From the sequence record MG655269.1: a DNA stretch of 64,000 nt; one strand, written 5' to 3'. Made by a program: the position numbers and the translations under genes. A model generated the notes under the pieces. It worked only from the letters and a program-made list of their open reading frames with translations. It was not told the origin of the DNA and did no database searches. How positions within the stretch are numbered: position 1 is the first letter of the stretch; every line of letters begins with the position of its first letter. Below, piece by piece: positions 1-64,000 of the stretch.

Positions 1-14
1 GAGGAATAAAGAAC

Positions 15-764
15 ATGACGACGACTTTCCCGAAAGAGATGAATGCCGCTTTCCATCCTGATAACGAGCAAACCACTCAGCTGTGCAAAACGATCCAGCA
101 GATCAGCGGGGTAGAAATCAAACGTGTACATGTGGTGATGGCGATCCACCATTACAAACAAAACGATGCGGCACATCAGCCTGACCACATGCTGGCGGTC
201 TTAGCAGAAGCAGCCCACATCATCCAGTCGTTTCCTGACCTGGAGAAATGGCGCACCCAGATCATGTTAGGGTGTCTGTTCCATGACACCCACTGTCACA
301 TCGATCGGGATATGCACCACCTGCTAGGTGCCGAACATGCCCAAGAGGCATTACTGGAGTATGCGTGTGGTTATGGGATGTCACGTGCGGATGTCTACCT
401 GATCAGTCAGGCCGTACTGGAGCATCGGGCTTCCTGGAAGTACCCGCGTATTAACCCTGTATCCAACGCTGTGGCGTCTGCAGATCGTGGCTACCCTGAT
501 CTAAAGAAATACATCCGTCGTGCTGTACAGTACCGTTACAAGCGCATGGCAGTCATCAACATGAACACCATCATCGATGAGTCGATCGAACACATGGTAG
601 AGAAGTTCGGTGATGGCGGTTATGCCTGGGAAAGCTACCCGACGTATGCAGCGGTGATGCACGGTGATGCGATCCAACAAGTGAAGCAACAACTGCGCAG
701 TAAAGAAGGAAAGGCGCAGCTCAAAGAGTACGCTGAACTCCACTTTGATGAGTGGGTAGAATAA
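15..764 (+). CDS. HD-domain metal-dependent phosphohydrolase
   Basis: H..H (DHM), LFHD, EHR and SADR motifs in HD-superfamily spacing; RBS GAGGA upstream. Confidence 0.8.
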   Translation: MTTTFPKEMNAAFHPDNEQTTQLCKTIQQISGVEIKRVHVVMAIHHYKQNDAAHQPDHMLAVLAEAAHIIQSFPDLEKWRTQIMLGCLFHDTHCHIDRDMHHLLGAEHAQEALLEYACGYGMSRADVYLISQAVLEHRASWKYPRINPVSNAVASADRGYPDLKKYIRRAVQYRYKRMAVINMNTIIDESIEHMVEKFGDGGYAWESYPTYAAVMHGDAIQQVKQQLRSKEGKAQLKEYAELHFDEWVE

Positions 765-772
765 GCTACGTG

Positions 773-801
773 GCCGGAGGTAATCCTCCGGCTGTTATGC
801 C
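773..801 (+). terminator. hairpin + TTATGCC terminator
   Basis: GCCGGAGG-TAAT-CCTCCGGC stem followed by TGTTATGCC just after the stop codon. Confidence 0.75.
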
Positions 802-924
802 TGTTCTTTCTTCTTTGTAATTCTCAACACATTCGGTCTTTGTTATACAAAGGCTATAATCTTTGTCCCGAGCTAAGGGTAACGTGAACAGTTATGCTGG
901 CTTACTTTTTAAAGGTATCTTTTC

Positions 925-1455
925 ATGGATGGTTTATTTAATCTCTCCTCATGGCAATCGCTTTTACTTGTGGTAGTTGTACTCCTGCTGTGGGCGTATT
1001 ACCAACGACTTCAACACCTGCGTCGTAAGTATCATCGCCGTAATGAACGCATGATGGCGCAGAGCGTGGTCATGACATCCCGGCTGTTACTGAGTACCTT
1101 CTCGGAGATTGTGGAACGCGCTAAAGAGGAGGACATCTACCAGCGTGATCCTAACTCCCCGATTGCGGCAGACCGGGCCAGTGCGATGGCCTGCTCCTCC
1201 ATCTTCAGTGGGTTGTATAACCTGGTTGTGGTGCCCGTCACCACCCTTGATCCGGTGTTCAACGATTTATTGATTACCGGTACTGAGCGGGAAGATGTTG
1301 AGGAAGGGGTCTTTGTGTCGTTTTATTTGGGTGAACAGCGTAATGATGTGGTTAGGCATTTTATACCCGACCGGTCGTTACAGGCCTTTATCACCCAAAC
1401 GCGTGCCTTCAGTGCTTACCTGCGACAGGCTGCGAATACAAAACCACCACAATGA
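925..1455 (+). CDS. N-terminally membrane-anchored hypothetical protein (paralog family)
   Basis: Hydrophobic LLLVVVVLLLWAYY followed by a basic stretch. Confidence 0.75.
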   Translation: MDGLFNLSSWQSLLLVVVVLLLWAYYQRLQHLRRKYHRRNERMMAQSVVMTSRLLLSTFSEIVERAKEEDIYQRDPNSPIAADRASAMACSSIFSGLYNLVVVPVTTLDPVFNDLLITGTEREDVEEGVFVSFYLGEQRNDVVRHFIPDRSLQAFITQTRAFSAYLRQAANTKPPQ

Positions 1456-1463
1456 GGTGACAC

Positions 1464-1994
1464 ATGACCAATTATGGTTTTCTGCTGAACACAGTACTTC
1501 TGGCTTTTCTTATTTGGTTTGGTTACCGACTGCACACGTTGGTAAACAACAGCGAGAAAGCCACCCTCGCCGCTGATCATAACGCCAAGCTGCGCTTCCT
1601 GACCTATGCAGCCCGGCAGATAATGAGTGACTTGTATACGTCGCTCAATCTTCCGACGCTCACCGGGTGTGCGAAGATGTATCTACGCGATGACGGCAAG
1701 CTTGATAATATTGAAGTCATTATGCGACTCTTCATGAAAACCCATAATGAGATTATTACCAAGCTCTCCGAGGGATTGGTGTCGGATCATTTGAAGATCA
1801 CCGATGTTAAAGTTACCCATGATCTGGTGACCAACGAAGTGCTCATCACACTCTTGTATCCGAATAAAGTCACTGACATCCTGGTCTTCCATCATAACCA
1901 CCTGGCGCAGGCGATCTACCAACTGGATCGATTGCAGCATCGGCTCTCAACGTTCCACAAAGCGGTGCCGAACCGCGACCTGTACCAACTCTAA
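1464..1994 (+). CDS. N-terminally membrane-anchored hypothetical protein (paralog family)
   Basis: RBS GAGGTG; N-terminal TM segment FLLNTVLLAFLIWFGY. Confidence 0.75.
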   Translation: MTNYGFLLNTVLLAFLIWFGYRLHTLVNNSEKATLAADHNAKLRFLTYAARQIMSDLYTSLNLPTLTGCAKMYLRDDGKLDNIEVIMRLFMKTHNEIITKLSEGLVSDHLKITDVKVTHDLVTNEVLITLLYPNKVTDILVFHHNHLAQAIYQLDRLQHRLSTFHKAVPNRDLYQL

Positions 1995-1998
1995 ACCA

Positions 1999-2026
1999 AG
2001 GGAGGGCTTCGGCTCTCCCTTATGCC
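1999..2026 (+). terminator. hairpin + TTATGCC terminator
   Basis: AGGGAGGGC-TTCG-GCTCTCCCT stem then TATGCC. Confidence 0.8.
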
Positions 2027-2114
2027 ATCCGTTCTTCTTTTTTGGTTATTACTATGAATTGCAAGATTCACCACGTAGTTCGTTTCACTTATTAACCCCT
2101 AAAGAGGAATAGTC

Positions 2115-4037
2115 ATGACAGATAGCACTACAGCGCAGAGCCAGACCGTGACGTTAGACCAAGTCATCGCGTCAGGCGGCCAGATTGTCTTCCTGGACAA
2201 TGGGCAACTGAAAAGCTTTCCTGTCTCTCAGATCACTGACTTACTGAAAAGCGGCATGTCTACTGACGTGTTGGGTCAGGCTGATTCTCTGAGTATGTTT
2301 GGTCAGGTGGAGTCGTTCGAGGCTCTACGTAAGCTTAAGCCACAGAAAGAAGGTGCACGCATCTCTCTTCGTGGTTGGAACAAAGGCAGTTGTCTGGGTG
2401 GTGGTGAGTTCATTGGTCATCTCGTCACCAAAGAGCTTAAAGCCCGCCCAGATGATGGCGGTATGATTGCAGCCGGTAGCGGGTTCTTCTGGGAGCGTGT
2501 GTGCTCGGATTGTGGGCAAATGAATGTCACTCACTTCGGTGCGCTTCCTGGCGCAACTGCAGCGACTGATTGCGTGCCAGCAATGACCGCCATGCTGAAC
2601 TGGAGTAATGCCAACGCTGTTGGTTTAGGAATTCAATTCCCAGCCGGTACTTTCTTCGCTTCCAGTTTAAAGTTCACCAAAGAGATCGGGTATTTCCGTA
2701 TCGCCGGTAACCACATCAACTTTGGTTATTTTGCTAACACGGTATTGGTGAGTGACGCTACTGAAAACTTTATGTTGGATGTTGCGGCCCGTCGGGTTGA
2801 GTTGGCAAACATCATCTTCCGCGGTGTGAGTACTACTGAGAAGCCGAATAAGAAAGGGATCTTTAATAACATCGTCATTGGTGGTCAGTACTTCAACATG
2901 ACCTGTGTGCGGTTTGAGAAAATCGGCGGGACCTGTGTTAATCTGATCGATACTCTCGATACCAAGATGACACAATGGTACGCGTCACAATGTACTGGTG
3001 ATGTGATCGTTAACAAATGGTCCGATCGTCAGGCAGGTGGCTGGAACCATACCACTGCTGTTGAAATGACCAACTTTAACATCCAGAAGTGTGTTGGTGG
3101 TAAAGTGTTTGACATGCAGCGCTGCGCTCAGTCGTTTATCACTAATGGCTGGATCGAGCACTGTGATGATCCAGGCGACCTGTCTAATGGTCAATGGACG
3201 GTAAATGGCCTGAGTATCGAAGATTGTAAGAAACCATTAAAGGCCTCTTACGCTCGCTTTATTGAGATCCAGCGTAACCTGCAGTCCGGGTCACGGATCG
3301 ACTACTCCATTGACCCAGAGCTCGAAGAGTGGCTGAGTGAATGGGAACGCGGTCGTCTGGATATCGCCAACCACGGCATCTTCATCGACGGTACCTTAGA
3401 GCCGGGTACGATCATGTCTCGCAACAAGCTGAGCAACAGCAGCGACAAAGCGAAATGGTTCCGGGTCGGTACCTGGTACAGCCCATCTGAAGGCGATTCC
3501 ATTGACATCAACTTGGTCGGCACCGGTAACTTCCTGTCGGTCGCACCAAAGCTTGATGATATCGATGGTGTGCGTCAAGGTGGCGGTAACACCCTGATCC
3601 GTGTGCAGTTGAAGAAAGACTCCGTAGGTGCGACCTTAGAACCACATGGTTCAAGCCCCCTGCAAGCGGCGAAGATTGCCAAAGTCGGTGCCGGTAAGTT
3701 TGTGATCTACGCCCAGCTGAAACCGTATACCCGTAATGTGATCCCGGTGATTGTTGCAACCGGCGCCACGCACTACGAAGCCGGTGTCTCTTATTACTTC
3801 CGTCCGGCGATTGCCTCGATGAGTGATGAAGAGATCGCAGCAGTGCCGGATGCGGTGGTGATTGCTGAACAGTGGTCGCTCGGTCAAATGGCCGGTGTGG
3901 GCGCCACTAACGAAGGTAACCTGATGCTGAAGAGTAAGATCGTTAACGATCACTTGCAGGTACAGGTCATGGTTAGCCAAGCACAATGGGCGAAACCAGA
4001 ACTTCGTTATATCGAGCTGAAGAAAGAAGCCAAGTAA
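2115..4037 (+). CDS. AmsF/WceF-like right-handed beta-helix protein (tailspike/EPS depolymerase-like)
   Basis: LRGW..GS.LGGGEF, DDGG, NVTHFGA, QFPAG motifs of pectate-lyase-like tailspike folds; recalled similarity to amylovoran AmsF-like genes of Erwinia jumbo phages (not searched). Confidence 0.65.
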   Translation: MTDSTTAQSQTVTLDQVIASGGQIVFLDNGQLKSFPVSQITDLLKSGMSTDVLGQADSLSMFGQVESFEALRKLKPQKEGARISLRGWNKGSCLGGGEFIGHLVTKELKARPDDGGMIAAGSGFFWERVCSDCGQMNVTHFGALPGATAATDCVPAMTAMLNWSNANAVGLGIQFPAGTFFASSLKFTKEIGYFRIAGNHINFGYFANTVLVSDATENFMLDVAARRVELANIIFRGVSTTEKPNKKGIFNNIVIGGQYFNMTCVRFEKIGGTCVNLIDTLDTKMTQWYASQCTGDVIVNKWSDRQAGGWNHTTAVEMTNFNIQKCVGGKVFDMQRCAQSFITNGWIEHCDDPGDLSNGQWTVNGLSIEDCKKPLKASYARFIEIQRNLQSGSRIDYSIDPELEEWLSEWERGRLDIANHGIFIDGTLEPGTIMSRNKLSNSSDKAKWFRVGTWYSPSEGDSIDINLVGTGNFLSVAPKLDDIDGVRQGGGNTLIRVQLKKDSVGATLEPHGSSPLQAAKIAKVGAGKFVIYAQLKPYTRNVIPVIVATGATHYEAGVSYYFRPAIASMSDEEIAAVPDAVVIAEQWSLGQMAGVGATNEGNLMLKSKIVNDHLQVQVMVSQAQWAKPELRYIELKKEAK

Positions 4038-4061
4038 GGCAAGCGCGTTATACCGCTAACT

Positions 4062-4092
4062 GGAGGAGGGGAATCCCCTCCTCTTTATGCCG
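4062..4092 (+). terminator. hairpin + TTATGCCG terminator
   Basis: GGAGGAGGGG-AAT-CCCCTCCTCT stem then TTATGCCG. Confidence 0.8.
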
Positions 4093-4108
4093 CCCTAGAT
4101 TTTACCAG

Positions 4109-4128
4109 ACCTATATTACCCTTGTGAT
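4109..4128 (+). promoter_or_regulatory. putative phage early (vRNAP) promoter
   Basis: ACCTATATTAC-CCTT-GTGAT; contains the phiKZ early consensus TATATTAC. Confidence 0.75.
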
Positions 4129-4210
4129 CTCTGTAGAAATAAACGGAATCACCCAGTCTTATAACCCGCTGACCAAACCGAGTGTCGGCTAAACAAAAAG
4201 AGGAAATACC

Positions 4211-4912
4211 ATGACTACCCGTAAGATTGCTCGCTTAGACAAACTCGCTAAATTTGTAAACGACAATTTTGATCGTGATTACAACCTGCCATTTGCGATC
4301 GAGATCGAACAGCATGAAGATAAGTGGCACGGTGTTCGATACAGCCTCAACCTGACTCAGCCAGAGTGTGACGGTAGTCCTGTAAAAACGTTATTCCGTT
4401 CGAAGATGTTACCGGCTGAATTCGTTGGTGATCGGTTTACACGGCTAGAAGGCAGTGTGGCCGGAATGGCATCTGGGATTGAACTCCTGGGACAAGTTGC
4501 CTGGTACTGGATGTTATCAGAGGCAAACGACACTGATCGCGAATTGGGTGTGCAGGTAGCGTTGATGGCCTGGGATGCCTGGACACTGGCAACCGCCATA
4601 TTTGATGGCTCTAAGGCCCGTGATCTCTTCGAGCGTGACGATTTCCTTTGCCCTGGCGTAACACTGAATCAGCACGTCCTGTGCGAAAAGTTTGTCAGAA
4701 TGGATCGTGAAGTATGGCTAAAGCGTCGCACTAAACTGCTCGATGATGTTGTGGTTATTGAAAGTCGCTGGACCTTCGTAAAACAATATATCGGGGCAGG
4801 TGGCCTGGGTCATGAAGAGAAACACACTGTCGCCGAGGTTACCAAACGCAGGCAAGCACCGGCGCCTTTTGAAATTATCTTTAAGGCCAAATCGTCTCCT
4901 TTTAATCCATGA
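4211..4912 (+). CDS. hypothetical early protein
   Basis: 233-aa ORF, RBS GAGGA, first gene after promoter motif. Confidence 0.75.
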   Translation: MTTRKIARLDKLAKFVNDNFDRDYNLPFAIEIEQHEDKWHGVRYSLNLTQPECDGSPVKTLFRSKMLPAEFVGDRFTRLEGSVAGMASGIELLGQVAWYWMLSEANDTDRELGVQVALMAWDAWTLATAIFDGSKARDLFERDDFLCPGVTLNQHVLCEKFVRMDREVWLKRRTKLLDDVVVIESRWTFVKQYIGAGGLGHEEKHTVAEVTKRRQAPAPFEIIFKAKSSPFNP

Positions 4913-4973
4913 GAATGAGGAGGGGGTTTCGACCTCCTCCATTATTGCTATTTTAAGTTGCAGAAAATCTAAC

Positions 4974-4993
4974 GCCTACATTACTAATGGGAT
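4974..4993 (+). promoter_or_regulatory. putative phage early promoter
   Basis: GCCTACATTAC-TAAT-GGGAT. Confidence 0.65.
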
Positions 4994-5029
4994 AGGCCTG
5001 ATCAACAATTCTAATTAAGGGAATTTGTA

Positions 5030-5500
5030 ATGAGTGAAATCACGTTTAAAGACGCGCGGTATTACGACCTGATTACCAAAGAACAATTGCAGCCTGGACA
5101 CACCATTCTGTTGAGCCTCAAAGGGCAACCAGCGGGCGTCATGACCCCAGCAGTACAGTGGACTAAAGACAACCTGGAAAACGCGGTCGTGGTGTACGGT
5201 ACGGTTGACGATCTGCAATCAATCCGTAAAGAGATCAGCAGTTGCGATCAACCGGTAGCTGTGGTCCTTACCGGCGGCTACCATGCAACGTATGAACTTA
5301 CTCACTGGGCACGGGAAAACAACGTAGTGGTGTTCCTGGCTTCAGATACCAATGCACCGCGTCCACGTTATGCGATACTGCTCGGTACCTGTCTGATCCA
5401 GCTGACTTATGATCATACTGGTCGAGTGAGTTCTGCTACCGCCATTCGTAATCAAGCAACCGCATCAGGCTGGGTGATTGACTTCACCACTGACGCATAA
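5030..5500 (+). CDS. hypothetical protein
   Basis: 156-aa ORF with RBS AAGGGA. Confidence 0.7.
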   Translation: MSEITFKDARYYDLITKEQLQPGHTILLSLKGQPAGVMTPAVQWTKDNLENAVVVYGTVDDLQSIRKEISSCDQPVAVVLTGGYHATYELTHWARENNVVVFLASDTNAPRPRYAILLGTCLIQLTYDHTGRVSSATAIRNQATASGWVIDFTTDA

Positions 5501-5539
5501 CTCCTTATTCATCCAATTAATTTAACCTGAGGTAATATC

Positions 5540-6145
5540 ATGCAACTTCATCAATACGTCGCCCTCTTACTCGGTGTGGGTTTAATCACGATCATTCTCG
5601 TTATGCTGGTCGGTTGGCTCGTGCTTGAAAACCAACGCAAATACGCCGCATTCCAACGGGTGCGTTACGAAAACATGCTGCGCTATCGCCTGACCGATTT
5701 CAGCAACCAGGTGACGGCAGATCTCTCGGCCATGTTCCTGCGCTATTTACTCTCCCCGCGGGTTGGTGGTACTGAGCGGGTGAGTGTAGAGGCAATAGCC
5801 GGTACCGTCCAGGGTATGCTGCAAGCGATCGCTGCTCACCACAACCATGAGTTTAAAAGCTCAGAGGTCGGTGATACGTTACTGGGTCTGTTGATTAAAG
5901 AGGTCTCTTATGAAACACAGAGCGACCGCATCATCTTTACCTTGACACGTCCAGGTGCCACGAACCTCACTTATACTCTGACACACCCCGAAGCGTACGG
6001 TTCGATGCTCTGCTGTGAGCTGGAAGACTATCGCATGCGTCTGCGTGACCGCGCAACCCTGCAGATCAAGCGTGAGCTCGATCAGGCACCGCAAACGTAT
6101 AAAGCCGCCTTCCCTAACTCGGAGCGGATTAATACCACTGCGTAA
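5540..6145 (+). CDS. N-terminally membrane-anchored hypothetical protein (paralog family)
   Basis: RBS GAGGT; TM segment VALLLGVGLITIILVMLVGWLVL. Confidence 0.75.
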   Translation: MQLHQYVALLLGVGLITIILVMLVGWLVLENQRKYAAFQRVRYENMLRYRLTDFSNQVTADLSAMFLRYLLSPRVGGTERVSVEAIAGTVQGMLQAIAAHHNHEFKSSEVGDTLLGLLIKEVSYETQSDRIIFTLTRPGATNLTYTLTHPEAYGSMLCCELEDYRMRLRDRATLQIKRELDQAPQTYKAAFPNSERINTTA

Positions 6146-6244
6146 TAAATGGGAGGCTTTGCCTCCCTTTATTTTTTGTCATTGTAGTAAATGTGTACAA
6201 CTTAACTAAATCATTTAGTAAACGTAAAAAGGAAAGTCAACATC

Positions 6245-6541
6245 ATGTCAAACGAAGCCATTCTGAAAGCCCTGGAAACCATTGCCACTACATACCCAAA
6301 AGTTGAGGTGGTGTCGATTGGTGGGATTATCGCCTGCTTCGGCACGATGAAAGATGGAAAGGTAGAAACCACGGTGTTTGGCAATCTGCCCGAGTTCACT
6401 GTCGCCAATGTGAAGAAGCTTTACAACGCGAAGTGGTCACAACGTCAATTGGGTTATATGTACGGTACATCACAGGCCCAGATCGCTAACTTCATGAAGA
6501 ACCGTGAGGTTAACGTTCCCAATACGGTAAAAGGTTATTAG
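6245..6541 (+). CDS. small protein with C-terminal helix-turn-helix
   Basis: WSQRQLGYMYGTSQAQIANFM fits an HTH pattern. Confidence 0.6.
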   Translation: MSNEAILKALETIATTYPKVEVVSIGGIIACFGTMKDGKVETTVFGNLPEFTVANVKKLYNAKWSQRQLGYMYGTSQAQIANFMKNREVNVPNTVKGY

Positions 6542-6542
6542 C

Positions 6543-6833
6543 ATGAAATGGTACGAACGACTGGTCGAGAGCACGGTGCTGCGGTTTATGGCAACCTTCC
6601 TCTTAGCCTGCTTGTGGTCCCTGCTCCTTTTAAGCCAATGCTCGTTAGCGCTCGATCTCACCTTAAGCGTGATCTCTCTGGTGATCGTGTATAACCTGCG
6701 GGATTTCTTAAAGGACTTGCACCACGGTGTTTCAACCCGTCATGACTTTGCAGGGTGGTTTGTGCTGAACGCTGCTGGTATGGCACTGCTTTCGGCAATC
6801 ATTAACGCCCTGTTCATCTTACATAGACTCTAG
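6543..6833 (+). CDS. small multi-pass membrane protein
   Basis: Three hydrophobic segments in 96 aa. Confidence 0.65.
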   Translation: MKWYERLVESTVLRFMATFLLACLWSLLLLSQCSLALDLTLSVISLVIVYNLRDFLKDLHHGVSTRHDFAGWFVLNAAGMALLSAIINALFILHRL

Positions 6834-6841
6834 GAGCTCTC

Positions 6842-7423
6842 ATGTCAAAGAAACTCGATACCCGTAAAAGTATGTTTCTGGCCTTGGTGTTACGTCACCG
6901 TCCTGAAGAGATCGGAATTACCCTGGATGAGAACGGCTGGGTCAAAGTCAGCGAAGTGATCACTGGGTTCACCTTTACCGGGCGTGGGCTCTCATTACCT
7001 GAGCTTGAGATCATCGTTGAGACGGATGAGAAGAAGCGTTACCAGCTCTCTGACGACAAGTGCTATATCCGGGCCGTGCAGGGGCATTCTCACGAGAGCG
7101 TGATGAACATGCAGCTGGAAGTGGCGACACCGCCAAAGTACTTGTATCACGGCACCCAACAGATCTCCTGTGAATCGATCGAGCGACAAGGGATCTTGCG
7201 CCTTAAACGTTTATATGTCCACCTAACGGATGACATCGAAGCGGCTTGGCGCGCAGCAACTCGTAAACGAACAGCCGGTGCAGTCTACCGAATCGACACC
7301 GAGAAGATGATGCGGATGGGCCATGTGTTCTATCGCGCTGAGAATGGGGTCTGGCTGGCGAAGCGCATTCCTTTCTCAGTCATTGAGATGGTTGATGCAC
7401 ATGACAAAGAAACAAGTACCTGA
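6842..7423 (+). CDS. kptA: RNA 2'-phosphotransferase (KptA/Tpt1)
   Basis: LRH, LDENGW, KRY, IRAVQGHS, LYHGT, YVHLT, NGVWL motifs; Arg-His-Arg-Arg catalytic set present. Confidence 0.93.
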   Translation: MSKKLDTRKSMFLALVLRHRPEEIGITLDENGWVKVSEVITGFTFTGRGLSLPELEIIVETDEKKRYQLSDDKCYIRAVQGHSHESVMNMQLEVATPPKYLYHGTQQISCESIERQGILRLKRLYVHLTDDIEAAWRAATRKRTAGAVYRIDTEKMMRMGHVFYRAENGVWLAKRIPFSVIEMVDAHDKETST

Positions 7424-7685
7424 GTGGTGGCACGTCCCCATGTTACCCATTGGGTTCATGATGATTTGGGTAGGATATGTAATAGGTGGGCAGTTCCTCA
7501 GTTTCTGGGGGTGTATCTGTGTCACGTTGATTTGTGGTGGGGTTTCGTACCAGCACTGCATGCGCTCAACCAAGTATCGCAAAAATTCCGTAAGCTGGTT
7601 TATCTGTTGGAATGCTTACGGTATCATCGCGTGTTTGGGTATTGGGTTTATGGTAGCGGCAATTTATCTAGGCGGAGTCAAATAA
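7401..7685 (+). CDS. small membrane protein
   Basis: Three hydrophobic segments; start re-chosen at MTKKQ. Confidence 0.6.
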   Translation: MTKKQVPEWWHVPMLPIGFMMIWVGYVIGGQFLSFWGCICVTLICGGVSYQHCMRSTKYRKNSVSWFICWNAYGIIACLGIGFMVAAIYLGGVK

Positions 7686-7958
7686 GTGAAAAGTAAAACA
7701 GGCAGTAAGTTAACACGCACGTTGTTGTTTTGTTTTGGTGCTTACATCACGGGGATGTTTGCCTTGATGATGATCCTGTCATCACAAAGCACTGCAGACA
7801 TCACTGCAGGGAACTATGACAAAATGAGCGTGGATGACTCGCCTGAGTTTATTTTAACAGATCGCAGTAATGGATGTAGATACGTCTATGACTCGGTTAC
7901 CAAAACAGCCCACACTGCAACAGGCTTCGATTATTGTCTGTCGCTAAGGAAAGAATAA
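7686..7958 (+). CDS. hypothetical membrane-anchored protein
   Basis: GTG start, RBS GGAG, N-terminal TM segment. Confidence 0.6.
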   Translation: MKSKTGSKLTRTLLFCFGAYITGMFALMMILSSQSTADITAGNYDKMSVDDSPEFILTDRSNGCRYVYDSVTKTAHTATGFDYCLSLRKE

Positions 7959-8030
7959 TGGTTCGTGCGTATCGACACTCTGAGCTGCTACGATGGCCGC
8001 ATCCCGCGGCCTGCACTCGGAGTTCGTTCT

Positions 8031-8258
8031 ATGTCTATTGCAGTCAACCGTCACCACGCTAAACGTTTAAAGGCCAAACGTAAACATTACTGGAACGTCG
8101 GCGGGAAACGCCAGAACAACAAGGCGGTGGGAATTATCTTCCATACCCCGTGTAAATGCAGCTGCACCATGTGCGGTAACCAACGCAAGCATTGGGGACG
8201 TCCGATCCAGGAAGTGAAACAAGCGGCCCGTTTTAGTGATACGGTCACTGACATTTAA
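8031..8258 (+). CDS. small basic Cys-rich (putative Zn-binding) protein
   Basis: RBS GGAG at about 8019; TPCKCSCTMCGNQRK motif and Arg/Lys-rich N-terminus. Confidence 0.65.
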   Translation: MSIAVNRHHAKRLKAKRKHYWNVGGKRQNNKAVGIIFHTPCKCSCTMCGNQRKHWGRPIQEVKQAARFSDTVTDI

Positions 8259-8306
8259 CCATGCAAGGGGGGTTGTTGGCTCCCCTTCTTTATTTGAGGA
8301 ATCCGC

Positions 8307-8672
8307 ATGAAACGCGGCTACCCATCAGGCCAACCGATTGAAGTCGAAGTCGGTGGAGTCATGTACCAATTTAACCCCCTTGAAAACATGCTGGCTGATC
8401 TGCGTGCCAATAAGTTGATCATCGTGTGTTGTAGTAATAAGAAGCGCGCCATTACCGATATCTGGATGTGCGATGCCGAGATCGACTACTCGACGCAGTC
8501 ACGCATGGAACACATCTTGGTCAGTGATCGTTGCAAGCAGTTCACCAAAGACTACGCCTTAACGCGAGTAGTGGATGTTGATAGCCGGTCATTGACGATA
8601 GCCGGGCCAGATAAAAAGATGCTGTCGATGGTGATCATGGGGGATACCCTCTACGCCGTTAAGCCAAGTTAA
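8307..8672 (+). CDS. hypothetical protein
   Basis: 121-aa ORF with RBS GAGGA. Confidence 0.7.
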   Translation: MKRGYPSGQPIEVEVGGVMYQFNPLENMLADLRANKLIIVCCSNKKRAITDIWMCDAEIDYSTQSRMEHILVSDRCKQFTKDYALTRVVDVDSRSLTIAGPDKKMLSMVIMGDTLYAVKPS

Positions 8673-8695
8673 CAGAACAGCAGTTGGGAGCCTCT

Positions 8696-8797
8696 ATGAA
8701 CAATGTTTGGCTTTTAGTAATGGCCCTTATTTATACAGCAGGGCTTATTGCCGCATGCGTGGTCGCACGCATGGCAGTCTTTCATCATGTGATCTAA
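8696..8797 (+). CDS. 33-aa hydrophobic peptide (not in ORF track)
   Basis: RBS GGGAG; MNNVWLLVMALIYTAGLIAACVVARMAVFHHVI fills the intergenic gap. Confidence 0.55.
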   Translation: MNNVWLLVMALIYTAGLIAACVVARMAVFHHVI

Positions 8798-8806
8798 AGG
8801 GCAATT

Positions 8807-9085
8807 ATGAGTAAAGGTACTTTAAAAGGCCTTGGTGTGGTCCTGGCGTGTCTTGTGATCGGCGTGTTGCTGTTTGTTTTTGCAACCGCTGTTCAAGCTG
8901 CCGATACACCCGTTAATCCCCACTGCGTTGCCATTACTAACGACAGTACAATTACCACCCAGTGTGATGACGGTACCGTGGTCATTACCAACACCGCAAC
9001 CTCGACGGTGATGGTGTGTCATGTAAGTAAAGAAACAAAAGGTCTTCCGCAATGCGTGAAAGACCGGGTTGTCATTTCTAATTAA
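8807..9085 (+). CDS. putative secreted/periplasmic Cys-containing protein
   Basis: Signal-peptide-like N-terminus ending AVQA; four Cys in the mature part. Confidence 0.65.
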   Translation: MSKGTLKGLGVVLACLVIGVLLFVFATAVQAADTPVNPHCVAITNDSTITTQCDDGTVVITNTATSTVMVCHVSKETKGLPQCVKDRVVISN

Positions 9086-9100
9086 ATAAAGGAGCCAGAC

Positions 9101-9937
9101 ATGCACTTACTTGATAGTCCTGACGTTTGGATGCCCATACCTGGATTCTCACGTTACGAGATCAATGAGGTAGGTGTAGTCAGGAATTGGAATAAACAAA
9201 TCATTAGCCAATCTAAATGGGGTGATTACTTAAAGGTTGTTATTGCGGCCGATGACGGCGAACAGCGGATGATCATGGTCCATGTTGCGCTATGCCTCGC
9301 CTTCCATGGCAAGCGTCCCGATCTAGGTCCTAATGTTCTAGTAGTAACAGTAAACCATAAAGACGGTAATAAAGAAAACAATACCAAATCTAATGTCGAG
9401 TGGGTGTCTAACTCAGACAACGTGTTACATGCCTATAAGACTCGTCTTAACAAGACATCTCAGCATGTGTTGATCGATGATGAGTTAACCGGCGAGCGAT
9501 TCTCGGTACATTCTTACGAAGAGCTTATGCGCTGGGTCGGTAGTCCTCATTTGAAAGGCCGAATCTTTTGTAGCATATACCGAGACAAACTTTATCAAGA
9601 TAGATATCGAATCACCGAATTACCTGGTTATGAACCAGGGTCAGGTGCGGCGGCAGCTATTCAGATTAAAGTGTTCGATATTGCGGCAAAGCATAATTTA
9701 CGGAAGAGCGCATATGACGGCTATGTATTTGGCAGCGTCGATGAAGCTTCCGGAATGTTAAGTTTGAGTGTGTCGCGTATAAAAACGATATTAAGGCTGG
9801 GTAACCTGATTTTATTCAACGGTTACCTTTTCATGAAAGCTAACGATATGCGAACTATACCTGGTTTCACTAAAGAACAAGTGGAAAAGTCACTTCGCAT
9901 ATTTAAAGCAAAACAACGACGTAAGAACATTTACTAA
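9101..9937 (+). mobile_element. free-standing NUMOD4-HNH homing endonuclease
   Basis: W.PIPGFSRYEIN..G.VRN (NUMOD4); VH...AF, VNHKDGNKENN..SNVEWV...N..HA (HNH); directly upstream of nrdB. Confidence 0.88.
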
Positions 9938-9950
9938 AGGTAAACACAGC

Positions 9951-11087
9951 ATGCAGTACAGTACTTTCAACCAGAATAAAGTTGACTATCTCCAAGAACC
10001 AATGTTCTTTGGTGAAGCCGTGTCTGTTTCTCGCTACGACCAACAGCGTTATGAAATCTTTGAAAAATTGATCGAGAAACAACACAGTTTCTTCTGGCGT
10101 GAGATTGAGGTCGATGTGTCTAAGGATCGTATTGATTTCAATACAAAGCTCACCGACAGTGAAAAACACATCTTCATCAGCAATTTGAAATACCAAACCC
10201 TGCTGGACTCGATTCAGGGTCGCAGTCCTAACGTGGCCTTGCTGCCGATCTGTTCTATCCCGGAACTCGAAACCTGGATTGAAACCTGGGCATTCTCTGA
10301 AACGATCCACTCGCGCTCATACACCCACATCATCCGTAATGTGTTCAATGAACCAGGGGTGGTGTTTGATGATATCGTCACTAACGAACACATCAAAGCC
10401 CGCGCAGCATCAGCAACCAAATACTACGATGAGTTGATTGAACTCACGTCTTACTGGAATCTGTTGGGTGAAGGCACTCACGTGGTCAACGGTAAGAAAG
10501 TCGTGGTTAGTCTTCGTGCACTGAAACGCCTGCTATTTCTCTGTATGGTGTCTGTTAACGCATTAGAAGCTGTTCGTTTCTATGTGTCGTTCGCCTGTTC
10601 ATTTGCCTTTGCTGAACGTGAGTTGATGGAAGGCAATGCCAAGATCATTAAACTGATCGCCCGCGATGAAGCCCTGCACCTGACCGGCACTCAGTACATG
10701 ATCAATCTCTTGAAGTCTGGCGAAGATGATGCTGAGATGGCGGAGATCGTTAAAGAGTGCTGGAAGGAAGCCTGGGACATTTTTGTCGAAGTTGCCGAAC
10801 AAGAGAAAGATTGGGCAGCTTACTTGTTCCAGGACGGCGGAATGATTGGTCTGACGGAGAAGGTGATCGTTCAATATATTGAATATATCACTAACGTCCG
10901 CATGCGGGCTATCGGAATGGATATTCCATTCCCTAACACCACCAGTAATCCAATCCCATGGATCAACTCCTGGCTGGTCTCTGACAACGTGCAAGTCGCT
11001 CCACAGGAAACAGAAATTACATCCTATCTGGTCGGTCAGATCGACTCGAAAGTGGACGCCAACGATTTCGACGATTTCCAACTGTAA
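9951..11087 (+). CDS. nrdB: ribonucleotide reductase class Ia beta subunit
   Basis: [40 protein letters not shown] and C-terminal [11 protein letters not shown]; colinear with E. coli NrdB. Confidence 0.97.
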
Positions 11088-11135
11088 CTGCTAGGCACCC
11101 ATGCTTCGGTGTGGGTGCTGTATAAAGGAGGATGT

Positions 11136-11732
11136 ATGGATGTAGGGCAACGCAATGTCCAGATCTCAGATCAGTATGAGATTATCGGCATGGCGGGTGT
11201 AAACTACCTGCCTTTAAAGAAGTCTTCCTCCGATACATACCGCGTGGTGTTGTGTCGGTTGGATGGGTTAGGGCGTGACAACACTAACTTGCATTATGAC
11301 ATCGATGATGCCTTCACTGACCACTACCGCTTTATCACCCAGCAACTCCCCTTTGCCGAATTTGATGGTAGGGATCGTGTCACCACACTCATGCAGAACT
11401 GGCAAGGCAAAGCAACCACCGAGATCATTGACAATATCTTTAGTTCAATTGATCCCGATGCAGGTGCCTTTACGCTAGAAAGCATCAGTGTGGAAAACGG
11501 TTACCTTTATGGCGAGGTCAAATTAGCCAATAGCATTGTGGGAACGAATCTCTCCATGATGTTGAACCACCCACGTCCCGATCAGGCGGCCATGATCTTT
11601 GGTGTTCGCTACCTGTCGGTCAATACCCGGCTTGACGGGCTGCAGTATGCTGACGTCAAGAAGATCTGTGCGTATGACGTGAATATCGTCAGCGAAACCG
11701 AATTAACCCAACGTCGTAACGGGGTAAAATAA
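11136..11732 (+). CDS. possible prohead-protease-fold protein lacking catalytic residues
   Basis: LYGEVKL...G..L..ML...FGVRY..KKICAYDV resembles the T4 gp21/phiKZ gp175 strand pattern; RBS GGAGG. Confidence 0.4.
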   Translation: MDVGQRNVQISDQYEIIGMAGVNYLPLKKSSSDTYRVVLCRLDGLGRDNTNLHYDIDDAFTDHYRFITQQLPFAEFDGRDRVTTLMQNWQGKATTEIIDNIFSSIDPDAGAFTLESISVENGYLYGEVKLANSIVGTNLSMMLNHPRPDQAAMIFGVRYLSVNTRLDGLQYADVKKICAYDVNIVSETELTQRRNGVK

Positions 11733-11766
11733 TGAACCGTTTAAAAGGTGCTGTGAGAGCCTATAA

Positions 11767-12384
11767 ATGAAAAGAACAAAAAATATAAAGCTTGATCGTT
11801 TTCGTAAGGCATGGAAATTTAAGAAGGTTACGCTGGCATTGATGGTGGTAACCGGATCGTTTTACCTGGTGGCGTGCGATGAGCCGCGTGATCAGCAAGT
11901 GCAGATGTATCAGAATGCGGATGACTGTAGTCGAGCTCGCCCGCAAGACAAGCAGCGCTGTTCTGATGCGTACAATAACGCTCTGCGTGAATCTGAACGT
12001 ACCGCCCCGCGTTACGGATCGAAAGGAGATTGTGATGCCGAGTTTGGCTCTGACAATTGCTACCAATCCACGGCTCATAGCCCGACCTGGATGCCGTATA
12101 TGGGCGGATACATGTACGGGCGCAACGGGAGTTACGCACAGCCGTTGTATTCCTCACGGGTAACGTCAAGTCCTGCCTATCACCGCTACGTCGATGCTGG
12201 CGGACGTAACTACGGCAGTGCTATCTCTGGACGCTCGATTAATACCACACGCAGCGCGTTAGCGCCCAAGCCTGTAGTCACTTCAACCATTACCCGTGGC
12301 GGGTTCGGTGCAAGCGTGGCACACATGAGTAGTTCTCATTCTTCGTCCAGTCACAGCAGTGGCGGACATTCATCTGGCGGTTAA
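11767..12384 (+). CDS. ygiB: YgiB/DUF1190 (UPF0441) lipoprotein
   Basis: MKRTKNI, lipobox LVAC, YQNADDC, AYNNAL.E.ERTAP.Y, WMP.MGGY, SPAY, TRGGFG match enterobacterial YgiB. Confidence 0.9.
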   Translation: MKRTKNIKLDRFRKAWKFKKVTLALMVVTGSFYLVACDEPRDQQVQMYQNADDCSRARPQDKQRCSDAYNNALRESERTAPRYGSKGDCDAEFGSDNCYQSTAHSPTWMPYMGGYMYGRNGSYAQPLYSSRVTSSPAYHRYVDAGGRNYGSAISGRSINTTRSALAPKPVVTSTITRGGFGASVAHMSSSHSSSSHSSGGHSSGG

Positions 12385-12393
12385 GGAACAGTA

Positions 12394-12915
12394 ATGCAAA
12401 TCCCCGGTATGCCAACTTCATTTGAAGAGCTGTGCAGTATCATTGTTAAACTCGGGTTAGTTGATGCCTCGGTTGAAAAGACCACTGAGCTTTTGTGGCA
12501 GTCTGTCGAAGACCACGGCTACACCCATCGGTGGGACGACCCAGATCAAGAGATGACGTCAACAGAACGTTGGTTCAACCGCGCAGAAGAGTTGAAAATG
12601 ACGTTCCATGGTGATGTTGTCGCCATGCTGGTTGATTGGTCTATTATGACGGGTCGTATGGCTCAGTACCATAATGACATTGATTATCAGCAATATTATC
12701 GCAACTGGTTGGCTTCGCAGATCAGTGTTAAGCTACAACTCGATGAGGAAGGCGTCACCGAAACGACCTTACATCCACCAACCTATCGCTATCTTCAAGG
12801 TGGCAAGATCTTTGTCATCAATGCAGCCACTTCTGGTAACGGTGGTGGCATCAACTATTACACCATGTCATTAGAGGAGTATGTGAAGTACATTAAAACG
12901 CAACCGGCTATTTAA
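12394..12915 (+). CDS. hypothetical protein
   Basis: 173-aa ORF, RBS AAGGA. Confidence 0.7.
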   Translation: MQIPGMPTSFEELCSIIVKLGLVDASVEKTTELLWQSVEDHGYTHRWDDPDQEMTSTERWFNRAEELKMTFHGDVVAMLVDWSIMTGRMAQYHNDIDYQQYYRNWLASQISVKLQLDEEGVTETTLHPPTYRYLQGGKIFVINAATSGNGGGINYYTMSLEEYVKYIKTQPAI

Positions 12916-12948
12916 TGTAAGAGCCCGCTATCAGTAGGAGAGTTACGT

Positions 12949-13251
12949 ATGGCGAACAAAAGTGTTATCGGCGTGATCAAATACAGTCGGGTGGACAACA
13001 AAGACACCTGGACAGTCTACCAGCACGGTAAACACGTTGAGCTTTTCCAGAAAGCTTTCCAGCATCCCATCGAGGCGTTTAAGCTTCGGGATATTTCCAA
13101 AGTAGGTCGGCCTGAAGTCAGTCATGCCTCGGGCCATTATCCGATCGTTGATAACCCCAGTATCCGCGTCTTCTACGAAGATGGCAGTATCGGTGTGGGT
13201 GCGGGTGCGTTAATCAACATCATGTTGCAACAGTATCAATTAACGGAGTGA
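12949..13251 (+). CDS. hypothetical protein, possibly degenerate HigB/RelE-fold toxin homolog
   Basis: GHYPIVDNPSIRVFYEDG loosely matches the HigB G.YSIRVN..WRI.F..EDG motif; sits in the toxin position 4 nt before higA. Confidence 0.4.
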   Translation: MANKSVIGVIKYSRVDNKDTWTVYQHGKHVELFQKAFQHPIEAFKLRDISKVGRPEVSHASGHYPIVDNPSIRVFYEDGSIGVGAGALINIMLQQYQLTE

Positions 13252-13255
13252 CATC

Positions 13256-13546
13256 ATGGGTAAAGTCAAAGAGATTTTGTATGGTCGCCGCGGTAGCACG
13301 GCCGGTGAGATTCTTAAGTTAGAATACATGGAGCCGTTAAACCTCACCGTCGATGAAACAGCAAAGAAACTGAAAGTTGCAAAGTCTACCATCAGCCGGA
13401 TTATTAATGGCCGTTGCCGCTTGAGCAAGCCCCTTGCCACCAAACTTGCCAAAGCGTTCGCCACTACTCCGGAATACTGGATGAACTTTGCTGACAACTG
13501 CACCAACCCCTATCCAAACTTGCGGGCCAAGGGCTGGTACAGATGA
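13256..13546 (+). CDS. higA: HigA-family antitoxin (XRE HTH)
   Basis: GEILK.EYMEPLNLT...AKKLKV..STISRIING...LS..LA.KLAKAF.TTPEYWMN. Confidence 0.85.
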   Translation: MGKVKEILYGRRGSTAGEILKLEYMEPLNLTVDETAKKLKVAKSTISRIINGRCRLSKPLATKLAKAFATTPEYWMNFADNCTNPYPNLRAKGWYR

Positions 13547-13764
13547 ACATCGCCGAACCCATCTATGAGGTGGAAGTCGGCAAAACGTATCTGTCACCTT
13601 CGGGTTTGCCGTTCGAAGTGTTGTTCTTAGCCGCCCATGGTCAGGACTGCACGGTACCGATGGTGGTATACCGCAACCTCACCCCGACGTACGACAAACC
13701 TGCAGGGCAGATCTGGACCACATCGGAGTCACTCTTTCTAACGCAATTCCGCGTGCCTGCGTGA
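13543..13764 (+). CDS. DUF1653-like protein
   Basis: GKTY....G..FEVL.LA.H.......VVYRNL...W pattern. Confidence 0.65.
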   Translation: MNIAEPIYEVEVGKTYLSPSGLPFEVLFLAAHGQDCTVPMVVYRNLTPTYDKPAGQIWTTSESLFLTQFRVPA

Positions 13765-13808
13765 TGCTATGGCGGTAACTGACCGTCCATCACTACAGAG
13801 GCAAGCGC

Positions 13809-14114
13809 ATGTCTACGAACGAGAACTTTCATGTATCCGATCAGGCGATTATCGATGCCATCCTGGAATACACCCGTAACGGGAAAGAACCAGCTGTAGT
13901 CAAGTACGACCCCGATGGCCCTGAAGCAGAACGCATGAGTCAGGAACATCGGATTGTCACCTGGTTTCAAGACATCCGTACCATTGTTGACGCGGTATGT
14001 CAACGTCCAGGTTTCTCCGGGCTTAACGTGCTGAAGATCGCAACCCGTGCTATGGAACAGGATATCATAGCACAGTCAGCGGGACCGGCATCGCCTATTA
14101 ACCCTGAACTGTAG
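13809..14114 (+). CDS. hypothetical protein
   Basis: 101-aa ORF in operon, RBS GAGG. Confidence 0.65.
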   Translation: MSTNENFHVSDQAIIDAILEYTRNGKEPAVVKYDPDGPEAERMSQEHRIVTWFQDIRTIVDAVCQRPGFSGLNVLKIATRAMEQDIIAQSAGPASPINPEL

Positions 14115-14135
14115 AAAATAAGAAGACTTTCACAC

Positions 14136-14393
14136 ATGCAATTAAAAGACCTGCTTACCTGCATTCGCCCGGGTGATGTTATCACCAATACCGCCTGGCC
14201 ACAGGGACGGACCTTTACCGTCTCAACGGAGTTCATGAAGTTTCATACCGGTCGTGGTACGGATGTTCATGAACGCAATTCATGCCCAGATGGTGCGTGG
14301 CACGGTTGGTCGGTAGCAAACAAATATGCCACCGTACTTAACCGTCGTGCAGTAGCGCAATCCCACAACCCGATTAAAGAGGACGTTTCATGA
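14136..14393 (+). CDS. hypothetical protein
   Basis: 85-aa ORF overlapping the next gene (ATGA). Confidence 0.6.
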   Translation: MQLKDLLTCIRPGDVITNTAWPQGRTFTVSTEFMKFHTGRGTDVHERNSCPDGAWHGWSVANKYATVLNRRAVAQSHNPIKEDVS

Positions 14394-14791
14394 TTACCAT
14401 TACGGACATGCACGATGAAGAAGGGTTCACTGACGAAAAGAAAGATGCGTTAGTGAAACTTCTGCCAGAAGACAACAACGGTCTTGCACACACCTATCGT
14501 TTTACTGATGGTGCTGAAGAGAACCCGTTTGAAGGCTTCCTGATCATCGGCGCCCCAACGCTGGTTTATCACTTTATCCGCACCGGTAAGAATGACGCGG
14601 GTGAAGAAGAAGAGACCTATCTGGGCCAATACGTCCCAACGGTCGATGGCGGTGTAATGCCAGAGAACGGCCTGGGTCAGAACCTGAGCGACAACGTGGG
14701 TACTCGCGTGGCAGAGTTTGAATCTGTTATCCGTAGCTTCCACCGTAAAGTGCTCGAGCGTCTGGGTCAGCCAGTCCCTGGCGCACGGTAA
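14390..14791 (+). CDS. hypothetical protein, paralog of 15808..16206
   Basis: Shared Y.F.DG, F.GFL.I..P.L.Y...R, MPEN/IPEN, RV.EF/RV.QF motifs. Confidence 0.75.
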   Translation: MITITDMHDEEGFTDEKKDALVKLLPEDNNGLAHTYRFTDGAEENPFEGFLIIGAPTLVYHFIRTGKNDAGEEEETYLGQYVPTVDGGVMPENGLGQNLSDNVGTRVAEFESVIRSFHRKVLERLGQPVPGAR

Positions 14792-14797
14792 GATGAC

Positions 14798-14827
14798 ACC
14801 CGGGGGTTCTCCCCGGGTTTTATGCCG
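14798..14827 (+). terminator. hairpin + TTATGCCG terminator
   Basis: ACCCGGGG-GTTCT-CCCCGGGT stem then TTTATGCCG. Confidence 0.8.
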
Positions 14828-14897
14828 TCTTTTTATTTTTTGTTACAGATTACATAGATGGTACTTATTATACACCACTACTGAAAAGGAATACATC

Positions 14898-15803
14898 ATG
14901 TCTGAGCAAGCCGCTGTAAAACCGAAGAATTATACCAACCTGACTGTCACCATCGCCGGCAATGATCCGGTTGCTGCCACTGCTGTTGCCAGTGTGTTAT
15001 CCACGTACCTGAACGAAAAGGGTCTGGCCGGTCGCCGTCTGGGTGAGAATGCTATCGCTCCTGACTTCGCCGTGCAATCTGTTGAAGGCCTGGCTGCTGA
15101 CCAGAACAACAGTGTAAACGTTTCTGTTGACACCCTGACCATGGAATCCCTGCAGGGCAAAACCCAAGTCTGGGATTGGCCAACCTGGGGTGACAGCGAA
15201 CAACCCTGGACCGCGCTGGTCGGTGACGAACTGCGTAACCTCTGGTCAACGTTCTCCGGTGTGCAGAAGCGCGCTATCTATAAAAGCCTGGCGGCACTGA
15301 ACATCGTGGTGGAAGACGATGAGATGACTGAAGAGAAAGCACAGGAGATCATCAACAACTCTGAAGTTTATGTTGATCTGCGTGATGTGCGTAACGACGG
15401 CAGTTATAGACGCGTGCTGATTGACGGCACAGCAACCATTGAAGAACTCGACGCCATCAAGTTCATCTTCCAGACCGCACGTGAAGGCAACCCGGTCACC
15501 CACGAAGACATCACACTGCAACAGCAGCAGGATGTCAGCAACGGCGCGCATGCAGCGCCTGAACTGCCGGATGGTCGTGAGACACCAGAGCTGCCGGACA
15601 CTCTCGAACCGCTGGCCAGTCCGGAATACAACCCGGAAGATTTAGAGCCGGGTACAGGTATCCCCGCGGTAAACCCAACTGACCCTTCGCTGGCGCCACA
15701 AACCAAACAGCAGGCTGTGTCGTTTGACAACAGCGACAAAGCTACCCTGGCTGCTGCACCTACTTCAGGAACCGTCCGTCCATCCGACGACATGGGAGAC
15801 TAA
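14898..15803 (+). CDS. hypothetical multi-domain protein with Pro/acidic C-terminal tail
   Basis: RBS AAGGA; start re-chosen at MSEQAAV; PELPD repeated in the tail. Confidence 0.8.
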   Translation: MSEQAAVKPKNYTNLTVTIAGNDPVAATAVASVLSTYLNEKGLAGRRLGENAIAPDFAVQSVEGLAADQNNSVNVSVDTLTMESLQGKTQVWDWPTWGDSEQPWTALVGDELRNLWSTFSGVQKRAIYKSLAALNIVVEDDEMTEEKAQEIINNSEVYVDLRDVRNDGSYRRVLIDGTATIEELDAIKFIFQTAREGNPVTHEDITLQQQQDVSNGAHAAPELPDGRETPELPDTLEPLASPEYNPEDLEPGTGIPAVNPTDPSLAPQTKQQAVSFDNSDKATLAAAPTSGTVRPSDDMGD

Positions 15804-15807
15804 GTCA

Positions 15808-16206
15808 ATGCTACCGAAGTCTGAACCAATCTCCATATTCAGCGTCTCGAGTGTTCAACTGACCGAAGCGTCAGAAGCGCACTTTCGTAAAGAGCTGAAC
15901 GAGGCAGATGCCATTCACTCTGTCTACGCCTTTAAAGATGGCTCGCAATTCGGTGCCCGCTTTAATGGCTTTCTGGTGATCACCGGTCCTATCCTGGCGT
16001 ACCAGTTATTCCGGGGTAGTGAACTGGAGTCGTCTGAGTTCGTCGGCACCTTTATGTACGGTGAAGGCGGGGAAGCGATTATCCCAGAGAACGTTAAAAC
16101 GGTGTTCAGTCAATATGACCGTAACCGAGTGACCCAGTTTAAGGCATTAGCCCAAGCACTGCACTCAGCGGTCACTGACCACATCAAAGGGGTACGGCGT
16201 GACTGA
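15808..16206 (+). CDS. hypothetical protein, paralog of 14390..14791
   Basis: RBS GGAG; motifs shared with 14390..14791. Confidence 0.75.
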   Translation: MLPKSEPISIFSVSSVQLTEASEAHFRKELNEADAIHSVYAFKDGSQFGARFNGFLVITGPILAYQLFRGSELESSEFVGTFMYGEGGEAIIPENVKTVFSQYDRNRVTQFKALAQALHSAVTDHIKGVRRD

Positions 16207-16903
16207 CATCACTTCAACACCAGAAGCAGCGGCGGCCCTGCCGGCGTTTAAAGGGATGTTGGGTGAACAGGTAAAAGGCTTCGGAGCAAGCCAGCTTACC
16301 GGCTGGCACATTGTGGTCGCTGATCCGACTGACCTGCCAAAGGGGGTGCAAGAAGGCCTCAGTGCTTTGGTGGGTCGCTCCAGCATCTTTACCTATCTCG
16401 GTGCCCGCTGGGTATTTGACAGTATCGGCACCGGTTACCTGCAACGCACCCGTATGGTCATTGACCCTGACACGGTTAACATCGAACAAATTGAAGACCG
16501 GTCTGCTCAACACGGTATCGTCCGGGGGAGTGAAGATCGTCGAGAGTGGAACCTGGGTAACTGGGTCGCACACCTCGGGGGTCGTATCAACCGTGACAGC
16601 TACCTCGAGTTCGGCAGTCTGTATGCGTTAGATCAAATGATCAATCAGATGCATAAATTGATGTTTCGCACCAAAGATGATGAGCTGAAGATTCACATCG
16701 TGGGCGGGTCACCTGATGATCAAAAAGTTATTGCCCTGCTGATTGGCGGTGTCTTGGACGACTACGATGTCACCCCGAGCACCAGTCTTGGTAAACTCAT
16801 TGAAGAGGCATCAGTTAATCCCCCTTCAATGGATAGCCTGAATGACACAGCGGATCATTCGTTGCGTCTTAAAATTGAAATTAATATCGTGCCTCGTAAC
16901 TGA
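16199..16903 (+). CDS. hypothetical protein
   Basis: GTG start; C-terminal domain resembles the N-terminus of 14898..15803. Confidence 0.75.
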   Translation: MTDITSTPEAAAALPAFKGMLGEQVKGFGASQLTGWHIVVADPTDLPKGVQEGLSALVGRSSIFTYLGARWVFDSIGTGYLQRTRMVIDPDTVNIEQIEDRSAQHGIVRGSEDRREWNLGNWVAHLGGRINRDSYLEFGSLYALDQMINQMHKLMFRTKDDELKIHIVGGSPDDQKVIALLIGGVLDDYDVTPSTSLGKLIEEASVNPPSMDSLNDTADHSLRLKIEINIVPRN

Positions 16904-16932
16904 GGCCTTATTTCTCGTCGAAGGAAAAAGAG

Positions 16933-17580
16933 ATGGCTGACATTAACTATTACGAACTGATTCGCAACTGGGGTAAAGCCCGTAACATCATCGGTGGTGG
17001 CTCTACCCCGATCGATCAGTTTATCAAAGGCACCACGGAAGCGGCAGAGCTCTGGGCCAATGTGTTGGGTAAAGAACCCGCTAAGCTGAAAGATGACATC
17101 GGCGATACGCTGGTCTGTCTGACACAGTCTTACGGTATTGCTGGCAGTGTGGTGATTGAAGACGCGGCATCTCATGCTGACCAGTACCTGGCATCACTGC
17201 GTAAAGATTACGAAGCCTACGGCGAATGGGCGCTGAAACGCTTTGCCCTGAAAGTGCTGCGCAGCATGTCTGACATCTCGACGCAGATTGAACACGCCCA
17301 GTTCGACCCTGACCGCCATTGTCCGGACCGTCTGTCTGATGAAACTGCAGAGCTGGTAGCCGTCCTGACGGTGATTGCAGAGAACCAGGGCTGGACGCTG
17401 GAAGAGTGTCTGGAAGAAGCGTACAACGATATCCGTGACAGAAAAGGCGTGATGTTCAACGGTGGCTTCGTAAAAGAAGCGAGCCTATCAGTTGAGCGCG
17501 CACAAGAGATGCTGGCTTCTGGTACCGTCGGTGGTGTGGGTGCTGAATACCTGAATGACTACATCAGCGCAAACAGCTAA
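16933..17580 (+). CDS. MazG-like nucleotide pyrophosphohydrolase
   Basis: IRNWG..RNI, QF.K..EAAEL, DDIGDTLVCL, LEECLEEAYNDI.DRKG.M.NG.FVKE. Confidence 0.85.
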   Translation: MADINYYELIRNWGKARNIIGGGSTPIDQFIKGTTEAAELWANVLGKEPAKLKDDIGDTLVCLTQSYGIAGSVVIEDAASHADQYLASLRKDYEAYGEWALKRFALKVLRSMSDISTQIEHAQFDPDRHCPDRLSDETAELVAVLTVIAENQGWTLEECLEEAYNDIRDRKGVMFNGGFVKEASLSVERAQEMLASGTVGGVGAEYLNDYISANS

Positions 17581-17596
17581 CTGTAAATAAAGCTAA

Positions 17597-17616
17597 ACCT
17601 ACATTACCTAAGGGAT
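17597..17616 (+). promoter_or_regulatory. putative phage early promoter overlapping a terminator hairpin
   Basis: ACCTACATTAC-CTAA-GGGAT. Confidence 0.65.
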
Positions 17617-17640
17617 AGTGAAAGCTATCCCTTTTATGCC
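17611..17640 (+). terminator. hairpin + TTATGCC terminator
   Basis: AGGGATAG-TGAAAG-CTATCCCT stem then TTTATGCC. Confidence 0.75.
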
Positions 17641-17661
17641 AATTATAATTGAGGAGTAAAA

Positions 17662-17751
17662 ATGAAACAGATTGCTGCTAACGTAAATGTTCTTTCTGCC
17701 GTCAAAGGTCATGATGCGCTGATTGTTGAATGCAACGAAGTGGTGGCGTGA
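17662..17751 (+). CDS. 29-aa peptide (not in ORF track)
   Basis: Strong RBS GAGGAG; TGATG coupling to the next gene; MKQIAANVNVLSAVKGHDALIVECNEVVA. Confidence 0.55.
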   Translation: MKQIAANVNVLSAVKGHDALIVECNEVVA

Positions 17752-18101
17752 TGTCAAAGGCTAAAGCAGTCTGGGATGACCTCTCATACACCCTGCTCAT
17801 TCTGGGCGCATGGCTTCTGTATATTGTCTTTGTTGGCTGGTGTGCCTATTTCTTCCCAGAGAAAACTATCATCAAGAACGACGAGGATTTGCTGGCGTAC
17901 CAGGAAGGCGATGGGCGTTTCAATCGGTTTGTTAACGAAGCATTAGAAACGGTGATTGCTGACACGGAATGTTTATACCCCATCACAATCACTAAACGCG
18001 GGCATTGGTTCTTTGCCGCAGATATGTTTACTGTTCAGAATGCCAAGTGCATAAGTCAGGTTGGTCTCAATAATAACGTGACGACCACCCCGATCAGTTA
18101 A
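17751..18101 (+). CDS. membrane-anchored hypothetical protein
   Basis: TM segment YTLLILGAWLLYIVFVGWCAYFF. Confidence 0.7.
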   Translation: MSKAKAVWDDLSYTLLILGAWLLYIVFVGWCAYFFPEKTIIKNDEDLLAYQEGDGRFNRFVNEALETVIADTECLYPITITKRGHWFFAADMFTVQNAKCISQVGLNNNVTTTPIS

Positions 18102-18158
18102 GCCTCAAGGGAGGTAATCCCTCCCTATCACTCATTAACCTACTTGTGGAGATTTGCC

Positions 18159-18575
18159 ATGACAACGTCGCGTACTGACTTGATTACTAGCCGGATCAAA
18201 GAAGCATTGAATGGGGTCCGGGTACAAACCAGTGAGTTGTATCATGAATCGACTGATGTCGCATCGTTCGGTGCGGTAAAAACGGTGATGTTCTTTTGGA
18301 ATGTAGCTGACAATGATTTAACTGCTGAGATGGTTGAGCGTGAAATCCTGGTCCGACTACAGACCGAGAATATTTACGTGGCCTTTCACAAAACCCGCCG
18401 GCGTGAAGGGGAGCGCTTAATCGCGGCCAGTATTGCCTGTAATCCGACTAACCCGAATTACACCTACGGCAACCTGCGGGGCTTCACCCAGATGTGGCTA
18501 CAGAAAAGCTTCGGGGCAACGAAAGAACGTCTGCAGCAAAAACAACGTGACAGTAATTTGTTTATTCGTCGTTAA
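18159..18575 (+). CDS. hypothetical protein
   Basis: RBS GGAG; start at MTTSR. Confidence 0.7.
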   Translation: MTTSRTDLITSRIKEALNGVRVQTSELYHESTDVASFGAVKTVMFFWNVADNDLTAEMVEREILVRLQTENIYVAFHKTRRREGERLIAASIACNPTNPNYTYGNLRGFTQMWLQKSFGATKERLQQKQRDSNLFIRR

Positions 18576-18586
18576 TTAAGGAACGC

Positions 18587-19315
18587 GTGATGGATATTGA
18601 GAATAAAAAGATCTTGGGTTTGGTGTTGAATGACTTTGTGGACATGTACATGCTACAGCTCAACAACAAGAACCGTGATGTCTGCATCAATGAGTTAAAC
18701 TCGGGGCTGTGTGGTGTAGCGGCCATGTGCGTTGGGAATGTCATGCGTGAGCGCTACGGGGCAACTGACATCGACTGGGAGTCACACTGTTTGCACATGT
18801 GGCTGGTATTGGATGGCAAACGCTACGACACTCTTTATCCGGAAGGTTATGACGTCCCGGTGGTAGATGCCTGGTTACTGAAAGAGCAGAAATACAACAG
18901 CCATGTCATGGCCGGGGAAAGTGTCATCGATATTGAAGATAACAGTGGCTATGTGGCGGGTGGTTGGTGGGATTGTCTTTATCTCATCAAAGGCTGGTAT
19001 GAACGCTACGGTATGGCGCCTCCTGCTTACGTTAAACGCATGATGACCAATCTACGCGGTAATCATCTCCATCGCCGAGAGCGTCGTGCAGCGCGTCGTT
19101 ACCAGCTCGTGTTGAAAGCCCCACTTCCCTCTTTTACCGATGAAGTGCGCACCAACACCGTATTGCCGATGACCCACTATTGGCACGGTGAGTTCGAAGG
19201 TAGCCAAGAGCGTGTTCTGGCGCGTAAGCCGGGCATGCTGTCCGTGAAGACCTATAAAAGCTTATTGAAGTATTACCGTGAGAAAGGTGTGCCTGTCACG
19301 CAGTACTTCTGTTAA
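18587..19315 (+). CDS. putative Cys-His-Asp (papain/transglutaminase-like) enzyme, paralog of 26749..27288
   Basis: NSGLCGVAA ... HMWL ... YDT..P.GY. Confidence 0.55.
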   Translation: MMDIENKKILGLVLNDFVDMYMLQLNNKNRDVCINELNSGLCGVAAMCVGNVMRERYGATDIDWESHCLHMWLVLDGKRYDTLYPEGYDVPVVDAWLLKEQKYNSHVMAGESVIDIEDNSGYVAGGWWDCLYLIKGWYERYGMAPPAYVKRMMTNLRGNHLHRRERRAARRYQLVLKAPLPSFTDEVRTNTVLPMTHYWHGEFEGSQERVLARKPGMLSVKTYKSLLKYYREKGVPVTQYFC

Positions 19316-19464
19316 TCAATCATATACGTAAAGGGGTCTGGCGAAAGCCATATCCCTTTTGGTTATGCTGTCTTTTTTTTGGTTAAGAAATACTAGCCTT
19401 CTCCATTATATGCAATTTACACGATACACTTTTCTATTTATTACATCAGCAAGAGAGATAAGAC

Positions 19465-19608
19465 ATGAGCGCACCTGAAGAATTTGATATGGACGGCCTG
19501 GAAGCACTGGATCTGGAAGGCGCTGAGAAAGCGGCAGAAGAGAAAGCAGCCGGCGGTGGCGAAGCCCTGTCTGATGGCGAAGCAGATTGCGAAGGTTGCA
19601 AGATCTAA
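19465..19608 (+). CDS. 47-aa acidic peptide ending DCEGCKI, resembling the NrdA C-terminal redox tail (not in ORF track)
   Basis: Translated by hand: MSAPEEFDMDGLEALDLEGAEKAAEEKAAGGGEALSDGEADCEGCKI; in-frame TAA at 19459-19461 upstream. Confidence 0.7.
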   Translation: MSAPEEFDMDGLEALDLEGAEKAAEEKAAGGGEALSDGEADCEGCKI

Positions 19609-19661
19609 ATGCCGTGATGTGAATCGGGTCTGATATGGGATCAGTTAACCGAGGAAACATC

Positions 19662-19961
19662 ATGAACATCTATCTTGTCCAACGCAAATCAGAGCCCCGT
19701 TACACACCGGATTCATTTATCGCTGTTGCAGCATCGACCGAAGAGGTGCTGATGATTCACCCTAGCTACTTTCAGGGAAAGAACACGCCTGTGAAGTTCG
19801 ACGAGGCAATGGCCGCCCTCTGGGCGAATGAGTTATCCGATAGTCCAATGGATCATCAATGGGTTACCGATAAGAACGAGCTCGAGGTCACCTATCTGGG
19901 TCAGGCTGCGATGGAGTTCACCGGTCCCACGATCATTGAGATGTGGTACGGGTACGCCTGA
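19662..19961 (+). CDS. hypothetical protein
   Basis: RBS GAGGA; start at MNIYL. Confidence 0.7.
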   Translation: MNIYLVQRKSEPRYTPDSFIAVAASTEEVLMIHPSYFQGKNTPVKFDEAMAALWANELSDSPMDHQWVTDKNELEVTYLGQAAMEFTGPTIIEMWYGYA

Positions 19962-19967
19962 TCATAC

Positions 19968-19995
19968 GGGGAGGCTTCGGCCTCCCTTTATGCCG
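19968..19995 (+). terminator. hairpin + TTATGCCG terminator
   Basis: GGGGAGGC-TTCG-GCCTCCCT stem then TTATGCCG. Confidence 0.8.
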
Positions 19996-20038
19996 GTCGT
20001 TATCCTATGACTTGTATTTGGCAGGTCTGAGGTGACGT

Positions 20039-20650
20039 ATGTTTAAACGTTTCATGTTCTATCTGTTCAGTAAGTTATTTGACCATAAAGGGGAGTACAC
20101 CATGTCCGAAGCAGTGAAAGATCAGCAAAGCAATGACGTTAATGCAACCAACGATGTTGAGGTGCAGCCAACACCTGCTGAGACCTCTGCACCGGAACTG
20201 GCATCTAACGATGTGGTTGCCGCACCGGAAGCCGCAGGCGACGCCCGTCCTGAAGTCCAGGATACGGTAGAGTCGACGCCAGTGGTGATTGAACCGGCTG
20301 CAGTTGCTGAACCATCCGCACCTGCCGTGGCACCTGCTCCTGTTGTTGTACCTGCGGCTGAGCCAGCTCCCGCACCTGTAGCACCGACCACCCCGACCGA
20401 CAGCGATAAGACTGAAGGCGAACCCGATACCAATCGCTTCGACCATCTGGCCAGCACCTTGAAGAGTTTACTTCAGGTAGCCGGTCATGAGCTCGACGAA
20501 GCATTTGACGATGCAGTACCTTTGGCAAAACAGATCGCTTCCAGTGACGAAGAGTTCGGTGACAAGCTGAAAGACATCCTTGTGGTTGTCGGCCGTGAAT
20601 ACGGCGAAGCTTTCCATCATTTCTTCAGCTATGCGAAGAAGCACATCTAA
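20039..20650 (+). CDS. Pro/Ala-rich protein with duplicated C-terminal helical motif; second in-frame start at 20102
   Basis: Two RBS-ATG pairs (GAGGTG/20039, GGGAG/20102); LKSLLQVAGHELDEAF and LKDILVVVGREYGEAF repeats. Confidence 0.75.
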   Translation: MFKRFMFYLFSKLFDHKGEYTMSEAVKDQQSNDVNATNDVEVQPTPAETSAPELASNDVVAAPEAAGDARPEVQDTVESTPVVIEPAAVAEPSAPAVAPAPVVVPAAEPAPAPVAPTTPTDSDKTEGEPDTNRFDHLASTLKSLLQVAGHELDEAFDDAVPLAKQIASSDEEFGDKLKDILVVVGREYGEAFHHFFSYAKKHI

Positions 20651-20656
20651 GAAAAC

Positions 20657-20688
20657 AGGGGGCGGGATTTCCTGCCCCTTTTATGCCG
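20657..20688 (+). terminator. hairpin + TTATGCCG terminator
   Basis: GC-rich stem then TTTTATGCCG. Confidence 0.7.
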
Positions 20689-20728
20689 ATTATCTTATAA
20701 CTGACTTACATCATTAAAGGGTTTTACC

Positions 20729-21694
20729 ATGACAGTTATTCAGCACGAGGCTATTGGTTATTGCGGGCATGCCATGATGGTGCACCAAATGGAAAAAGAT
20801 CAAGTAACCATTAAGCAATACGCAAAGCAGTTGGAAGGTGCCGGGCTGGAGGCGTTTGATACTCCTTCGCACAAACTGGTACTGCAGGGCATGTCTGCTC
20901 GCTACGGCGACTACATGAAACTTGGTTCTGGTCAGGAAGGCTTGGGAACAATGGTTCTGTTGGGGGTGGCTATCGGTGGTGGGGTAGCGGCATACAAGAA
21001 ATTGATGCTGGCGAAAAACTCGCCGATTACAAAAGATATCAGTGATGTATTGAGTAAGGTCACTGAAACCTATACCCCGAAATGGCTCGAAGGTAAAACC
21101 TCGGTTAATAAAGATGTGACTTGCGGAAAACTGAATAAGTTATTCGGTGGGTCGGAGTTGTCAGTACTTGATACTGCAGCCATCAAATACGCCACACAAG
21201 CTGAACGTGAAACAAAAGCAGCCGGCGTATATTTGACAGGTGCGTGGGATAAAATAAAACCTCTGTTAGAGCGGTGGAAGAAAGCTGGTGAAGGGGAGGA
21301 GGATGAAGTCATCGAGCTAATGACTGATCTATACCCAGAGCCACCTTACTCCACCATGCCTGTTATTCACGCCAATACCCCTGGCGGTAAAGGTGAAAAA
21401 GTTAAAGCTCTCTCAGAGGCTGAATACCCTAAAGCAGTTGCGTTATTGAAAGCACTCCTGAAAGCCGCCGAAGAAGTCGACGGGATGTCTTATGATATTG
21501 CCAATAGCGTTGGATTTAAAGATCACTGGTACGAGGGTATCCCGACCGATAAACGTGGCGAGGAGCACGCATTCCAATACGGACACTACCGCTACTACCT
21601 TGACCATTATGGTGTAAAGACATGGAGTCAACACGAAGCATTGATCAATGCTGCCCGCGGTGTCGAGGAATGGATCACCAAGTCATTTAAGTAA
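20729..21694 (+). CDS. putative internal head/virion protein
   Basis: N-terminal AGLEA and GQEG resemble S/A/G-x-E prohead-protease sites of phiKZ-like head proteins. Confidence 0.55.
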   Translation: MTVIQHEAIGYCGHAMMVHQMEKDQVTIKQYAKQLEGAGLEAFDTPSHKLVLQGMSARYGDYMKLGSGQEGLGTMVLLGVAIGGGVAAYKKLMLAKNSPITKDISDVLSKVTETYTPKWLEGKTSVNKDVTCGKLNKLFGGSELSVLDTAAIKYATQAERETKAAGVYLTGAWDKIKPLLERWKKAGEGEEDEVIELMTDLYPEPPYSTMPVIHANTPGGKGEKVKALSEAEYPKAVALLKALLKAAEEVDGMSYDIANSVGFKDHWYEGIPTDKRGEEHAFQYGHYRYYLDHYGVKTWSQHEALINAARGVEEWITKSFK

Positions 21695-21702
21695 TCGCTA
21701 CG

Positions 21703-21734
21703 AGGGGAGGTGTGATCACTCCCCTTTTATGCCG
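21703..21734 (+). terminator. hairpin + TTATGCCG terminator
   Basis: AGGGGAG...CTCCCCT stem then TTTATGCCG. Confidence 0.7.
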
Positions 21735-21778
21735 GGCGAGGAATCGTATAGGTGCTTTTGCCAACGAGGAATCTTATC

Positions 21779-22561
21779 GTGTTTGAAATGCTTTTAGGCG
21801 GTAGTCCGAACGGGAACTTGCCATTTGGGCAGTTGTTAGCCAAAACAACAACAGACTTTACAGTCCCTGCCGGAGTGACCGATATTTCCGGTGTTGCTAT
21901 CGGTGGCGGCGGCGGGAACTCACGCGGCAATACCATTGGTGGGTCAGGGGGTGATTTGCGCTGGCGGAATCACATTGCCGTTATTCCAGGTGAAGTGCTG
22001 TCACTTATTACCGGTGTGGTAACAGCGGCTGGTAAACCGGGCACCTCCAGTAAGATCATCCGTAAGTCAACCGGCGAAGTATTACTGATCGCTAAAGGCG
22101 GTGACTCCACCGATGTATCAACGCCGATCAATGGAGCTGATATAGGTGGAGGGAACGGCGGTGTTGGCACCAATCCATCAGGTGGTGGAGCTGGCGGGTA
22201 TACCGGCAATGGCGGTAAAGGTGGTTCAGCTGCCGATGTTGACTCTGGCGGTGGTGGCGGTGGTAGCTCTTATACCTTCAGCGGAAACAGTTTTGGTTGT
22301 GGCGGTGGGGGCATCTACCCTAACGGCAAAGGCGCTGATGGTGGTGCGCCGCCTGTCAATACCGGCAGTCAGGCATTTGGTGGCAGAGGGGGTTCTGGTG
22401 GTAATCCTGGTCAAAACACGAATGGGGGCTTATACGGCGGTGGTGCTGGCGCACCCATTAGGATAACCTATGCAACAACAGGGACTGCTGGCTGCATCCG
22501 ACTCATTTGGGGTTCAGGTCGCGCCTTCCCAGCTACGAAGACTGCAGATATTACAGCTTAA
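21779..22561 (+). CDS. glycine-rich putative virion/tail-associated protein (MFEML family)
   Basis: GTG start giving MFEMLLGG; F.VPAGV..I, GGDLR, PGEVL, GG repeats, GCIRLIWG.GRAFP. Confidence 0.75.
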   Translation: MFEMLLGGSPNGNLPFGQLLAKTTTDFTVPAGVTDISGVAIGGGGGNSRGNTIGGSGGDLRWRNHIAVIPGEVLSLITGVVTAAGKPGTSSKIIRKSTGEVLLIAKGGDSTDVSTPINGADIGGGNGGVGTNPSGGGAGGYTGNGGKGGSAADVDSGGGGGGSSYTFSGNSFGCGGGGIYPNGKGADGGAPPVNTGSQAFGGRGGSGGNPGQNTNGGLYGGGAGAPIRITYATTGTAGCIRLIWGSGRAFPATKTADITA

Positions 22562-22570
22562 GGACTGATC

Positions 22571-23176
22571 ATGTTTGAAATGTTATTTTGCGGCAAGCCA
22601 GCATCAGTTGGCGGCCAACAACTCTTCACTACTGCCGGTACCTTTAGCTTTGTAGTCCCGGCGGGGATTACTGAGCTCGACGCCTATACTCAAGGTGGTG
22701 GCGGTGGTGGCGGTAATGGTAACCCAGGTGTATACAAAGGAGCGTCAGGCGGCTCTGGCAAAGTAGGTGCTAACGGTTATCTGAACAATATTTCAGTTAC
22801 ACCCGGTGAAACACTGACCGTTATTGTTGGTGCTGCAGGTGCGGCATTAAAAGCTGGGGAGGCGACCCAATTACTTCGTGGCAGTAACGTGTTACTTGCT
22901 GTAGCGGGTGGGGCCGCAGGTGTTACAGCAACTGGCACAAGCAGTTCTGAGAACAACCTAGGCACTAGCGGTACCGCGGCACCAACGATTCCAGGTAATA
23001 CCACAACCTACCCTGCTGCAAACAAACGCCCTGGAAGTGGTGGTAACGGTGGTGCGGGGCGTTACAACGGCGGGGGTGGCATAGTGACCGGACCAGGTAT
23101 CGCAGGTGGCTGCCGCCTGATGTGGGGTAAAGATCGCGATTACCCATCAACAGGCGTAGCTGACGTCAAGATGTAA
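22571..23176 (+). CDS. glycine-rich putative virion/tail-associated protein (MFEML family)
   Basis: MFEMLFCG, FVVPAGIT, VTPGETL, GGCRLMWG.DR.YP. Confidence 0.75.
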   Translation: MFEMLFCGKPASVGGQQLFTTAGTFSFVVPAGITELDAYTQGGGGGGGNGNPGVYKGASGGSGKVGANGYLNNISVTPGETLTVIVGAAGAALKAGEATQLLRGSNVLLAVAGGAAGVTATGTSSSENNLGTSGTAAPTIPGNTTTYPAANKRPGSGGNGGAGRYNGGGGIVTGPGIAGGCRLMWGKDRDYPSTGVADVKM

Positions 23177-23228
23177 ATATGTAAATACTCGCTTTCTTAT
23201 ATAACCCTTCCCTCATTGAGATTGAATT

Positions 23229-23807
23229 ATGGCCAAGATGACTTTCTATTACGCTTCGATGAACGCCGGAAAATCCACCGCATGCATCCAAGCAGGTTAC
23301 AACTATTTAGAACGCGGACTGCGGGCCTTGATGATCAAGCCTGAAGTTGATAACCGCGATGACACAGATAAAGTCAGCTCGCGTGTCGGTCTCAGTGCGA
23401 AGGCGGTTGTTTTTGACAGTGAGGTTAATCTAACCGAACTGGTATTACACCAGATGAAGACTTCCAAGGTCTCGGTGGTATTGGTTGATGAAGCGCAGTT
23501 CCTGACACCGGATCAAGTCAAAGAGCTCAGTGACATCGCCGACTTCGAAGACATCCCCGTGGTCTGCTATGGTTTGCGTACCGATTTCCAAGGTGAACTC
23601 TTTCCTGGGTCTGCAGCCTTAATGGCTCGCTCAGATCGCCTTAAAGAACTGATCGGTGTTTGCCATTGTGGCAAGACAGCTCACTTCGTACTGCGTCGTG
23701 ATGACAAAGGTCAGGTGGTGAAAGAAGGCGAGCAAATCCTGATTGGCGGGAATGACCGCTATGAAGCAGTGTGTCGCAAGCACCATCGCGTGGCCATGCT
23801 GAGTTAA
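23229..23807 (+). CDS. tdk: thymidine kinase
   Basis: MNAGKST P-loop, VDEAQFL, GLRTDF, CHCG and YEAVCRKH Zn-binding motifs. Confidence 0.95.
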   Translation: MAKMTFYYASMNAGKSTACIQAGYNYLERGLRALMIKPEVDNRDDTDKVSSRVGLSAKAVVFDSEVNLTELVLHQMKTSKVSVVLVDEAQFLTPDQVKELSDIADFEDIPVVCYGLRTDFQGELFPGSAALMARSDRLKELIGVCHCGKTAHFVLRRDDKGQVVKEGEQILIGGNDRYEAVCRKHHRVAMLS

Positions 23808-23822
23808 GCCTAAGAGGTAGGT

Positions 23823-24539
23823 ATGTTAGAAATGATAATGGCGATGCCAAAGGCGTTGATACCTAAAGCCGGTCAGCCGCTGATGGGATTTAACTTTGAC
23901 CAGGCTAAAAGTATTAGCGCACCGAGTGCAACAGCATACTCCGGCGGGACGATTGAAACACTTAGCGCCAGTAACGCCCTTGCGGGATATAACCGTAGCT
24001 TGCGTTGTAATGGTACGGTGACCAACGTTACCCCGCTGAGCGCATTATCAACCCTCGGGCTGGGTGATTTCGCCTTAGAGTGTTACGCCTGGATGACCAC
24101 AATTCCCAGTACCTATTTCCAACTCTTCCTGCTTCAGTTCGCTAACGGCAAATATCTCACCATCCGTGTGGGTGATGGCGGGTACGGTCAGCGCATGCAG
24201 GTGGGGATCGATTTAGGCAATGGCGGTAACTACTGCAGTAGCAAGACTGGCCCTTCATTGCGTAACGGCTGGCATCATTATGCTTTTGTGCGTAAAGCCG
24301 GGAAGTGTCGCTTCTTCATTGATGGCCAGCTTCAGTTACTGGCGCTGGGTACTAGCACCACCTTTAACCTCACTGAGTTTAACGGGAACTTTGATCTGTC
24401 GGGTAATTTGAGTTCGTTCGCTATTGGTAAAGCCAACTCCGGCGCGGGTGATATGTATATGCCGGAATTCCTCTTGTCCAATACCGCACGCTATCAAGAA
24501 ACCTTTACACCACCTCCCGGCCCTATCTACCGCCCGTGA
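23823..24539 (+). CDS. ConA/LamG-like lectin-domain protein (MLEM family)
   Basis: GDFALECYAW, GWHHYAFVRK, RFFIDGQL, EFLLSNTARY..TFTPP. Confidence 0.75.
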   Translation: MLEMIMAMPKALIPKAGQPLMGFNFDQAKSISAPSATAYSGGTIETLSASNALAGYNRSLRCNGTVTNVTPLSALSTLGLGDFALECYAWMTTIPSTYFQLFLLQFANGKYLTIRVGDGGYGQRMQVGIDLGNGGNYCSSKTGPSLRNGWHHYAFVRKAGKCRFFIDGQLQLLALGTSTTFNLTEFNGNFDLSGNLSSFAIGKANSGAGDMYMPEFLLSNTARYQETFTPPPGPIYRP

Positions 24540-24545
24540 CATTCT

Positions 24546-24573
24546 GCCAGGGTTTGTCCCTGGCTTTATGCCG
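24546..24573 (+). terminator. hairpin + TTATGCCG terminator
   Basis: GCCAGGG-TTTGT-CCCTGGC stem then TTTATGCCG. Confidence 0.75.
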
Positions 24574-24589
24574 TCCAAAGTATCTCAGT

Positions 24590-24608
24590 CCTACATTACC
24601 CTTGTGTA
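24590..24608 (+). promoter_or_regulatory. putative phage early promoter
   Basis: CCTACATTAC-CCTT-GTGTA. Confidence 0.65.
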
Positions 24609-24661
24609 GAAAACAACATTGTTAACTTAACCTATAGTGTTTTAGCTGGGAGGTTTTTAAG

Positions 24662-25024
24662 ATGAATCACTTATTATTGGATGTGACAGAGAACGTCGCA
24701 CCGATCACTCGCCAGTTTACCAACACTGATTGGGATGGCATCTTGCGTGATGTTAGCTTGTACATCATGCGCCTTTACTGTGCCTCCCAAGTACTTGGCG
24801 AACATATTCCTCATAACCCTGCGGCGCACTTAAAGGACATTCAGTGGCGCTATGGCTTTGACCCGAATGACGGGTCGGTCTCGGTAGAGTTTGTGAAACT
24901 GTATAAATGCCTGAGTGATACCATCGGGCTTTATGTGACACAGACCAACCCCACTAAACTGTTAACCGTAGTACGTGTTTCAACGGCTAACAATATTTTT
25001 CAACTGCACTTAGGATATGCCTGA
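24662..25024 (+). CDS. hypothetical protein
   Basis: RBS GGAGG; coupled to the hslU-like gene. Confidence 0.7.
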   Translation: MNHLLLDVTENVAPITRQFTNTDWDGILRDVSLYIMRLYCASQVLGEHIPHNPAAHLKDIQWRYGFDPNDGSVSVEFVKLYKCLSDTIGLYVTQTNPTKLLTVVRVSTANNIFQLHLGYA

Positions 25025-26733
25025 TGTCATCATTAACCACCAATGAAGTTGTTGAGCATTTAGACCAGTATGTTATTGGTCAGCTGGATGCCAAACGGGC
25101 GATCGCACTGGCGTATCGTGAACGAAGCTTGAAAGCGGAAAACAGCGGAGAAGGCTGGCGTTACATTACCCCCTCTAACATCATGATGGTCGGGCCGTCA
25201 GGCAGCGGTAAGACGGAACTGGCTAAGCAGTTAGCGGACATGACCAACTCACCTTTTGTGAAGTGCGAAATCACCGAGTTCACACAAGTCGGTTACTACG
25301 GGCGTGACGTTAAAACCATTCTGACTGATCTGTTGAAAGAGGCCATTCGGATTGCCCCGGAGATCTGGCGGAAAGAAAACAAACCAAAACTCAGTAAAGC
25401 GAACCGCGACCTGTTGGCACTGATGCTCAAAGACCCGGAAACGTTGGATGCCTTTGCTAAAGCGTTGAACATCACTGCTGATAAATGCACCGTGCCGTTT
25501 GTGGAAGAGAAACTCCTCAACGGCACCACCCTGCGTAAGCTCAATGTGCGTTATGGTTGGCGGGCAAATCCTTTATTGGCAGCCATCGATAAACGGGCGG
25601 ATAAACCGGAGAAGGGAGAAGAAGAGCCACCAATGGAAGATGCGGCGGCGTGGACACAGTGGTATGTCCGCACCAAGATGAACTTTAGCAAGCTCGGGTA
25701 TTCAGGCACTGAAGACAGTCTGGTGAAAGAAGCTGCCCGCGTGTTAGAAGCGATTCCTATTAAGGATAAGATGGAGCCCGTGCTGATTGAGGTGATTGGC
25801 GAAACCCTTAATGAGAAACGCAAAAAGATCATCGCTGCCCGCGGCGCCAGTCAGCCGAAACTGATTCGTCTGTTGCTGGATGAGAAAGACTACAAAGCCC
25901 TGTGCCGTAAGCTACTGGAAACAATGGGTTCCCGACTATGGATGAAGCTTGACACTATCATCGATATCGGTGATGCGCTGAATCAAAGCAAGAACCCACC
26001 GCCGGACTTCATTGTTAAACTGGTTGAAGAACGTGGCATTGTCTTCATTGATGAGTTCGACAAGATCTTCCTCGACAGCCGGGGCGAGAACGTCGGTAAC
26101 ATGGGTGTAGTGCGTGACCTGATGCCTTACCTTGATGGGGTCGTGACTGAAGTCTCTACGGTCAATGAACGTGAACGGGGTGGTGGGTTATTTGGTGAAC
26201 GGAACGAGAAGTACATCATCAATACCGCTAATATCCTCTGGATCGCATCAGGTGCGTTTCATCTCGCTAAGGTGAGTGATGTGCCCGCTGAGATCTTAGG
26301 ACGTCTCCCTGTGCATGTGAAGCTCAATCGCTTGACTGCAGACGATCTGGAAAAGGTACTCATCAAACCCCACGGGTCGATCATTGCGGGCGTCACGCTA
26401 CTGATGTCAGCGGAAGGAGCTGAGTTCGTTATTGATGCTGCTGCGATTCGTGCCATTGCTGATCTGGCCTATGAGTGCAATACCGTCGGTGAGGATACCG
26501 GGGCACGTCGTCTGAAAGGCGTCTGCTTTGAGTTGTTCCGCGACATGCTCTATGGCGCATCCAACCTATTACCTGACCAAAAGAAAGTGCACTTCACCGC
26601 AGAGCAAGTAATGGCTGAGCGTGAACGCATTCTGGCGACTGTTGAACGCCGTAAAGAAAAACCCAAAGAAACCGACCCTGCTCAGCGCTTTGCAAAAGCC
26701 ATGAAAGAGCTTGGGGCTTTGGTTAACAATTAA
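25024..26733 (+). CDS. hslU: HslU-like AAA+ ATPase/unfoldase
   Basis: LDQYVIGQ..AKRAIALA, PSNIMMVGPSGSGKTE, TEFTQVGYYGRDV, IVFIDEFDKI, EILGRLP, GARRL. Confidence 0.88.
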   Translation: MSSLTTNEVVEHLDQYVIGQLDAKRAIALAYRERSLKAENSGEGWRYITPSNIMMVGPSGSGKTELAKQLADMTNSPFVKCEITEFTQVGYYGRDVKTILTDLLKEAIRIAPEIWRKENKPKLSKANRDLLALMLKDPETLDAFAKALNITADKCTVPFVEEKLLNGTTLRKLNVRYGWRANPLLAAIDKRADKPEKGEEEPPMEDAAAWTQWYVRTKMNFSKLGYSGTEDSLVKEAARVLEAIPIKDKMEPVLIEVIGETLNEKRKKIIAARGASQPKLIRLLLDEKDYKALCRKLLETMGSRLWMKLDTIIDIGDALNQSKNPPPDFIVKLVEERGIVFIDEFDKIFLDSRGENVGNMGVVRDLMPYLDGVVTEVSTVNERERGGGLFGERNEKYIINTANILWIASGAFHLAKVSDVPAEILGRLPVHVKLNRLTADDLEKVLIKPHGSIIAGVTLLMSAEGAEFVIDAAAIRAIADLAYECNTVGEDTGARRLKGVCFELFRDMLYGASNLLPDQKKVHFTAEQVMAERERILATVERRKEKPKETDPAQRFAKAMKELGALVNN

Positions 26734-26748
26734 CCCTCTGGAGTTGTC

Positions 26749-27288
26749 ATGGACCACAATACCGCTCTTTGTACGTTAAACCCGAAAGTCTTGATTCAGA
26801 ATGAGTTGTATCGCTTCATTCGTCTGTACGCTTTGTTTAATGGCTTGGATGTCCACGATGTGAAAGCAATAACCAAGAAGATCAATTCTGGCGATTGTGG
26901 TCTGGCGGCAATTACCGTGCACCACCTGCTAAAAGAAAAGTACAAACTGGATACGGATATCCTGATGTGTCGTAATCACTGCTGGCTGGCTTATCACGAA
27001 GGTGAATACGACACGGCCTTTCCCAGCGGCTACACGAAACGGGTGGTGGAGGTCTGGGATGGAAGCCCGGATGAGCCTGTCCACTATTTAACCTTTCAGG
27101 AAGCGTGTGATGAATGGATGCCGATGGATGTCAAAGGGGCTTACATTGTGAAAGCCTTCTGTGCCATCACGTGGACACAGTTTCCCAAAGAGCTTCAGCA
27201 TTGCTTAGACAATGCGGACGAATATGAGATGCCGGGTATTGCAGCGCAGTACGAGGCGAAATGTAAATTTGTCACTGACAACATGTAG
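26749..27288 (+). CDS. putative Cys-His-Asp enzyme, paralog of 18587..19315
   Basis: NSGDCGLAA ... HCWL ... YDT.FP.GY. Confidence 0.55.
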   Translation: MDHNTALCTLNPKVLIQNELYRFIRLYALFNGLDVHDVKAITKKINSGDCGLAAITVHHLLKEKYKLDTDILMCRNHCWLAYHEGEYDTAFPSGYTKRVVEVWDGSPDEPVHYLTFQEACDEWMPMDVKGAYIVKAFCAITWTQFPKELQHCLDNADEYEMPGIAAQYEAKCKFVTDNM

Positions 27289-27295
27289 GTGGATT

Positions 27296-27835
27296 ATGTC
27301 TGACGTTATCGTTATTCCTCGTTTAAGTGTAGTAAAAGGCGGATCGTATCAGCAGGTCAGTGGCGGTGTGTTGGCGCAGCTGCGACTTATCCTTGGGCCG
27401 GATATCCGCAACGTTATACTGCATGGCGCCCAGCGCAGTCATGCTAAGTTGTTAGTGGATGCACTGCGGGCAGAGTACGAGCCCTTTGGTGTGACGCTGC
27501 AGTTCAATGCCAAGCCGTTGTATGACACGCTGGACATCAGCTGGCCAGACAGTGATGCGGTGACAATCCTAACCCTTCGCCCTGAAGAGTTTGATGTCGA
27601 AGCGCCGTTACGTCTGAGTCACGATACCCACATCGTGGTTATCAGCACCAAACCGATACTGACCACCCAACTGCTCAATCTCTACGACCATGCTGTCATG
27701 AGCGGTGTGCACGTTACATTGTTCACCACCGGGTATGTTCCAGCTGGGATCGTGTTGCTTGAGCCGTTGGAAGGGTTTGTTTATCAGCCGATGATTGACA
27801 ACGTTATCAAGACACGGGCGATGGCACACGTGTAA
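27296..27835 (+). CDS. hypothetical protein
   Basis: Start re-chosen at MSDVIVIP; RBS AGGTGG. Confidence 0.65.
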   Translation: MSDVIVIPRLSVVKGGSYQQVSGGVLAQLRLILGPDIRNVILHGAQRSHAKLLVDALRAEYEPFGVTLQFNAKPLYDTLDISWPDSDAVTILTLRPEEFDVEAPLRLSHDTHIVVISTKPILTTQLLNLYDHAVMSGVHVTLFTTGYVPAGIVLLEPLEGFVYQPMIDNVIKTRAMAHV

Positions 27836-27928
27836 TTGGCGACATAATCTGCTGTTTATATGTTAACCGGCCTCCTGGTTATTCCGGGAGGCTTTTATAG
27901 CAGCATTCATTTTTTATCGAGGTTGGGT

Positions 27929-28279
27929 ATGGTTGGTATTGGCTTATCTGTCTGCTTTCGTTTACGTGCAGAAGAAGTCGACCCTTTCTTGGTGGGGGTG
28001 TGTAATTACGATGTCCTGATCACCGAGGAACGGGTGCCCAGTTTATTGAAAGAGCTGGAGGGGATGTATAAGCGGGTGATGTATCGTTACGATCATCAGT
28101 GTGATTTCAAACTGGAAGGTAACCTGTTGGAGATCGTGTTGCCGTTTCATCCTAACCCGTTTGAAGGAAAGCTTGCACCGGCAATCACCGTGCGCATCCC
28201 TAAAGATGTGAACTATGCGGTGAACGGGTGTATGAAAGAAACCCATGAAGTGTTGTATCCGCTGACCAAAGCAGCTTAA
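27929..28279 (+). CDS. hypothetical protein
   Basis: RBS GAGG; start re-chosen downstream of a terminator-like hairpin at about 27870-27890. Confidence 0.6.
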   Translation: MVGIGLSVCFRLRAEEVDPFLVGVCNYDVLITEERVPSLLKELEGMYKRVMYRYDHQCDFKLEGNLLEIVLPFHPNPFEGKLAPAITVRIPKDVNYAVNGCMKETHEVLYPLTKAA

Positions 28280-28290
28280 AGAATTTATAA

Positions 28291-28310
28291 ACCTACATTA
28301 CTCTCGTGAT
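28291..28310 (+). promoter_or_regulatory. putative phage early promoter
   Basis: ACCTACATTAC-TCTC-GTGAT. Confidence 0.75.
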
Positions 28311-28338
28311 GTAAGATAATTAACTAAGTGGGTGCATT

Positions 28339-28956
28339 ATGGCCTGGAATGGGTATGTCCTGGAATTCTTGGGCAATGACCTCGGGAAGTATTACCTGGG
28401 AATCAGTAACATCGATGCTAAGCAGCAAGATGAGTTGATGCTTGCAGCATTGCGTGCCGGTGGTCCTGCGTTACCAGTAGAGATCCAAACAGCCTATAAA
28501 CAGATGGCTGAGAAAGAAGTCTTGCTGTTTACCCATGTTCCGTTTAATGCGGAGTACGCGGTTGTGGAAGCCTGGCAGAATGACCACATTCATGCACAGT
28601 CTCTGAAAGCACGTCGGTTTCGATTCCCGAGTCATCGACGAGAGACACTGTTCCAATGTATCAATGCCGAACAGATTGTCAGTAAGATAAAGCAATTGCG
28701 CAGTCGAGTGACCGTGCAAGCCGGTATCCGCTTTGATGGCTTTTATCATCCGCAGCTGATGATGACAGACCAACAATGGGTGCAGGAGCTGGAGATGCTC
28801 AATCAACTGCAATCGCTTTATTATTATCTGGGCGATTTCATTGAGTTCTTTGATGAAGAGTTCAAGGAGTTCAAAGGCACCGAAAGTGTCAAGGCGTTAC
28901 CGTACCGCAATCCGTATTTCATCAACTTAGGATTGCAGTTAAGTCAGATGTGTTAA
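28339..28956 (+). CDS. hypothetical protein
   Basis: 205-aa ORF directly after the promoter motif. Confidence 0.7.
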   Translation: MAWNGYVLEFLGNDLGKYYLGISNIDAKQQDELMLAALRAGGPALPVEIQTAYKQMAEKEVLLFTHVPFNAEYAVVEAWQNDHIHAQSLKARRFRFPSHRRETLFQCINAEQIVSKIKQLRSRVTVQAGIRFDGFYHPQLMMTDQQWVQELEMLNQLQSLYYYLGDFIEFFDEEFKEFKGTESVKALPYRNPYFINLGLQLSQMC

Positions 28957-29008
28957 CCCTCCTACCTTGGCCTATCATGGCCGCTTACTAAAGCAAAGAG
29001 AGATTACC

Positions 29009-29638
29009 ATGAATATCATCAACACTGTATGTGAACTGACCAACATCTCCATCGCCATCAGCATCACCCATGATGAGGAGGTGAACTCCACCCTGGTGGC
29101 ATTGGATATCAACAATGTCCCGTTCTTCAGCTACCAGTGGGGTCAGGTAACCAAAGGTCAGCGTAAAGTCCAGCTGGGTGCTACAAGCCATGGCCTGAGT
29201 GCGTTGTATCTGCACCTGCATCACAATGTCATCGACAGCCGTAACACCGACATCGCCCAGTGTTATCTCACCAACCGGGATGAGATCTTAGCCGTCGTGC
29301 GAGACCTGGGTGTGATCTTCAATGGCACTGAGTGGATTGAGAAACTCGATATCTCGCATTACCGTCTGGCAATCGAAGAGCAGTTCCCAGGGGAAACCAA
29401 AGCAGTGATGGTGCTGACCAGCAAGGGTGATGAACACCGTGCGGCGTACACTTTCACTGCTAACAATTTAGGTGACCTTATGGGGACCGGGATCAAGCGG
29501 GGTGAGACGGTGGTGTTAAGCGGACATAACAGCCGATTTGTTCACGACTACGCATCCACTGTAGTGCCGCCTCAGATCAGCGATGTTATCAGCAGTCATG
29601 CCGATACATTGAAAGCCCGTTTCCCGGCGTTAGTTTAA
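29009..29638 (+). CDS. hypothetical protein
   Basis: Start re-chosen at MNIINT. Confidence 0.7.
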   Translation: MNIINTVCELTNISIAISITHDEEVNSTLVALDINNVPFFSYQWGQVTKGQRKVQLGATSHGLSALYLHLHHNVIDSRNTDIAQCYLTNRDEILAVVRDLGVIFNGTEWIEKLDISHYRLAIEEQFPGETKAVMVLTSKGDEHRAAYTFTANNLGDLMGTGIKRGETVVLSGHNSRFVHDYASTVVPPQISDVISSHADTLKARFPALV

Positions 29639-29671
29639 TCTCCCCTTTTCCTTCTATTTAGAGAAACCGTT

Positions 29672-31285
29672 ATGCACATTCAAGATATGACTTTTCGCAT
29701 TCACACAACTATAAGTTCACGTGACGATCTGGATAACGTTGTTCGCCTGGTCAATCAAAATGATGAGGTGATTATTGAACACGCACTTCATGACGCCATG
29801 CTGCCTGTAATTTATCAAAATGATAAACTGGCTGCTGCGTATTTGGCGGTGGTTTACATGTACACCCGTGACATGCCAGAAGGACAAGGTGCGGCAAGCT
29901 ATGACTTCCATCGTACGGCCGGCATTATCCTGGATCAGTTTGTAGAAGACAGTAACCTGGGTGAGTTCGAAGCAGATGACTGGGGTCAGATTGAAGTGAT
30001 GGTACCCAACCTACCAGAAGGGGTGCGGGCCTTTGTACATACCACCGATGGGTCTGATGTGAACATCCGTATCTATCGCCAAGACCGCGGTCTGGTGAAT
30101 GAGCGTCTGTTTACCTACAGCGATGAAGAGACGGTTCCTTCTATTGAAGAGATGCTTGCGCAATGGGATGCTGATGTCGCTCCTACCGCAGATCCGGTAC
30201 AGGAAAACGCAGCCAGCATCTCGTTTGGTGACGTCTCCTTTATTTACACCCTGGACATGAGCAAGGAAGGGCGCGAGCAACGTAAAGCTATCATGCAGGT
30301 GGTAATTGGTGATCGCCTGGTGGCACAACATAAAGTCCATGAGAACACCCAACCGCTCATGTATTACATGATGGAAGTGTTCAACATGCTGGCGCTGCGC
30401 ATGACCGTGGGTCCGGTAGAAGGCATTAACGCTCAAGACCGGGTAACCTTACTGACGGCTATCAGCGGGTTTGTGGGCGGGCATTTAGCGATGCCAGATC
30501 AGGTGCAGATCGCAGAAGGTATGCAGTACATGCACGAAGGTGCGATCAGTGATGAGGTAACCTACATGGTTTCACATCAGTTGATTGCTGACAACCATCT
30601 GCGGGCGACCTACCAGTTCAATACCGTGGTCGATGAAACGATGCGTCGTTCAATCACCATGTGTGATGAAGTGAGCTACCTGGAAAACCCGATGAGTCCA
30701 CAGGCGTTCTTCAATGCGTATCAGGCAGACCTCAGCCGTGAGCTGAAACTGTCTCGGATGTTTGACATCGCAATGATTGCGGCCATCGATCGCGGTCAGG
30801 GTCTCGGTAAAGATAACGAACTGTTGTATCGTATCAAAGAAGACATGAAGTACTTCAAAGAGATGACACTGCATTCACCGGTGATCATGGGACGGAAAAC
30901 GTATGAGTCGTTACCGAATCCGTTGGTAGATCGCCTGAACATCGTTATCACTACCGCCCCGACCAACACCTATACCACCCGCTCAGGCGTGGTGTTCGTC
31001 AACAGCAAAGAAGAAGCCCTGCTGCACGCGAAGGGTTATCTGGCTGAACATGGCGGTGATAAGATCTGGATTATCGGGGGTGCGAGTATCTATGCTGCAT
31101 TCCTGCCGGATGCCAAAGAGATCCACCTGACCACCATCGGTACTGAACGTGAAGATGCTGATACGTTCTTCCCGGAAGTTGATCTGCGTCAGTTTAACGC
31201 TGCACGTCAGTTTGAAGAAGACCAGGTGTTCGAGCGTGAAGGTGAAACCTTTGGCTACAACCGTGTCATCCTGACCCGTAAGTAA
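29672..31285 (+). CDS. folA: fusion: about 365-aa unknown N-terminal region + C-terminal dihydrofolate reductase
   Basis: IAMIAAID..QGLG.DNEL...IKEDMKYFK..T...PVIMGRKTYESLP.PL.DRLNIVIT, IIGGASIY, DADTFFP. Confidence 0.88.
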   Translation: MHIQDMTFRIHTTISSRDDLDNVVRLVNQNDEVIIEHALHDAMLPVIYQNDKLAAAYLAVVYMYTRDMPEGQGAASYDFHRTAGIILDQFVEDSNLGEFEADDWGQIEVMVPNLPEGVRAFVHTTDGSDVNIRIYRQDRGLVNERLFTYSDEETVPSIEEMLAQWDADVAPTADPVQENAASISFGDVSFIYTLDMSKEGREQRKAIMQVVIGDRLVAQHKVHENTQPLMYYMMEVFNMLALRMTVGPVEGINAQDRVTLLTAISGFVGGHLAMPDQVQIAEGMQYMHEGAISDEVTYMVSHQLIADNHLRATYQFNTVVDETMRRSITMCDEVSYLENPMSPQAFFNAYQADLSRELKLSRMFDIAMIAAIDRGQGLGKDNELLYRIKEDMKYFKEMTLHSPVIMGRKTYESLPNPLVDRLNIVITTAPTNTYTTRSGVVFVNSKEEALLHAKGYLAEHGGDKIWIIGGASIYAAFLPDAKEIHLTTIGTEREDADTFFPEVDLRQFNAARQFEEDQVFEREGETFGYNRVILTRK

Positions 31286-31339
31286 TTTAACCCCCGGGGA
31301 GGCAACTCCCCATTCTTGTTTATAAAGGAAACATTTCTC

Positions 31340-31972
31340 ATGGCGATTGAAAAAGCAGCAGTACCGGCAAACGTAGTTGAAATCACTGGCAAGACCCTGG
31401 AACAAGCTCGTGGTGATATCCCGAACGCTATCATGTTACTGGACAGCAATACGGTCGATGTGCGCTACACCCCGGCATTCAATAAACTGCCTGCTGATCT
31501 GCAACACGTCATCCTGGTTGCACAGACCGGTAACCCGGTGATCTCATTAGAGCGCCCACTGGATGCGACCGGAAAGGTTGATGCGACCAACCCGAACATG
31601 GTGATTGCCGCGGCAGTCCAGCAAGATGGTCAACCACTGGGGATCTATCATCCAGCCTTGATGGGTCGTCTGCGTCAGATTCCAAATGGCTATCTGCTTT
31701 ATACTCACTATCACACTAATAGCAAAGCAGACTTCTCTTATCCGGCGTTTGAGAAAGCCTTGGCTGAATATTGCATGCTGGCGTTTGCGTTAGGTACGAA
31801 AGAGCAACCGGTGGTGATCAACATGCCCGGTTTGCAATGCGCCAATAGCTTCGTCTGGGAAGAGGTCAACGGTGAACGTGTCCCAACACTGAGCCCGCGT
31901 CATCTTGAGCGTGTGAAAGAAGTGATTGCTAACACCATGTTCGCCGGGTCAACGGTTTATCTGGTGTTGTGA
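31340..31972 (+). CDS. possible degenerate macro domain
   Basis: LLYTHY..ADFSYPAFEKAL..VINMPGLQC...WEEV..TVYL echoes the macro-domain LYTQY..DY.A..MP.IGCG..W pattern. Confidence 0.4.
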   Translation: MAIEKAAVPANVVEITGKTLEQARGDIPNAIMLLDSNTVDVRYTPAFNKLPADLQHVILVAQTGNPVISLERPLDATGKVDATNPNMVIAAAVQQDGQPLGIYHPALMGRLRQIPNGYLLYTHYHTNSKADFSYPAFEKALAEYCMLAFALGTKEQPVVINMPGLQCANSFVWEEVNGERVPTLSPRHLERVKEVIANTMFAGSTVYLVL

Positions 31973-32163
31973 TGAAAGCGTGTCCACTCTGTGCTTCATC
32001 GGCTAAGACCTACAAATACGCGTTAGTGTTCTGGGGTGTGCGTTGTACCAGCTGTATGCTGTTCCTCAAAGATATGAACACCTCTGAGGCAGCGGCTATT
32101 CGTCAGTGGGATACGCGCATTACCCCAGAAGAGAAAGCAGCAAAGAAACGCAAGAAAGCTTAA
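31969..32163 (+). CDS. Lar-family (restriction alleviation) Zn-finger protein
   Basis: KACPLC ... VRCTSC ... EAAAIRQWDTR. Confidence 0.7.
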   Translation: MMKACPLCASSAKTYKYALVFWGVRCTSCMLFLKDMNTSEAAAIRQWDTRITPEEKAAKKRKKA

Positions 32164-32184
32164 CCCCTGGATAAAGGAGTTGTC

Positions 32185-32499
32185 GTGCTGAAAAGAACAG
32201 TACTGAGTTTGGTCACCTGCTTTATGCTATCGGGCTGCGGAATGGCAGAATCCGAAGATGTACCGGTCAAATCGGTTGAGGGTGTTGTGATCAGCGATGA
32301 GGTCTGTCAAGTCGGTCAAAAGTGTGAGGCAGTGATTGCCCGCGATCAAACCGCCTGGACATACCAGATTGCAGAAGGGCCTTTTAAGAAAGGCACGGTG
32401 CTTTATAAAGCGTGTGCATATCACCGTACACACGAGCGCTGCAGTTCGGTCTGGTCACCCACTCCTGATCGGTTTATTCCGCCGGAGTCAAAGAACTAA
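32185..32499 (+). CDS. putative lipoprotein
   Basis: GTG start, RBS GGAG, lipobox LSGC. Confidence 0.7.
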   Translation: MLKRTVLSLVTCFMLSGCGMAESEDVPVKSVEGVVISDEVCQVGQKCEAVIARDQTAWTYQIAEGPFKKGTVLYKACAYHRTHERCSSVWSPTPDRFIPPESKN

Positions 32500-32559
32500 G
32501 TTGTAACCACGGCGTGTCATGCGCCGTTTTAATTTAACCCTGCTGTAAGGTAATTCACC

Positions 32560-33648
32560 ATGAAAGACTCAGAACACCAAGATACTACAATTGATAATGT
32601 CTCTCCGTATGCGGGGGAACTGGCGGACCTGATTGAAGAGTTTGTGGCAGACCGATTTACCTTAATGGATGATGCGGTTCTTGAATCCCTTTATGCCGAC
32701 TTACCGGATGTCACCTATTTGAAAGGTGTGGTAAAAGGCTTACGTCGAAACCTGATGCGACAGGCAGCATCGATCAATGTCGAAGACGCATACCCGAAAG
32801 TTATGCTGTTTAAAGAACAACCGTTAACCGCTGAGGATATCAAAGAGATTATCCAGGCCGATTGCCCGGACATGCCGGCGGATGAAGTTACACAAACCGT
32901 AACAGAAGTCATCACGGCAACTGATGAAGACGACGATGACGATAACAGCGAAGCGCTGCGTCTACGGGAAAGCAACAAACCGGAACATATCCCAAGCCTT
33001 GATGAACTGATGCAAGCGGAGGGGAAAGGTTGGGGTTCGGTGAGTGCGGTGGTCACACCCCCGCCAGTCATTGAACCTGCTCGTCCTGCAAGACCCTCAC
33101 GCGCTGAACGCTTTGGCACCTCAAACGTTGAGTTAGCTGAATTACTGAGCCAGGCCAAGCCGGGCAGTGTGTTCTCTGTTGACACCATTAAATCTGCAAA
33201 AGATAAAAACCTGGTGTTGGTGAAATCCCCCGAGACAAAACACTTTGAACCTCTGCGTTTGTTAGAACGTTCTGATCCGCAATATTACCAATACATGTGG
33301 CCAGCTTTATTCGAAGCCCTGGAGGCTGTGTTGAATGACACAAGCTTAACCGTGAATCGGATGCGTCGTCTGGATGAAGAGATGCTTGAGCGCTTTGGTG
33401 ATACCTTAGCTGCCGCGGTCACGACCATCCTGAGTATTGGTAATCACGATCTGTTGATTAAAGAGAACGTCAACTATTTCATGCAGCAGTGTAATGACCG
33501 TGGGTTGGATATCAAGCTCTATATGGGTGCCAAGGTTTATAAGCAAGGTCGCTGGACTGACACCTGGATCGACGCAGCATTACAAACCCCTAAAGGCAAG
33601 TTTATCTTTGGTACCCCGGAGGTGGATGTGGTATGGCAAGCGAAATGA
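32560..33648 (+). CDS. hypothetical protein
   Basis: 362-aa ORF with acidic/Pro linker. Confidence 0.75.
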   Translation: MKDSEHQDTTIDNVSPYAGELADLIEEFVADRFTLMDDAVLESLYADLPDVTYLKGVVKGLRRNLMRQAASINVEDAYPKVMLFKEQPLTAEDIKEIIQADCPDMPADEVTQTVTEVITATDEDDDDDNSEALRLRESNKPEHIPSLDELMQAEGKGWGSVSAVVTPPPVIEPARPARPSRAERFGTSNVELAELLSQAKPGSVFSVDTIKSAKDKNLVLVKSPETKHFEPLRLLERSDPQYYQYMWPALFEALEAVLNDTSLTVNRMRRLDEEMLERFGDTLAAAVTTILSIGNHDLLIKENVNYFMQQCNDRGLDIKLYMGAKVYKQGRWTDTWIDAALQTPKGKFIFGTPEVDVVWQAK

Positions 33649-33950
33649 TTGAATGGGAAAAGCTCTTTAACTCATTAAAGGCGATTGAACAAAGTGATCA
33701 GGTCTGTGACTTACCGACACGCAATCTGTCGGTCATGATGGCACAGCGGCGTCTCAAGGCAGGATTGCAACGCTCAGTGAAACGGGTGGATGCGATCATG
33801 AGTGCACAGGTACAAACCGATGAAGCGTACGATGAACTGATGCACCGACTGCAAGCGCTGGCATTACCTGTCACTGTGACGCGCTTTACCGGTGGGAAGT
33901 GGAATCATGGAGTGATCAGAACCAAGAAAGGTACGATCATGTATGGTTAG
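33633..33950 (+). CDS. hypothetical protein
   Basis: Operonic overlap with both neighbours. Confidence 0.6.
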   Translation: MASEMIEWEKLFNSLKAIEQSDQVCDLPTRNLSVMMAQRRLKAGLQRSVKRVDAIMSAQVQTDEAYDELMHRLQALALPVTVTRFTGGKWNHGVIRTKKGTIMYG

Positions 33951-34263
33951 AAATAACGTTGTCTCTATTTATAAACCGACGTTTCGTAAACGTCTCGCTG
34001 TCGACCCGATGGTACTCATCACCGAGTTGCAGCATGTCTTTACAGTGATTGAATTGTGTAAAGCATCTAACAAATATGACCATCGTTTGTATGGTAAATT
34101 GCTGAAAGATGAGGTACAATTAGTTCGTGACTGTGCAGCGGTGCTTGTACGACATGTGCAGACACCATCCATCGTGCAGATGTTGCAAACTGCAATTACC
34201 CACGAGAAGCCGGTTGAGTTGATTGCAGCCCGACACGGTGAGTTTTTACAATTGATAAATTAA
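33943..34263 (+). CDS. hypothetical protein
   Basis: Operonic overlap, RBS AAGG. Confidence 0.6.
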   Translation: MVRNNVVSIYKPTFRKRLAVDPMVLITELQHVFTVIELCKASNKYDHRLYGKLLKDEVQLVRDCAAVLVRHVQTPSIVQMLQTAITHEKPVELIAARHGEFLQLIN

Positions 34264-34289
34264 CCCCTGAGTATAAGGAAAATAAAAAT

Positions 34290-34580
34290 ATGGCTAAGAA
34301 GATTACCGCAGCAGCTTTAGAGAAAGACATCTTTGATCACGAAGGCATCCGTGTCATCTTCCGTGTACCAACTGGTAAGCGCATTGCTGAACAGAAATAC
34401 ACTGAAGTCTTCACGAATCGTTCGCCAAAGAACTACACGTTAAAAACCTTACGCGAACGCATTGTCCGTGTGGTGGGTGAGAACATTGAATTCTCCATCA
34501 TCACAGGTGGCGGTGAGATCGCAAACGGCAATTACAAGATCGGTAACTTACGCACCACCTACGAAGTAATCGAAGAGTAA
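34290..34580 (+). CDS. hypothetical protein
   Basis: RBS AAGGA; 96 aa. Confidence 0.7.
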   Translation: MAKKITAAALEKDIFDHEGIRVIFRVPTGKRIAEQKYTEVFTNRSPKNYTLKTLRERIVRVVGENIEFSIITGGGEIANGNYKIGNLRTTYEVIEE

Positions 34581-34584
34581 TAGA

Positions 34585-34627
34585 CGGCATAAGAGGAGGA
34601 GCGTTTGCTCCTCCTCTGTTTATGCTG
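34585..34627. terminator. bidirectional terminator with TTATGC motif on both strands
   Basis: CGGCATAA-[AGAGGAGGAGC-GTTT-GCTCCTCCTCT]-GTTTATGCTG between convergent genes. Confidence 0.85.
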
Positions 34628-34636
34628 CTTTTTTTT

Positions 34637-35476
34637 TTATCCTGCGACCACAGTCTGGTCGGCAGTTAATGCAGAAGGGAAGCTTCGACCTTTACCCCAG
34701 ATGATACGAATCCCGCCTGTACCTGGCGTGTAACCAGAACCCATCCCGGCACCACCACCGTATCGTCCACCGGTGCCGCCATTTGCGGCGGTGCCTGCAG
34801 ACCCGGCTTTACCAAACTGCGTAATTGTACCGCCTGCTCCGGACGTGCTACCGATTGAGATATCCCCACTGGCACCTTCGCCGTAGAGACCAACACCCCC
34901 ACCACCGGCGCCATAGCGGTTACCGTTGTAAGACCAACCAGCACCACCGCCACCGCCACCTCCTTTACCGGCCTGACCGTCCACTGTAGGACAGCCACCC
35001 ATTCCGCCATCACCGGAGTAGCCACCTGCGCCACCGCCACCGTTATTGGTGCCGGCAGTCTGCCCGCCTAACCCACCATTTCCACCACCGAGGAGAGGTA
35101 GATTAATGGGAGTGCTGGTACTGGTCGAATCACCACCCCTGGCTAGCAACAAGACTGTATTACCTCTTAAGAGTTTACTGTCGTTGCCGGTCATGTCACC
35201 AACGACCAGGGTCAGAACTTCACCCGGGGTCACTTTCAAACGGTTGACATAACGTAGATCACCACCACGCGCACCGATATGAGGCGTACCGGTAAGTCCT
35301 TTGCCACCCGAGCCAACAGCCACAGCACAGATATCAAACACACCGGCAGGTACCGTCCAAGAGGTGGTCCCGCTGGTTGCAAATATCTGCTGACCCACCG
35401 CAGTGGTGTCACTATCCGGTAACGGACCTCCTCCGGATACTGGTCGGTAACTTGAGTTCAGTAACAGTTCAAACAC
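34637..35476 (-). CDS. glycine-rich putative virion/tail-associated protein (MFELL family)
   Basis: GTG start giving MFELLL; WTVPAGV, GGDLRY, TPGEVL, GGIRIIWG.GRSFP; close paralog of 21779..22561. Confidence 0.8.
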   Translation of the reverse strand: MFELLLNSSYRPVSGGGPLPDSDTTAVGQQIFATSGTTSWTVPAGVFDICAVAVGSGGKGLTGTPHIGARGGDLRYVNRLKVTPGEVLTLVVGDMTGNDSKLLRGNTVLLLARGGDSTSTSTPINLPLLGGGNGGLGGQTAGTNNGGGGAGGYSGDGGMGGCPTVDGQAGKGGGGGGGAGWSYNGNRYGAGGGGVGLYGEGASGDISIGSTSGAGGTITQFGKAGSAGTAANGGTGGRYGGGAGMGSGYTPGTGGIRIIWGKGRSFPSALTADQTVVAG

Positions 35477-35485
35477 GGTAACTCC

Positions 35486-37609
35486 TTACCAGCTAAATGC
35501 TTTATTGGCACGTGGCATAGTCACTTCCATTGGGATATCTTCCGTGACGAGCTCTTGGCTTTCCAGATCGTCTAACCACGCTTCCATTCCTGCTGAGAGG
35601 AACTGGTGTTCATGTGCACTTTCTTCAAACGATTCCAACCCTACTGCTTCAGCGATCTCCTCAACTTCAACGTTCGAACCATAACGGTCCAAGCCCATCA
35701 GCGCATCAACCTGAGACTTCGACCAAGCCATGATGTCTTCTGAGCGTGTTGAGATGTTCGGCATGGCACCGGTATCCAATACGAAGTTAAAGATATACAC
35801 TTCGTCTTCCTGACCAATACGGTGCATACGTGAGACAGCCTGCTCGTAGTGGTGGAAGCGGAAAGGTTTATTCAACATCAATCCACAGTTCGCTTCAGTC
35901 AGGGGCACGGCCTCTGCCAGTGAGCGGAAGGTAGCGATGCCGGGGTTAACGTCTTCAGAAGCACGGAACGACTTCACCATCTCAACCAGGTCTTTGTTGG
36001 TATCACCGTAAACCACGACGGGTTTATACCCCAGACCCCGACAGATCAACGCCATGGTTTCCAGCGCAGGCACAAAGTCAGTGAAGATCAGGGTCTTCTT
36101 CTTGGCGTTGTCAATGTAGGTACCGAACGGAATCGCCTCAGCAAGCTCTACGTGACACATGGTGCGTTCTTTACCCAACACCCTACCCAGACACTCCCCT
36201 TTGATCTTCAAGTCCACATACTTGATTACAGAGCGGGCATCTTTGAACGGCTTACGCATGTGGTCCGGGATCACCGGGATGATACGCTTGAGTTCGTACT
36301 CGTTACAATACTGACTCATGTAGGCCATCGAGTAGGGATCAAAACCCTGGGTGACAAACGTGTTCACGTATTGGTTGTAGAGTTTGAAGTCCTCTTTCTC
36401 TTTGGGGGAGTGCAAGGTCTTCTCATACCACCCCAGTGCATCGTCGTAGATTTTCTGGTAGGCCGGCTTGTTGTCGGTGTAGAATTTAAACCGCTCTTGA
36501 ATGAATGCCATCATGATCCGTTGGATGTTATCCAGGGTGTAATGCGCGCCATTCTTAATCTTGATCTTCACCGTCATCTCGATCGGCTTGGTGGTCATGA
36601 ACTTCGACTTCGGTACTGAGAAGCTCACAATCCCCAATCGGTTCGCCAGGATGTCGTTGGCTTTGGTGGCGGTTTTGCCCCAGATCTTACGCATCGCTAA
36701 TTCAACATCATTAGTGAAACCGGGGATCAGGGTACGGAACAACGGCACCGCCTCAGTACCCATGGCGGTCAATGCCGTGCCGGAGGCCCAGACGATATCC
36801 TGCGATCCTGAGGCCTGGCAGAGTTCCACAAACAGGTTGGTGCGAATCGACTCTTTGGTTTTCTGGTTTAAGTTGTGTGACTCATCGAGGATAATCCCGA
36901 CGTTGGGCAGGCGCAGTTCTTTTACCATCTTCACCACTTCGTCCAGACGCTCGTAGTGCGCAACGATCCATTTGGTGCCTTTACGGTATGGCTGGTCATA
37001 CTCTGCAACCCAGACCGACTCCTCTGTCGTAAGTTCTGTGGTGATCGTGCGTTCCCAAACATCGCGTGTGGCTTTCTTGGGGGCAATGACAATCACGTAA
37101 TCTTTCTTACGACAGAGCATGGTCATGATACTGCAGAGCGTCTTACCGGCACCGGGTGCGGCAGAGAGTAAAGCACCGCGCAGACCGTAACGTGGGATCA
37201 CGGTGTTATAGTAGTTCAGCCAGTTACGCTGTTCAGGTAGTGGGGTCTTCTTAACATACTTCAACTGGTTCAGGTCGATGATATCTTCATACTGCTCCTC
37301 GAGGTTGCGCATCCAGGTGTTCTTGCGCAGCAGCTCCAGGATCTTACCCAGACCGCGACGATCTGACCAGGTCTTATCGTGTTCGTAGAGTTGCTTTAAG
37401 ATATACTCTACTTCGATGGCAAAGAAACTGTTAAAGCTGATCTTGTTCTGGGTTACCTCTCGAAAGAGATAGCCGGCAATTTTACTGGTCTTCCAGACCT
37501 TGAGAATATCGCGCGTTGCCAATGGGGCATTAAAGCCAGTGATGGTAATGATATCGTTTTTCTCTTCGACGTTAATGAACCCTAACGCCCGACGCAGGTA
37601 GTCAAACAT
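35486..37609 (-). CDS. SNF2-like superfamily 2 helicase (phiKZ gp203-like)
   Basis: APGAGKT, ILDESH, SGT, EQAVSRMHRIGQ motifs. Confidence 0.88.
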   Translation of the reverse strand: MFDYLRRALGFINVEEKNDIITITGFNAPLATRDILKVWKTSKIAGYLFREVTQNKISFNSFFAIEVEYILKQLYEHDKTWSDRRGLGKILELLRKNTWMRNLEEQYEDIIDLNQLKYVKKTPLPEQRNWLNYYNTVIPRYGLRGALLSAAPGAGKTLCSIMTMLCRKKDYVIVIAPKKATRDVWERTITTELTTEESVWVAEYDQPYRKGTKWIVAHYERLDEVVKMVKELRLPNVGIILDESHNLNQKTKESIRTNLFVELCQASGSQDIVWASGTALTAMGTEAVPLFRTLIPGFTNDVELAMRKIWGKTATKANDILANRLGIVSFSVPKSKFMTTKPIEMTVKIKIKNGAHYTLDNIQRIMMAFIQERFKFYTDNKPAYQKIYDDALGWYEKTLHSPKEKEDFKLYNQYVNTFVTQGFDPYSMAYMSQYCNEYELKRIIPVIPDHMRKPFKDARSVIKYVDLKIKGECLGRVLGKERTMCHVELAEAIPFGTYIDNAKKKTLIFTDFVPALETMALICRGLGYKPVVVYGDTNKDLVEMVKSFRASEDVNPGIATFRSLAEAVPLTEANCGLMLNKPFRFHHYEQAVSRMHRIGQEDEVYIFNFVLDTGAMPNISTRSEDIMAWSKSQVDALMGLDRYGSNVEVEEIAEAVGLESFEESAHEHQFLSAGMEAWLDDLESQELVTEDIPMEVTMPRANKAFSW

Positions 37610-37687
37610 AAATGCCCCTTAGGAAAGTTAAATCATACTAATGTGATCTATAAAATAACGTGCGATATAGAATCTATATTTTTACAT

Positions 37688-37707
37688 ACCTACATTACGG
37701 TAGTGAT
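37688..37707 (+). promoter_or_regulatory. putative phage early promoter
   Basis: ACCTACATTAC-GGTA-GTGAT at the divergent junction. Confidence 0.75.
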
Positions 37708-37814
37708 ATGTTGTACAACATAAAACATATTAGTTGGGTATACTAAAGTTTTATTAGATCCACTACACTTTCGAATAGTGTTTTAGTATACAACCAACAA
37801 CTTGGAGGTCCACT

Positions 37815-37886
37815 ATGGATCGTTTAATCATTTTCACCGGGGTAATCGTTACATTCGTCATTAGCATTGCAATGACTGTGACGTAA
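37815..37886 (+). CDS. 23-aa single-TM peptide (not in ORF track)
   Basis: RBS GGAGG; MDRLIIFTGVIVTFVISIAMTVT. Confidence 0.6.
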   Translation: MDRLIIFTGVIVTFVISIAMTVT

Positions 37887-37902
37887 CACAAAGGAGAGGG
37901 TT

Positions 37903-38316
37903 ATGAATCGCCCTACATTGACCGTTCGCGGCATGATCGATGAGCTATTAGCCGCTGCAAAAGCGCAACACCCAGATATAACTCGACTGGCAATAAAGGT
38001 CGCATATATTCAGAATGAAAAAATTAAGTACATTGTGAATATCACCACCGCTACAGGAGTGATACCATTCACGGATGAAAGTCAGATGGATGTTATGGGA
38101 GTTGTCGAGCATGAGGTGGCAAAGATCACCGAACGCGAACGCAATAGACCCAACGTAGGCGAATTAGACATAGCCAGTAACACCACAATAAACCTGTATA
38201 CGAAGTTTAGGCGCATCTTTGGGCCTCGACCCATTATCACAGTGAAATTGGGTTATCTTGATCCCGTCACCCCTAACGTCAACAGGGTTACCGTGGAATT
38301 AGACTACACTTACTAA
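37903..38316 (+). CDS. hypothetical early protein
   Basis: RBS AAGGAG. Confidence 0.7.
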   Translation: MNRPTLTVRGMIDELLAAAKAQHPDITRLAIKVAYIQNEKIKYIVNITTATGVIPFTDESQMDVMGVVEHEVAKITERERNRPNVGELDIASNTTINLYTKFRRIFGPRPIITVKLGYLDPVTPNVNRVTVELDYTY

Positions 38317-38330
38317 AGGGTTTGACAATA

Positions 38331-38906
38331 ATGTTAAACAAAATCATTACTGAGAATGTTGGACGCATCTCACTGAAGGTCTGGGATAACTGCGAAGATT
38401 ATTTGCTTCGCGTCACCCAGGGGATTAAACGTGACATCATGCGGGAAATCAAAACGCATGGTGGTCGCACGCAATTCCGCGTCACTGTCCGTAACTCACT
38501 CGGCTATAACAAGGCCGAGGGGATCTTTCACGATCTGCAAGTGGTGGTCACCTGTCTGGCCACTTCCAAAGAACTGAAAGAAACCGTGCGTCTGCCTGTC
38601 AGCAAAGACAACCCCCTGGCTGTTATTAAGGGTACGTTGATGCATGCGGCGATCAAAGCCAACGCCGTGCGCAGCTATACCTCGATGAACTCACGGGCTG
38701 ATGAAGTCCGTAAGACACTGAAGAGCAACCTGGATGACATGCTGAAAACGCACTCCACGGTCATCTCAGTGCATCAACACAAATCTGGCCATCCTGAAAT
38801 TGCTGCGGAATTCATTCAAACTGACGGTCCTTCCATGGCCGCCTTATTTGAGAAACTTGCGCAGCACTCCCCATTGGGTGGTCTCTCAACACAACCTTCC
38901 ATGTAA
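38331..38906 (+). CDS. hypothetical early protein
   Basis: Start re-chosen at MLNKII. Confidence 0.7.
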   Translation: MLNKIITENVGRISLKVWDNCEDYLLRVTQGIKRDIMREIKTHGGRTQFRVTVRNSLGYNKAEGIFHDLQVVVTCLATSKELKETVRLPVSKDNPLAVIKGTLMHAAIKANAVRSYTSMNSRADEVRKTLKSNLDDMLKTHSTVISVHQHKSGHPEIAAEFIQTDGPSMAALFEKLAQHSPLGGLSTQPSM

Positions 38907-38963
38907 GTTCTCGTAATCGGCTGGGCGGGTGAGTATCACCGCCTGGCTTTCCAGGAGTCTATT

Positions 38964-39464
38964 ATGAGCGCCTTGCTTACAGAACTCCTCTCTGGACCCG
39001 CAATTCCTTTCGGGTTGGTAATTGGTATACTCGTTTGGTTATTGCATGTGAAGCTGTCAAACAAATCACATCAGCATGTTTACGATGTGGTCGGTCATCA
39101 ATTGGTTAATGATATCGAACACCTGTGCCGGGAACTAGCCAGCCCATCGGATCATCGGCGTTACATCAAAACCGATCTTCCACCACAAGGTGATCAGATT
39201 AACTACCTGCGTAAGCACATCGAATCGCACCTTAAAGCGCGTGTAACTAAATACATCGATGCTGCTTGTTATAACGTCAGGGCAGCCCGCAGACCACGGG
39301 CGAAGTTACACGTCAAGGTGGTTAACCTGGCGCATATGGGGCAAGGGCTTGAGATAAGTTTTAAACTAGGCCGAGGGATCTTCACCGATCACCGTACCTA
39401 TTTTAAACCATCCACCTATGCCCATGTCAGTCTCTTCTTTAAAGATGAAGTTCTTTCCAAATAA
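38964..39464 (+). CDS. N-terminally membrane-anchored hypothetical protein (paralog family)
   Basis: RBS AGGAG; TM segment IPFGLVIGILVWLLHV. Confidence 0.7.
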   Translation: MSALLTELLSGPAIPFGLVIGILVWLLHVKLSNKSHQHVYDVVGHQLVNDIEHLCRELASPSDHRRYIKTDLPPQGDQINYLRKHIESHLKARVTKYIDAACYNVRAARRPRAKLHVKVVNLAHMGQGLEISFKLGRGIFTDHRTYFKPSTYAHVSLFFKDEVLSK

Positions 39465-39476
39465 AGGAATCAGTAG

Positions 39477-40793
39477 ATGTCAAGCAAAAAAGCAGCCAAA
39501 GTCAATCCAAAGAAACAACACAAACAAGCTGTTGCGCAGCAGACGCAGCAGGTTAACGGTGACCTGGAATGGGCCCGTGGTATCTTTAGCCATATCGACA
39601 GCTATTTTGTTCAGCAGGTGAATAACCTGGTGCACCGTCGTTATAAAGGCAGCGACAACTATCCGAAACATTTCGGCGCCCGTGTTGAGATCAATGAAAA
39701 GCACGGTCGCTACGACATCCTGAAATTCCTGAGCTGGGATGAAGCCGGTGTGCTGGATGACTTCGGTAACCAGACCGGTGAGTTCGAACTCGGCTATGTG
39801 CATTTCCATCGCCTGAAAGAGATCTCGCAGGATGCACACAAAAACAACCGTCCGGTGGATATCGGCTGGGCCTATGTACCACACGTTGATTTCGAACACT
39901 CTGTTGATGCAGCCATGAAAGCGGCAGCAAAACATGATCACTTCGAAGCGGCGGTGCGCGCACATCTGCAAGGCGCGCTGGATGTCTATGCGACACTGGT
40001 CGATGAACTCAAAGCTGAATACCAGCCTGAGAACGCAGACGGCCAATACGTTGGCGTGTGTTTCTACTTCAACCCAGAAACCAACGTATTGGAATACGTG
40101 ATGCAGAAACACGGCGTAACCGATCTGATCGACGGCAAAGCCTCTGAGCGTGACTTCCGTGATCTGCCGGCTGGCGCTGAAGTTACTGGCCCAATCGTGG
40201 TGGATGGCGACACGGACTTCCGTAACTACAACTCCTGCATGTTGCGTCTGGTCAGTGAAGTGGCGCGTTGGGAACGTATCAGTAAACCAAACAAAGAGTG
40301 CATGGAAACCGCAGCAACGGATCTGGTTGGTCGCATGATCACCAATGCCGAAGCGGCGTTTGAGAAAGCCAAAGAGAAAGCCGCTGCTGAAGGTATCACA
40401 GCAGATCTCTCTCTGCGTTACAATGGTCTGCGTGGTCTGCTGGAAGTGGTCTACAAAGATGAGTTGGGTAATACTGCGCTGGTTGATATCGGTATGGACG
40501 CAGCCGCTGTGCTGTTGATCATGACCCGTATCGAACCGGATCTGCAGATGTACGTCACCCCACGTTTCAACAAAGCCTTTGTTGAGCGTTTCGGTGCAGG
40601 TGACCAGCACGTCAAAAATGACAACGGTGATGTGATTGCCACCGAAGTCCCGGCGCGTGGCCTGACTGCTGACTTCCTCGCTTTTGATGAACTCGCTGTC
40701 ACTGGTCAGGCGTCACCGGTACAGGAGCTGGATGATGCGTTTGATAAAGACGACGAACCGGCTGCTGATGAAAACTACGCCCTGAAGGCGTAA
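39477..40793 (+). CDS. hypothetical protein, probably highly expressed
   Basis: 438 aa, RBS AAGGA, strongly biased codon usage, followed by a terminator hairpin. Confidence 0.85.
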   Translation: MSSKKAAKVNPKKQHKQAVAQQTQQVNGDLEWARGIFSHIDSYFVQQVNNLVHRRYKGSDNYPKHFGARVEINEKHGRYDILKFLSWDEAGVLDDFGNQTGEFELGYVHFHRLKEISQDAHKNNRPVDIGWAYVPHVDFEHSVDAAMKAAAKHDHFEAAVRAHLQGALDVYATLVDELKAEYQPENADGQYVGVCFYFNPETNVLEYVMQKHGVTDLIDGKASERDFRDLPAGAEVTGPIVVDGDTDFRNYNSCMLRLVSEVARWERISKPNKECMETAATDLVGRMITNAEAAFEKAKEKAAAEGITADLSLRYNGLRGLLEVVYKDELGNTALVDIGMDAAAVLLIMTRIEPDLQMYVTPRFNKAFVERFGAGDQHVKNDNGDVIATEVPARGLTADFLAFDELAVTGQASPVQELDDAFDKDDEPAADENYALKA

Positions 40794-40880
40794 GTTCGGT
40801 TATGGGGGAGGGCTTAGGCTCTCCCTTTTAACAGTTATCTTTCTTTTTTATTTGATTTTTTACAATGCAGATTTTTTCAG

Positions 40881-40900
40881 ACCTATATGACGGAAGTGAA
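40881..40900 (+). promoter_or_regulatory. putative phage early promoter (variant)
   Basis: ACCTATATGAC-GGAA-GTGAA. Confidence 0.6.
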
Positions 40901-40954
40901 TAGAGCCAGTAGTCACTGACTCGACAATCTTAATTCACTTACGAGGTATAGATT

Positions 40955-41392
40955 ATGAAACTGAATAAACTGCGTTATGTTCTTTCTAAGGGATTCATTT
41001 CTCTTTGTGCCGACAACATCGAAGCCATGGGCATGGAAAGAGTTATCCGTATGGCCGAACGTCGTTACATGTTCGCTAACCCAAAAGCTGACGAAGTCGA
41101 AATCGACGAGTCTGATGTTAACCGTGCTCTTAGCATCGCTAAGAACAAAGATGCACGCTATGACCGTATTGCTAACCTGTACTCTTGGTTGGCACGTAAC
41201 ATCTCTGGTGTTCGTAACACTGCGGCGTTAAACCGTGATGTAATGAAAAGCCTGTGGATGAGCTACCGCGGTTATATCACTGCAAACGCTCTGGAAGAAC
41301 TGTGGGTGGTTACTAAGGTGTATGACAATGGTACTGACCTCGAAGTTGAGTTCAGTGAAGTTTGTGCCCTGATTGCCAACAGCGAAGTATAA
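40955..41392 (+). CDS. hypothetical early protein
   Basis: RBS GAGG. Confidence 0.75.
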   Translation: MKLNKLRYVLSKGFISLCADNIEAMGMERVIRMAERRYMFANPKADEVEIDESDVNRALSIAKNKDARYDRIANLYSWLARNISGVRNTAALNRDVMKSLWMSYRGYITANALEELWVVTKVYDNGTDLEVEFSEVCALIANSEV

Positions 41393-41402
41393 GGAGCACA
41401 TT

Positions 41403-41888
41403 ATGTCAAACGGGGTAATGTGGATGATGCTAGCGGCCTGTATCGCTATCGGCTTCAAGATTATCGGTACGGCCTTATCTTCCCCGGCCTCGACCGTTGC
41501 AGATCTAAAACGCTGGGCTTCTATTAAGACACCAGATTTCATTGATGCGGCTTTCACCGGGGAAACGATGTATTGCATTACTGAGCGTACTGCGAAACGC
41601 CATTTGGAACTTTATGGTCCAGACGGTATCGTAGGTATGTACAGTGATGTGTTTGATGAACTTAGACAATGTACCACTATGGACGGGTGGTTAATCGACG
41701 GTAGGATTGTCGACAATAAAAACGGAGCAGTACAGATCGCCTTGACCATGACCCGCAACGAAGTGGTTCTCAATAAAGCATACGTTGTCCCATACTTGCA
41801 AATCCTGCGAGTCACCGACACGTTCTCTCCTGAGATTCTCCGTCGTTCTGTTCGTGATGTTCAGGTTATTAATGCAAATGTTGTTTGA
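41403..41888 (+). CDS. membrane-anchored hypothetical protein
   Basis: RBS AAGGAG; N-terminal TM segment. Confidence 0.7.
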   Translation: MSNGVMWMMLAACIAIGFKIIGTALSSPASTVADLKRWASIKTPDFIDAAFTGETMYCITERTAKRHLELYGPDGIVGMYSDVFDELRQCTTMDGWLIDGRIVDNKNGAVQIALTMTRNEVVLNKAYVVPYLQILRVTDTFSPEILRRSVRDVQVINANVV

Positions 41889-41902
41889 TCCCTCCGAATT
41901 TT

Positions 41903-41932
41903 AGGCCAGGTTTGCACCTGGCCTTTATGCCG
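41903..41932 (+). terminator. hairpin + TTATGCCG terminator
   Basis: AGGCCAGG-TTTGCA-CCTGGCCT stem then TTATGCCG. Confidence 0.8.
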
Positions 41933-42103
41933 GCCTGGGAATGGTACCCGTTATGCCACTATCAATTAACCAAAATGTAGAAATGGTAGATTGGCCTAAC
42001 CAAGGGCCAACTACCTAGCCGTCATACTGCGCTGGGGGTTCGATGTAACCCCCAGGCAACCCTTATCTATTTAACCTAATTTAACACCAGGGAATTTACT
42101 AAA

Positions 42104-42268
42104 ATGGCTTTTATCAAATCACTGTTCCACAAAGCGTCTTCTACTACTCCTGTTAACATCAGCGTAATCGAAGCCCAGCTGGAAGAGACCCAGCGTATCC
42201 TGAACCGTTTAAACAAACATCAGACATCAACCGTCCGTGGTGAACGTACTCGCCACAATCACCACTGA
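42104..42268 (+). CDS. 54-aa protein (not in ORF track)
   Basis: MAFIKSLFHKASSTTPVNISVIEAQLEETQRILNRLNKHQTSTVRGERTRHNHH; RBS AGGGA; coiled-coil-like middle. Confidence 0.6.
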   Translation: MAFIKSLFHKASSTTPVNISVIEAQLEETQRILNRLNKHQTSTVRGERTRHNHH

Positions 42269-42313
42269 GTGGTGTGCACGAAAGCAAGAAAAGTGTAGTG
42301 CAGAAAATCTCAC

Positions 42314-42333
42314 ACCTATATAACCTGGGTGAT
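42314..42333 (+). promoter_or_regulatory. putative phage early promoter (variant)
   Basis: ACCTATATAAC-CTGG-GTGAT. Confidence 0.65.
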
Positions 42334-42393
42334 ATACAGTAGTAAATCAATTGCAGTAACCAACTTAACCTAATTGTCTTGTGAGGTATTATC

Positions 42394-43023
42394 ATGTCAA
42401 ACGTACTCGAACTGAACACAACTCCTTCTAACCCGGCAATGGCTGAAGCTTTCCGTAAAGCAGCAACCAAGGATCTCTCGCCGGAACTGGGCGGTGATAC
42501 CTTACAAGCCGAATTAGCGAACATGGAACGTGCAAAAACTGAACCTGAATCAAACACTGCACGTCTGGCCAAAACCTTAGCGGGCATGACTTCTTCTGTG
42601 AAGGACATGAACGAGACGCTGCACGAAGCAGCAGGAGAGAACACCATGCATCACACTGATGGCGCTGATAACATGTTCAGCGAAGTAGAAGAAATGATCG
42701 AGCCTGAATTCACTGGCAGTCATGGTCGTGTCAAAGCCATGGCGCTGCTGTCAGCGGGTTCATTGATTGCGACTACTGCTACTGCTGCGTTATTCACACG
42801 TAACAGCAAGACTGTCAAGTCAGTCGCGGTAACGGGTCTGTTAACCAGCAGCATGCTGATCGGCATGGAAGCGATTCAGGCTAAACGTAATCCGTCTGTG
42901 GCGGATCGTCTGGTCATGGGCAAGAAACGTGCCGCCAAGTTACTGGGCGGTGGTCTGGCAATCGGTGCGGCAACCATGTCAATCGGTTTAACTGTAGGTC
43001 GTATCTTTAACTCCGGAGAGTAA
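42394..43023 (+). CDS. early membrane protein with C-terminal Gly/Ala-rich hydrophobic helices
   Basis: RBS GAGGT; three hydrophobic segments. Confidence 0.75.
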   Translation: MSNVLELNTTPSNPAMAEAFRKAATKDLSPELGGDTLQAELANMERAKTEPESNTARLAKTLAGMTSSVKDMNETLHEAAGENTMHHTDGADNMFSEVEEMIEPEFTGSHGRVKAMALLSAGSLIATTATAALFTRNSKTVKSVAVTGLLTSSMLIGMEAIQAKRNPSVADRLVMGKKRAAKLLGGGLAIGAATMSIGLTVGRIFNSGE

Positions 43024-43024
43024 C

Positions 43025-43405
43025 ATGAGCCAGCTATTCGAGAACATCGATGACGTCATCGAACCAGTAGTCGATCTGAATGTGGCGAAACGTACCCTGA
43101 TGTTAGCATCCGGGGTACGAGCTGTAGCACTGGCAGTGGGTGTCGGTGTCGGCGCTGCTGCCATGAAGATCAAACCTTCAACTGCGGTGAAAGCCGCAGT
43201 GATCCCAGCGGTGATCGAACTCGGTGCAACTTACCTCGGGGTGAGTCGTGCCAGCGAAGTCGAGATCCTGGATAAAGAAGCAACTGTCAGCAACAAATCA
43301 CACCTCAACGATGCAGCCGTCAATTTCATTGCCGGTGCCGTTGCCATTGTAGGCGGTGCAGTGATTGCCCGTGTACTCAAAGGGCCGGAAACACCGGCTG
43401 AATAA
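43025..43405 (+). CDS. early membrane protein (AKRTLM family)
   Basis: AKRTLM + Gly/Ala-rich TM segments. Confidence 0.75.
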   Translation: MSQLFENIDDVIEPVVDLNVAKRTLMLASGVRAVALAVGVGVGAAAMKIKPSTAVKAAVIPAVIELGATYLGVSRASEVEILDKEATVSNKSHLNDAAVNFIAGAVAIVGGAVIARVLKGPETPAE

Positions 43406-43420
43406 TCCCAGTAAAGGAAC

Positions 43421-43615
43421 ATGACCATGTTTAACAAAACCTGCGAACAGAAAGAGCCAGCTTGTGAAGTCACCATCAATCTTAACGTACAGATCGTAGG
43501 CATGGCCGTGGGTTGTGTTCTTGCGCAGAGTGAGAACACCATGGTCAAAGCCGGTGGCGTGGGCTTGGTAGCCGCGTCCTTCCTGGGCATGATTAAGAAA
43601 CTGTCTAAACTGTAA
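43421..43615 (+). CDS. small early membrane protein
   Basis: RBS AAGGA; hydrophobic hairpin. Confidence 0.65.
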   Translation: MTMFNKTCEQKEPACEVTINLNVQIVGMAVGCVLAQSENTMVKAGGVGLVAASFLGMIKKLSKL

Positions 43616-43681
43616 TTCCTTGTAGTAACCAAACCCAATCAAACTCACTGTAATTAACCTAACTGTAAAAGAGAGAATATC

Positions 43682-43981
43682 ATGGAAAACATCAACGCAT
43701 CTGCAATCAACGAAACTGCTAAAACTGCTGGCGCTACTGTTGAAAGTATCGTAAAAGAAACCATGTTCGCGAAAGTGGCAGACGCTGTCGAGCCAACTGT
43801 TGCGAAGAAGATCGCCAAACGCACCCTGATGGCAGGCGGTGTGTTAGCGCTCTGTGGTCTGGGTTACTTCGGCTACCGGGCGCTGAAGAAAACCAAAGCA
43901 GTCGTAATCATCACCGAAGGCGATGCGGTTAACGAAACCACCGCTGACACCACCGTGGTAGCAGACGACACTGCTGCGTAA
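43682..43981 (+). CDS. early membrane protein (AKRTLM family)
   Basis: AKRTLMAGGVLALCGLGYFGY TM segment. Confidence 0.75.
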   Translation: MENINASAINETAKTAGATVESIVKETMFAKVADAVEPTVAKKIAKRTLMAGGVLALCGLGYFGYRALKKTKAVVIITEGDAVNETTADTTVVADDTAA

Positions 43982-44052
43982 TTTTGTGAGGGCTAGGATA
44001 TCCTAGCCCTTTCCTTTCTCACTCTTTTTTTTTTGTTAAAGTAGGGACGTCC

Positions 44053-44523
44053 ATGCATGCAATCACAACCGGTACCGTCGCTATTCTGATCTTCATCACC
44101 TTCTTGTTTATTTCAGAATGGCGATTAAAGGTAAGTAAGAACCTTATCTTCAAAGAAGTCACCCGAATCGCGTACTCAATTATTCGCTATACCGACGTCA
44201 AGCAGATCACCCCGGAGATCTACCTTATTGCAGCGGAGTTACAAAACCGCATGGTAAAGGTGGGGAACTTCAGTGTGACCGAGAAGGACCGGGAAGTCGC
44301 CATGACCATTGCCAAGTACATTTCAATCTTTGGCAACCAACGGGTACGTGATCCGGTTATCCTGTTGCACGTGATCGCCAGACGGTTAAATGAGTTCGAT
44401 GGGATATCCGCTAAATCGCTGGTCTCCACCAATGGCCGCCTGGAGCTCGTTATAGGGCGTGATGACGCCACAGACTATGATCGGGTCATCTATCGCTTCA
44501 ACTCCCCTCAGACGCTCTTCTAG
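44053..44523 (+). CDS. N-terminally membrane-anchored hypothetical protein (paralog family)
   Basis: TM segment TVAILIFITFLFI. Confidence 0.7.
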   Translation: MHAITTGTVAILIFITFLFISEWRLKVSKNLIFKEVTRIAYSIIRYTDVKQITPEIYLIAAELQNRMVKVGNFSVTEKDREVAMTIAKYISIFGNQRVRDPVILLHVIARRLNEFDGISAKSLVSTNGRLELVIGRDDATDYDRVIYRFNSPQTLF

Positions 44524-44525
44524 AC

Positions 44526-44560
44526 CGGCATAAGGGGCAGGGTTTCCCCCGCCCACTTAT
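44526..44560. terminator. terminator at convergent junction, TTATGCCG on the minus strand
   Basis: CGGCATAA followed by an imperfect GC stem. Confidence 0.65.
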
Positions 44561-45198
44561 TAACTGGTTAACCGTGCTTCGTAATCCGCAATGATCGTGC
44601 GTAACTGGGCAATGGTGTTGTTGGCTTCCAGCAATTGTGCGTGTTCCGTTGTCCGGCGTTTAATGGCGTTCAAACGGTTCTGCTCGGCCAATCGATATTG
44701 CTCAGCCGTCACAGCATTAGTAGAAGGAGCCACCGCAATCGCAATGGTAGGTTCTATCCCAATCAAATCACTGATCGCTGCTTTAATCACATCTTGTGTT
44801 TGTTGCAATTGATCAATGATCGCCGACGGTACTGCACCCAGCGACATCGACATGACAATGTACTGATATTGAATTGCCGAGTCATCAGGGAACTGGGTGA
44901 TGTACGTACTGGGGATGTAGATCGGGGTACGGCCCACCGCGCTTAAGGTGATGATGTTTGCCGCCACCAATACATCCGCATCCATGTCCGCTTGCTTTAA
45001 CCCCACCGGGGTATAGACACGCGCCAGAATGTCCACGCCTAAAGCCTGGAGCTCCTGGAAGGTACGAATGGCTTGCACGGTATAGATCACACCTGGATCA
45101 ACCCGAGCAAAATCCGTGACGTTGGCCGCACCCATATATGGGGTGGCGACTTTGAACAACCCCTTCGTTAGAATGGGTGGGGTTAATGACGTTGCCAT
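44560..45198 (-). CDS. conserved jumbo-phage protein (likely virion structural)
   Basis: 212 aa, RBS AAGGAG, in the minus-strand late block. Confidence 0.7.
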   Translation of the reverse strand: MATSLTPPILTKGLFKVATPYMGAANVTDFARVDPGVIYTVQAIRTFQELQALGVDILARVYTPVGLKQADMDADVLVAANIITLSAVGRTPIYIPSTYITQFPDDSAIQYQYIVMSMSLGAVPSAIIDQLQQTQDVIKAAISDLIGIEPTIAIAVAPSTNAVTAEQYRLAEQNRLNAIKRRTTEHAQLLEANNTIAQLRTIIADYEARLTS

Positions 45199-45208
45199 GG
45201 ACTACTCC

Positions 45209-46522
45209 TTATGTGTACAGTGACTCAACATAAGGTTTCGCCACGACTAAAAACTTAATGCCATTAACAGACTTCGCTGCACAGATTACACCGTCACGCA
45301 CCACACGGGAGATCTCTGATGGCAACTCACTGAACTCCGACATGGTCTCAGCGGCAATCAGCATCTGTTGCATGGCAAAGATAAACGCCTGGGTCTCTGG
45401 TGAGATCCGGTCAAACTCCACATTGTCAGACGGCAGCAGGGCGTAATCCGGGTAGAGCTCTTTCAGCTTGATCTGGCCACCGCGGTTAGTCGGTTTCGCC
45501 ACACTGTAGAGTGCCAGGGATTTATGCAACGCCGGGAAGACCTGCAGTGACGCTTTGATGTGATCGGCCGGATACCACTTCATTACCTTGGTCGGCATCT
45601 CCAGCATTGTTTCATAATCCACAACTGGAGAGTTGGTGCCCGTTTCGGTGGTTTTGTTAGGAATGCTATAGGAGCGCCAGTCAGGTGCAATGACATACTC
45701 GATCGGGTTAAAAAGATCAGGGATGACCAACGCCCACTCATCTTCACCGAACTTTGAGTTCGCCAGGATATCGGCTTTCAGCAACTCATAGATCGCATCA
45801 TCGTTGTTACCGTTCTTACCGTAACCGACGATGGTGAAATATCCCGTCTGCCATTTACTGGTATTCTCTTTGTCGTAGATCTTGAATTCAATATCACGGA
45901 CAAAGGTCGGCGGATTAATGCCCATGATGGCATTAATGTTCTTGGCGATATCGCCTTTCGTTACCGAATCGATTGCAGTTTTTGCTGTTGCGTAATCTTC
46001 GTGCAACACATCAATTTGGCTCAATGGGACAGGATAGTCAGCAAAGAGTTCATAGCGCGGGTAGCTCAGTTCGAACGACTCATCAGATAACCAAATCTTG
46101 ATGGTGTTGTCATCGCTGCCACTCAGTTTACCTGAGACCCATTCAGGCGCCCAGTACTTACCGTCAGTGATCATGTCACCGATTGCTAAGTTTTCCCATG
46201 ACGTATCGAAGTCTGCTTTGATCTGCTGCAGCGCAATCGTCTTGTCATTGGTGAAACGACCATCAGCAATACGCACGAGCATCCACGCCTGCAAACTAAG
46301 GATTGCCAGACTGTAAGTATTCGCTAATTGGAACGCTACGTTATTCTCATCAACTGCTGTGAAAACAAGTAGAGCAGTACCTGGTTTATCCGTGTTAGTG
46401 TACGTCCCAATATCCCGTGAAAAAGACATTGAGAGTTGCGATATTTCGCCAATGGGGTTAGTAACACCTTTCTGGTTGTTATTCAGTGACGGATACACCG
46501 AAAACCCTAAGATCGTTTTCAT
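45209..46522 (-). CDS. conserved jumbo-phage virion structural protein
   Basis: Start re-chosen at MKTILGF; syntenic position next to RNase H in phiKZ-like phages (recalled). Confidence 0.7.
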   Translation of the reverse strand: MKTILGFSVYPSLNNNQKGVTNPIGEISQLSMSFSRDIGTYTNTDKPGTALLVFTAVDENNVAFQLANTYSLAILSLQAWMLVRIADGRFTNDKTIALQQIKADFDTSWENLAIGDMITDGKYWAPEWVSGKLSGSDDNTIKIWLSDESFELSYPRYELFADYPVPLSQIDVLHEDYATAKTAIDSVTKGDIAKNINAIMGINPPTFVRDIEFKIYDKENTSKWQTGYFTIVGYGKNGNNDDAIYELLKADILANSKFGEDEWALVIPDLFNPIEYVIAPDWRSYSIPNKTTETGTNSPVVDYETMLEMPTKVMKWYPADHIKASLQVFPALHKSLALYSVAKPTNRGGQIKLKELYPDYALLPSDNVEFDRISPETQAFIFAMQQMLIAAETMSEFSELPSEISRVVRDGVICAAKSVNGIKFLVVAKPYVESLYT

Positions 46523-46600
46523 AGCTCGCCCTTTACATGGGATGGGATTAAGATACATAACATTTAACACAGTGTACGAGGGCCTGTAGGGAGACGAGAC

Positions 46601-47008
46601 GTGTTGTGGTTAAAGCTATTCTTTTGGAGTCTTCCTTTCATAAAAAAGCGGTCAAAGACTTTCATGGCCGATGGAGCGACTCGTTATAATGCATCGAAAA
46701 AAGCACGGGGTTGGTTCTACGCTATTTCGATGTCATTCTTTCTATTCCTTGGCATCCTTACCTGGGGCTACCGCCAGTATGACTACCTGTCCAAACAGAA
46801 CCGTCATATGACTGAAGAGATCTCCCAGCTTAAAGGTCGCATCAACATCTACCCTACTCTTTCTGATACAATTGAACAGAACCGTTTGTTATTGACACAA
46901 AACCATGATCTTGCAGAGGAACTCATTAAAACTCGTCAAAACAATAACGAGTTATATAAAGAGAACCAAAAACTGCAAAGTCAGCTTGAAAAAGCATTAG
47001 GTAAATGA
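46601..47008 (+). CDS. TM + coiled-coil protein
   Basis: TM segment WFYAISMSFFLFLGILTWGY then a heptad-rich C-terminus. Confidence 0.7.
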   Translation: MLWLKLFFWSLPFIKKRSKTFMADGATRYNASKKARGWFYAISMSFFLFLGILTWGYRQYDYLSKQNRHMTEEISQLKGRINIYPTLSDTIEQNRLLLTQNHDLAEELIKTRQNNNELYKENQKLQSQLEKALGK

Positions 47009-47082
47009 TGAACACCCGTTTTGGTAATTTATTACGTAGTTGATCAATTATAAGAGAGATATTGTTTATTCGAGGGTGTTTC

Positions 47083-48603
47083 ATGGACAAGTTACCAAGT
47101 ACCGCACTGCCAAAGGTGTCAATGGTTTTATACACCGATGGCGGTTGTCGTCAAAACATCGGAGGCTGGGGAATACATGGTTATTCCTGGCTGGTTGAAG
47201 ACGATGACAAAAAGAAAAAGAAAAAGCCGGCGCGTGACGTCCCGTCAACGACTGGCTACATTGTAAAAGACGATCCGAAACTCGACAGTCGTGAAGTGGT
47301 CAGGCCCCACGAAGTGATTGAAGGGTTTGGTGGGATTTTACCTAACACCACAAATAACGTTGCGGAACTCACAGCAACTATTAATGGTATTGACTTAGCA
47401 CTGCAGCAGAACACAGAAAAGCTCCTCGTCATCTCCGATTCCAAATATGTCGGCGACAATGCAAAGAACCAATTGCATCGTTGGATGAAAGCCGGCTGGA
47501 AGAAAGCGGATGGCGGGGATGTTGCCAACAAAGAGCTGTGGGAAACCCTCAGCAGCAAACTTGATGAGCTAAAATACCGCGGTATCTCGTTTGACATCGA
47601 ATGGCTGAAAGGGCATGCGGGTCACCGTGGAAATCAGTTCGCTGACTACATGGCAACCCGTGGTGTCTTTAAAGGCCGTGTTGGTGACGCTACCCCGTAT
47701 TATCAGATCCAGGATGCCGGTGAGTACGATAAGTACAAAACTGAACGTCCGCGCTTTGTCACGCACTCGCGCTGGTACTTCACGTTACAGACTGAAAAGT
47801 TGATGAACAAGAATGAACAGGGCTTGTACGAGTATTGCTTTGGCCACCCAAGCAAAGGGGACGCTGATCAGCAGTACTTAGGCAAAGCGTTAGCCGACAC
47901 CGCCTTTAGCGTGGTGTGGTTGAAAGCACCTGAAGAGTGTTTGGATCTGGTTTATTCACGCACCAAAGAGATCGCTACCGACGTTTACGGTAACGCCTTC
48001 ATTGGCCGCTTGGATAACATTTACAACTCATTCATTCACAAAGAGATCATGGACTACGGCGGGTCGTTATTGCAACGTGCGAATAAGTACAACAATGACA
48101 TCACCAACTGTACCGATGCTCAAGTGGTGCGTGAGTGTAACCCGCCAGGTATCTCTTACCGGGCACTGTCGAATTTAGGACAGCTTAGTAAGATCCTGAA
48201 TGAATTTGTCAGCGACAGTTTACCTGCAACAACCAGGGTGGTAGAGATTACTGACAAAATCTACCAGACCGTGAAAGGTAAGAAAGAAGATAAGCTGGCC
48301 TTGCTCGGTTCGATTCGTCAAACCGACAAAGCGCTCAAGTTCGATGTACCGTGTGACGTACTCGACAAAGCGATCTCCGTCGAAGTTACAGCCACGCTTG
48401 GATTGACCTTACCTAACCGTAATACGTTAAACGGTCTTACGGAACTCAATCCAAAGGTATACCTGTTCTTGACAAAAGAGTCCGACATTGCATTTCGCTA
48501 CGGATCGATTGTGGTATGCGATGAAGGGTATTGCATCATGGCCAACGTATACGCTGACCTGCGTACGCTGTCAAAAAAGGATCTGGAGCGTTGCGGGCAG
48601 TAA
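47083..48603 (+). CDS. rnhA: ribonuclease HI with C-terminal extension (phiKZ gp155-like)
   Basis: YTDGGC, TNNVAEL, ISDSKYV, GWKK..VANKELW, KGHAGHRGNQFAD. Confidence 0.92.
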   Translation: MDKLPSTALPKVSMVLYTDGGCRQNIGGWGIHGYSWLVEDDDKKKKKKPARDVPSTTGYIVKDDPKLDSREVVRPHEVIEGFGGILPNTTNNVAELTATINGIDLALQQNTEKLLVISDSKYVGDNAKNQLHRWMKAGWKKADGGDVANKELWETLSSKLDELKYRGISFDIEWLKGHAGHRGNQFADYMATRGVFKGRVGDATPYYQIQDAGEYDKYKTERPRFVTHSRWYFTLQTEKLMNKNEQGLYEYCFGHPSKGDADQQYLGKALADTAFSVVWLKAPEECLDLVYSRTKEIATDVYGNAFIGRLDNIYNSFIHKEIMDYGGSLLQRANKYNNDITNCTDAQVVRECNPPGISYRALSNLGQLSKILNEFVSDSLPATTRVVEITDKIYQTVKGKKEDKLALLGSIRQTDKALKFDVPCDVLDKAISVEVTATLGLTLPNRNTLNGLTELNPKVYLFLTKESDIAFRYGSIVVCDEGYCIMANVYADLRTLSKKDLERCGQ

Positions 48604-48613
48604 AGGGTGACTT

Positions 48614-48970
48614 GTGACCACGTTATTCGCCGGTGCACCAACCAAGCTTCCGATGATGGACCTGTCTGCGATCATTGATCCAGATAAGGATATCGAGTCT
48701 CGGCTTAAACGGAAACTGTTATTAACTTTCGTTTGTCATTGTCGACGTCCTCGTGCGAGTGCAGATGAGCTTAACCGCACACATGCACTATGCGAGGATT
48801 CGGCAGACGTTGAGCAGTGTCTTGATTACATCTCGCGCATGGGTCCTGAGTTCAGTGAAGCTTACGATGGTGTTGATCTTGAATGTGTGATGGATATCAT
48901 CGGGCGTACGCCTGAATGGCTCCGTTACGGATCTGCTATTGAAATGTGGACAGACCTCAAGCAGTTGTAG
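48614..48970 (+). CDS. hypothetical protein
   Basis: GTG start, RBS AGGG. Confidence 0.65.
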   Translation: MTTLFAGAPTKLPMMDLSAIIDPDKDIESRLKRKLLLTFVCHCRRPRASADELNRTHALCEDSADVEQCLDYISRMGPEFSEAYDGVDLECVMDIIGRTPEWLRYGSAIEMWTDLKQL

Positions 48971-49011
48971 GGCATAAGAGGAGGGCGTGAGCCCTCCTCT
49001 ACTTTATGCTG
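48971..49011. terminator. bidirectional terminator with TTATGC motif on both strands
   Basis: GGCATA-[AGAGGAGGGC-GTGA-GCCCTCCTCT]-ACTTTATGCTG. Confidence 0.85.
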
Positions 49012-49019
49012 CTTTTTTT

Positions 49020-49817
49020 TTATTTGACTTCTTTTGCCAACTTCACTGCAGTGTTGTTCAGTGCCGTGCCTGTTGAAATGAACAGGGTATGACAAACACT
49101 ATAGAGATCAGCCGCACGGGCCGTAGACAGCAGCGTCTTCGCCAGGTTGTCGATATCAGCCTTACTGAGTACCAGTTCACCAGACTCAATCTGACTGAAG
49201 ACCAGATCAGACAGTTCCGCCACGCGTTTGACCGCCAGGTTGAAATTGTAGATCTGCCCACGCTTTAACATCGCCACGAGCTTATTAAAGTCAGTGTAGA
49301 CGTTGGTGAATTCCGTCAGGTTCGGGAAGCGGGCGGCGAAGCTGATATCAGTGACATCTTTTCCACCCAGCGACTTACCCAACATCGCTTCCACTTTACC
49401 CAGGATAGCCTTGTCCACGTTCGGGGCGTACGCCACACTGGCATTACCCGCAGAGACGCCCGCGAGCCAAGAGTGCAGCTTACTGATGTGGGTCGACTCC
49501 AGCATGGTGCAGAAAGCCCGGGCGGTTGCCAGGTTCTCAACCCATTCCTGATAGCTGACATTCAGACGCGCCGGTTGATAGATCATGCGATCCATGAAGT
49601 CGGTGTAGTTGTGAGATGCCAGCGCTTTGGATAACGGGCTGAGGTCAGCGGTGATCAGATCCTGTGCAGTACCATACGCACGATCGCTGAAGAACTTCTT
49701 AATGCCATCAAAGAAGTTGCGGATGGGGGTAATAATGTTTAATGCTTCGAGGCCGGCACCGGTTGACTCACGCAGTTCCTGGTAGTCGGCTTCGAGGTTT
49801 TCAATGTTGTACGACAT
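49020..49817 (-). CDS. putative internal head/virion protein
   Basis: Short acidic propeptide ending AGLEA (prohead-protease site type). Confidence 0.65.
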   Translation of the reverse strand: MSYNIENLEADYQELRESTGAGLEALNIITPIRNFFDGIKKFFSDRAYGTAQDLITADLSPLSKALASHNYTDFMDRMIYQPARLNVSYQEWVENLATARAFCTMLESTHISKLHSWLAGVSAGNASVAYAPNVDKAILGKVEAMLGKSLGGKDVTDISFAARFPNLTEFTNVYTDFNKLVAMLKRGQIYNFNLAVKRVAELSDLVFSQIESGELVLSKADIDNLAKTLLSTARAADLYSVCHTLFISTGTALNNTAVKLAKEVK

Positions 49818-49898
49818 ATGTACTCCGTGAGATAAAAGTAATCTGTTACATAAGATGACTTATTATGAAGGTATTATTAATTAAAAGGACCGCACACA

Positions 49899-51284
49899 AT
49901 GTTGTCATTCGGTGAATTTGTTGAGAAGTCACGCCCTATTCGACCTTTCTTGAATATCGGCGCGGGCTTTGATATCCCAACCGGTAGCTATCGTTTCGGT
50001 AAGCACGGTGAATCTATTCTTAATGGTGGTCTGGCGCCATTCATTGCGATCGTTGGTAAAGGCAACACCTTTAAAACAGCGATCGGTTGTTTCATGATGA
50101 CCCGCGTGCTGGAGCGCTACAATAACTCTAACGGTCTCCACTACGATACCGAGTGTACGTTCAGTGCCGATCGTCTTACCAGTCTTACCAGTCGTCTGGG
50201 TCCGAATGCTGCTGCAGAGTGGCTGGCCAACGAACGTATCTACCTGACTGATGACTCCATCATTAAAGGTAACCAGTGGTTTAAGAAATCGGTGCAGGAA
50301 TACTCCGAAGCGAAGAAGAAAGCCAAAATGGGCACGCTGCCGTTTGTGGATAAAGATGGGAACTTAATCCCGTATCCATACCCGACAGTCAACTTTGGCG
50401 ATTCCATGTCTGAGATGAAATTCGACGATCTGGAAAAGAACTACGCCAAGATGGAAATCGGCCAGGGTGAAATGCAAACGGAAGCCATGCGTGTGTCGAA
50501 TGCCAAACGCATGTTAATCGAAAAGACCCAGGGTTACGCCAACGCCGGCGGCATGTATGTCATCATGACAGCGCACTTAGGTAAAGAGCTGAACATGGAT
50601 GGTAAACCACAAGAGAAGAAAACCACCTTTATGAAACAAGGTGACAAAATCTCTAAGGTGCCTTCACAGATCCTCTCTCTGCCAAACAACGCCTGGGAGA
50701 TCTCTACCGGTACGGTGTTGATTGATAAGAACACCAAAGAGTGGATGTACCCGAAACAGGGTCGCAATGACGTGGATACCAACGGTAACCCGGACATGAT
50801 CACTCTGGTGGCGAAGAACCTGCGCGGGAAGAATGGTCCGTCTGGTGTGCCGTGGGAATTCGTGATGTCACAGTCTGAAGGCCTGCTGCCGTCCCTGACT
50901 GAGTTCCATTACATTAAGAACAACGGTCGTTATGGCCTGGGTGGCAATGACCGTAATTATTATGTTGAATTGTGCCCAGATATCAAGCTGCAGCGCACCA
51001 CCGTGCGTGATCGCATCGACGACAACCCTGAGTTACGTCGGGCATTAGAGATCACCATGGAGATGTGTCAGATGCGTTTCCTGTGGCACACCCGCGATCC
51101 AAAGTACAACATGACTCCTCAGGAACTGCGTGAAGGCCTGGAGAAGAAAGGGTACAAATGGGATCAGCTGCTCAACACCCGTGGGTTCTGGACGTTTGAA
51201 GAAGACAACCATCCATTACCATTCTTAAGCACAATGGATCTACTCCGCATGTATCATGATGAGTATCGCCCATACTGGCTGTAA
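49899..51284 (+). CDS. uvsX: UvsX/RecA-like recombinase (phiKZ gp152-like)
   Basis: IVGKGNTFKT P-loop, YDTE, FGDSMS, IMTAH, KNLRGKNG. Confidence 0.8.
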   Translation: MLSFGEFVEKSRPIRPFLNIGAGFDIPTGSYRFGKHGESILNGGLAPFIAIVGKGNTFKTAIGCFMMTRVLERYNNSNGLHYDTECTFSADRLTSLTSRLGPNAAAEWLANERIYLTDDSIIKGNQWFKKSVQEYSEAKKKAKMGTLPFVDKDGNLIPYPYPTVNFGDSMSEMKFDDLEKNYAKMEIGQGEMQTEAMRVSNAKRMLIEKTQGYANAGGMYVIMTAHLGKELNMDGKPQEKKTTFMKQGDKISKVPSQILSLPNNAWEISTGTVLIDKNTKEWMYPKQGRNDVDTNGNPDMITLVAKNLRGKNGPSGVPWEFVMSQSEGLLPSLTEFHYIKNNGRYGLGGNDRNYYVELCPDIKLQRTTVRDRIDDNPELRRALEITMEMCQMRFLWHTRDPKYNMTPQELREGLEKKGYKWDQLLNTRGFWTFEEDNHPLPFLSTMDLLRMYHDEYRPYWL

Positions 51285-51364
51285 GTGTACCCACTGTGGG
51301 AGAGGGTTATCCCTCTCCTTCTTATACCGTCAGTAGAGGGAAATAAGCTAATAGGAAGCAGTAT

Positions 51365-51784
51365 ATGCTTAACAAAGAAATACGCATTGTCGTTGCGTCG
51401 ACTAAAGGTTTCAACGACGCAGAGCGTTTAAAACTGACTATTGACGGCCTCCTGGAAGATATCTACTACCTCAACGAAGGGGTAGGTGATGAGGACGAGG
51501 AGTTGATCACTGATGCCAAGATCGTTTTCATCACCAATGGCGAACACAAAACAGCGGCTGAGTTACTGCCTGGTGTGTTGGGTGATCGGAACATCGACAT
51601 CGAAGTGATCAAGGTTGATTGGTCAAAAGGTAAGAAAGCGTTTTTTGATAACTGCGCTGTATTGGGTGCGAAGTCGACCCACGGCGTCATTTTTACGGAC
51701 AGCAAAGATGACGGGATGCAGACACTGCTGAAAGCATGTCTCGATGCCGGCTCACGCGTTCGTACTTATAGCTCTGCTATTTGA
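51365..51784 (+). CDS. SLOG-fold (YspA/DUF2493-like) protein, divergent
   Basis: IVVAST.GFND.ERL...D.L, KIVFITNG, V.W..G..AF, VIF.D..D.G...L pattern. Confidence 0.6.
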   Translation: MLNKEIRIVVASTKGFNDAERLKLTIDGLLEDIYYLNEGVGDEDEELITDAKIVFITNGEHKTAAELLPGVLGDRNIDIEVIKVDWSKGKKAFFDNCAVLGAKSTHGVIFTDSKDDGMQTLLKACLDAGSRVRTYSSAI

Positions 51785-51797
51785 GAAAGGTAACCCC

Positions 51798-52244
51798 ATG
51801 ATAGCCTCAGAAGCTCACGTTAGTATACTTGACGTTAATGTCACCCACGTTATATGCACAGTTAATTGCGAAGGGCATATGGGTCGTGGCATAGCCTTGT
51901 ATCTGCGTAAGTGTATTCCGGGGCTATATGAGCGGTATAAACACCTGTGCAGTTTAGGGATCATCACGGTAGACAAACTCTGGATCTACCCATCACACCC
52001 CCGTCAGATTCTCTGCTTTCCAACCAAAGATAAAACCTGGGAAGACAGCAAGCTTGAATGGATCGAAGCCAATCTCATAAAGCTTCGTGACAACTACAAA
52101 ACAAAAGGCATTGTCTCTGTGGCGATGCCTCCTCTTGGATGTGGAAACGGTAACCTAAAGTGGGATGAGGTGCGGAGCCTCATTTATGCCATCTTGGGCG
52201 ATTGTGACCTTGAAGTCCACATCTGTTTAGGTAAACCGAAGTGA
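51798..52244 (+). CDS. DarG-type macrodomain ADP-ribosylhydrolase
   Basis: TVNCEGHMGRGIAL, Y...C..G, CFPTK, SKLEWI...L, SVAMPPLGCGNG.L.W..V. Confidence 0.88.
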   Translation: MIASEAHVSILDVNVTHVICTVNCEGHMGRGIALYLRKCIPGLYERYKHLCSLGIITVDKLWIYPSHPRQILCFPTKDKTWEDSKLEWIEANLIKLRDNYKTKGIVSVAMPPLGCGNGNLKWDEVRSLIYAILGDCDLEVHICLGKPK

Positions 52245-52273
52245 GGGAATCACCCTGAATAGGAGCCAGTATT

Positions 52274-53155
52274 ATGTCTGATAACACACGCGTTTTACCC
52301 GATCCACGCGAAGATGGCAAGACGCACATCAACGTCTATAGCCGTGGCGCTACGTGGTTAGGACAGCAGCTTTCTAATATGTCCTACTACGACTTCGCAC
52401 ATCCACGCTACGGCGTGTTCGCCTCGTTGGAGGGCTTCTGGTATTGGTTGTCTACGGGCAAGCAACACGAGGAGTTACGGAAGCTTGCCGGGGTCAAAGC
52501 GAAAATGACCGGCCGGGAGTTCGAGACGATCCCAAATGAAAACTTTGAAGAAGAGTTCAAAGAAGCCATGCGTCTGCGTCTGGAGCAACACCCGATCATT
52601 GCTAACGCCCTGGCTGAATCGTTACTGCCGTTAAAGCACTACTATTGTTACGGTGGGAAAGTGATCGACTTGTATGACCGCCACAAATGGCAAATGGACT
52701 TCTACGAGGAGTGGCGTAAAGCCAATGCCCCCGAAGACACCACCTTGGTATTGTTGATCTCTGGCTCACGTAAAGAGAAAGACTACGACGCCTTTAAGCA
52801 CATCGTGATGACCTACCTGCAACCGTATATCGACAAGATAAAGGACACGTACAAAATCACCCTGCTTTCGGGGCTCGCCTGGGAAGGTCCCGATGACATG
52901 GCAATTCGTCTGTGTCGGGAAGAAGGCTTCATGTTGATTGGTCTGCCGGCGAAGTGGAAAGAGCAAGGCAAGGCCGCGGGCATGATCCGCAATGGTGCCA
53001 TGGGGCGGTTGTGTAACAAGGCTTTGGTGTTCTGGGATGGCGAGTCACCGGGGACAAAAGGGATGATTGATTACCTGAAGAAAAATACTATAGACCATCT
53101 TGTGTATTTACACGGTAAACATGAACCTGACTGGAAAGCCCCGGAGACATCATGA
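52274..53155 (+). CDS. NADAR (T4 gp30.3-like) domain fused to a SLOG (YspA-like) domain
   Basis: N-terminal LSNM, FASLEGF, L.G.KAK..G, ALAES..LKH; C-terminal ISGSR...DY, SGLA.GPD.MA, W...GKAAGMIRN..M, FWDG.S.GTKGMI. Confidence 0.75.
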   Translation: MSDNTRVLPDPREDGKTHINVYSRGATWLGQQLSNMSYYDFAHPRYGVFASLEGFWYWLSTGKQHEELRKLAGVKAKMTGREFETIPNENFEEEFKEAMRLRLEQHPIIANALAESLLPLKHYYCYGGKVIDLYDRHKWQMDFYEEWRKANAPEDTTLVLLISGSRKEKDYDAFKHIVMTYLQPYIDKIKDTYKITLLSGLAWEGPDDMAIRLCREEGFMLIGLPAKWKEQGKAAGMIRNGAMGRLCNKALVFWDGESPGTKGMIDYLKKNTIDHLVYLHGKHEPDWKAPETS

Positions 53156-53826
53156 CCCCAGCACGCGAACAGACCCAGCAATTTGTGATCGAGGCTATTG
53201 CTGAGATTCTACCCGGTTCTAAGAACCGGGATATCTATATCGACTTCTTCTCGCGGTTGAGCGATGAGGCGTTTGATGCCCTGATGCAGCGGATGGATGA
53301 AGACCAGGAGATCTTCCCCTTCTACCATCCGAACTTTACCGGTACGGTAATTGATGTTGAACGTGTGATCAAGTTAATTGAAAAGCACGGCGACACCATC
53401 ATGGAGCAGCTCTGGGATATCGACCCGGAAACCGGACTGCAGTACCTGACCCCGTTGAAGTATCCGGTGCTGTTACTTCCGCTGCGTATTCAGCAGCAGA
53501 AGCTGCAGAAGAAGATGTCGATTCCAAAAGACAACAACCACATCGACGATTTGACTAACCAGCCCACCACCGAATCCAAAGGGGCTTCTTTGTCTTACCC
53601 GGAAGTGCAGATCATCTATGCCATGGGTGGTGACAAGATTCTGGAAGAGACCATGAAGGTCCGTGGTGGTGATGAGAAGGCGTTTCGTGATTACAATAAC
53701 GAAATCATTGCAAGCGGCGGTGTCACCATTGGTGCAATCAGCAGCAGCAAGACCAAGGTGAAGTCCACCAAAACCGTGCAAGTGATTCTTGAGGCCATGC
53801 ACCTGAGCAACAACCTGGCCAGTTAA
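53152..53826 (+). CDS. virion RNA polymerase beta subunit, C-terminal part (phiKZ gp149/SPN3US gp218-like)
   Basis: QQQKLQKK, DDLTNQP, SKG..LSYPE...YAMG....EE..KVRGGD align with the RpoB C-terminal region. Confidence 0.8.
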   Translation: MTPAREQTQQFVIEAIAEILPGSKNRDIYIDFFSRLSDEAFDALMQRMDEDQEIFPFYHPNFTGTVIDVERVIKLIEKHGDTIMEQLWDIDPETGLQYLTPLKYPVLLLPLRIQQQKLQKKMSIPKDNNHIDDLTNQPTTESKGASLSYPEVQIIYAMGGDKILEETMKVRGGDEKAFRDYNNEIIASGGVTIGAISSSKTKVKSTKTVQVILEAMHLSNNLAS

Positions 53827-53835
53827 GGATGCAAC

Positions 53836-54396
53836 ATGAGTAGCTTGATAAACAACCTGACCGGTAAAAACAAAGTTGAGTTCAGCCCGATTGATCTTGA
53901 CAGTGAAGTCGAGCGGGTTGTCTCTGAGTATGTCGGTACATACTTACGCAACCGTATCTTTCTGGCGGCGCAATCGAAGATACCGGTGAATGAAGACCCG
54001 GGGTATCTGCAGATTGTAAACTTCTTGGCGTTGGTCAACATGGAGTTCAACCATATGCGCATGTGGTCTACGTCTGACATGACCAATACCGTCTGGCCGC
54101 AGATCGTTGAAGATGAGTATGTGTTGCGCTTTGTGTTTAAAGGCACTACCCATGTCAGTGTGCGGTGCTTTGATGGCGACGTACCCTTTCAGAAACTGGT
54201 CGACCACGTGGCCGGTTCTCTAAGCTGCATGTCGCACGGCGGAAATGAAATCATCGCAGCAGCGTTAACCCAGGTCCTGCCACGCAATGACGAACTGGTT
54301 GAGCTCTTTACCGGTAACCAATGGTCGTTGTTCATTTATTACCTGACGCGCATTAACATCATTGAGATTGTGACCAATTCGGGAGGTAGTGTATAA
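53836..54396 (+). CDS. conserved jumbo-phage hypothetical protein
   Basis: 186 aa, RBS AAGGA, in the core block. Confidence 0.75.
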   Translation: MSSLINNLTGKNKVEFSPIDLDSEVERVVSEYVGTYLRNRIFLAAQSKIPVNEDPGYLQIVNFLALVNMEFNHMRMWSTSDMTNTVWPQIVEDEYVLRFVFKGTTHVSVRCFDGDVPFQKLVDHVAGSLSCMSHGGNEIIAAALTQVLPRNDELVELFTGNQWSLFIYYLTRINIIEIVTNSGGSV

Positions 54397-55124
54397 TGGT
54401 GGGCGGAGATCGTATTGGGTGTTACGTCCCCCTGGATGCTTTGTTGGATACCCGCATCGGGGTCATTGACCAAGTGGCCGGGGAAGTGGGACTGGGGTTG
54501 GTTGAGTCGTGGTACCATACTCGTACGGCTGATCGCTTTGACCGAAAAGGCACACCGTTAACGCAGGCGGCATATCAGGCAGCCTGGACCGCCCGCAGTG
54601 AAGAGACCTTAAAGCGTACACGCATGACCTTTGTGCCGATGTACCTGATGAACCTGATCAGTCGCTTTAACACCTCACACGGCATGCCGATCATGGCTGC
54701 GACCTACAACATCACGGTTAACACGTATCCGTATCGGTTATCCGATGAGCGCAAAGAGCAACTGCAGAAGATCATCGAAACGTACACGTCGGGCATTGCT
54801 GAAATCACCATTGACTATATCAGTCCAGCAGACCTGACTGTCGAGTACGTGAAGGCGAACTACTCCGTGTGCATCATGTATGAGTTTGATGAGTGGTTGA
54901 TGTTGCATAAAGACGAGTTCAGCCAGACCCAGATGCCCGGGACCGTAATCCTGGCACCTAAGTTGTATCTGGCGGATGTGGGGGAAGATGTGATTAAGCG
55001 GGCAGAGCAGACCGATGGCTTTGCAGGCCTGAGCCTGGCACTCTGTGCATTGGTGACAGTGGTGTTCCTGGATGTAAGGTTGTTCTCTTATGTCACAGAC
55101 ACACCACCGAATCTGGATGAGTGA
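54396..55124 (+). CDS. conserved jumbo-phage hypothetical protein
   Basis: YVPLDALLDTR N-terminal motif; RBS GGAGG. Confidence 0.75.
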   Translation: MVGGDRIGCYVPLDALLDTRIGVIDQVAGEVGLGLVESWYHTRTADRFDRKGTPLTQAAYQAAWTARSEETLKRTRMTFVPMYLMNLISRFNTSHGMPIMAATYNITVNTYPYRLSDERKEQLQKIIETYTSGIAEITIDYISPADLTVEYVKANYSVCIMYEFDEWLMLHKDEFSQTQMPGTVILAPKLYLADVGEDVIKRAEQTDGFAGLSLALCALVTVVFLDVRLFSYVTDTPPNLDE

Positions 55125-55583
55125 TTACTTCTTTTCGCCGCCTGGGTTCATGATATCATCGTACTCGATGTGTTCACTGCCTTGACGGGTCTCACCTGCT
55201 TTAAACTCCGGGACCGGTAACTGACTGGCATCCGGGGTTGGAGCAGGGACGGCGGCAATCGAGGTGTCTGCACCTTCACCACGCAGGGCAAAACCACCGG
55301 CAGCCAACACTTGCTTAACTGCACCGATGATAACAGCACCTTGCGCTTCGTCGTTCTCTTGGGCTTTCTGCTCAAGGTCAAGACGTTGACGGTTAATGAT
55401 GGATTTGTCGATATCACCCATCGCGGTCAGGGCGATCTTCAACATCTTCGGGTCTTGTCGGGAGGCCTTGATGGGAGCACCGGACTCAGAGTCCTTCTCA
55501 TCAAGGATATCTTCGACAATCCCTAACCGTCGCATTTGCATACGACGCATCAAGGCCGCATCGTCTAATTCATAATCAGCCAT
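55125..55583 (-). CDS. hypothetical protein
   Basis: RBS GGAGG, start MADYEL; stop codon abuts that of the convergent gene. Confidence 0.7.
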   Translation of the reverse strand: MADYELDDAALMRRMQMRRLGIVEDILDEKDSESGAPIKASRQDPKMLKIALTAMGDIDKSIINRQRLDLEQKAQENDEAQGAVIIGAVKQVLAAGGFALRGEGADTSIAAVPAPTPDASQLPVPEFKAGETRQGSEHIEYDDIMNPGGEKK

Positions 55584-55604
55584 GAGGCCTCCAGAATAAT
55601 TCAC

Positions 55605-55624
55605 ACCTACATTATCTAGGTGAT
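55605..55624 (+). promoter_or_regulatory. putative phage early promoter (variant)
   Basis: ACCTACATTAT-CTAG-GTGAT. Confidence 0.65.
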
Positions 55625-55648
55625 CGTAGTGTATTAAAAGGAATCGTT

Positions 55649-56179
55649 ATGCGCTTTTTTAAAAAGCTTGCACTCAAACGATGCATGGCGATGTTGCGTG
55701 ATGCGAAGCACGATACCTTCACCGCGCAAGAAAGCATGAACGTTCTACATGTGCTTGATACCGTGATTTCCACGGACGGCATCATAAAATATTTCGATGT
55801 TCGGGTTTCGCTCTCCATATTGATGGAAACACAACTCCCCAATGCGATGGCGATGCTGGACTTGATCACCGAAATAAACAAACACATTCAAAAGGATTTG
55901 GATGCCACGTTACCGGATCACGGGACACTATTTGCTGAGTTTCGTGATCTGCGAGTCTTAAGCTTATATGACTGGTTATCTGATAGCGCGGGTCGAGTAG
56001 TAGATGCACCACACTTTTACCAACTGTTCATTGATCAGTTGAACCAATTAATTACCGTTATAGTGAACTGTGAAGACCAGGCAACCCAACAGTATTATCT
56101 GCGTAGATTGCAACCGCTCTACAACGAATTACTGGGAACAGTGTATGCGGCGTTACACTGCGGAATGCTGAGTCTCTAA
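55649..56179 (+). CDS. hypothetical protein
   Basis: RBS AAGGA. Confidence 0.7.
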   Translation: MRFFKKLALKRCMAMLRDAKHDTFTAQESMNVLHVLDTVISTDGIIKYFDVRVSLSILMETQLPNAMAMLDLITEINKHIQKDLDATLPDHGTLFAEFRDLRVLSLYDWLSDSAGRVVDAPHFYQLFIDQLNQLITVIVNCEDQATQQYYLRRLQPLYNELLGTVYAALHCGMLSL

Positions 56180-56190
56180 GGAGTTATCAG

Positions 56191-56655
56191 GTGTCTGACA
56201 AGAAAAAACCAAGGGATCAATTGACGGAGATGTTAACCGATCCGACAAAGCGGTCACGGCAGACCGCGCATCCGTTGGTGAGGCTCTGGCGACAATTCAT
56301 GGCACGGGAGCTCATCACTCCTTCCAAATGGGGTGCCTTGATTGCCGAGCACATCACTCGATTGCGACAATACAAAGAAATGGATGTCCAGGCTGTTGGT
56401 ACCGAACGGGGTAATTTAAAGAAAGCGTTTATTGAAAAGAACACCATGTCTTTTTCGGCGTTTCAACGTGGCTTACGTTTCCTGGGTTTTGCCAAGGTCA
56501 CGATCATCGTCATTGCAGAGCGACCTAATGGTGAGAAGGTTGAAGAGCGTGTCGAGATTGAATTAATTAAGCGTATGTTTACAGCAGGAACACCGCCAGC
56601 CACACCGCCGACAGAGAAAGATAAACCCGATTCTGATAAACCGCCTGAGAAGTAA
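56191..56655 (+). CDS. hypothetical protein
   Basis: GTG start, RBS AAGGAG. Confidence 0.7.
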   Translation: MSDKKKPRDQLTEMLTDPTKRSRQTAHPLVRLWRQFMARELITPSKWGALIAEHITRLRQYKEMDVQAVGTERGNLKKAFIEKNTMSFSAFQRGLRFLGFAKVTIIVIAERPNGEKVEERVEIELIKRMFTAGTPPATPPTEKDKPDSDKPPEK

Positions 56656-56727
56656 AGACGATACTATAGAAGATGGGACTTCGGTCCCATCGCTATTCCC
56701 TTCTTTTTTTTTTGTTGAGGTTTGATC

Positions 56728-57798
56728 ATGGCTGGAGTGGATATTGGGCAATCGATTCAAAACTCGATTAAGGCAGCAGGTTCAGTAACAACCAACGCCG
56801 TGAACAAAGTTCAATCAACTTTTGTCGGAGGCGTGAAAGAAGACCTGGCATTAATCGATGCCAAAGCGAAGTCAGCGGTACAAACCCTGAACTCGTTTAA
56901 AGATACCCAGATTGGTGCGATCGATGGCTTTATCAAGAAAGTCTCCGGGGGTGCACTCAGCATCTCTGAACTCTCGAGCATCATCGACGTACGCAATGGC
57001 ATCAGCATTGACTACCAGCGCCTCTATCGTCGCTTAGGGGACGCGGCGGGTTTCCCGATGGATTCAATCATTGGGATGACAGCTGATCTTAAAATGGAAG
57101 TGGCGAATCTCCTTGATGCCTATTCCAGCAAGAACTACACCTACCTGCTTAATAAAGCCGGGGTGAAGATCGGGGTCAATGACTCGAGTTATCAAGCGGC
57201 ACAGTTGATTGCTGGTGTGATCAGTAAGATGTCCAAGTCGGACTCTGACTTTAATACCATGGTGGATGAAGCAGCGCAGCTGGCGCTGTTAAATGTCATG
57301 GTGCGTAATGCGGTGCAGGTCGGACTCTGGTCAGGGATTGATACCTTACTGGGTCAGTACACCGATAAAGCAGCTGGGATCACCAATCTGGCGACCTGTG
57401 CCCAGATCTCAATTCGGGGTGGGGATGTCTTTACCACCAAGTACATCATTGACACCGTCGGGATTGCGCGGGTCACTGCACTGAACACCGATTTCCTGAC
57501 TGACATGTTACGTTACTTTAAGTTCAAGAGTGATGTGACTGCGGATCAGTACGCGAACTACCTGGCGACGTTGACTTACTGTTTACAGCAGGCCGAAGCG
57601 GATTGGGCGTATATGCAGTTCGGTACAGTACGGGCATTACGGTTAAAGCCGTTCACCAATGCGTCAACGGATGCGATCACTCTGTTCCAGCATACTGACG
57701 AATACCGTCAGCACGTCATGATTGCCCGGACTTATCCACCCCGTGATCTGATGGATTTACTGAAACAGAATTACCCGTACATGGCTGTCGTGCAATAA
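56728..57798 (+). CDS. conserved jumbo-phage protein (likely virion)
   Basis: RBS GAGG; 356 aa. Confidence 0.75.
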   Translation: MAGVDIGQSIQNSIKAAGSVTTNAVNKVQSTFVGGVKEDLALIDAKAKSAVQTLNSFKDTQIGAIDGFIKKVSGGALSISELSSIIDVRNGISIDYQRLYRRLGDAAGFPMDSIIGMTADLKMEVANLLDAYSSKNYTYLLNKAGVKIGVNDSSYQAAQLIAGVISKMSKSDSDFNTMVDEAAQLALLNVMVRNAVQVGLWSGIDTLLGQYTDKAAGITNLATCAQISIRGGDVFTTKYIIDTVGIARVTALNTDFLTDMLRYFKFKSDVTADQYANYLATLTYCLQQAEADWAYMQFGTVRALRLKPFTNASTDAITLFQHTDEYRQHVMIARTYPPRDLMDLLKQNYPYMAVVQ

Positions 57799-57800
57799 CC

Positions 57801-57838
57801 AACATAAGGAGAGGGCCAGCGCCCTCTCCTCTATGCCG
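57801..57838. terminator. bidirectional terminator
   Basis: AACATA-[AGGAGAGGGC-CAGC-GCCCTCTCCT]-CTATGCCG. Confidence 0.75.
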
Positions 57839-57848
57839 TCTTTCTTTT

Positions 57849-58565
57849 TTATGCCGACCCTATTAGCTCTAACACTGGGCGCCAATGCATATTGCTAGCG
57901 GTATAATTTTTGTTAGTATTACCGCTTTTGGTAACAGCGCTGTACGGTCCAATGTTGTTACTTGTGACGTTGACTTGTGTTTCCTGACACTGTATAAGTG
58001 TCGAGGATACAGCTAAGTTGATCGAAGCCCACTTTTCCCCTGACTCAGTTTGCGCGGCAGTAGTCTCGCTGGCAATATGGAACATGGTGCGACCCCATTC
58101 TGATGTTTTCTCAATCGCATTAGGGGGGTAGGCCAATGGGTCTGCTAAACCACATTTTGGTAATCGTACCAGAAACTTATAACCAAGAAAGGTGATGGTC
58201 TTATTCTGCGGCACTAATGGCGTTGCTGGGTATGGGTATTTGCCCGGCCCTGCGATGCCATACACCATCCCTTTGGCATACAGCTGCTCCCAACTACACG
58301 AATTTATCATAGTGGCAGTAGGAATGAACAAGATTTTACCATCAACAACAAACTTCGCCCATGTGACGCCGCTGTTATATACGGTCCCATTGTTAAAACC
58401 GGTTAAGGAGCGTAGCGTTGCAGTATCTATAAACTGGCTAGGTGGGATCGTGCCGTAATATCCGGTTTCATACCCTGGACTGGGATTGTAATAGTTGAGT
58501 AGGGTTGCTGGACCCGGTCCAGTACCCACTAACTTTTTCCCACCAAAAAATAACATTTCTAACAT
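57849..58565 (-). CDS. virion structural paralog (MLEML family)
   Basis: MLEMLFFGG; YYGTIP..FI, WAKFVVDGKILFIP, SW..LY..G.VYG, FLVRLP, WRPVLEL. Confidence 0.7.
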   Translation of the reverse strand: MLEMLFFGGKKLVGTGPGPATLLNYYNPSPGYETGYYGTIPPSQFIDTATLRSLTGFNNGTVYNSGVTWAKFVVDGKILFIPTATMINSCSWEQLYAKGMVYGIAGPGKYPYPATPLVPQNKTITFLGYKFLVRLPKCGLADPLAYPPNAIEKTSEWGRTMFHIASETTAAQTESGEKWASINLAVSSTLIQCQETQVNVTSNNIGPYSAVTKSGNTNKNYTASNMHWRPVLELIGSA

Positions 58566-58691
58566 AGCGTTAACCTTGGTTAAAGACGTTCATAGAATCT
58601 ACAGGAAGTCTAGGTCATGCACCGAGAATAAGGTGAGGGAGTGGCGTTTGCCACTCCCTTCCACCTATGCTGTTTTTTTTTTGTTGAAGGA

Positions 58692-60680
58692 TCAGTTGCG
58701 GTACGTACCCTCGACAAAGGCGCTGATAGCTTGCCCGACCAGCGAGGACGAGAAGGTTGCAGCCATTTGGGTTGGGGACACCCACTGTTTCACATCAAGC
58801 TGGGTCTTGGCTAACACGCGTGCCAATTTGTCTGAACGGTAGATCTGTTCATTCAATCCCATACCAGACAGCACCGCCAGGTAGTCGGAGTAGTTGTTGT
58901 CATCGGTCATGAGCTTAGCCGCTGCACGGGCCGGGTTGGTTAAGTCACCCGGGTTCAACGCAGGATCGATCGGTGCATGCAGCATTGGTGACATATCGGC
59001 CACCGAGAACGTCACGTCAATCCCCAAAGGATGTTTGTCTTTGTTCCAGCCCACGTTACCCACACCACGTTGAATACTCATTGAGTCGATCATCCCTAAA
59101 CGGGTTTGTGAGCGACCTTTTGAGTACGCTTCGACTAAGAACGGTGAGGTATAGGCCTGAGCGCCCACAGAACGCGGCAGGACCATGTTTAACAAACAAA
59201 CCAAGGGAATGATCAGGTTCTGGATGCGTGCCACTGGGTGGCCGTACGGAGAGCGTAGATTGATGGTGTACGTTTCCCGGGGTAAGGATGCCGTCGACCC
59301 GGTCCAGTGCTGTGGGATCTCAATATAACCTTGCCCCAACATCAGGTTAACAATCCCGCCAAGACTAGTGCCCGACGCATAACCTTGGACTACCTGCATA
59401 CTGGAGTCAATCAAGGCATCGATCGGTGCAAAGCCAGTCTTACCACCGCCAGCCATGAAGCGAGCATCCTGTGCTGCAGTAGACGCACCGTTCAGTATCC
59501 CGGTTAACTGGTTTTCACCAAACGAACTCTGGAAGGATTCCCCGATCGCCCCGTTATGGTTGACCTTGAAACCAATAAAGGAACCGCCATCCCGCAACTC
59601 CGATTCCATGTGGTCGAGTACACTGTTAAAGAACCCGGTGGATTTCTCCACATCAGTGACCGACGCAGCATCACCTGTGGCAGTTGGTGCAGTTACTCCG
59701 GTATCGCCATCAGCATCCGTGGTGTAGTTCCCCGCCCCTTCCATCCCGGTACCAGACGGATCTTTCACCTGACCCAATCCCGAATTGAAGTAGGACTGCA
59801 GATATGTGGTCAGATTAGACTCTGGGCTGTCGCCAGCCGGATCGGTCCATTCGTTACCGTGTTTGTTAATCGCCCGGATCGCACTGTTACGTTCCGTTAC
59901 CGAAGAGGACTCGATACGCTGGGCCAGTGCTTTCTGCCAACGAATGTGTTTACGGTTTGCACGGTTAGCAAGATAGAAAAGGTCAACAGAACCATCAGCA
60001 CGCCACAAACCAGGCAACATGTTCGCAAGCAGTTTACGCTCGTTCGGTGTGTAAGCAGAGAAGTCAAACGTTTGTTCCTTAGCCTGAGCATGACGTGTAC
60101 GGAATGCCGGTGGGATAATCCCCATGTTGATCATGATGGCGTTCAACATATTGGTGCAGGATTTCCAATAGAGCGGCATCGCGTTTTTGGAGTAATAGAA
60201 CTTGGATTTCGGAATCCCCATCAGCCAGGTAACTGTGGTATAGGTGACCGAGATGGCCTGCAGTGGCCAGTGCACAATCGCTGACGCCGCTTCGGCAAAG
60301 TGGAACAACCAACCCGGGGCACGACCAGTACGCGCCAGGTAGGCGGCATTGGCATCAAACATGTTGGCCAGGAAACTGAAGATCCCGTTGAACTCCGGCA
60401 CCCCCATACGGAAATAGACCACATCGGCATTGTCATCAATGTTAGCACTATAATCCGACCCCATTCCACCAAACTGATCATTCCACCAACGACTGGCACG
60501 AATGTCACAGCTCGGTGACCACTGAGGCGGTGGGTTAATCCAGAAGTTACCACCCGGGGTTGTGTCTGTGAATTTGTTTCGGGCCTTCTGATATTGCCTA
60601 CGGTCTTTTAACCCGTCATCAATATTTACACCAGAAAGCATAAATGCCTGTTGTAAATAATCATGGTCTTTAATGTTCAT
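58692..60680 (-). CDS. tail/baseplate-associated structural protein (phiKZ gp182-like)
   Basis: 662 aa immediately downstream of the tape-measure gene; synteny recalled from phiKZ-like phages. Confidence 0.7.
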   Translation of the reverse strand: MNIKDHDYLQQAFMLSGVNIDDGLKDRRQYQKARNKFTDTTPGGNFWINPPPQWSPSCDIRASRWWNDQFGGMGSDYSANIDDNADVVYFRMGVPEFNGIFSFLANMFDANAAYLARTGRAPGWLFHFAEAASAIVHWPLQAISVTYTTVTWLMGIPKSKFYYSKNAMPLYWKSCTNMLNAIMINMGIIPPAFRTRHAQAKEQTFDFSAYTPNERKLLANMLPGLWRADGSVDLFYLANRANRKHIRWQKALAQRIESSSVTERNSAIRAINKHGNEWTDPAGDSPESNLTTYLQSYFNSGLGQVKDPSGTGMEGAGNYTTDADGDTGVTAPTATGDAASVTDVEKSTGFFNSVLDHMESELRDGGSFIGFKVNHNGAIGESFQSSFGENQLTGILNGASTAAQDARFMAGGGKTGFAPIDALIDSSMQVVQGYASGTSLGGIVNLMLGQGYIEIPQHWTGSTASLPRETYTINLRSPYGHPVARIQNLIIPLVCLLNMVLPRSVGAQAYTSPFLVEAYSKGRSQTRLGMIDSMSIQRGVGNVGWNKDKHPLGIDVTFSVADMSPMLHAPIDPALNPGDLTNPARAAAKLMTDDNNYSDYLAVLSGMGLNEQIYRSDKLARVLAKTQLDVKQWVSPTQMAATFSSSLVGQAISAFVEGTYRN

Positions 60681-60742
60681 TCACCAACTCCGAATGATTA
60701 AGAATAAGAAGGCGGGGCATGACCCCCGCCTGATGTTACTGA

Positions 60743-63700
60743 TTAGCCATTACCGTACTTGCGAGCAAAGCTCACCGGTGGTGTACCGGCACCACTGGCA
60801 GGTGCTTGCGGTGCCGCCGGTGCAGGTTTGTTCAACATCTGGGTTTGCACCGCAATGAACTGCTTCATGATCTCAACCAACGAGTTCATGTTATTGTCGA
60901 TGTTCGCCAGGTGGTCTTTACTGCCAGAGATCGCCGCAGCAGACTCTTTCGGTAAGACCGGTACGGGTGCCGGTGCAGGGGTAACTGTCGTGACCTGCGG
61001 GGCATTAGGAACCTGCCCTTGGGTCGGTTGCATGCGAGGAGGTGTGTTAAGGGTTGGGGTGGTTGGTGTTGGCGTAGACGCATCAGCGGCTGCTTGCTTA
61101 TCGATAGCCGATGCCGTGGAGTCTTTGGCATTCGGTGTCGATGAACCTGCAGAAACGGCTGCTGCTACACTTGGTCCGCTTGTTGACTTCAATGCTGGCG
61201 CATCGCCCTGGCCCGGAGGTGGTGCTACGGTATTAGCCGCAGATGCACCCGGTGCAGTCAGCTCAGCTGCCGTCTTCGCACCCGACAATGCCGGAGTAGA
61301 AGGTCCGCTCTGTGCTTGACCGGATGCCAAGGTTTGTGCCTGGTTATCTTCAGCTGCATCACCTTGTGGGCCAGCAGACTGATCTTTACCCGAGAGAATG
61401 TCATCAAACTTCCCAGTCCCCATTAGATCCGTATACTGTTTGAACAACTGACCACGTTCAGCTAAACCGTGTGTCCCGCCGTTAACCAATTTGGTAACAG
61501 TATTCAGATCCCCTTTCTTCGCAGCTTCCTCAATCCCATTACGCGACTTCCAATACCACAGTGCTGACTTCGCAGCCATGGTTGGGTCAGTCGAGATTTT
61601 ATCGGGATCGGACACCAGGTCAACGCCAAGGCCTTTACTGGCGGCAGCGTAGTTGGCTTTACCGGTCAGCTGCATGAAGCCACGTCCACGGTACTTCCAA
61701 CCATCACCCGGTTTGTCGTTCCCCATACGACCGCCGTAGATCGAGTTGGCAATCGCCACTGGACCCGCTGTCGCTAACTGCTGCGCAGCTGCCAGGGTGG
61801 GGAAGCGGTTAGGCCAGAGCCTCATCAGAGTCTCTGCTTTATAACGCAGGTTCTCTTCGAGTTTGCTAAAGCCTCCGGACTCCAGGTGAGTCTGGGCCAA
61901 GAGCATGGCGAGTTCTTGTTTATCCGTAATGCCGGACTTCATGGCTTCACGAATCAAGATACGCGCACCCTCTTCAGCACCTGGACCTAACTTAATCGGC
62001 CCAACCTTCCCGGTGTTGTCAATCCCCCCACCTGCACCTGCCGCACCACCTGCCGCACCGCCACCATAGGCTGTCTCGATACGTCCCGTTTCCGGGTTGT
62101 ATGTTGTTACCTGACGCTGAGAGGTATAGACTTGACCGGTGCTCGTCTTCACCTGGTTGTTCACCATGTTACCGGACGAGTCCTTACGCCAATCTTTCTC
62201 AGTAGTGCCATCGGCCCGTTGTTGCACACCGCCTTTTACCGCTTCAGCAGAATACTGCGCTTGTTTGACTTGTGCCTTCAGGTTATTCAGGTGGTTTTGA
62301 ACAACAGAGGCATCATCATTAAGTTCACCGGTTGACCACGGCGAGGTCTTAATGGTCCAAACAGAGATCGCATTCACACCGTCACTGTATTTGGCATTGG
62401 TCATCGCTGTCGCTGCAGCGAACTTCAACTCAGGTGGCATCTTCGGTACAGCAAGCGTCGGTCGACTGTCTCCGGTCTGGGTATAGACCGTGCTGGCAAA
62501 CGCTAAGTACGCCGGTAAGAAGCGACGAGTAAACCATGGCTCCCATGATTTGTAAGACCACTGGTTGGATGGACTCAAACCAAAGCTTGCAGCAACAACC
62601 CGGTAGATGTCTGAGGCTTTACCGTCAAACGTCGCACCATTATCTGCAAACTTGATCTTGTTCGCCATCACCAGTTCCAACTGCAGGAGTGTCGACACAC
62701 GATCAACATCCAACGTTGGCAGGCCATACACTTTCATACGCAGCGCAGTGAGATCATCCATCGGCTGACCGGCTTTAGGCAGTAAACCGCCTAAGAGATC
62801 CCCGGCACTGACCACAGTACGATCACCGGTAAACCACGACGACTCTTTATGTCCAACCGTTTTCAGCTCAGGGATATCACCATTTGGATTAATGGCTTTG
62901 ACCATGTCACTGCTGAGTTCACGGCTGGAGGCAACCTTATCCATCCCGGTTGCAAAGACCGACGCTGATTTCCCCGTGGTCATCTTCTGAGCTTTGTTGC
63001 GCAGACGATCCAGCACATCTTTTACCAGCGCTTCGGTCTGTTTGCGATCAGTTGCATTCAGATCCGGGAAGATACGACCAGTAAACATGTACGGGTGATC
63101 AGATGACTCATCGAACTGTTGTGCGCGTTTGGCGATCTCGTACTTTGCCGCTTCATCCGTCGACTTATCCAGATCCATGAAGGCCTGGCTTGGGAGGACT
63201 TGTTTCGCCACGGCTTTGTGGGTCAGGTAAACCGGTTTGAAGCGATGCAGGAACCAGCCCGCGAATTGCTCCACTTGCTCACGGTCATTCGGGTCATCAA
63301 CAAACAATGAACCGAGTTGGGCGATTGGGGCTTTCGGGTCGAGTGAGGCATAGCCATCATCGGTGGTTTTGACATACGGCTCTAACGCTGCTTCCAACTT
63401 CAGGATGGCCGAGACATGACTGGAGTCATTATCCGGAACACCATACTGACGCAGACGCATCTGCTGCAGTAAACCCGGGTCATTAAACCAAGTGTATAAA
63501 GAACGACCGATAGCGCCGCCCCCTAATGCACCAATGGCCCCGCCAGCAATAGCACCGATGGCTGTACCAACAACTGGCACGACTGAACCGATAGCGGCAC
63601 CCATCGCTGCACCACCCAGAATACCACCAACACCGGAGCCAGCTGCTTCTGCCACACCTGCGTTATCACCTGCCTTGTACGAATCCCACGCTTCCAGTGC

Positions 63701-64000
63701 TGAGACCCCGGCTGTGACAATCCCGCCACCTTTGACCAGTAGCTTCAGGTTACCGGCAACACCACGACCCAACATACCGCCTGTACGACCAACGATACCT
63801 CGGCCGAGACCACGGACACCACGGGCAGCTTTGCCGGCTAAACGACGGATCAATCCACCACGTGGACGAGGGCCGCCACCACCGCCACCACCACCGCGGT
63901 TACGACGACCACCCCGACGCCTGCGACGCCTGCGACCGCCTTCCTCTTCACCGCCCTCATCATCATCACCGAGCGCATCGCTGAGTTCATCCATGACGCC
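60743..64000 (-). CDS. tail tape-measure protein with C-terminal GH19 lysozyme/chitinase-like domain (5'-truncated by window; phiKZ gp181-like)
   Basis: AMLLAQTHLESGGF..LEEN, YRGRGFMQLTGKANY, VNGGTHGL.ER; Gly/Ala-rich GAAMGAAIG repeats; frame open at the window edge. Confidence 0.85.
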   Translation of the reverse strand, partial: GVMDELSDALGDDDEGGEEEGGRRRRRRRGGRRNRGGGGGGGGPRPRGGLIRRLAGKAARGVRGLGRGIVGRTGGMLGRGVAGNLKLLVKGGGIVTAGVSALEAWDSYKAGDNAGVAEAAGSGVGGILGGAAMGAAIGSVVPVVGTAIGAIAGGAIGALGGGAIGRSLYTWFNDPGLLQQMRLRQYGVPDNDSSHVSAILKLEAALEPYVKTTDDGYASLDPKAPIAQLGSLFVDDPNDREQVEQFAGWFLHRFKPVYLTHKAVAKQVLPSQAFMDLDKSTDEAAKYEIAKRAQQFDESSDHPYMFTGRIFPDLNATDRKQTEALVKDVLDRLRNKAQKMTTGKSASVFATGMDKVASSRELSSDMVKAINPNGDIPELKTVGHKESSWFTGDRTVVSAGDLLGGLLPKAGQPMDDLTALRMKVYGLPTLDVDRVSTLLQLELVMANKIKFADNGATFDGKASDIYRVVAASFGLSPSNQWSYKSWEPWFTRRFLPAYLAFASTVYTQTGDSRPTLAVPKMPPELKFAAATAMTNAKYSDGVNAISVWTIKTSPWSTGELNDDASVVQNHLNNLKAQVKQAQYSAEAVKGGVQQRADGTTEKDWRKDSSGNMVNNQVKTSTGQVYTSQRQVTTYNPETGRIETAYGGGAAGGAAGAGGGIDNTGKVGPIKLGPGAEEGARILIREAMKSGITDKQELAMLLAQTHLESGGFSKLEENLRYKAETLMRLWPNRFPTLAAAQQLATAGPVAIANSIYGGRMGNDKPGDGWKYRGRGFMQLTGKANYAAASKGLGVDLVSDPDKISTDPTMAAKSALWYWKSRNGIEEAAKKGDLNTVTKLVNGGTHGLAERGQLFKQYTDLMGTGKFDDILSGKDQSAGPQGDAAEDNQAQTLASGQAQSGPSTPALSGAKTAAELTAPGASAANTVAPPPGQGDAPALKSTSGPSVAAAVSAGSSTPNAKDSTASAIDKQAAADASTPTPTTPTLNTPPRMQPTQGQVPNAPQVTTVTPAPAPVPVLPKESAAAISGSKDHLANIDNNMNSLVEIMKQFIAVQTQMLNKPAPAAPQAPASGAGTPPVSFARKYGNG

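Follow-up and report, generated by a model that had tools for sequence, protein, structure and literature searches.

The window, by which we mean the whole 64,000-nt stretch of DNA analyzed here, is 100% identical to positions 62001-126000 of the record for Erwinia phage vB_EamM_MadMel (MG655269.1). This jumbo phage belongs to the genus Agricanvirus; its genome measures 275 kb and encodes a homologue of chimallin as well as split multisubunit RNA polymerases. Within the window lies gp108, a short open reading frame (ORF) that the record annotates as "hypothetical protein"; the features in and around it are collected in Table 1. The original prediction had described an ORF for 47 residues, ending in DGEADCEGCKI and preceded closely by an in-frame stop codon. 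Both statements are correct, the stop being a TAA at 19459-19461, one codon before the ATG. Is this short ORF a gene? It is found in 17 of 17 Agricanvirus records, and also in metagenomic and more distant uncultured relatives. The pairwise dN/dS values (Table 1) indicate purifying selection, and across ten homologues the residues of the C-terminal tail are fixed while their codons vary synonymously, at third positions. gp108 also matches the profile of phrog_10239, to which no function is assigned there, over its full length (E 3e-29). No family in Pfam or NCBIfam matched it, nor did any PDB sequence match the peptide, even at E 10. gp108 is a real, conserved protein-coding gene.

The sequence upstream of gp108 has its own conserved features. 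A purine-rich run resembling a Shine-Dalgarno sequence lies closest to the gene, followed further upstream by a near-invariant 11-nt block and by a hairpin with a T run that is likely the terminator of gp107. This hairpin is conserved, with stem changes, in the relative L012, and a simple terminator scan did not call it. A promoter scan of the region before gp108 returned no sigma-70-like site. The 11-nt block, which is not repeated elsewhere in the window beyond chance, may be a candidate promoter element for a phage RNA polymerase. The stable hairpin with its T run, together with the strong conservation of the intergenic region, suggests that gp108 opens a transcription unit; it is probably the first gene of the next unit after gp107. 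Elsewhere in the window, a different 11-mer, CCCTTTTATGC, occurs on the plus strand in three intergenic regions (17629-17639, 20676-20686 and 21722-21732). A hairpin at 20656-20674 directly precedes one copy, and a spaced version follows the hairpin 5' of gp108, so this 11-mer may be a shared phage terminator or promoter element. Two further observations concern genes nearby. gp112 and gp113 (21752-23176) are adjacent glycine-rich ORFs that look like paralogues, the counterpart in a relative matching PF21722 (Gly_rich_2). gp123 (29672-31285), annotated as "dihydrofolate reductase", is 537 aa long, with the DHFR domain confined to residues 366-516 and no Pfam match for the first ~365 residues.

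Table 1. Features of the gp108 region and the ribonucleotide reductase gene of the window (window coordinates)
Feature	Position	Strand	Basis
gp91, orphan nrdB of class Ia; the phage has no other RNR gene	9951..11087	+	PF00268, E 1e-48
Hairpin followed by T run, likely gp107 terminator	19330..19380	+	RNA fold -21.9 kcal/mol, z -4.0
Near-invariant 11-nt block	19403..19413	+	~52 nt 5' of the gp108 ATG; 10 of 11 columns invariant in 6 diverged relatives
Purine-rich, Shine-Dalgarno-like run	19451-19458	+	GAGA core invariant in a 6-sequence upstream alignment
gp108, 47-aa acidic protein	19465..19608 (stop codon included)	+	phrog_10239 member; pairwise dN/dS 0.15-0.41
gp108 residues 1-31, acidic N-terminal part with a Gly run at its end	19465..19557	+	AlphaFold2; kept in phage and bacterial homologues
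gp108 residues 37-47, putative NrdA-type tail	19573..19605	+	19.3-bit matrix score; tail-to-tail hhalign; pLDDT ~50

The most telling part of gp108 is its end. NrdA C-termini were gathered from 75 viral loci that had been located via their nrdB, and the 59 distinct tails among them comprise 53 with a CX2C pair, five with CX4C and one with CX3C. Asp or Glu residues stand before the pair, and the tails nearly always end in Ile. gp108 has the same arrangement, with a cysteine pair in its last nine residues, acidic residues before it, and two residues ending in Ile after it: Cys42 (19588-19590) and Cys45 (19597-19599) form a CX2C that is followed by a C-terminal Lys-Ile. On a position matrix built from the 53 viral CX2C tails, the end of gp108 reaches 19.3 bits. 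Across the genome there are 4881 stop-to-stop ORF ends, with a mean score of -27 (sd 5.9), and the runner-up among them has 0.3. Profile comparison with hhalign aligned the phage family to NrdA C-termini over the last 11 columns only, tail on tail (P 1.3e-4), and a bacterial family of 43-aa proteins, described below, likewise tail to tail (P 1.6e-5). Both P values compare 11-14 residues, and neither would hold up if every protein family were searched. As a negative control, the tails of NrdB, just as acidic, gave P 0.27 for the bacterial family and P 0.35 for the phage family. The predicted resemblance of the gp108 C-terminus to the redox tail of NrdA is statistically supported and goes far beyond chance, the end of gp108 being the single outlier among all these ORF ends. 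Judged by these comparisons, the likeness is real and is confined to the tail: outside it gp108 and NrdA have no sequence likeness, and gp108 has no Pfam match to the catalytic barrel of ribonucleotide reductase (RNR), PF02867. A two-headed mimic, with an N-terminal part resembling the C-terminal tail of NrdB, was considered and rejected at hhalign P 0.27 and 0.35. The last seven residues of gp108 also occur at the end of a true NrdA that is followed by nrdB, in a metagenome-assembled genome labelled Candidatus Scybalousia scybalohippi (L170:7005-7028, minus strand).

The remainder of gp108 is predicted to be a small helical element. AlphaFold2, run on the peptide alone with a 10-sequence alignment, places helices at residues 9-14 and 17-31 (pLDDT 76-78) and leaves the last third unstructured (pLDDT ~50), a model of moderate confidence. 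Such a model agrees with a short stalk that bears a flexible tail. The string GLEA within the stalk had been likened to a prohead-protease site, with the implication that the peptide might be packaged, as are protease substrates of phiKZ-like phages. The string is indeed present, at residues 11-14, but homologues differ at Gly11 and Glu13. Mass spectrometry of RAY and Deimos-Minion lysates, in which a 47-aa protein is easily missed, does not list the peptide (PMC6690015), and these data give no support to its packaging.

Where does gp108 come from? An exact-pattern DNA scan for DCEGCKI followed by a stop codon, using one genome per bacterial species, returned at least 120 stretches. Among the matches listed, almost all belong to Erwinia, Pantoea, Serratia, Rahnella, Hafnia, Sodalis, Tatumella, Budvicia and their relatives, and the motif forms, with few exceptions, the end of an ORF of 43 aa. 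The encoded protein is annotated as a hypothetical protein (e.g., P0026, P0041, P0056 and P0068), and single clusters of it cover as many as 1000 contigs. At 62 or more of the 120 listed loci, the ORF lies just 3' of a yedI-like gene for a DUF808 membrane protein, and the gene is present in Erwinia piriflorinigrans and E. tasmaniensis, close relatives of E. amylovora. The phage and bacterial families align by hhalign with 97.9% probability (E 5.5e-13, 32 columns), and the Erwinia protein P0026 matches the phrog_10239 profile at E 1.5e-6. These matches indicate that gp108 is homologous to a chromosomal 43-aa family of Erwiniaceae, Yersiniaceae, Hafniaceae and Budviciaceae. The presence of a chromosomal homologue in the family of the host argues that gp108 is a captured host gene rather than a phage invention. 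The two proteins have an identical tail and the same architecture, whereas the phage copies have four more residues, a Gly-rich linker and a diverged N-terminus. They also differ in location, the phage copies lying among nucleotide-metabolism genes and the bacterial copies beside yedI. A DNA search of E. coli found no homologue of the 43-aa protein; the slot 3' of yedI is filled there by the unrelated yodC. E. coli YpaB, encoded by a 47-aa gene beside nrdA, was considered as a relative and is unrelated. Some UniRef entries (P0028, P0035 and P0043) name the 43-aa protein "Conjugal transfer protein TraD", probably by automatic transfer from an acidic tail, with no real relation. Separately, a chromosome record of Pantoea stewartii ATCC 8199 (L175; motif at 4409-4432, minus strand) carries a copy of the phage type instead of the host type. 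Because parts of this region share 89-97% identity with the L021 contig from IMG/VR, it is a prophage-like or contaminating phage segment.

The family also extends to phages beyond Agricanvirus. A profile search of 1.84 billion representatives recovered 17 proteins at E 0.001 or better, 15 of which were inspected. Some members consist of the module alone (44-64 aa), whereas in others, of 127-296 aa, it forms the end of a longer protein; in all of them it occupies the extreme C-terminus. Two search artefacts were set aside, namely the repeat protein P0010 and P0067, which resembles a tape-measure protein and had been placed in the same cluster. The N-terminal parts of the longer members are of several, unrelated kinds and belong to no Pfam family. 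For example, gp034 of Erwinia phage pEa_SNUABM_5 (Rivsvirus) is a 208-aa protein with the module at its end, encoded between the genes for dCMP deaminase and thymidylate synthase. In Yersinia phage fHe-Yen9-02, the module is the 52-aa gp167. Genes of dNTP metabolism lie nearby in other phages too: MadMel has a MazG-like gene (by annotation only) and a thymidine kinase gene as neighbors, and the relative L022 has thymidylate synthase just 5' of the peptide gene. Family tails are either CX2C (DCEGCKI) or CX4C (e.g., CESGACSI, CEGGACKI or CEGGGCKI). Enterobacterial NrdA tails read CESGACKI or CEGGACKI, and the CX4C peptide tails match these, so that the variant forms of the module reproduce natural variants of NrdA. 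The part of pEa_SNUABM_5 gp034 ahead of the module is hyperacidic (L103:21507-22133; 45 Asp and 34 Glu in the 208 residues of the protein), and its N-terminal segment recurs in P0020, with a related segment in P0017 and P0021. A radical SAM protein (Radical_SAM plus Fer4_12) is shared by an Agricanvirus-like relative (L013:6295-7458), fHe-Yen9-02 (L109:11674-13068) and pEa_SNUABM_5 (L107:26510-27670).

What RNR genes do these phages have? The original prediction had noted nrdB and no nrdA in the window, and this extends to the whole 275-kb MadMel genome: no nrdA is annotated, and none was found by tblastn with NrdA of T4-like phage F2, E. coli or Colwellia phage 9A. The phage beta subunit must hence pair with host alpha, if it works at all. 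The NrdB encoded by gp91 is 75% identical to that of E. coli and ~74-75% identical to that of Erwinia pyrifoliae, compared with 64% for its best phage relative and 52% for T4-like NrdB; its last four residues are those of Erwinia NrdB. The Deimos-Minion orthologue has been detected by mass spectrometry (PMC6690015), and nrdB-only phages have been noted previously (PMC3653736). Neither nrdA nor nrdB was found in the genomes of pEa_SNUABM_5 and fHe-Yen9-02, each of which was covered in full. On the host side, the NrdA proteins of Erwinia pyrifoliae, E. tracheiphila, Pantoea and Leminorella are full length with an intact CX4C tail, which argues that the 43-aa protein is an addition and not a split-off piece. 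MadMel has no relative of the Colwellia-phage 9A glutaredoxin (Grx), and a non-exhaustive scan found no annotated small redoxin-type CxxC ORF.

In the window, an HNH endonuclease gene lies directly 5' of nrdB (9101-11087 for the two). The 17 Agricanvirus records hold two nrdB alleles with ~80% DNA identity, and in most records of the other allele group the match falls into two pieces, with an HNH or homing endonuclease gene annotated under it. The reversed gene order has been noted in a published comparison (PMC6690015). In Erwinia pyrifoliae CP139347.1 (L241), nrdB matches lie in two reading frames and no gene is called; the single frame change is possibly an assembly error.

What might a free NrdA-type tail do? 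In class Ia RNR, electrons are thought to pass from thioredoxin (Trx) or Grx to the tethered tail of alpha and on to the active site. The known partners of the tail are Trx/Grx and the active-site disulfide of alpha, and in a published model exit of the tail and its re-reduction limit RNR turnover, and a second, parallel dithiol raises activity (PMC4078304). Under this model, a soluble tail could plausibly benefit a phage that depends on a fixed pool of host alpha. We tentatively favor a role of this kind, in which the gp108 family would be a soluble NrdA-type dithiol tail that engages Trx/Grx and/or host NrdA and sustains turnover of host alpha; we consider it quite possible, at somewhat under an even chance. 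The protein would carry a C-terminal cysteine-pair tail, joined by a flexible linker to a short helical stalk of acidic character. The free tail would engage the partners of the NrdA tail, being reduced by host Trx/Grx and/or entering the active site of host NrdA. It would thereby modulate, and for the phage most likely sustain, the turnover of host alpha, on which the phage would depend because it brings only the beta subunit. We infer here which partners it has, that it acts in redox chemistry and in which direction it affects turnover. Among the functions put forward in the original prediction, that of a decoy or booster for host Trx/Grx or host NrdA appears to be the best of those remaining. 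A broader version is rather unlikely. In it, a redox tail of RNR alpha that acts in trans would be encoded both by the Erwinia-Serratia-Hafnia group of Enterobacterales and by several jumbo phages, as a small-protein co-substrate or regulator, so far overlooked, of class Ia ribonucleotide reduction in bacteria; phages reliant on host NrdA would have captured it and, in some lineages, grafted it onto other proteins.

Several considerations count against an RNR role. First, the bacterial 43-aa gene sits beside a yedI-like gene and not beside nrdAB or trx/grx. Second, the hosts already own an intact NrdA tail, and the need for a second one is not evident. Third, a free tail must compete with the tethered one. 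Fourth, a CxxC at a flexible end could equally bind metal. Fifth, the gp108 peptide is not reported in lysate proteomics. In addition, the absence of the gene from E. coli means that the family is not a general requirement of RNR.

The strongest alternative, though a rather unlikely one in our view, is that the CxxC end is a metal-binding or other redox motif unrelated to RNR, and that its likeness to NrdA reflects convergence on a short acidic end with a cysteine pair. The protein could then dimerize through zinc, buffer metal or, as an acidic mimic, bind another host protein. A similarity that spans 11-14 residues is consistent with this, as is a bacterial gene that adjoins a yedI-like DUF808 gene with no RNR or redoxin genes as neighbors. 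The pEa_SNUABM_5 version, with 79 Asp/Glu in 208 aa, is hyperacidic in the manner of mimic-type proteins, and the bacterial protein goes in some sources by the name of TraD, whose acidic tail is unrelated. Convergence leaves unexplained, however, why the family switches between CX2C and CX4C in forms that copy natural NrdA tails residue for residue, and why the final residue pair conforms to that of NrdA; moreover, two cysteines alone make a poor metal site.

A second alternative takes the tail as a decoy substrate that soaks up reduced Trx/Grx, or traps them in mixed disulfides, and so redirects or dampens thiol-redox processes of the host instead of feeding RNR. It draws on the same tail evidence as the favored role. 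The search with the 9A glutaredoxin and the redoxin-motif scan found no Trx/Grx-like gene in the phage, so host redoxins would be needed, and the module also occurs in phages without any RNR gene. A purely hostile role is nevertheless hard to fit with a host that encodes the same protein for itself, and phages that invest in genes for dNTP synthesis need host RNR running. We regard this alternative as improbable.

Two further readings fare worse. gp108 could be the precursor of a RiPP, a ribosomal peptide matured by a radical SAM enzyme: its small size, its acidity and the Gly run ahead of its cysteine-containing end would suit such a peptide, and the Agricanvirus-like relative L013 has a radical SAM gene 2.5 kb upstream, as fHe-Yen9-02 has four genes downstream. 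MadMel has no radical SAM homologue, however, none lies within 8 kb at the 120 listed bacterial loci, the pEa_SNUABM_5 gene is ~200 kb from the module, no SPASM domain was detected, and the module also ends large proteins, all of which makes a RiPP highly improbable. Finally, the proposal that the peptide supplies in trans the tail missing from a tail-less phage NrdA has only the tail resemblance in its favor and is practically ruled out by the lack of nrdA in MadMel, pEa_SNUABM_5 and fHe-Yen9-02 and by the intact tails of host NrdA; the expected co-occurrence of the peptide with a tail-less nrdA fails likewise in pEa_SNUABM_5 and fHe-Yen9-02, two unrelated module-bearing jumbo phages that hold no RNR genes.

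What are the implications of a soluble NrdA-type tail? If the family acts on electron delivery, it would be a new player for a textbook enzyme. It would also provide a concrete reason why phages with nrdB only, or with no RNR at all, still push dNTP synthesis by the host, and it would give a testable role to a protein that hundreds of Enterobacterales genomes encode, from plant-associated and clinical strains alike. Should convergence account for the likeness instead, gp108 still represents a conserved, host-derived small protein that has been adopted by two or more jumbo-phage lineages.

To our knowledge, no free-standing NrdA tail has been described, and the motif occurs in none of the papers searched. 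The closest comparison is with the tail of class Ia NrdA itself. Like that tail, gp108 has an acidic run, a cysteine pair, two final residues ending in Ile, and a flexible free C-terminus. It differs in that the tail is carried on a helical stalk of ~30 residues, and in the family also on unrelated proteins, with no catalytic barrel. A second comparison is with yeast Sml1, a small protein that, in work of Zhang et al. from 2007 (reference 16 of PMC4078304), reportedly disturbs the action of the C-terminal tail of R1. Both would be small proteins proposed to act on the step at which the alpha tail regenerates the active site; Sml1, in contrast, is eukaryotic and is not a tail mimic, and gp108 has no sequence relation to it, having no match in Pfam, NCBIfam or PDB sequences. 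A third comparison is with Facklamia ignava, in which a glutaredoxin domain is reported to be fused to NrdB (PMC6187632). This sets a precedent for reshuffling the electron-delivery parts of RNR between polypeptides, with the difference that in F. ignava the reductant is fused to beta, whereas gp108 would be the shuttle tail detached from alpha.

Follow-up and report, generated by a model that had tools for sequence, protein, structure and literature searches.

What could three co-directional genes with domains of ADP-ribose and nucleotide biology be doing between a recombinase gene and an RNA polymerase gene of a phage that builds a nucleus? The question is raised by Erwinia phage vB_EamM_MadMel (MG655269.1), a RAY-like chimallivirus. 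We analysed a window of 64,000 nucleotides of this record, and all positions are those of the window. The cassette consists of three + strand ORFs at 51365-53155, and in our opinion its genes most likely strip bacterial ADP-ribose tags off phage DNA. The domain annotation made at the outset is sound. One of the two enzyme types has been demonstrated experimentally in relatives of this phage; the second, together with its helper domains, is a prediction of the literature. The features are as follows.

49899..51284, + strand: upstream flank, UvsX/RecA-like recombinase, ortholog of RAY gp150 (phrog_97, E 1.8e-56, and RAY annotation)
51365..51784, + strand: ORF1, 139 aa, pI 4.8, divergent YAcAr-type SLOG (Rossmannoid), ortholog of RAY gp151 and of Rebecca gp152 (QBP07259.1)
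51798..52244, + strand: ORF2, 148 aa, orphan DarG2-type macrodomain, predicted AdfM ortholog, RAY gp152
52274..53155, + strand: ORF3 as a whole, 293 aa, NADAR + SLOG fusion, ortholog of RAY gp153
52274..52729, + strand: N-terminal domain of ORF3, aa 1-152, gp30.3/AdfN-type NADAR
52730..53155, + strand: C-terminal domain of ORF3, aa 153-293 plus the stop codon, YAcAr-type SLOG
53152..53826, + strand: downstream flank, virion RNA polymerase beta subunit fragment, ortholog of RAY gp154 (phrog_3233, E 1.7e-99, and annotation)

The initial annotation had placed three co-directional genes between uvsX and the vRNAP beta gene. Its coordinates are matched exactly, and both flanks agree with the phrog_97 and phrog_3233 assignments given above. 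All motifs that it named were found again, namely FPTK in ORF2, and LSN, LEGF, G..A...G and LKH together with the SLOG loops in ORF3. Its four domain calls (a divergent SLOG, a DarG macrodomain, a gp30.3-type NADAR and a YspA/YAcAr-like SLOG) hold in profile, hhalign and Foldseek comparisons, with scores much better than chance would give. The UvsX-like recombinase is a core gene with a nuclear product (PMC10299810). The gaps between uvsX and ORF1, ORF1 and ORF2, and ORF2 and ORF3 are 80, 13 and 29 nt, a purine-rich ribosome-binding site lies ahead of each of the three ORFs, and the stop of ORF3 overlaps the start of the RNA polymerase beta subunit by 4 nt (ATGA). The three genes would be expressed as a tight co-directional unit beside uvsX. 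Scans for sigma-70 promoters and for terminators gave no excess over shuffled controls, which says little in a phage with RNA polymerases of its own. A longer ORF2 starting from 51744 was dismissed, since the homologs and the fused gene described below begin at the position equivalent to 51798 (ATG).

By its sequence, ORF2 is orthologous to AdfM, the enzyme with which chimalliviruses counter DarT2. It matches NCBIfam antitoxin_DarG (NF048014) at E 1.2e-37 over model positions 8-145 of 338, PADLOC DarG at E 8.6e-41, the DarG macrodomains of the PDB with FPTK aligned (5m3i, E 1e-22; 5m31, E 8e-21), Pfam Macro at E 1e-9, and PhiPA3 gp108 (AdfM) with 35% identity at E 1e-22. FPTK occupies residues 74-77, with the Lys77 codon at 52026-52028, and the codon of the catalytic Asn23 is at 51864-51866. 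Both residues have aligned counterparts in the DarG structures and in PhiPA3 AdfM (N22 and K80 in T. aquaticus); the roles of the catalytic Lys and Asn in DarG macrodomains are taken from PMC13309987. The C-terminal DarT2-binding domain of DarG2 is absent from ORF2, which scores 129.9 bits on NF048014 against a cut-off of 250. As only the macro part of the DarG model is matched, ORF2 is an orphan macrodomain, like AdfM. In RAY the orthologous gp152 carries the label 'putative phosphatase'.

AdfM (anti-DarT factor macro) comprises PhiKZ gp104, PhiPA3 gp108 and Asesino gp217 (Morgan et al., Cell Rep 2026, PMC13309987). In vitro, PhiKZ AdfM frees DNA of the ADP-ribose added by DarT2; it is the only AdfM for which T-ADPr hydrolysis was demonstrated; protection against DarTG2 was shown using AdfM-deletion phages of both PhiKZ and PhiPA3 (PMC13309987). 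AdfM is present in about half of chimalliviruses, and its homologs, one from an Erwinia phage among them, are located in the phage nucleus (PMC13309987). The premise that DarG macrodomains reverse DarT2 thymidine ADP-ribosylation agrees with this DarG2/AdfM literature (PMC13309987). From its homology to the tested enzymes, ORF2 would be expected to hydrolyse thymidine-linked ADP-ribose, the product of DarT2.

The N-terminal domain of ORF3 matches phrog_652 at E 3.8e-36, a family that T4 gp30.3 matches at E 9.2e-51, and in hhalign it aligns with T4 gp30.3 at 86-89% (E 3-5e-6). The AF2 model with the NADAR fold of ORF3 has a pLDDT of 91.9. Foldseek superimposes the ORF3 model on 8bau, a NADAR with ADP-ribose, with prob 1.0, E 5.7e-3, an rmsd of 2.9 A over 111 columns and 22% identity, 8bau being the sole NADAR entry among the top matches. 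The motifs lie at residues 33-35 (LSN), 52-55 (LEGF), G73..A76...G80 and 120-122 (LKH), and the domain also carries Ser34 and Lys77..Gly80-Arg81. Among 60 relatives of ORF3, Ser34 is kept as S/T in all 60, Glu53 (codon 52430-52432) in 59, the last-strand His122 (codon 52637-52639) in 60 and Lys77 in 58. A full-length MAFFT alignment equates Glu53 with T4 E36, and His122 with the His of the T4 'LKH'. Residue roles have been assigned to the conserved Ser-Glu-Lys triad of NADARs (PMC12945103, PMC11825919), and phage NADARs are typified by a His in the last strand that replaces the catalytic Glu or Asp (PMC11125620, PMC12945103).

Other searches with the same domain were less productive. Neither Pfam NADAR (PF08719) nor Phage_30_3 (PF08010) matches ORF3 at E <= 1, and only 2 of 15 stand-alone homologs of the N-domain give weak matches to these models (0.0025 and 0.077). 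When the sequences of ORF3 and ORF1 were searched directly against the PDB, nothing meaningful came up; a profile of 15 N-domain members reached the NADAR 8bau at E 0.065 only, and the 60-member full-length profile of ORF3 found DprA-type SLOGs only, and no NADAR. Since the PDB and Pfam searches gave none, the sequence link between ORF3 and the NADARs is the one through PHROG 652 and the hhalign match to T4 gp30.3. Taken by itself, the N-domain is found in 535 phage records. In E. coli C7 and T4, a Lys that binds the diphosphate (K95 and K43, respectively) follows the Glu by seven residues; ORF3 lacks it and has Ser60 there, and the 60 relatives have S in 26 cases, A in 15, K in 7 and G in 5. 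In an alternative hhalign register this Lys falls near Lys63 of ORF3, a position with K/R in only 31 of the 60. Lacking the Glu+7 Lys, the ORF3 NADAR may differ in activity or substrate.

T4 gp30.3 is AdfN, which reverses DarT1 G-ADPr (PMC11825919, PMC11543638), and this agrees with what had been assumed for NADARs, gp30.3 included. Two other phage NADARs also reverse this modification (PMC11825919). T4 AdfN gave no rescue from DarT1 toxicity outside its own phage context (PMC11825919, PMC11125620), so that activity of ORF3 in vitro would not guarantee protection. We propose that the NADAR of ORF3 would be a second hydrolase, mechanistically unrelated to ORF2, which probably cleaves N-glycosidic bonds between bases and ADP-ribose, the base being most likely guanine, as in the DarT1 product. 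A dual activity of the cassette against DarTG1 and DarTG2 is plausible.

The C-terminal domain of ORF3 matches phrog_289 at E 1.1e-20 and Pfam YAcAr at E 1.3e-4, the latter with 22.1 bits and so under the cut-off of 28.2; the same Pfam model matches 49 of the 60 relatives, the best at 1e-14. Foldseek brings up ShosA 8zva (2.4e-4), DprA 3uqz/4ljk (about 2e-3) and the ThsA SLOG 7uxs/6lhx, and against BFVD it matches many viral DUF2493/YAcAr proteins. The SLOG loops are intact (G164-S-R166, G205-x-D207, R239-N240 and S258-x-G260-T261, the last within GESPGT 256-261), and the motif residues GSR, GxD, RN and SxGT are kept in 57-60 of the 60 relatives. In LOG enzymes the catalytic Glu lies within a PGGxGTxxE motif. 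ORF3 reads GESPGTKGM, with Met264 at the position of that Glu, and LOG-like catalysis by this domain was set aside for this reason. Because the nucleotide/phosphate loops are kept and the LOG-type catalytic Glu is missing, the domain is probably a non-catalytic binding module, which may tether the enzyme to ssDNA or to nucleotide ligands, or bind released ADP-ribose. Among solved structures, the SLOG half comes nearest in fold to the Rossmann domains of DprA, which bind ssDNA; together with the kept GSR loop, this speaks for a DNA context.

ORF1, as far as homology can tell, is a diverged acidic SLOG paralogue. It matches phrog_289 at E 1.6e-6 and Pfam YAcAr at E 0.19 only, PF10686 being carried by two of its homologs. 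In hhalign, the ORF1 family aligns with the SLOG profile of the 60 fusion proteins at 97.3% (E 2.6e-11, 122 columns), whereas ORF1 compared with the single C-domain sequence of ORF3 reaches a probability of 5% only, so that it took the 60-member profile to resolve the relationship. Several SLOG signature residues are altered. Structure searches bore out the proposed NADAR and SLOG folds for ORF3, but for ORF1, with a mediocre AF2 model (pLDDT 66.5) of a five-unit beta-alpha Rossmannoid, Foldseek returned generic Rossmannoid matches only, which carry no weight for the SLOG assignment. The ortholog in phage Rebecca, QBP07259.1, is cited as a YAcAr SLOG example in PMC7824862. PhiPA3 gp107, directly upstream of AdfM, was tried as an analogue of ORF1 and is unrelated. 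The extra genes gp159 and gp161 of AH06, and the neighbours of distant DUF4326-NADAR-SLOG genes, are unrelated to the cassette domains; by this comparison the ORF1-type SLOG is restricted to the Erwinia-phage lineage. We speculate that ORF1 is an accessory or regulatory partner.

Do these genes belong together? In pEa_SNUABM_37, ORF2 and ORF3 form one Macro+NADAR+SLOG polypeptide in the same genomic slot, and the same is seen on metagenomic contigs; Macro+NADAR+SLOG genes in that slot are always preceded by an ORF1 homolog. Being a single protein in sister phages, ORF2 and ORF3 presumably work together, and the functional coupling proposed for the genes is strongly supported by this fusion. 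The NADAR-SLOG core itself forms at least 59 clusters at 50% identity. Among 60 clusters of NADAR-SLOG fusions, a Macro domain is the partner in 4 and DUF4326, the commonest partner, in 32, and one relative of ORF3 is fused to a T4 endoV-type DNA glycosylase domain (pyrimidine-dimer glycosylase).

Two claims of the initial annotation have to be given up. It assigned the cassette to the core genome, and a core gene of Chimalliviridae is one that more than 90% of chimallin-encoding phages carry. RAY gp153 is listed as non-core (PMC10299810), the AdfM share is about half, as said above, and PhiPA3, SPN3US and Huxley have the macrodomain alone, elsewhere in the genome, the cassette being absent from those macro loci. 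The cassette is accessory, not core. It was also thought that the NADAR-SLOG fusion and the double SLOG might be undescribed. However, Iyer, Burroughs, Anantharaman and Aravind reported in 2021 and 2022 that viral SLOG domains are fused to, or encoded next to, Macro, NADAR and DUF4326 (PMC7824862, PMC9503650), and the Rebecca protein mentioned above is the YAcAr example of the 2021 paper. The cassette as a unit, with fusion and fission at one locus, was not found singled out in the literature.

Where the proteins act bears on what they do. RAY gp153, published as "DprA", is 99% identical to ORF3 and is found together with the phage DNA inside the nucleus (PMC10299810). The initial annotation supposed that the SLOG domains may sense or recycle released ADP-ribose or NAD-derived signals such as those of Thoeris; the nuclear position of RAY gp153 and of AdfM homologs favours work on the DNA of the phage nucleus over cytoplasmic signals. 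As for the host, the E. amylovora pangenome contains DarTG, seemingly as a rarity (PMC13480210).

On balance, and with moderate confidence, we favour the view that the cassette is an accessory counter-defence module which, in the phage nucleus, removes ADP-ribose placed by the host (e.g. by DarT) from ssDNA bases. Counted against this reading were DUF4326 as the commonest partner, the binding of cADPR isomers by ThsA-type SLOGs, the acidity and changed signatures of ORF1, the missing Glu+7 Lys, the Pfam NADAR and Phage_30_3 nulls, the lack of NADARs among the PDB matches of the 60-member profile, the failure of T4 AdfN to rescue outside its own phage, and the apparent rarity of DarTG in E. amylovora. 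The main competitor is the model of Iyer, Aravind and colleagues, in which Macro, NADAR and SLOG (plus DUF4326 in relatives) share the task of degrading or sequestering small immune signals derived from NAD, or toxic metabolites (cADPR isomers or ADPr-phosphates, for instance), with the SLOG as sensor or N-glycosidase. The model was published as a prediction for precisely such combinations of domains (PMC7824862, PMC9503650); DUF4326, which accompanies the 32 relatives counted above, is predicted by Aravind's group to be a phosphatase on soluble ADPr products, the SLOG half of ORF3 resembles that of ThsA, a binder of 3'cADPR, and podophage SU10 has a macro-SLOG neighbourhood without NADAR. Yet the ORF2 macrodomain falls in the DarG clade, which acts on DNA, homologs of the AdfM and AdfN kind were shown to be active on ADP-ribosylated DNA, import into the nucleus separates RAY gp153 and AdfM homologs from the signalling of the host cytoplasm, and Met264 replaces the LOG catalytic Glu. 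In our judgement soluble signals are a rather unlikely target. A comparably small share of belief goes to the possibility that the NADAR-SLOG protein is a distinct nuclear enzyme for an adduct other than the G-ADPr of DarT1, with the SLOG targeting or gating it and ORF1 as a regulatory pseudo-SLOG. This idea draws on the conserved Trp/Tyr-rich, Lys-less pocket and on the obligatory SLOG partner; candidate substrates are C-/A-linked ADPr or whatever adduct an uncharacterised ADP-ribosyltransferase of the host may produce, and the SLOG might bring the enzyme to ssDNA lesions or gate its activity through ADPr binding.

In our opinion it is improbable that the cassette reverses ADP-ribosylation of RNA or some other nucleic-acid adduct (C-ADPr, A-ADPr on mRNA, modified tRNA) instead of the DarT1 product. 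NADARs do clear G-ADPr from RNA as well, and some C-ADPr (PMC12945103), the Trp-rich, Lys-less pocket of ORF3 (W56, Y57, W58) suggests a shifted specificity, and the phage nucleus is the site of transcription. However, the phage-type (His) NADARs that were tested are guanosine-specific on DNA (PMC11825919, PMC11125620, PMC12945103), the known mRNA ADP-ribosylation defences are cytoplasmic, and the fusion partners, the DarG macrodomain and the pyrimidine-dimer glycosylase, are directed at DNA. We find it just as hard to believe that the cassette is a recombination mediator, in which a DprA-like SLOG of ORF3, perhaps also ORF1, would bind ssDNA and load UvsX, the N-domain being accessory. ORF3-type genes are indeed annotated 'DprA-like' or 'DNA processing protein A' in RAY and AH06 and interpreted accordingly in PMC10299810, DprA is among the best sequence and fold matches of the C-domain in the PDB, the cassette lies directly downstream of uvsX, and the ORF3-type protein is nuclear. 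Against this, Pfam DNA_processg_A (PF02481) does not match ORF3, which matches YAcAr only, and among the 60 relatives the 49 YAcAr matches compare with 15 weak, overlapping DprA matches, a likeness at the level of the SLOG fold only. The domain has about 140 aa and nothing in ORF3 was matched beyond the two mapped domains, so DprA-type flanking domains are lacking; its fusion partners are a NADAR with a conserved active site and, in sister phages, also a DarG macrodomain; the family also occurs in phages away from any recombinase; and ORF1 is acidic.

If the counter-defence reading is true, the nucleus of RAY-like chimalliviruses receives two ADP-ribose hydrolases that are unrelated to each other. 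It was found recently that this compartment does not suffice against DNA-modifying defences and needs an enzyme, AdfM, as back-up; a second hydrolase would take that finding further. RAY gp153, labelled a "DprA recombination protein", would have to be renamed as an AdfN-like NADAR with a fused SLOG, and there would be a tractable route into the function of the viral YAcAr SLOG domain, very common yet uncharacterised. The gain is incremental, given that the enzyme classes, the anti-DarTG roles and the domain fusions had all been published before.

How, then, does the cassette compare with known systems? Like AdfM, ORF2 is a chimallivirus macrodomain of the DarG2 type that stands alone and shares the catalytic Asn and Lys, but it resides in a three-gene cassette beside SLOG and NADAR-SLOG genes, and is fused in sister phages. 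Unlike DarG2, it has no DarT-binding C-terminal half, and the toxin gene is absent from the cassette. Taken together, the genes contain the same two hydrolase folds that DarG1 (NADAR) and DarG2 (macro) use to reverse G- and T-linked DNA ADP-ribosylation, although the NADAR of ORF3 is of the phage (His) type and not of the BC4488 (Asp) type. With T4 AdfN, ORF3 shares PHROG 652, the Ser, the Glu and the phage-type last-strand His. The T4 protein, however, is a bare core domain with K43, whereas ORF3 lacks that Lys, is extended by a beta-strand at its N-terminus (DGKTHINVYS), has a cluster of aromatic residues (WYW) behind the Glu and carries the SLOG at its C-terminus. This SLOG has the Rossmannoid SLOG fold, the GSR and the GxSxGT-type loops in common with DprA, ShosA and the ThsA SLOG, and in contrast to DprA it sits in the YAcAr family. 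Finally, the viral SLOG-Macro-NADAR-DUF4326 network (PMC7824862, PMC9503650) comprises exactly the domains of the cassette, in jumbo phages; its authors predicted soluble ADPr derivatives as the targets, whereas the later AdfM and AdfN experiments and the localisation of RAY gp153 point to DNA.

The three co-directional ORFs that the initial annotation had drawn between uvsX and a virion RNA polymerase beta gene were found at exactly its coordinates, and profile matches bear out both flanks:

Upstream flank: UvsX-like recombinase (phrog_97, E 1.8e-56)
51365-51784, + strand: ORF1, SLOG
51798-52244, + strand: ORF2, macrodomain
52274-53155, + strand: ORF3, NADAR plus SLOG
Downstream flank: virion RNA polymerase beta fragment (phrog_3233, E 1.7e-99)

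Over bases 51200-53300 the window shares 100% identity with Erwinia phage vB_EamM_MadMel (MG655269.1) and 98-99% with RAY, Deimos-Minion, Simmy50, Rebecca, Special G and Ea35-70; these phages all belong to Agricanvirus, nucleus-forming chimalliviruses. The intergenic gaps are 80, 13 and 29 nt, ORF3 and the polymerase gene overlap by ATGA, and each of the three ORFs has a purine-rich ribosome-binding site at its start. The initiation contexts of ORF1 (51345-51367, AATAGGAAGCAGTATATG) and ORF3 (52255-52276, AATAGGAGCCAGTATTATG) are near-identical, which may point to a common element for regulation or ribosome binding, or to a past duplication. Directly past the uvsX stop, at 51300-51317, GGGAGAGGGTTATCCCTCTCC forms a small G+C-rich hairpin with a T-rich stretch behind it, perhaps a weak terminator or a site of RNA processing that parts uvsX from the cassette; a scan counted hairpin/terminator-type sites no more often than in shuffled sequence. 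Two genes upstream of uvsX, 47062-48603 encodes a 513-aa RNase H-domain protein (Pfam E 3.8e-25; phrog_3265 'ribonuclease', E 3e-186), far longer than an ordinary RNase H.

The domain interpretation of the initial annotation (a second, divergent SLOG; a DarG-type macrodomain; a T4 gp30.3-type NADAR fused to a YspA-like SLOG) is right for ORF1, ORF2 and both halves of ORF3, and all the motifs it named in ORF2 and ORF3 are indeed there. ORF2 matches the DarG antitoxin models (NCBIfam, E 1.2e-37; PADLOC, E 8.6e-41) over their macrodomain half only. Against the DarG macrodomain structures from M. tuberculosis and T. aquaticus it scores about 1e-22, with the FPTK motif aligned; catalytic Asn23 and Lys77 are both kept. 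Its identity to PhiPA3 gp108 is 35% (E 1e-22); together with PhiKZ gp104, that protein was named AdfM in 2026 (PMC13309987). The PhiKZ protein strips from DNA the ADP-ribose that DarT2 attaches and rescues the toxicity of DarT2, protection against DarTG2 was shown using PhiKZ and PhiPA3 deletion mutants, and import into the nucleus was shown for AdfM, including an Erwinia phage homolog (PMC13309987). The identity of ORF2 is thus already explained by published AdfM. The macrodomain occurs in 261 phage records.

For residues 1-152 of ORF3 neither the Pfam NADAR nor the Phage_30_3 model gives a match, therefore the NADAR claim required a real test. This half belongs to PHROG 652 (E 3.8e-36), and T4 gp30.3 covers the same part of that profile (E 9.2e-51); hhalign of profile against sequence pairs the two at 86-89% probability (E 3-5e-6), and MAFFT aligns them end to end. 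The AlphaFold model is confident (pLDDT 91.9) and matches 8bau, a NADAR of P. nicotianae in complex with ADP-ribose (prob 1.0, E 5.7e-3, rmsd 2.9 A over 111 columns). T4 gp30.3 is AdfN, a NADAR that removes guanine ADP-ribose made by DarT1 (PMC11825919; PMC11543638). The NADAR literature describes a conserved Ser-Glu-Lys triad and a catalytic residue on the last strand, His in phage NADARs. ORF3 has Ser34, Glu53 (T4 E36; 59/60 relatives) and His122 (60/60), together with a K77..G80-R81 segment aligning with the diphosphate-binding region of 8bau and a conserved Trp-Tyr-Trp cluster after Glu53; at Glu+7, where Lys was sought, stands Ser60. We therefore regard this half as a gp30.3-type NADAR with one active-site element altered, whose activity on G-ADPr is, judging from these residues, likely rather than assured. 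The N-domain alone is present in 535 phage records.

The structure search also returned SLOG folds for the remainder of ORF3, the nearest solved ones being ShosA, DprA and the ThsA SLOG domain, and numerous viral DUF2493/YAcAr proteins in BFVD match the model. Residues 153-293 match PHROG 289 (E 1.1e-20). Their match to Pfam YAcAr is weak (E 1.3e-4); 49 of the 60 full-length relatives match this family (best 1e-14). The signature loops are kept in 57-60 of them. Met264 occupies the position of the LOG-type catalytic Glu, a change that would point to binding rather than hydrolysis as the role of this domain. ORF1 alone is borderline (YAcAr E 0.19, phrog_289 E 1.6e-6); its family aligns over the whole domain with a SLOG profile built from the 60 fusions (97.3% probability, E 2.6e-11). 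It is acidic (pI 4.8), has several signature residues replaced, is limited to this Erwinia-phage lineage and invariably lies directly upstream of the macro gene.

The cassette genes belong together. In Erwinia phage pEa_SNUABM_37, and likewise on a metagenomic contig of 68 kb, the place between UvsX plus an ORF1 homolog and polymerase beta is taken by a single protein of 422-429 aa, colinear with ORF2 over residues 1-145 (70% identity) and with ORF3 from residue 148 (47%), with almost no linker. An exhaustive search found 5252 relatives; among the best 150 clusters, on which domain span was judged, the match covers NADAR-like and SLOG domains in about 59. Added domains among the 60 fusions are DUF4326 (32/60), Macro (4/60) and a T4 endoV-type pyrimidine-dimer glycosylase (1/60). 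Metagenomic P0063 (548 aa) carries a T4 endonuclease V-type pyrimidine-dimer DNA glycosylase domain upstream of the NADAR-like and SLOG core, which ties the module to the repair of base lesions in DNA. Metagenomic P0017 (683 aa) combines Macro, a GIY-YIG/I-TevI-like homing endonuclease, NADAR-like and SLOG domains in one ORF; the endonuclease seems to interrupt, in frame, the junction of macro and NADAR, the one split in MadMel.

Other phages vary the arrangement. In the unrelated podophage SU10 of Escherichia (locus L012, 2495-3991) a gene annotated 'ECF sigma factor' separates a DarG-like macrodomain, 43% identical to ORF2, from a stand-alone SLOG two genes on that resembles the C-domain of ORF3 (hhalign 99.9%), a macro-SLOG linkage with no NADAR. 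Pseudanabaena phage Pam2 (L011, 5092-6025) has two tandem gp30.3-type NADAR paralogues, annotated YbiA, next to thymidylate synthase, with a macrodomain gene about 3.5 kb off. Erwinia phage AH06, a more distant Agricanvirus (L002, 4052-4399 and 5284-5568), has two additional small genes within the cassette: gp159 (115 aa) separates the macro gene from NADAR-SLOG, and gp161 (94 aa, annotated 'RNA binding protein') precedes the polymerase gene. No family and no cassette domain matches either of them.

RAY gp153 is 99% identical to ORF3, and its GFP-tagged form (Prichard et al.) co-localises with phage DNA in the nucleus, like UvsX gp150 (PMC10299810). Because RAY gp153 is nuclear and AdfM homologs are imported into the nucleus, the analysis favours DNA-directed repair as the role of the cassette. 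The same localisations count against the soluble-signal model that Aravind's group put forward for SLOG, Macro and NADAR domains, and against SLOG sensing of Thoeris-type signals. RAY gp153 has also been interpreted as "DprA" (PMC10299810). A DprA-like recombination role is, in our opinion, unlikely, since the domain is YAcAr, not DprA, and is joined to conserved hydrolase active sites. Dual activity against DarTG can reasonably be supposed. DarTG is present in E. amylovora genomes, where it seems rare.

We disagree with the initial annotation on two points. It is an accessory cassette specific to its lineage rather than core-genome content, and RAY gp153 is explicitly listed as outside the core (PMC10299810). 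Nor is the architecture undescribed: SLOG domains fused to or neighbouring Macro, NADAR and DUF4326 were reported from large phages in 2021 and 2022, and the 2021 paper took its YAcAr example, QBP07259.1, from phage Rebecca, where it is the ortholog of ORF1. AdfN, like AdfM, is already published. What seems not to have been stated before is that RAY gp153/"DprA" is an AdfN-type NADAR fused to SLOG, that it adjoins AdfM and is fused to it in sister phages, and that it represents a NADAR branch without the canonical Lys.
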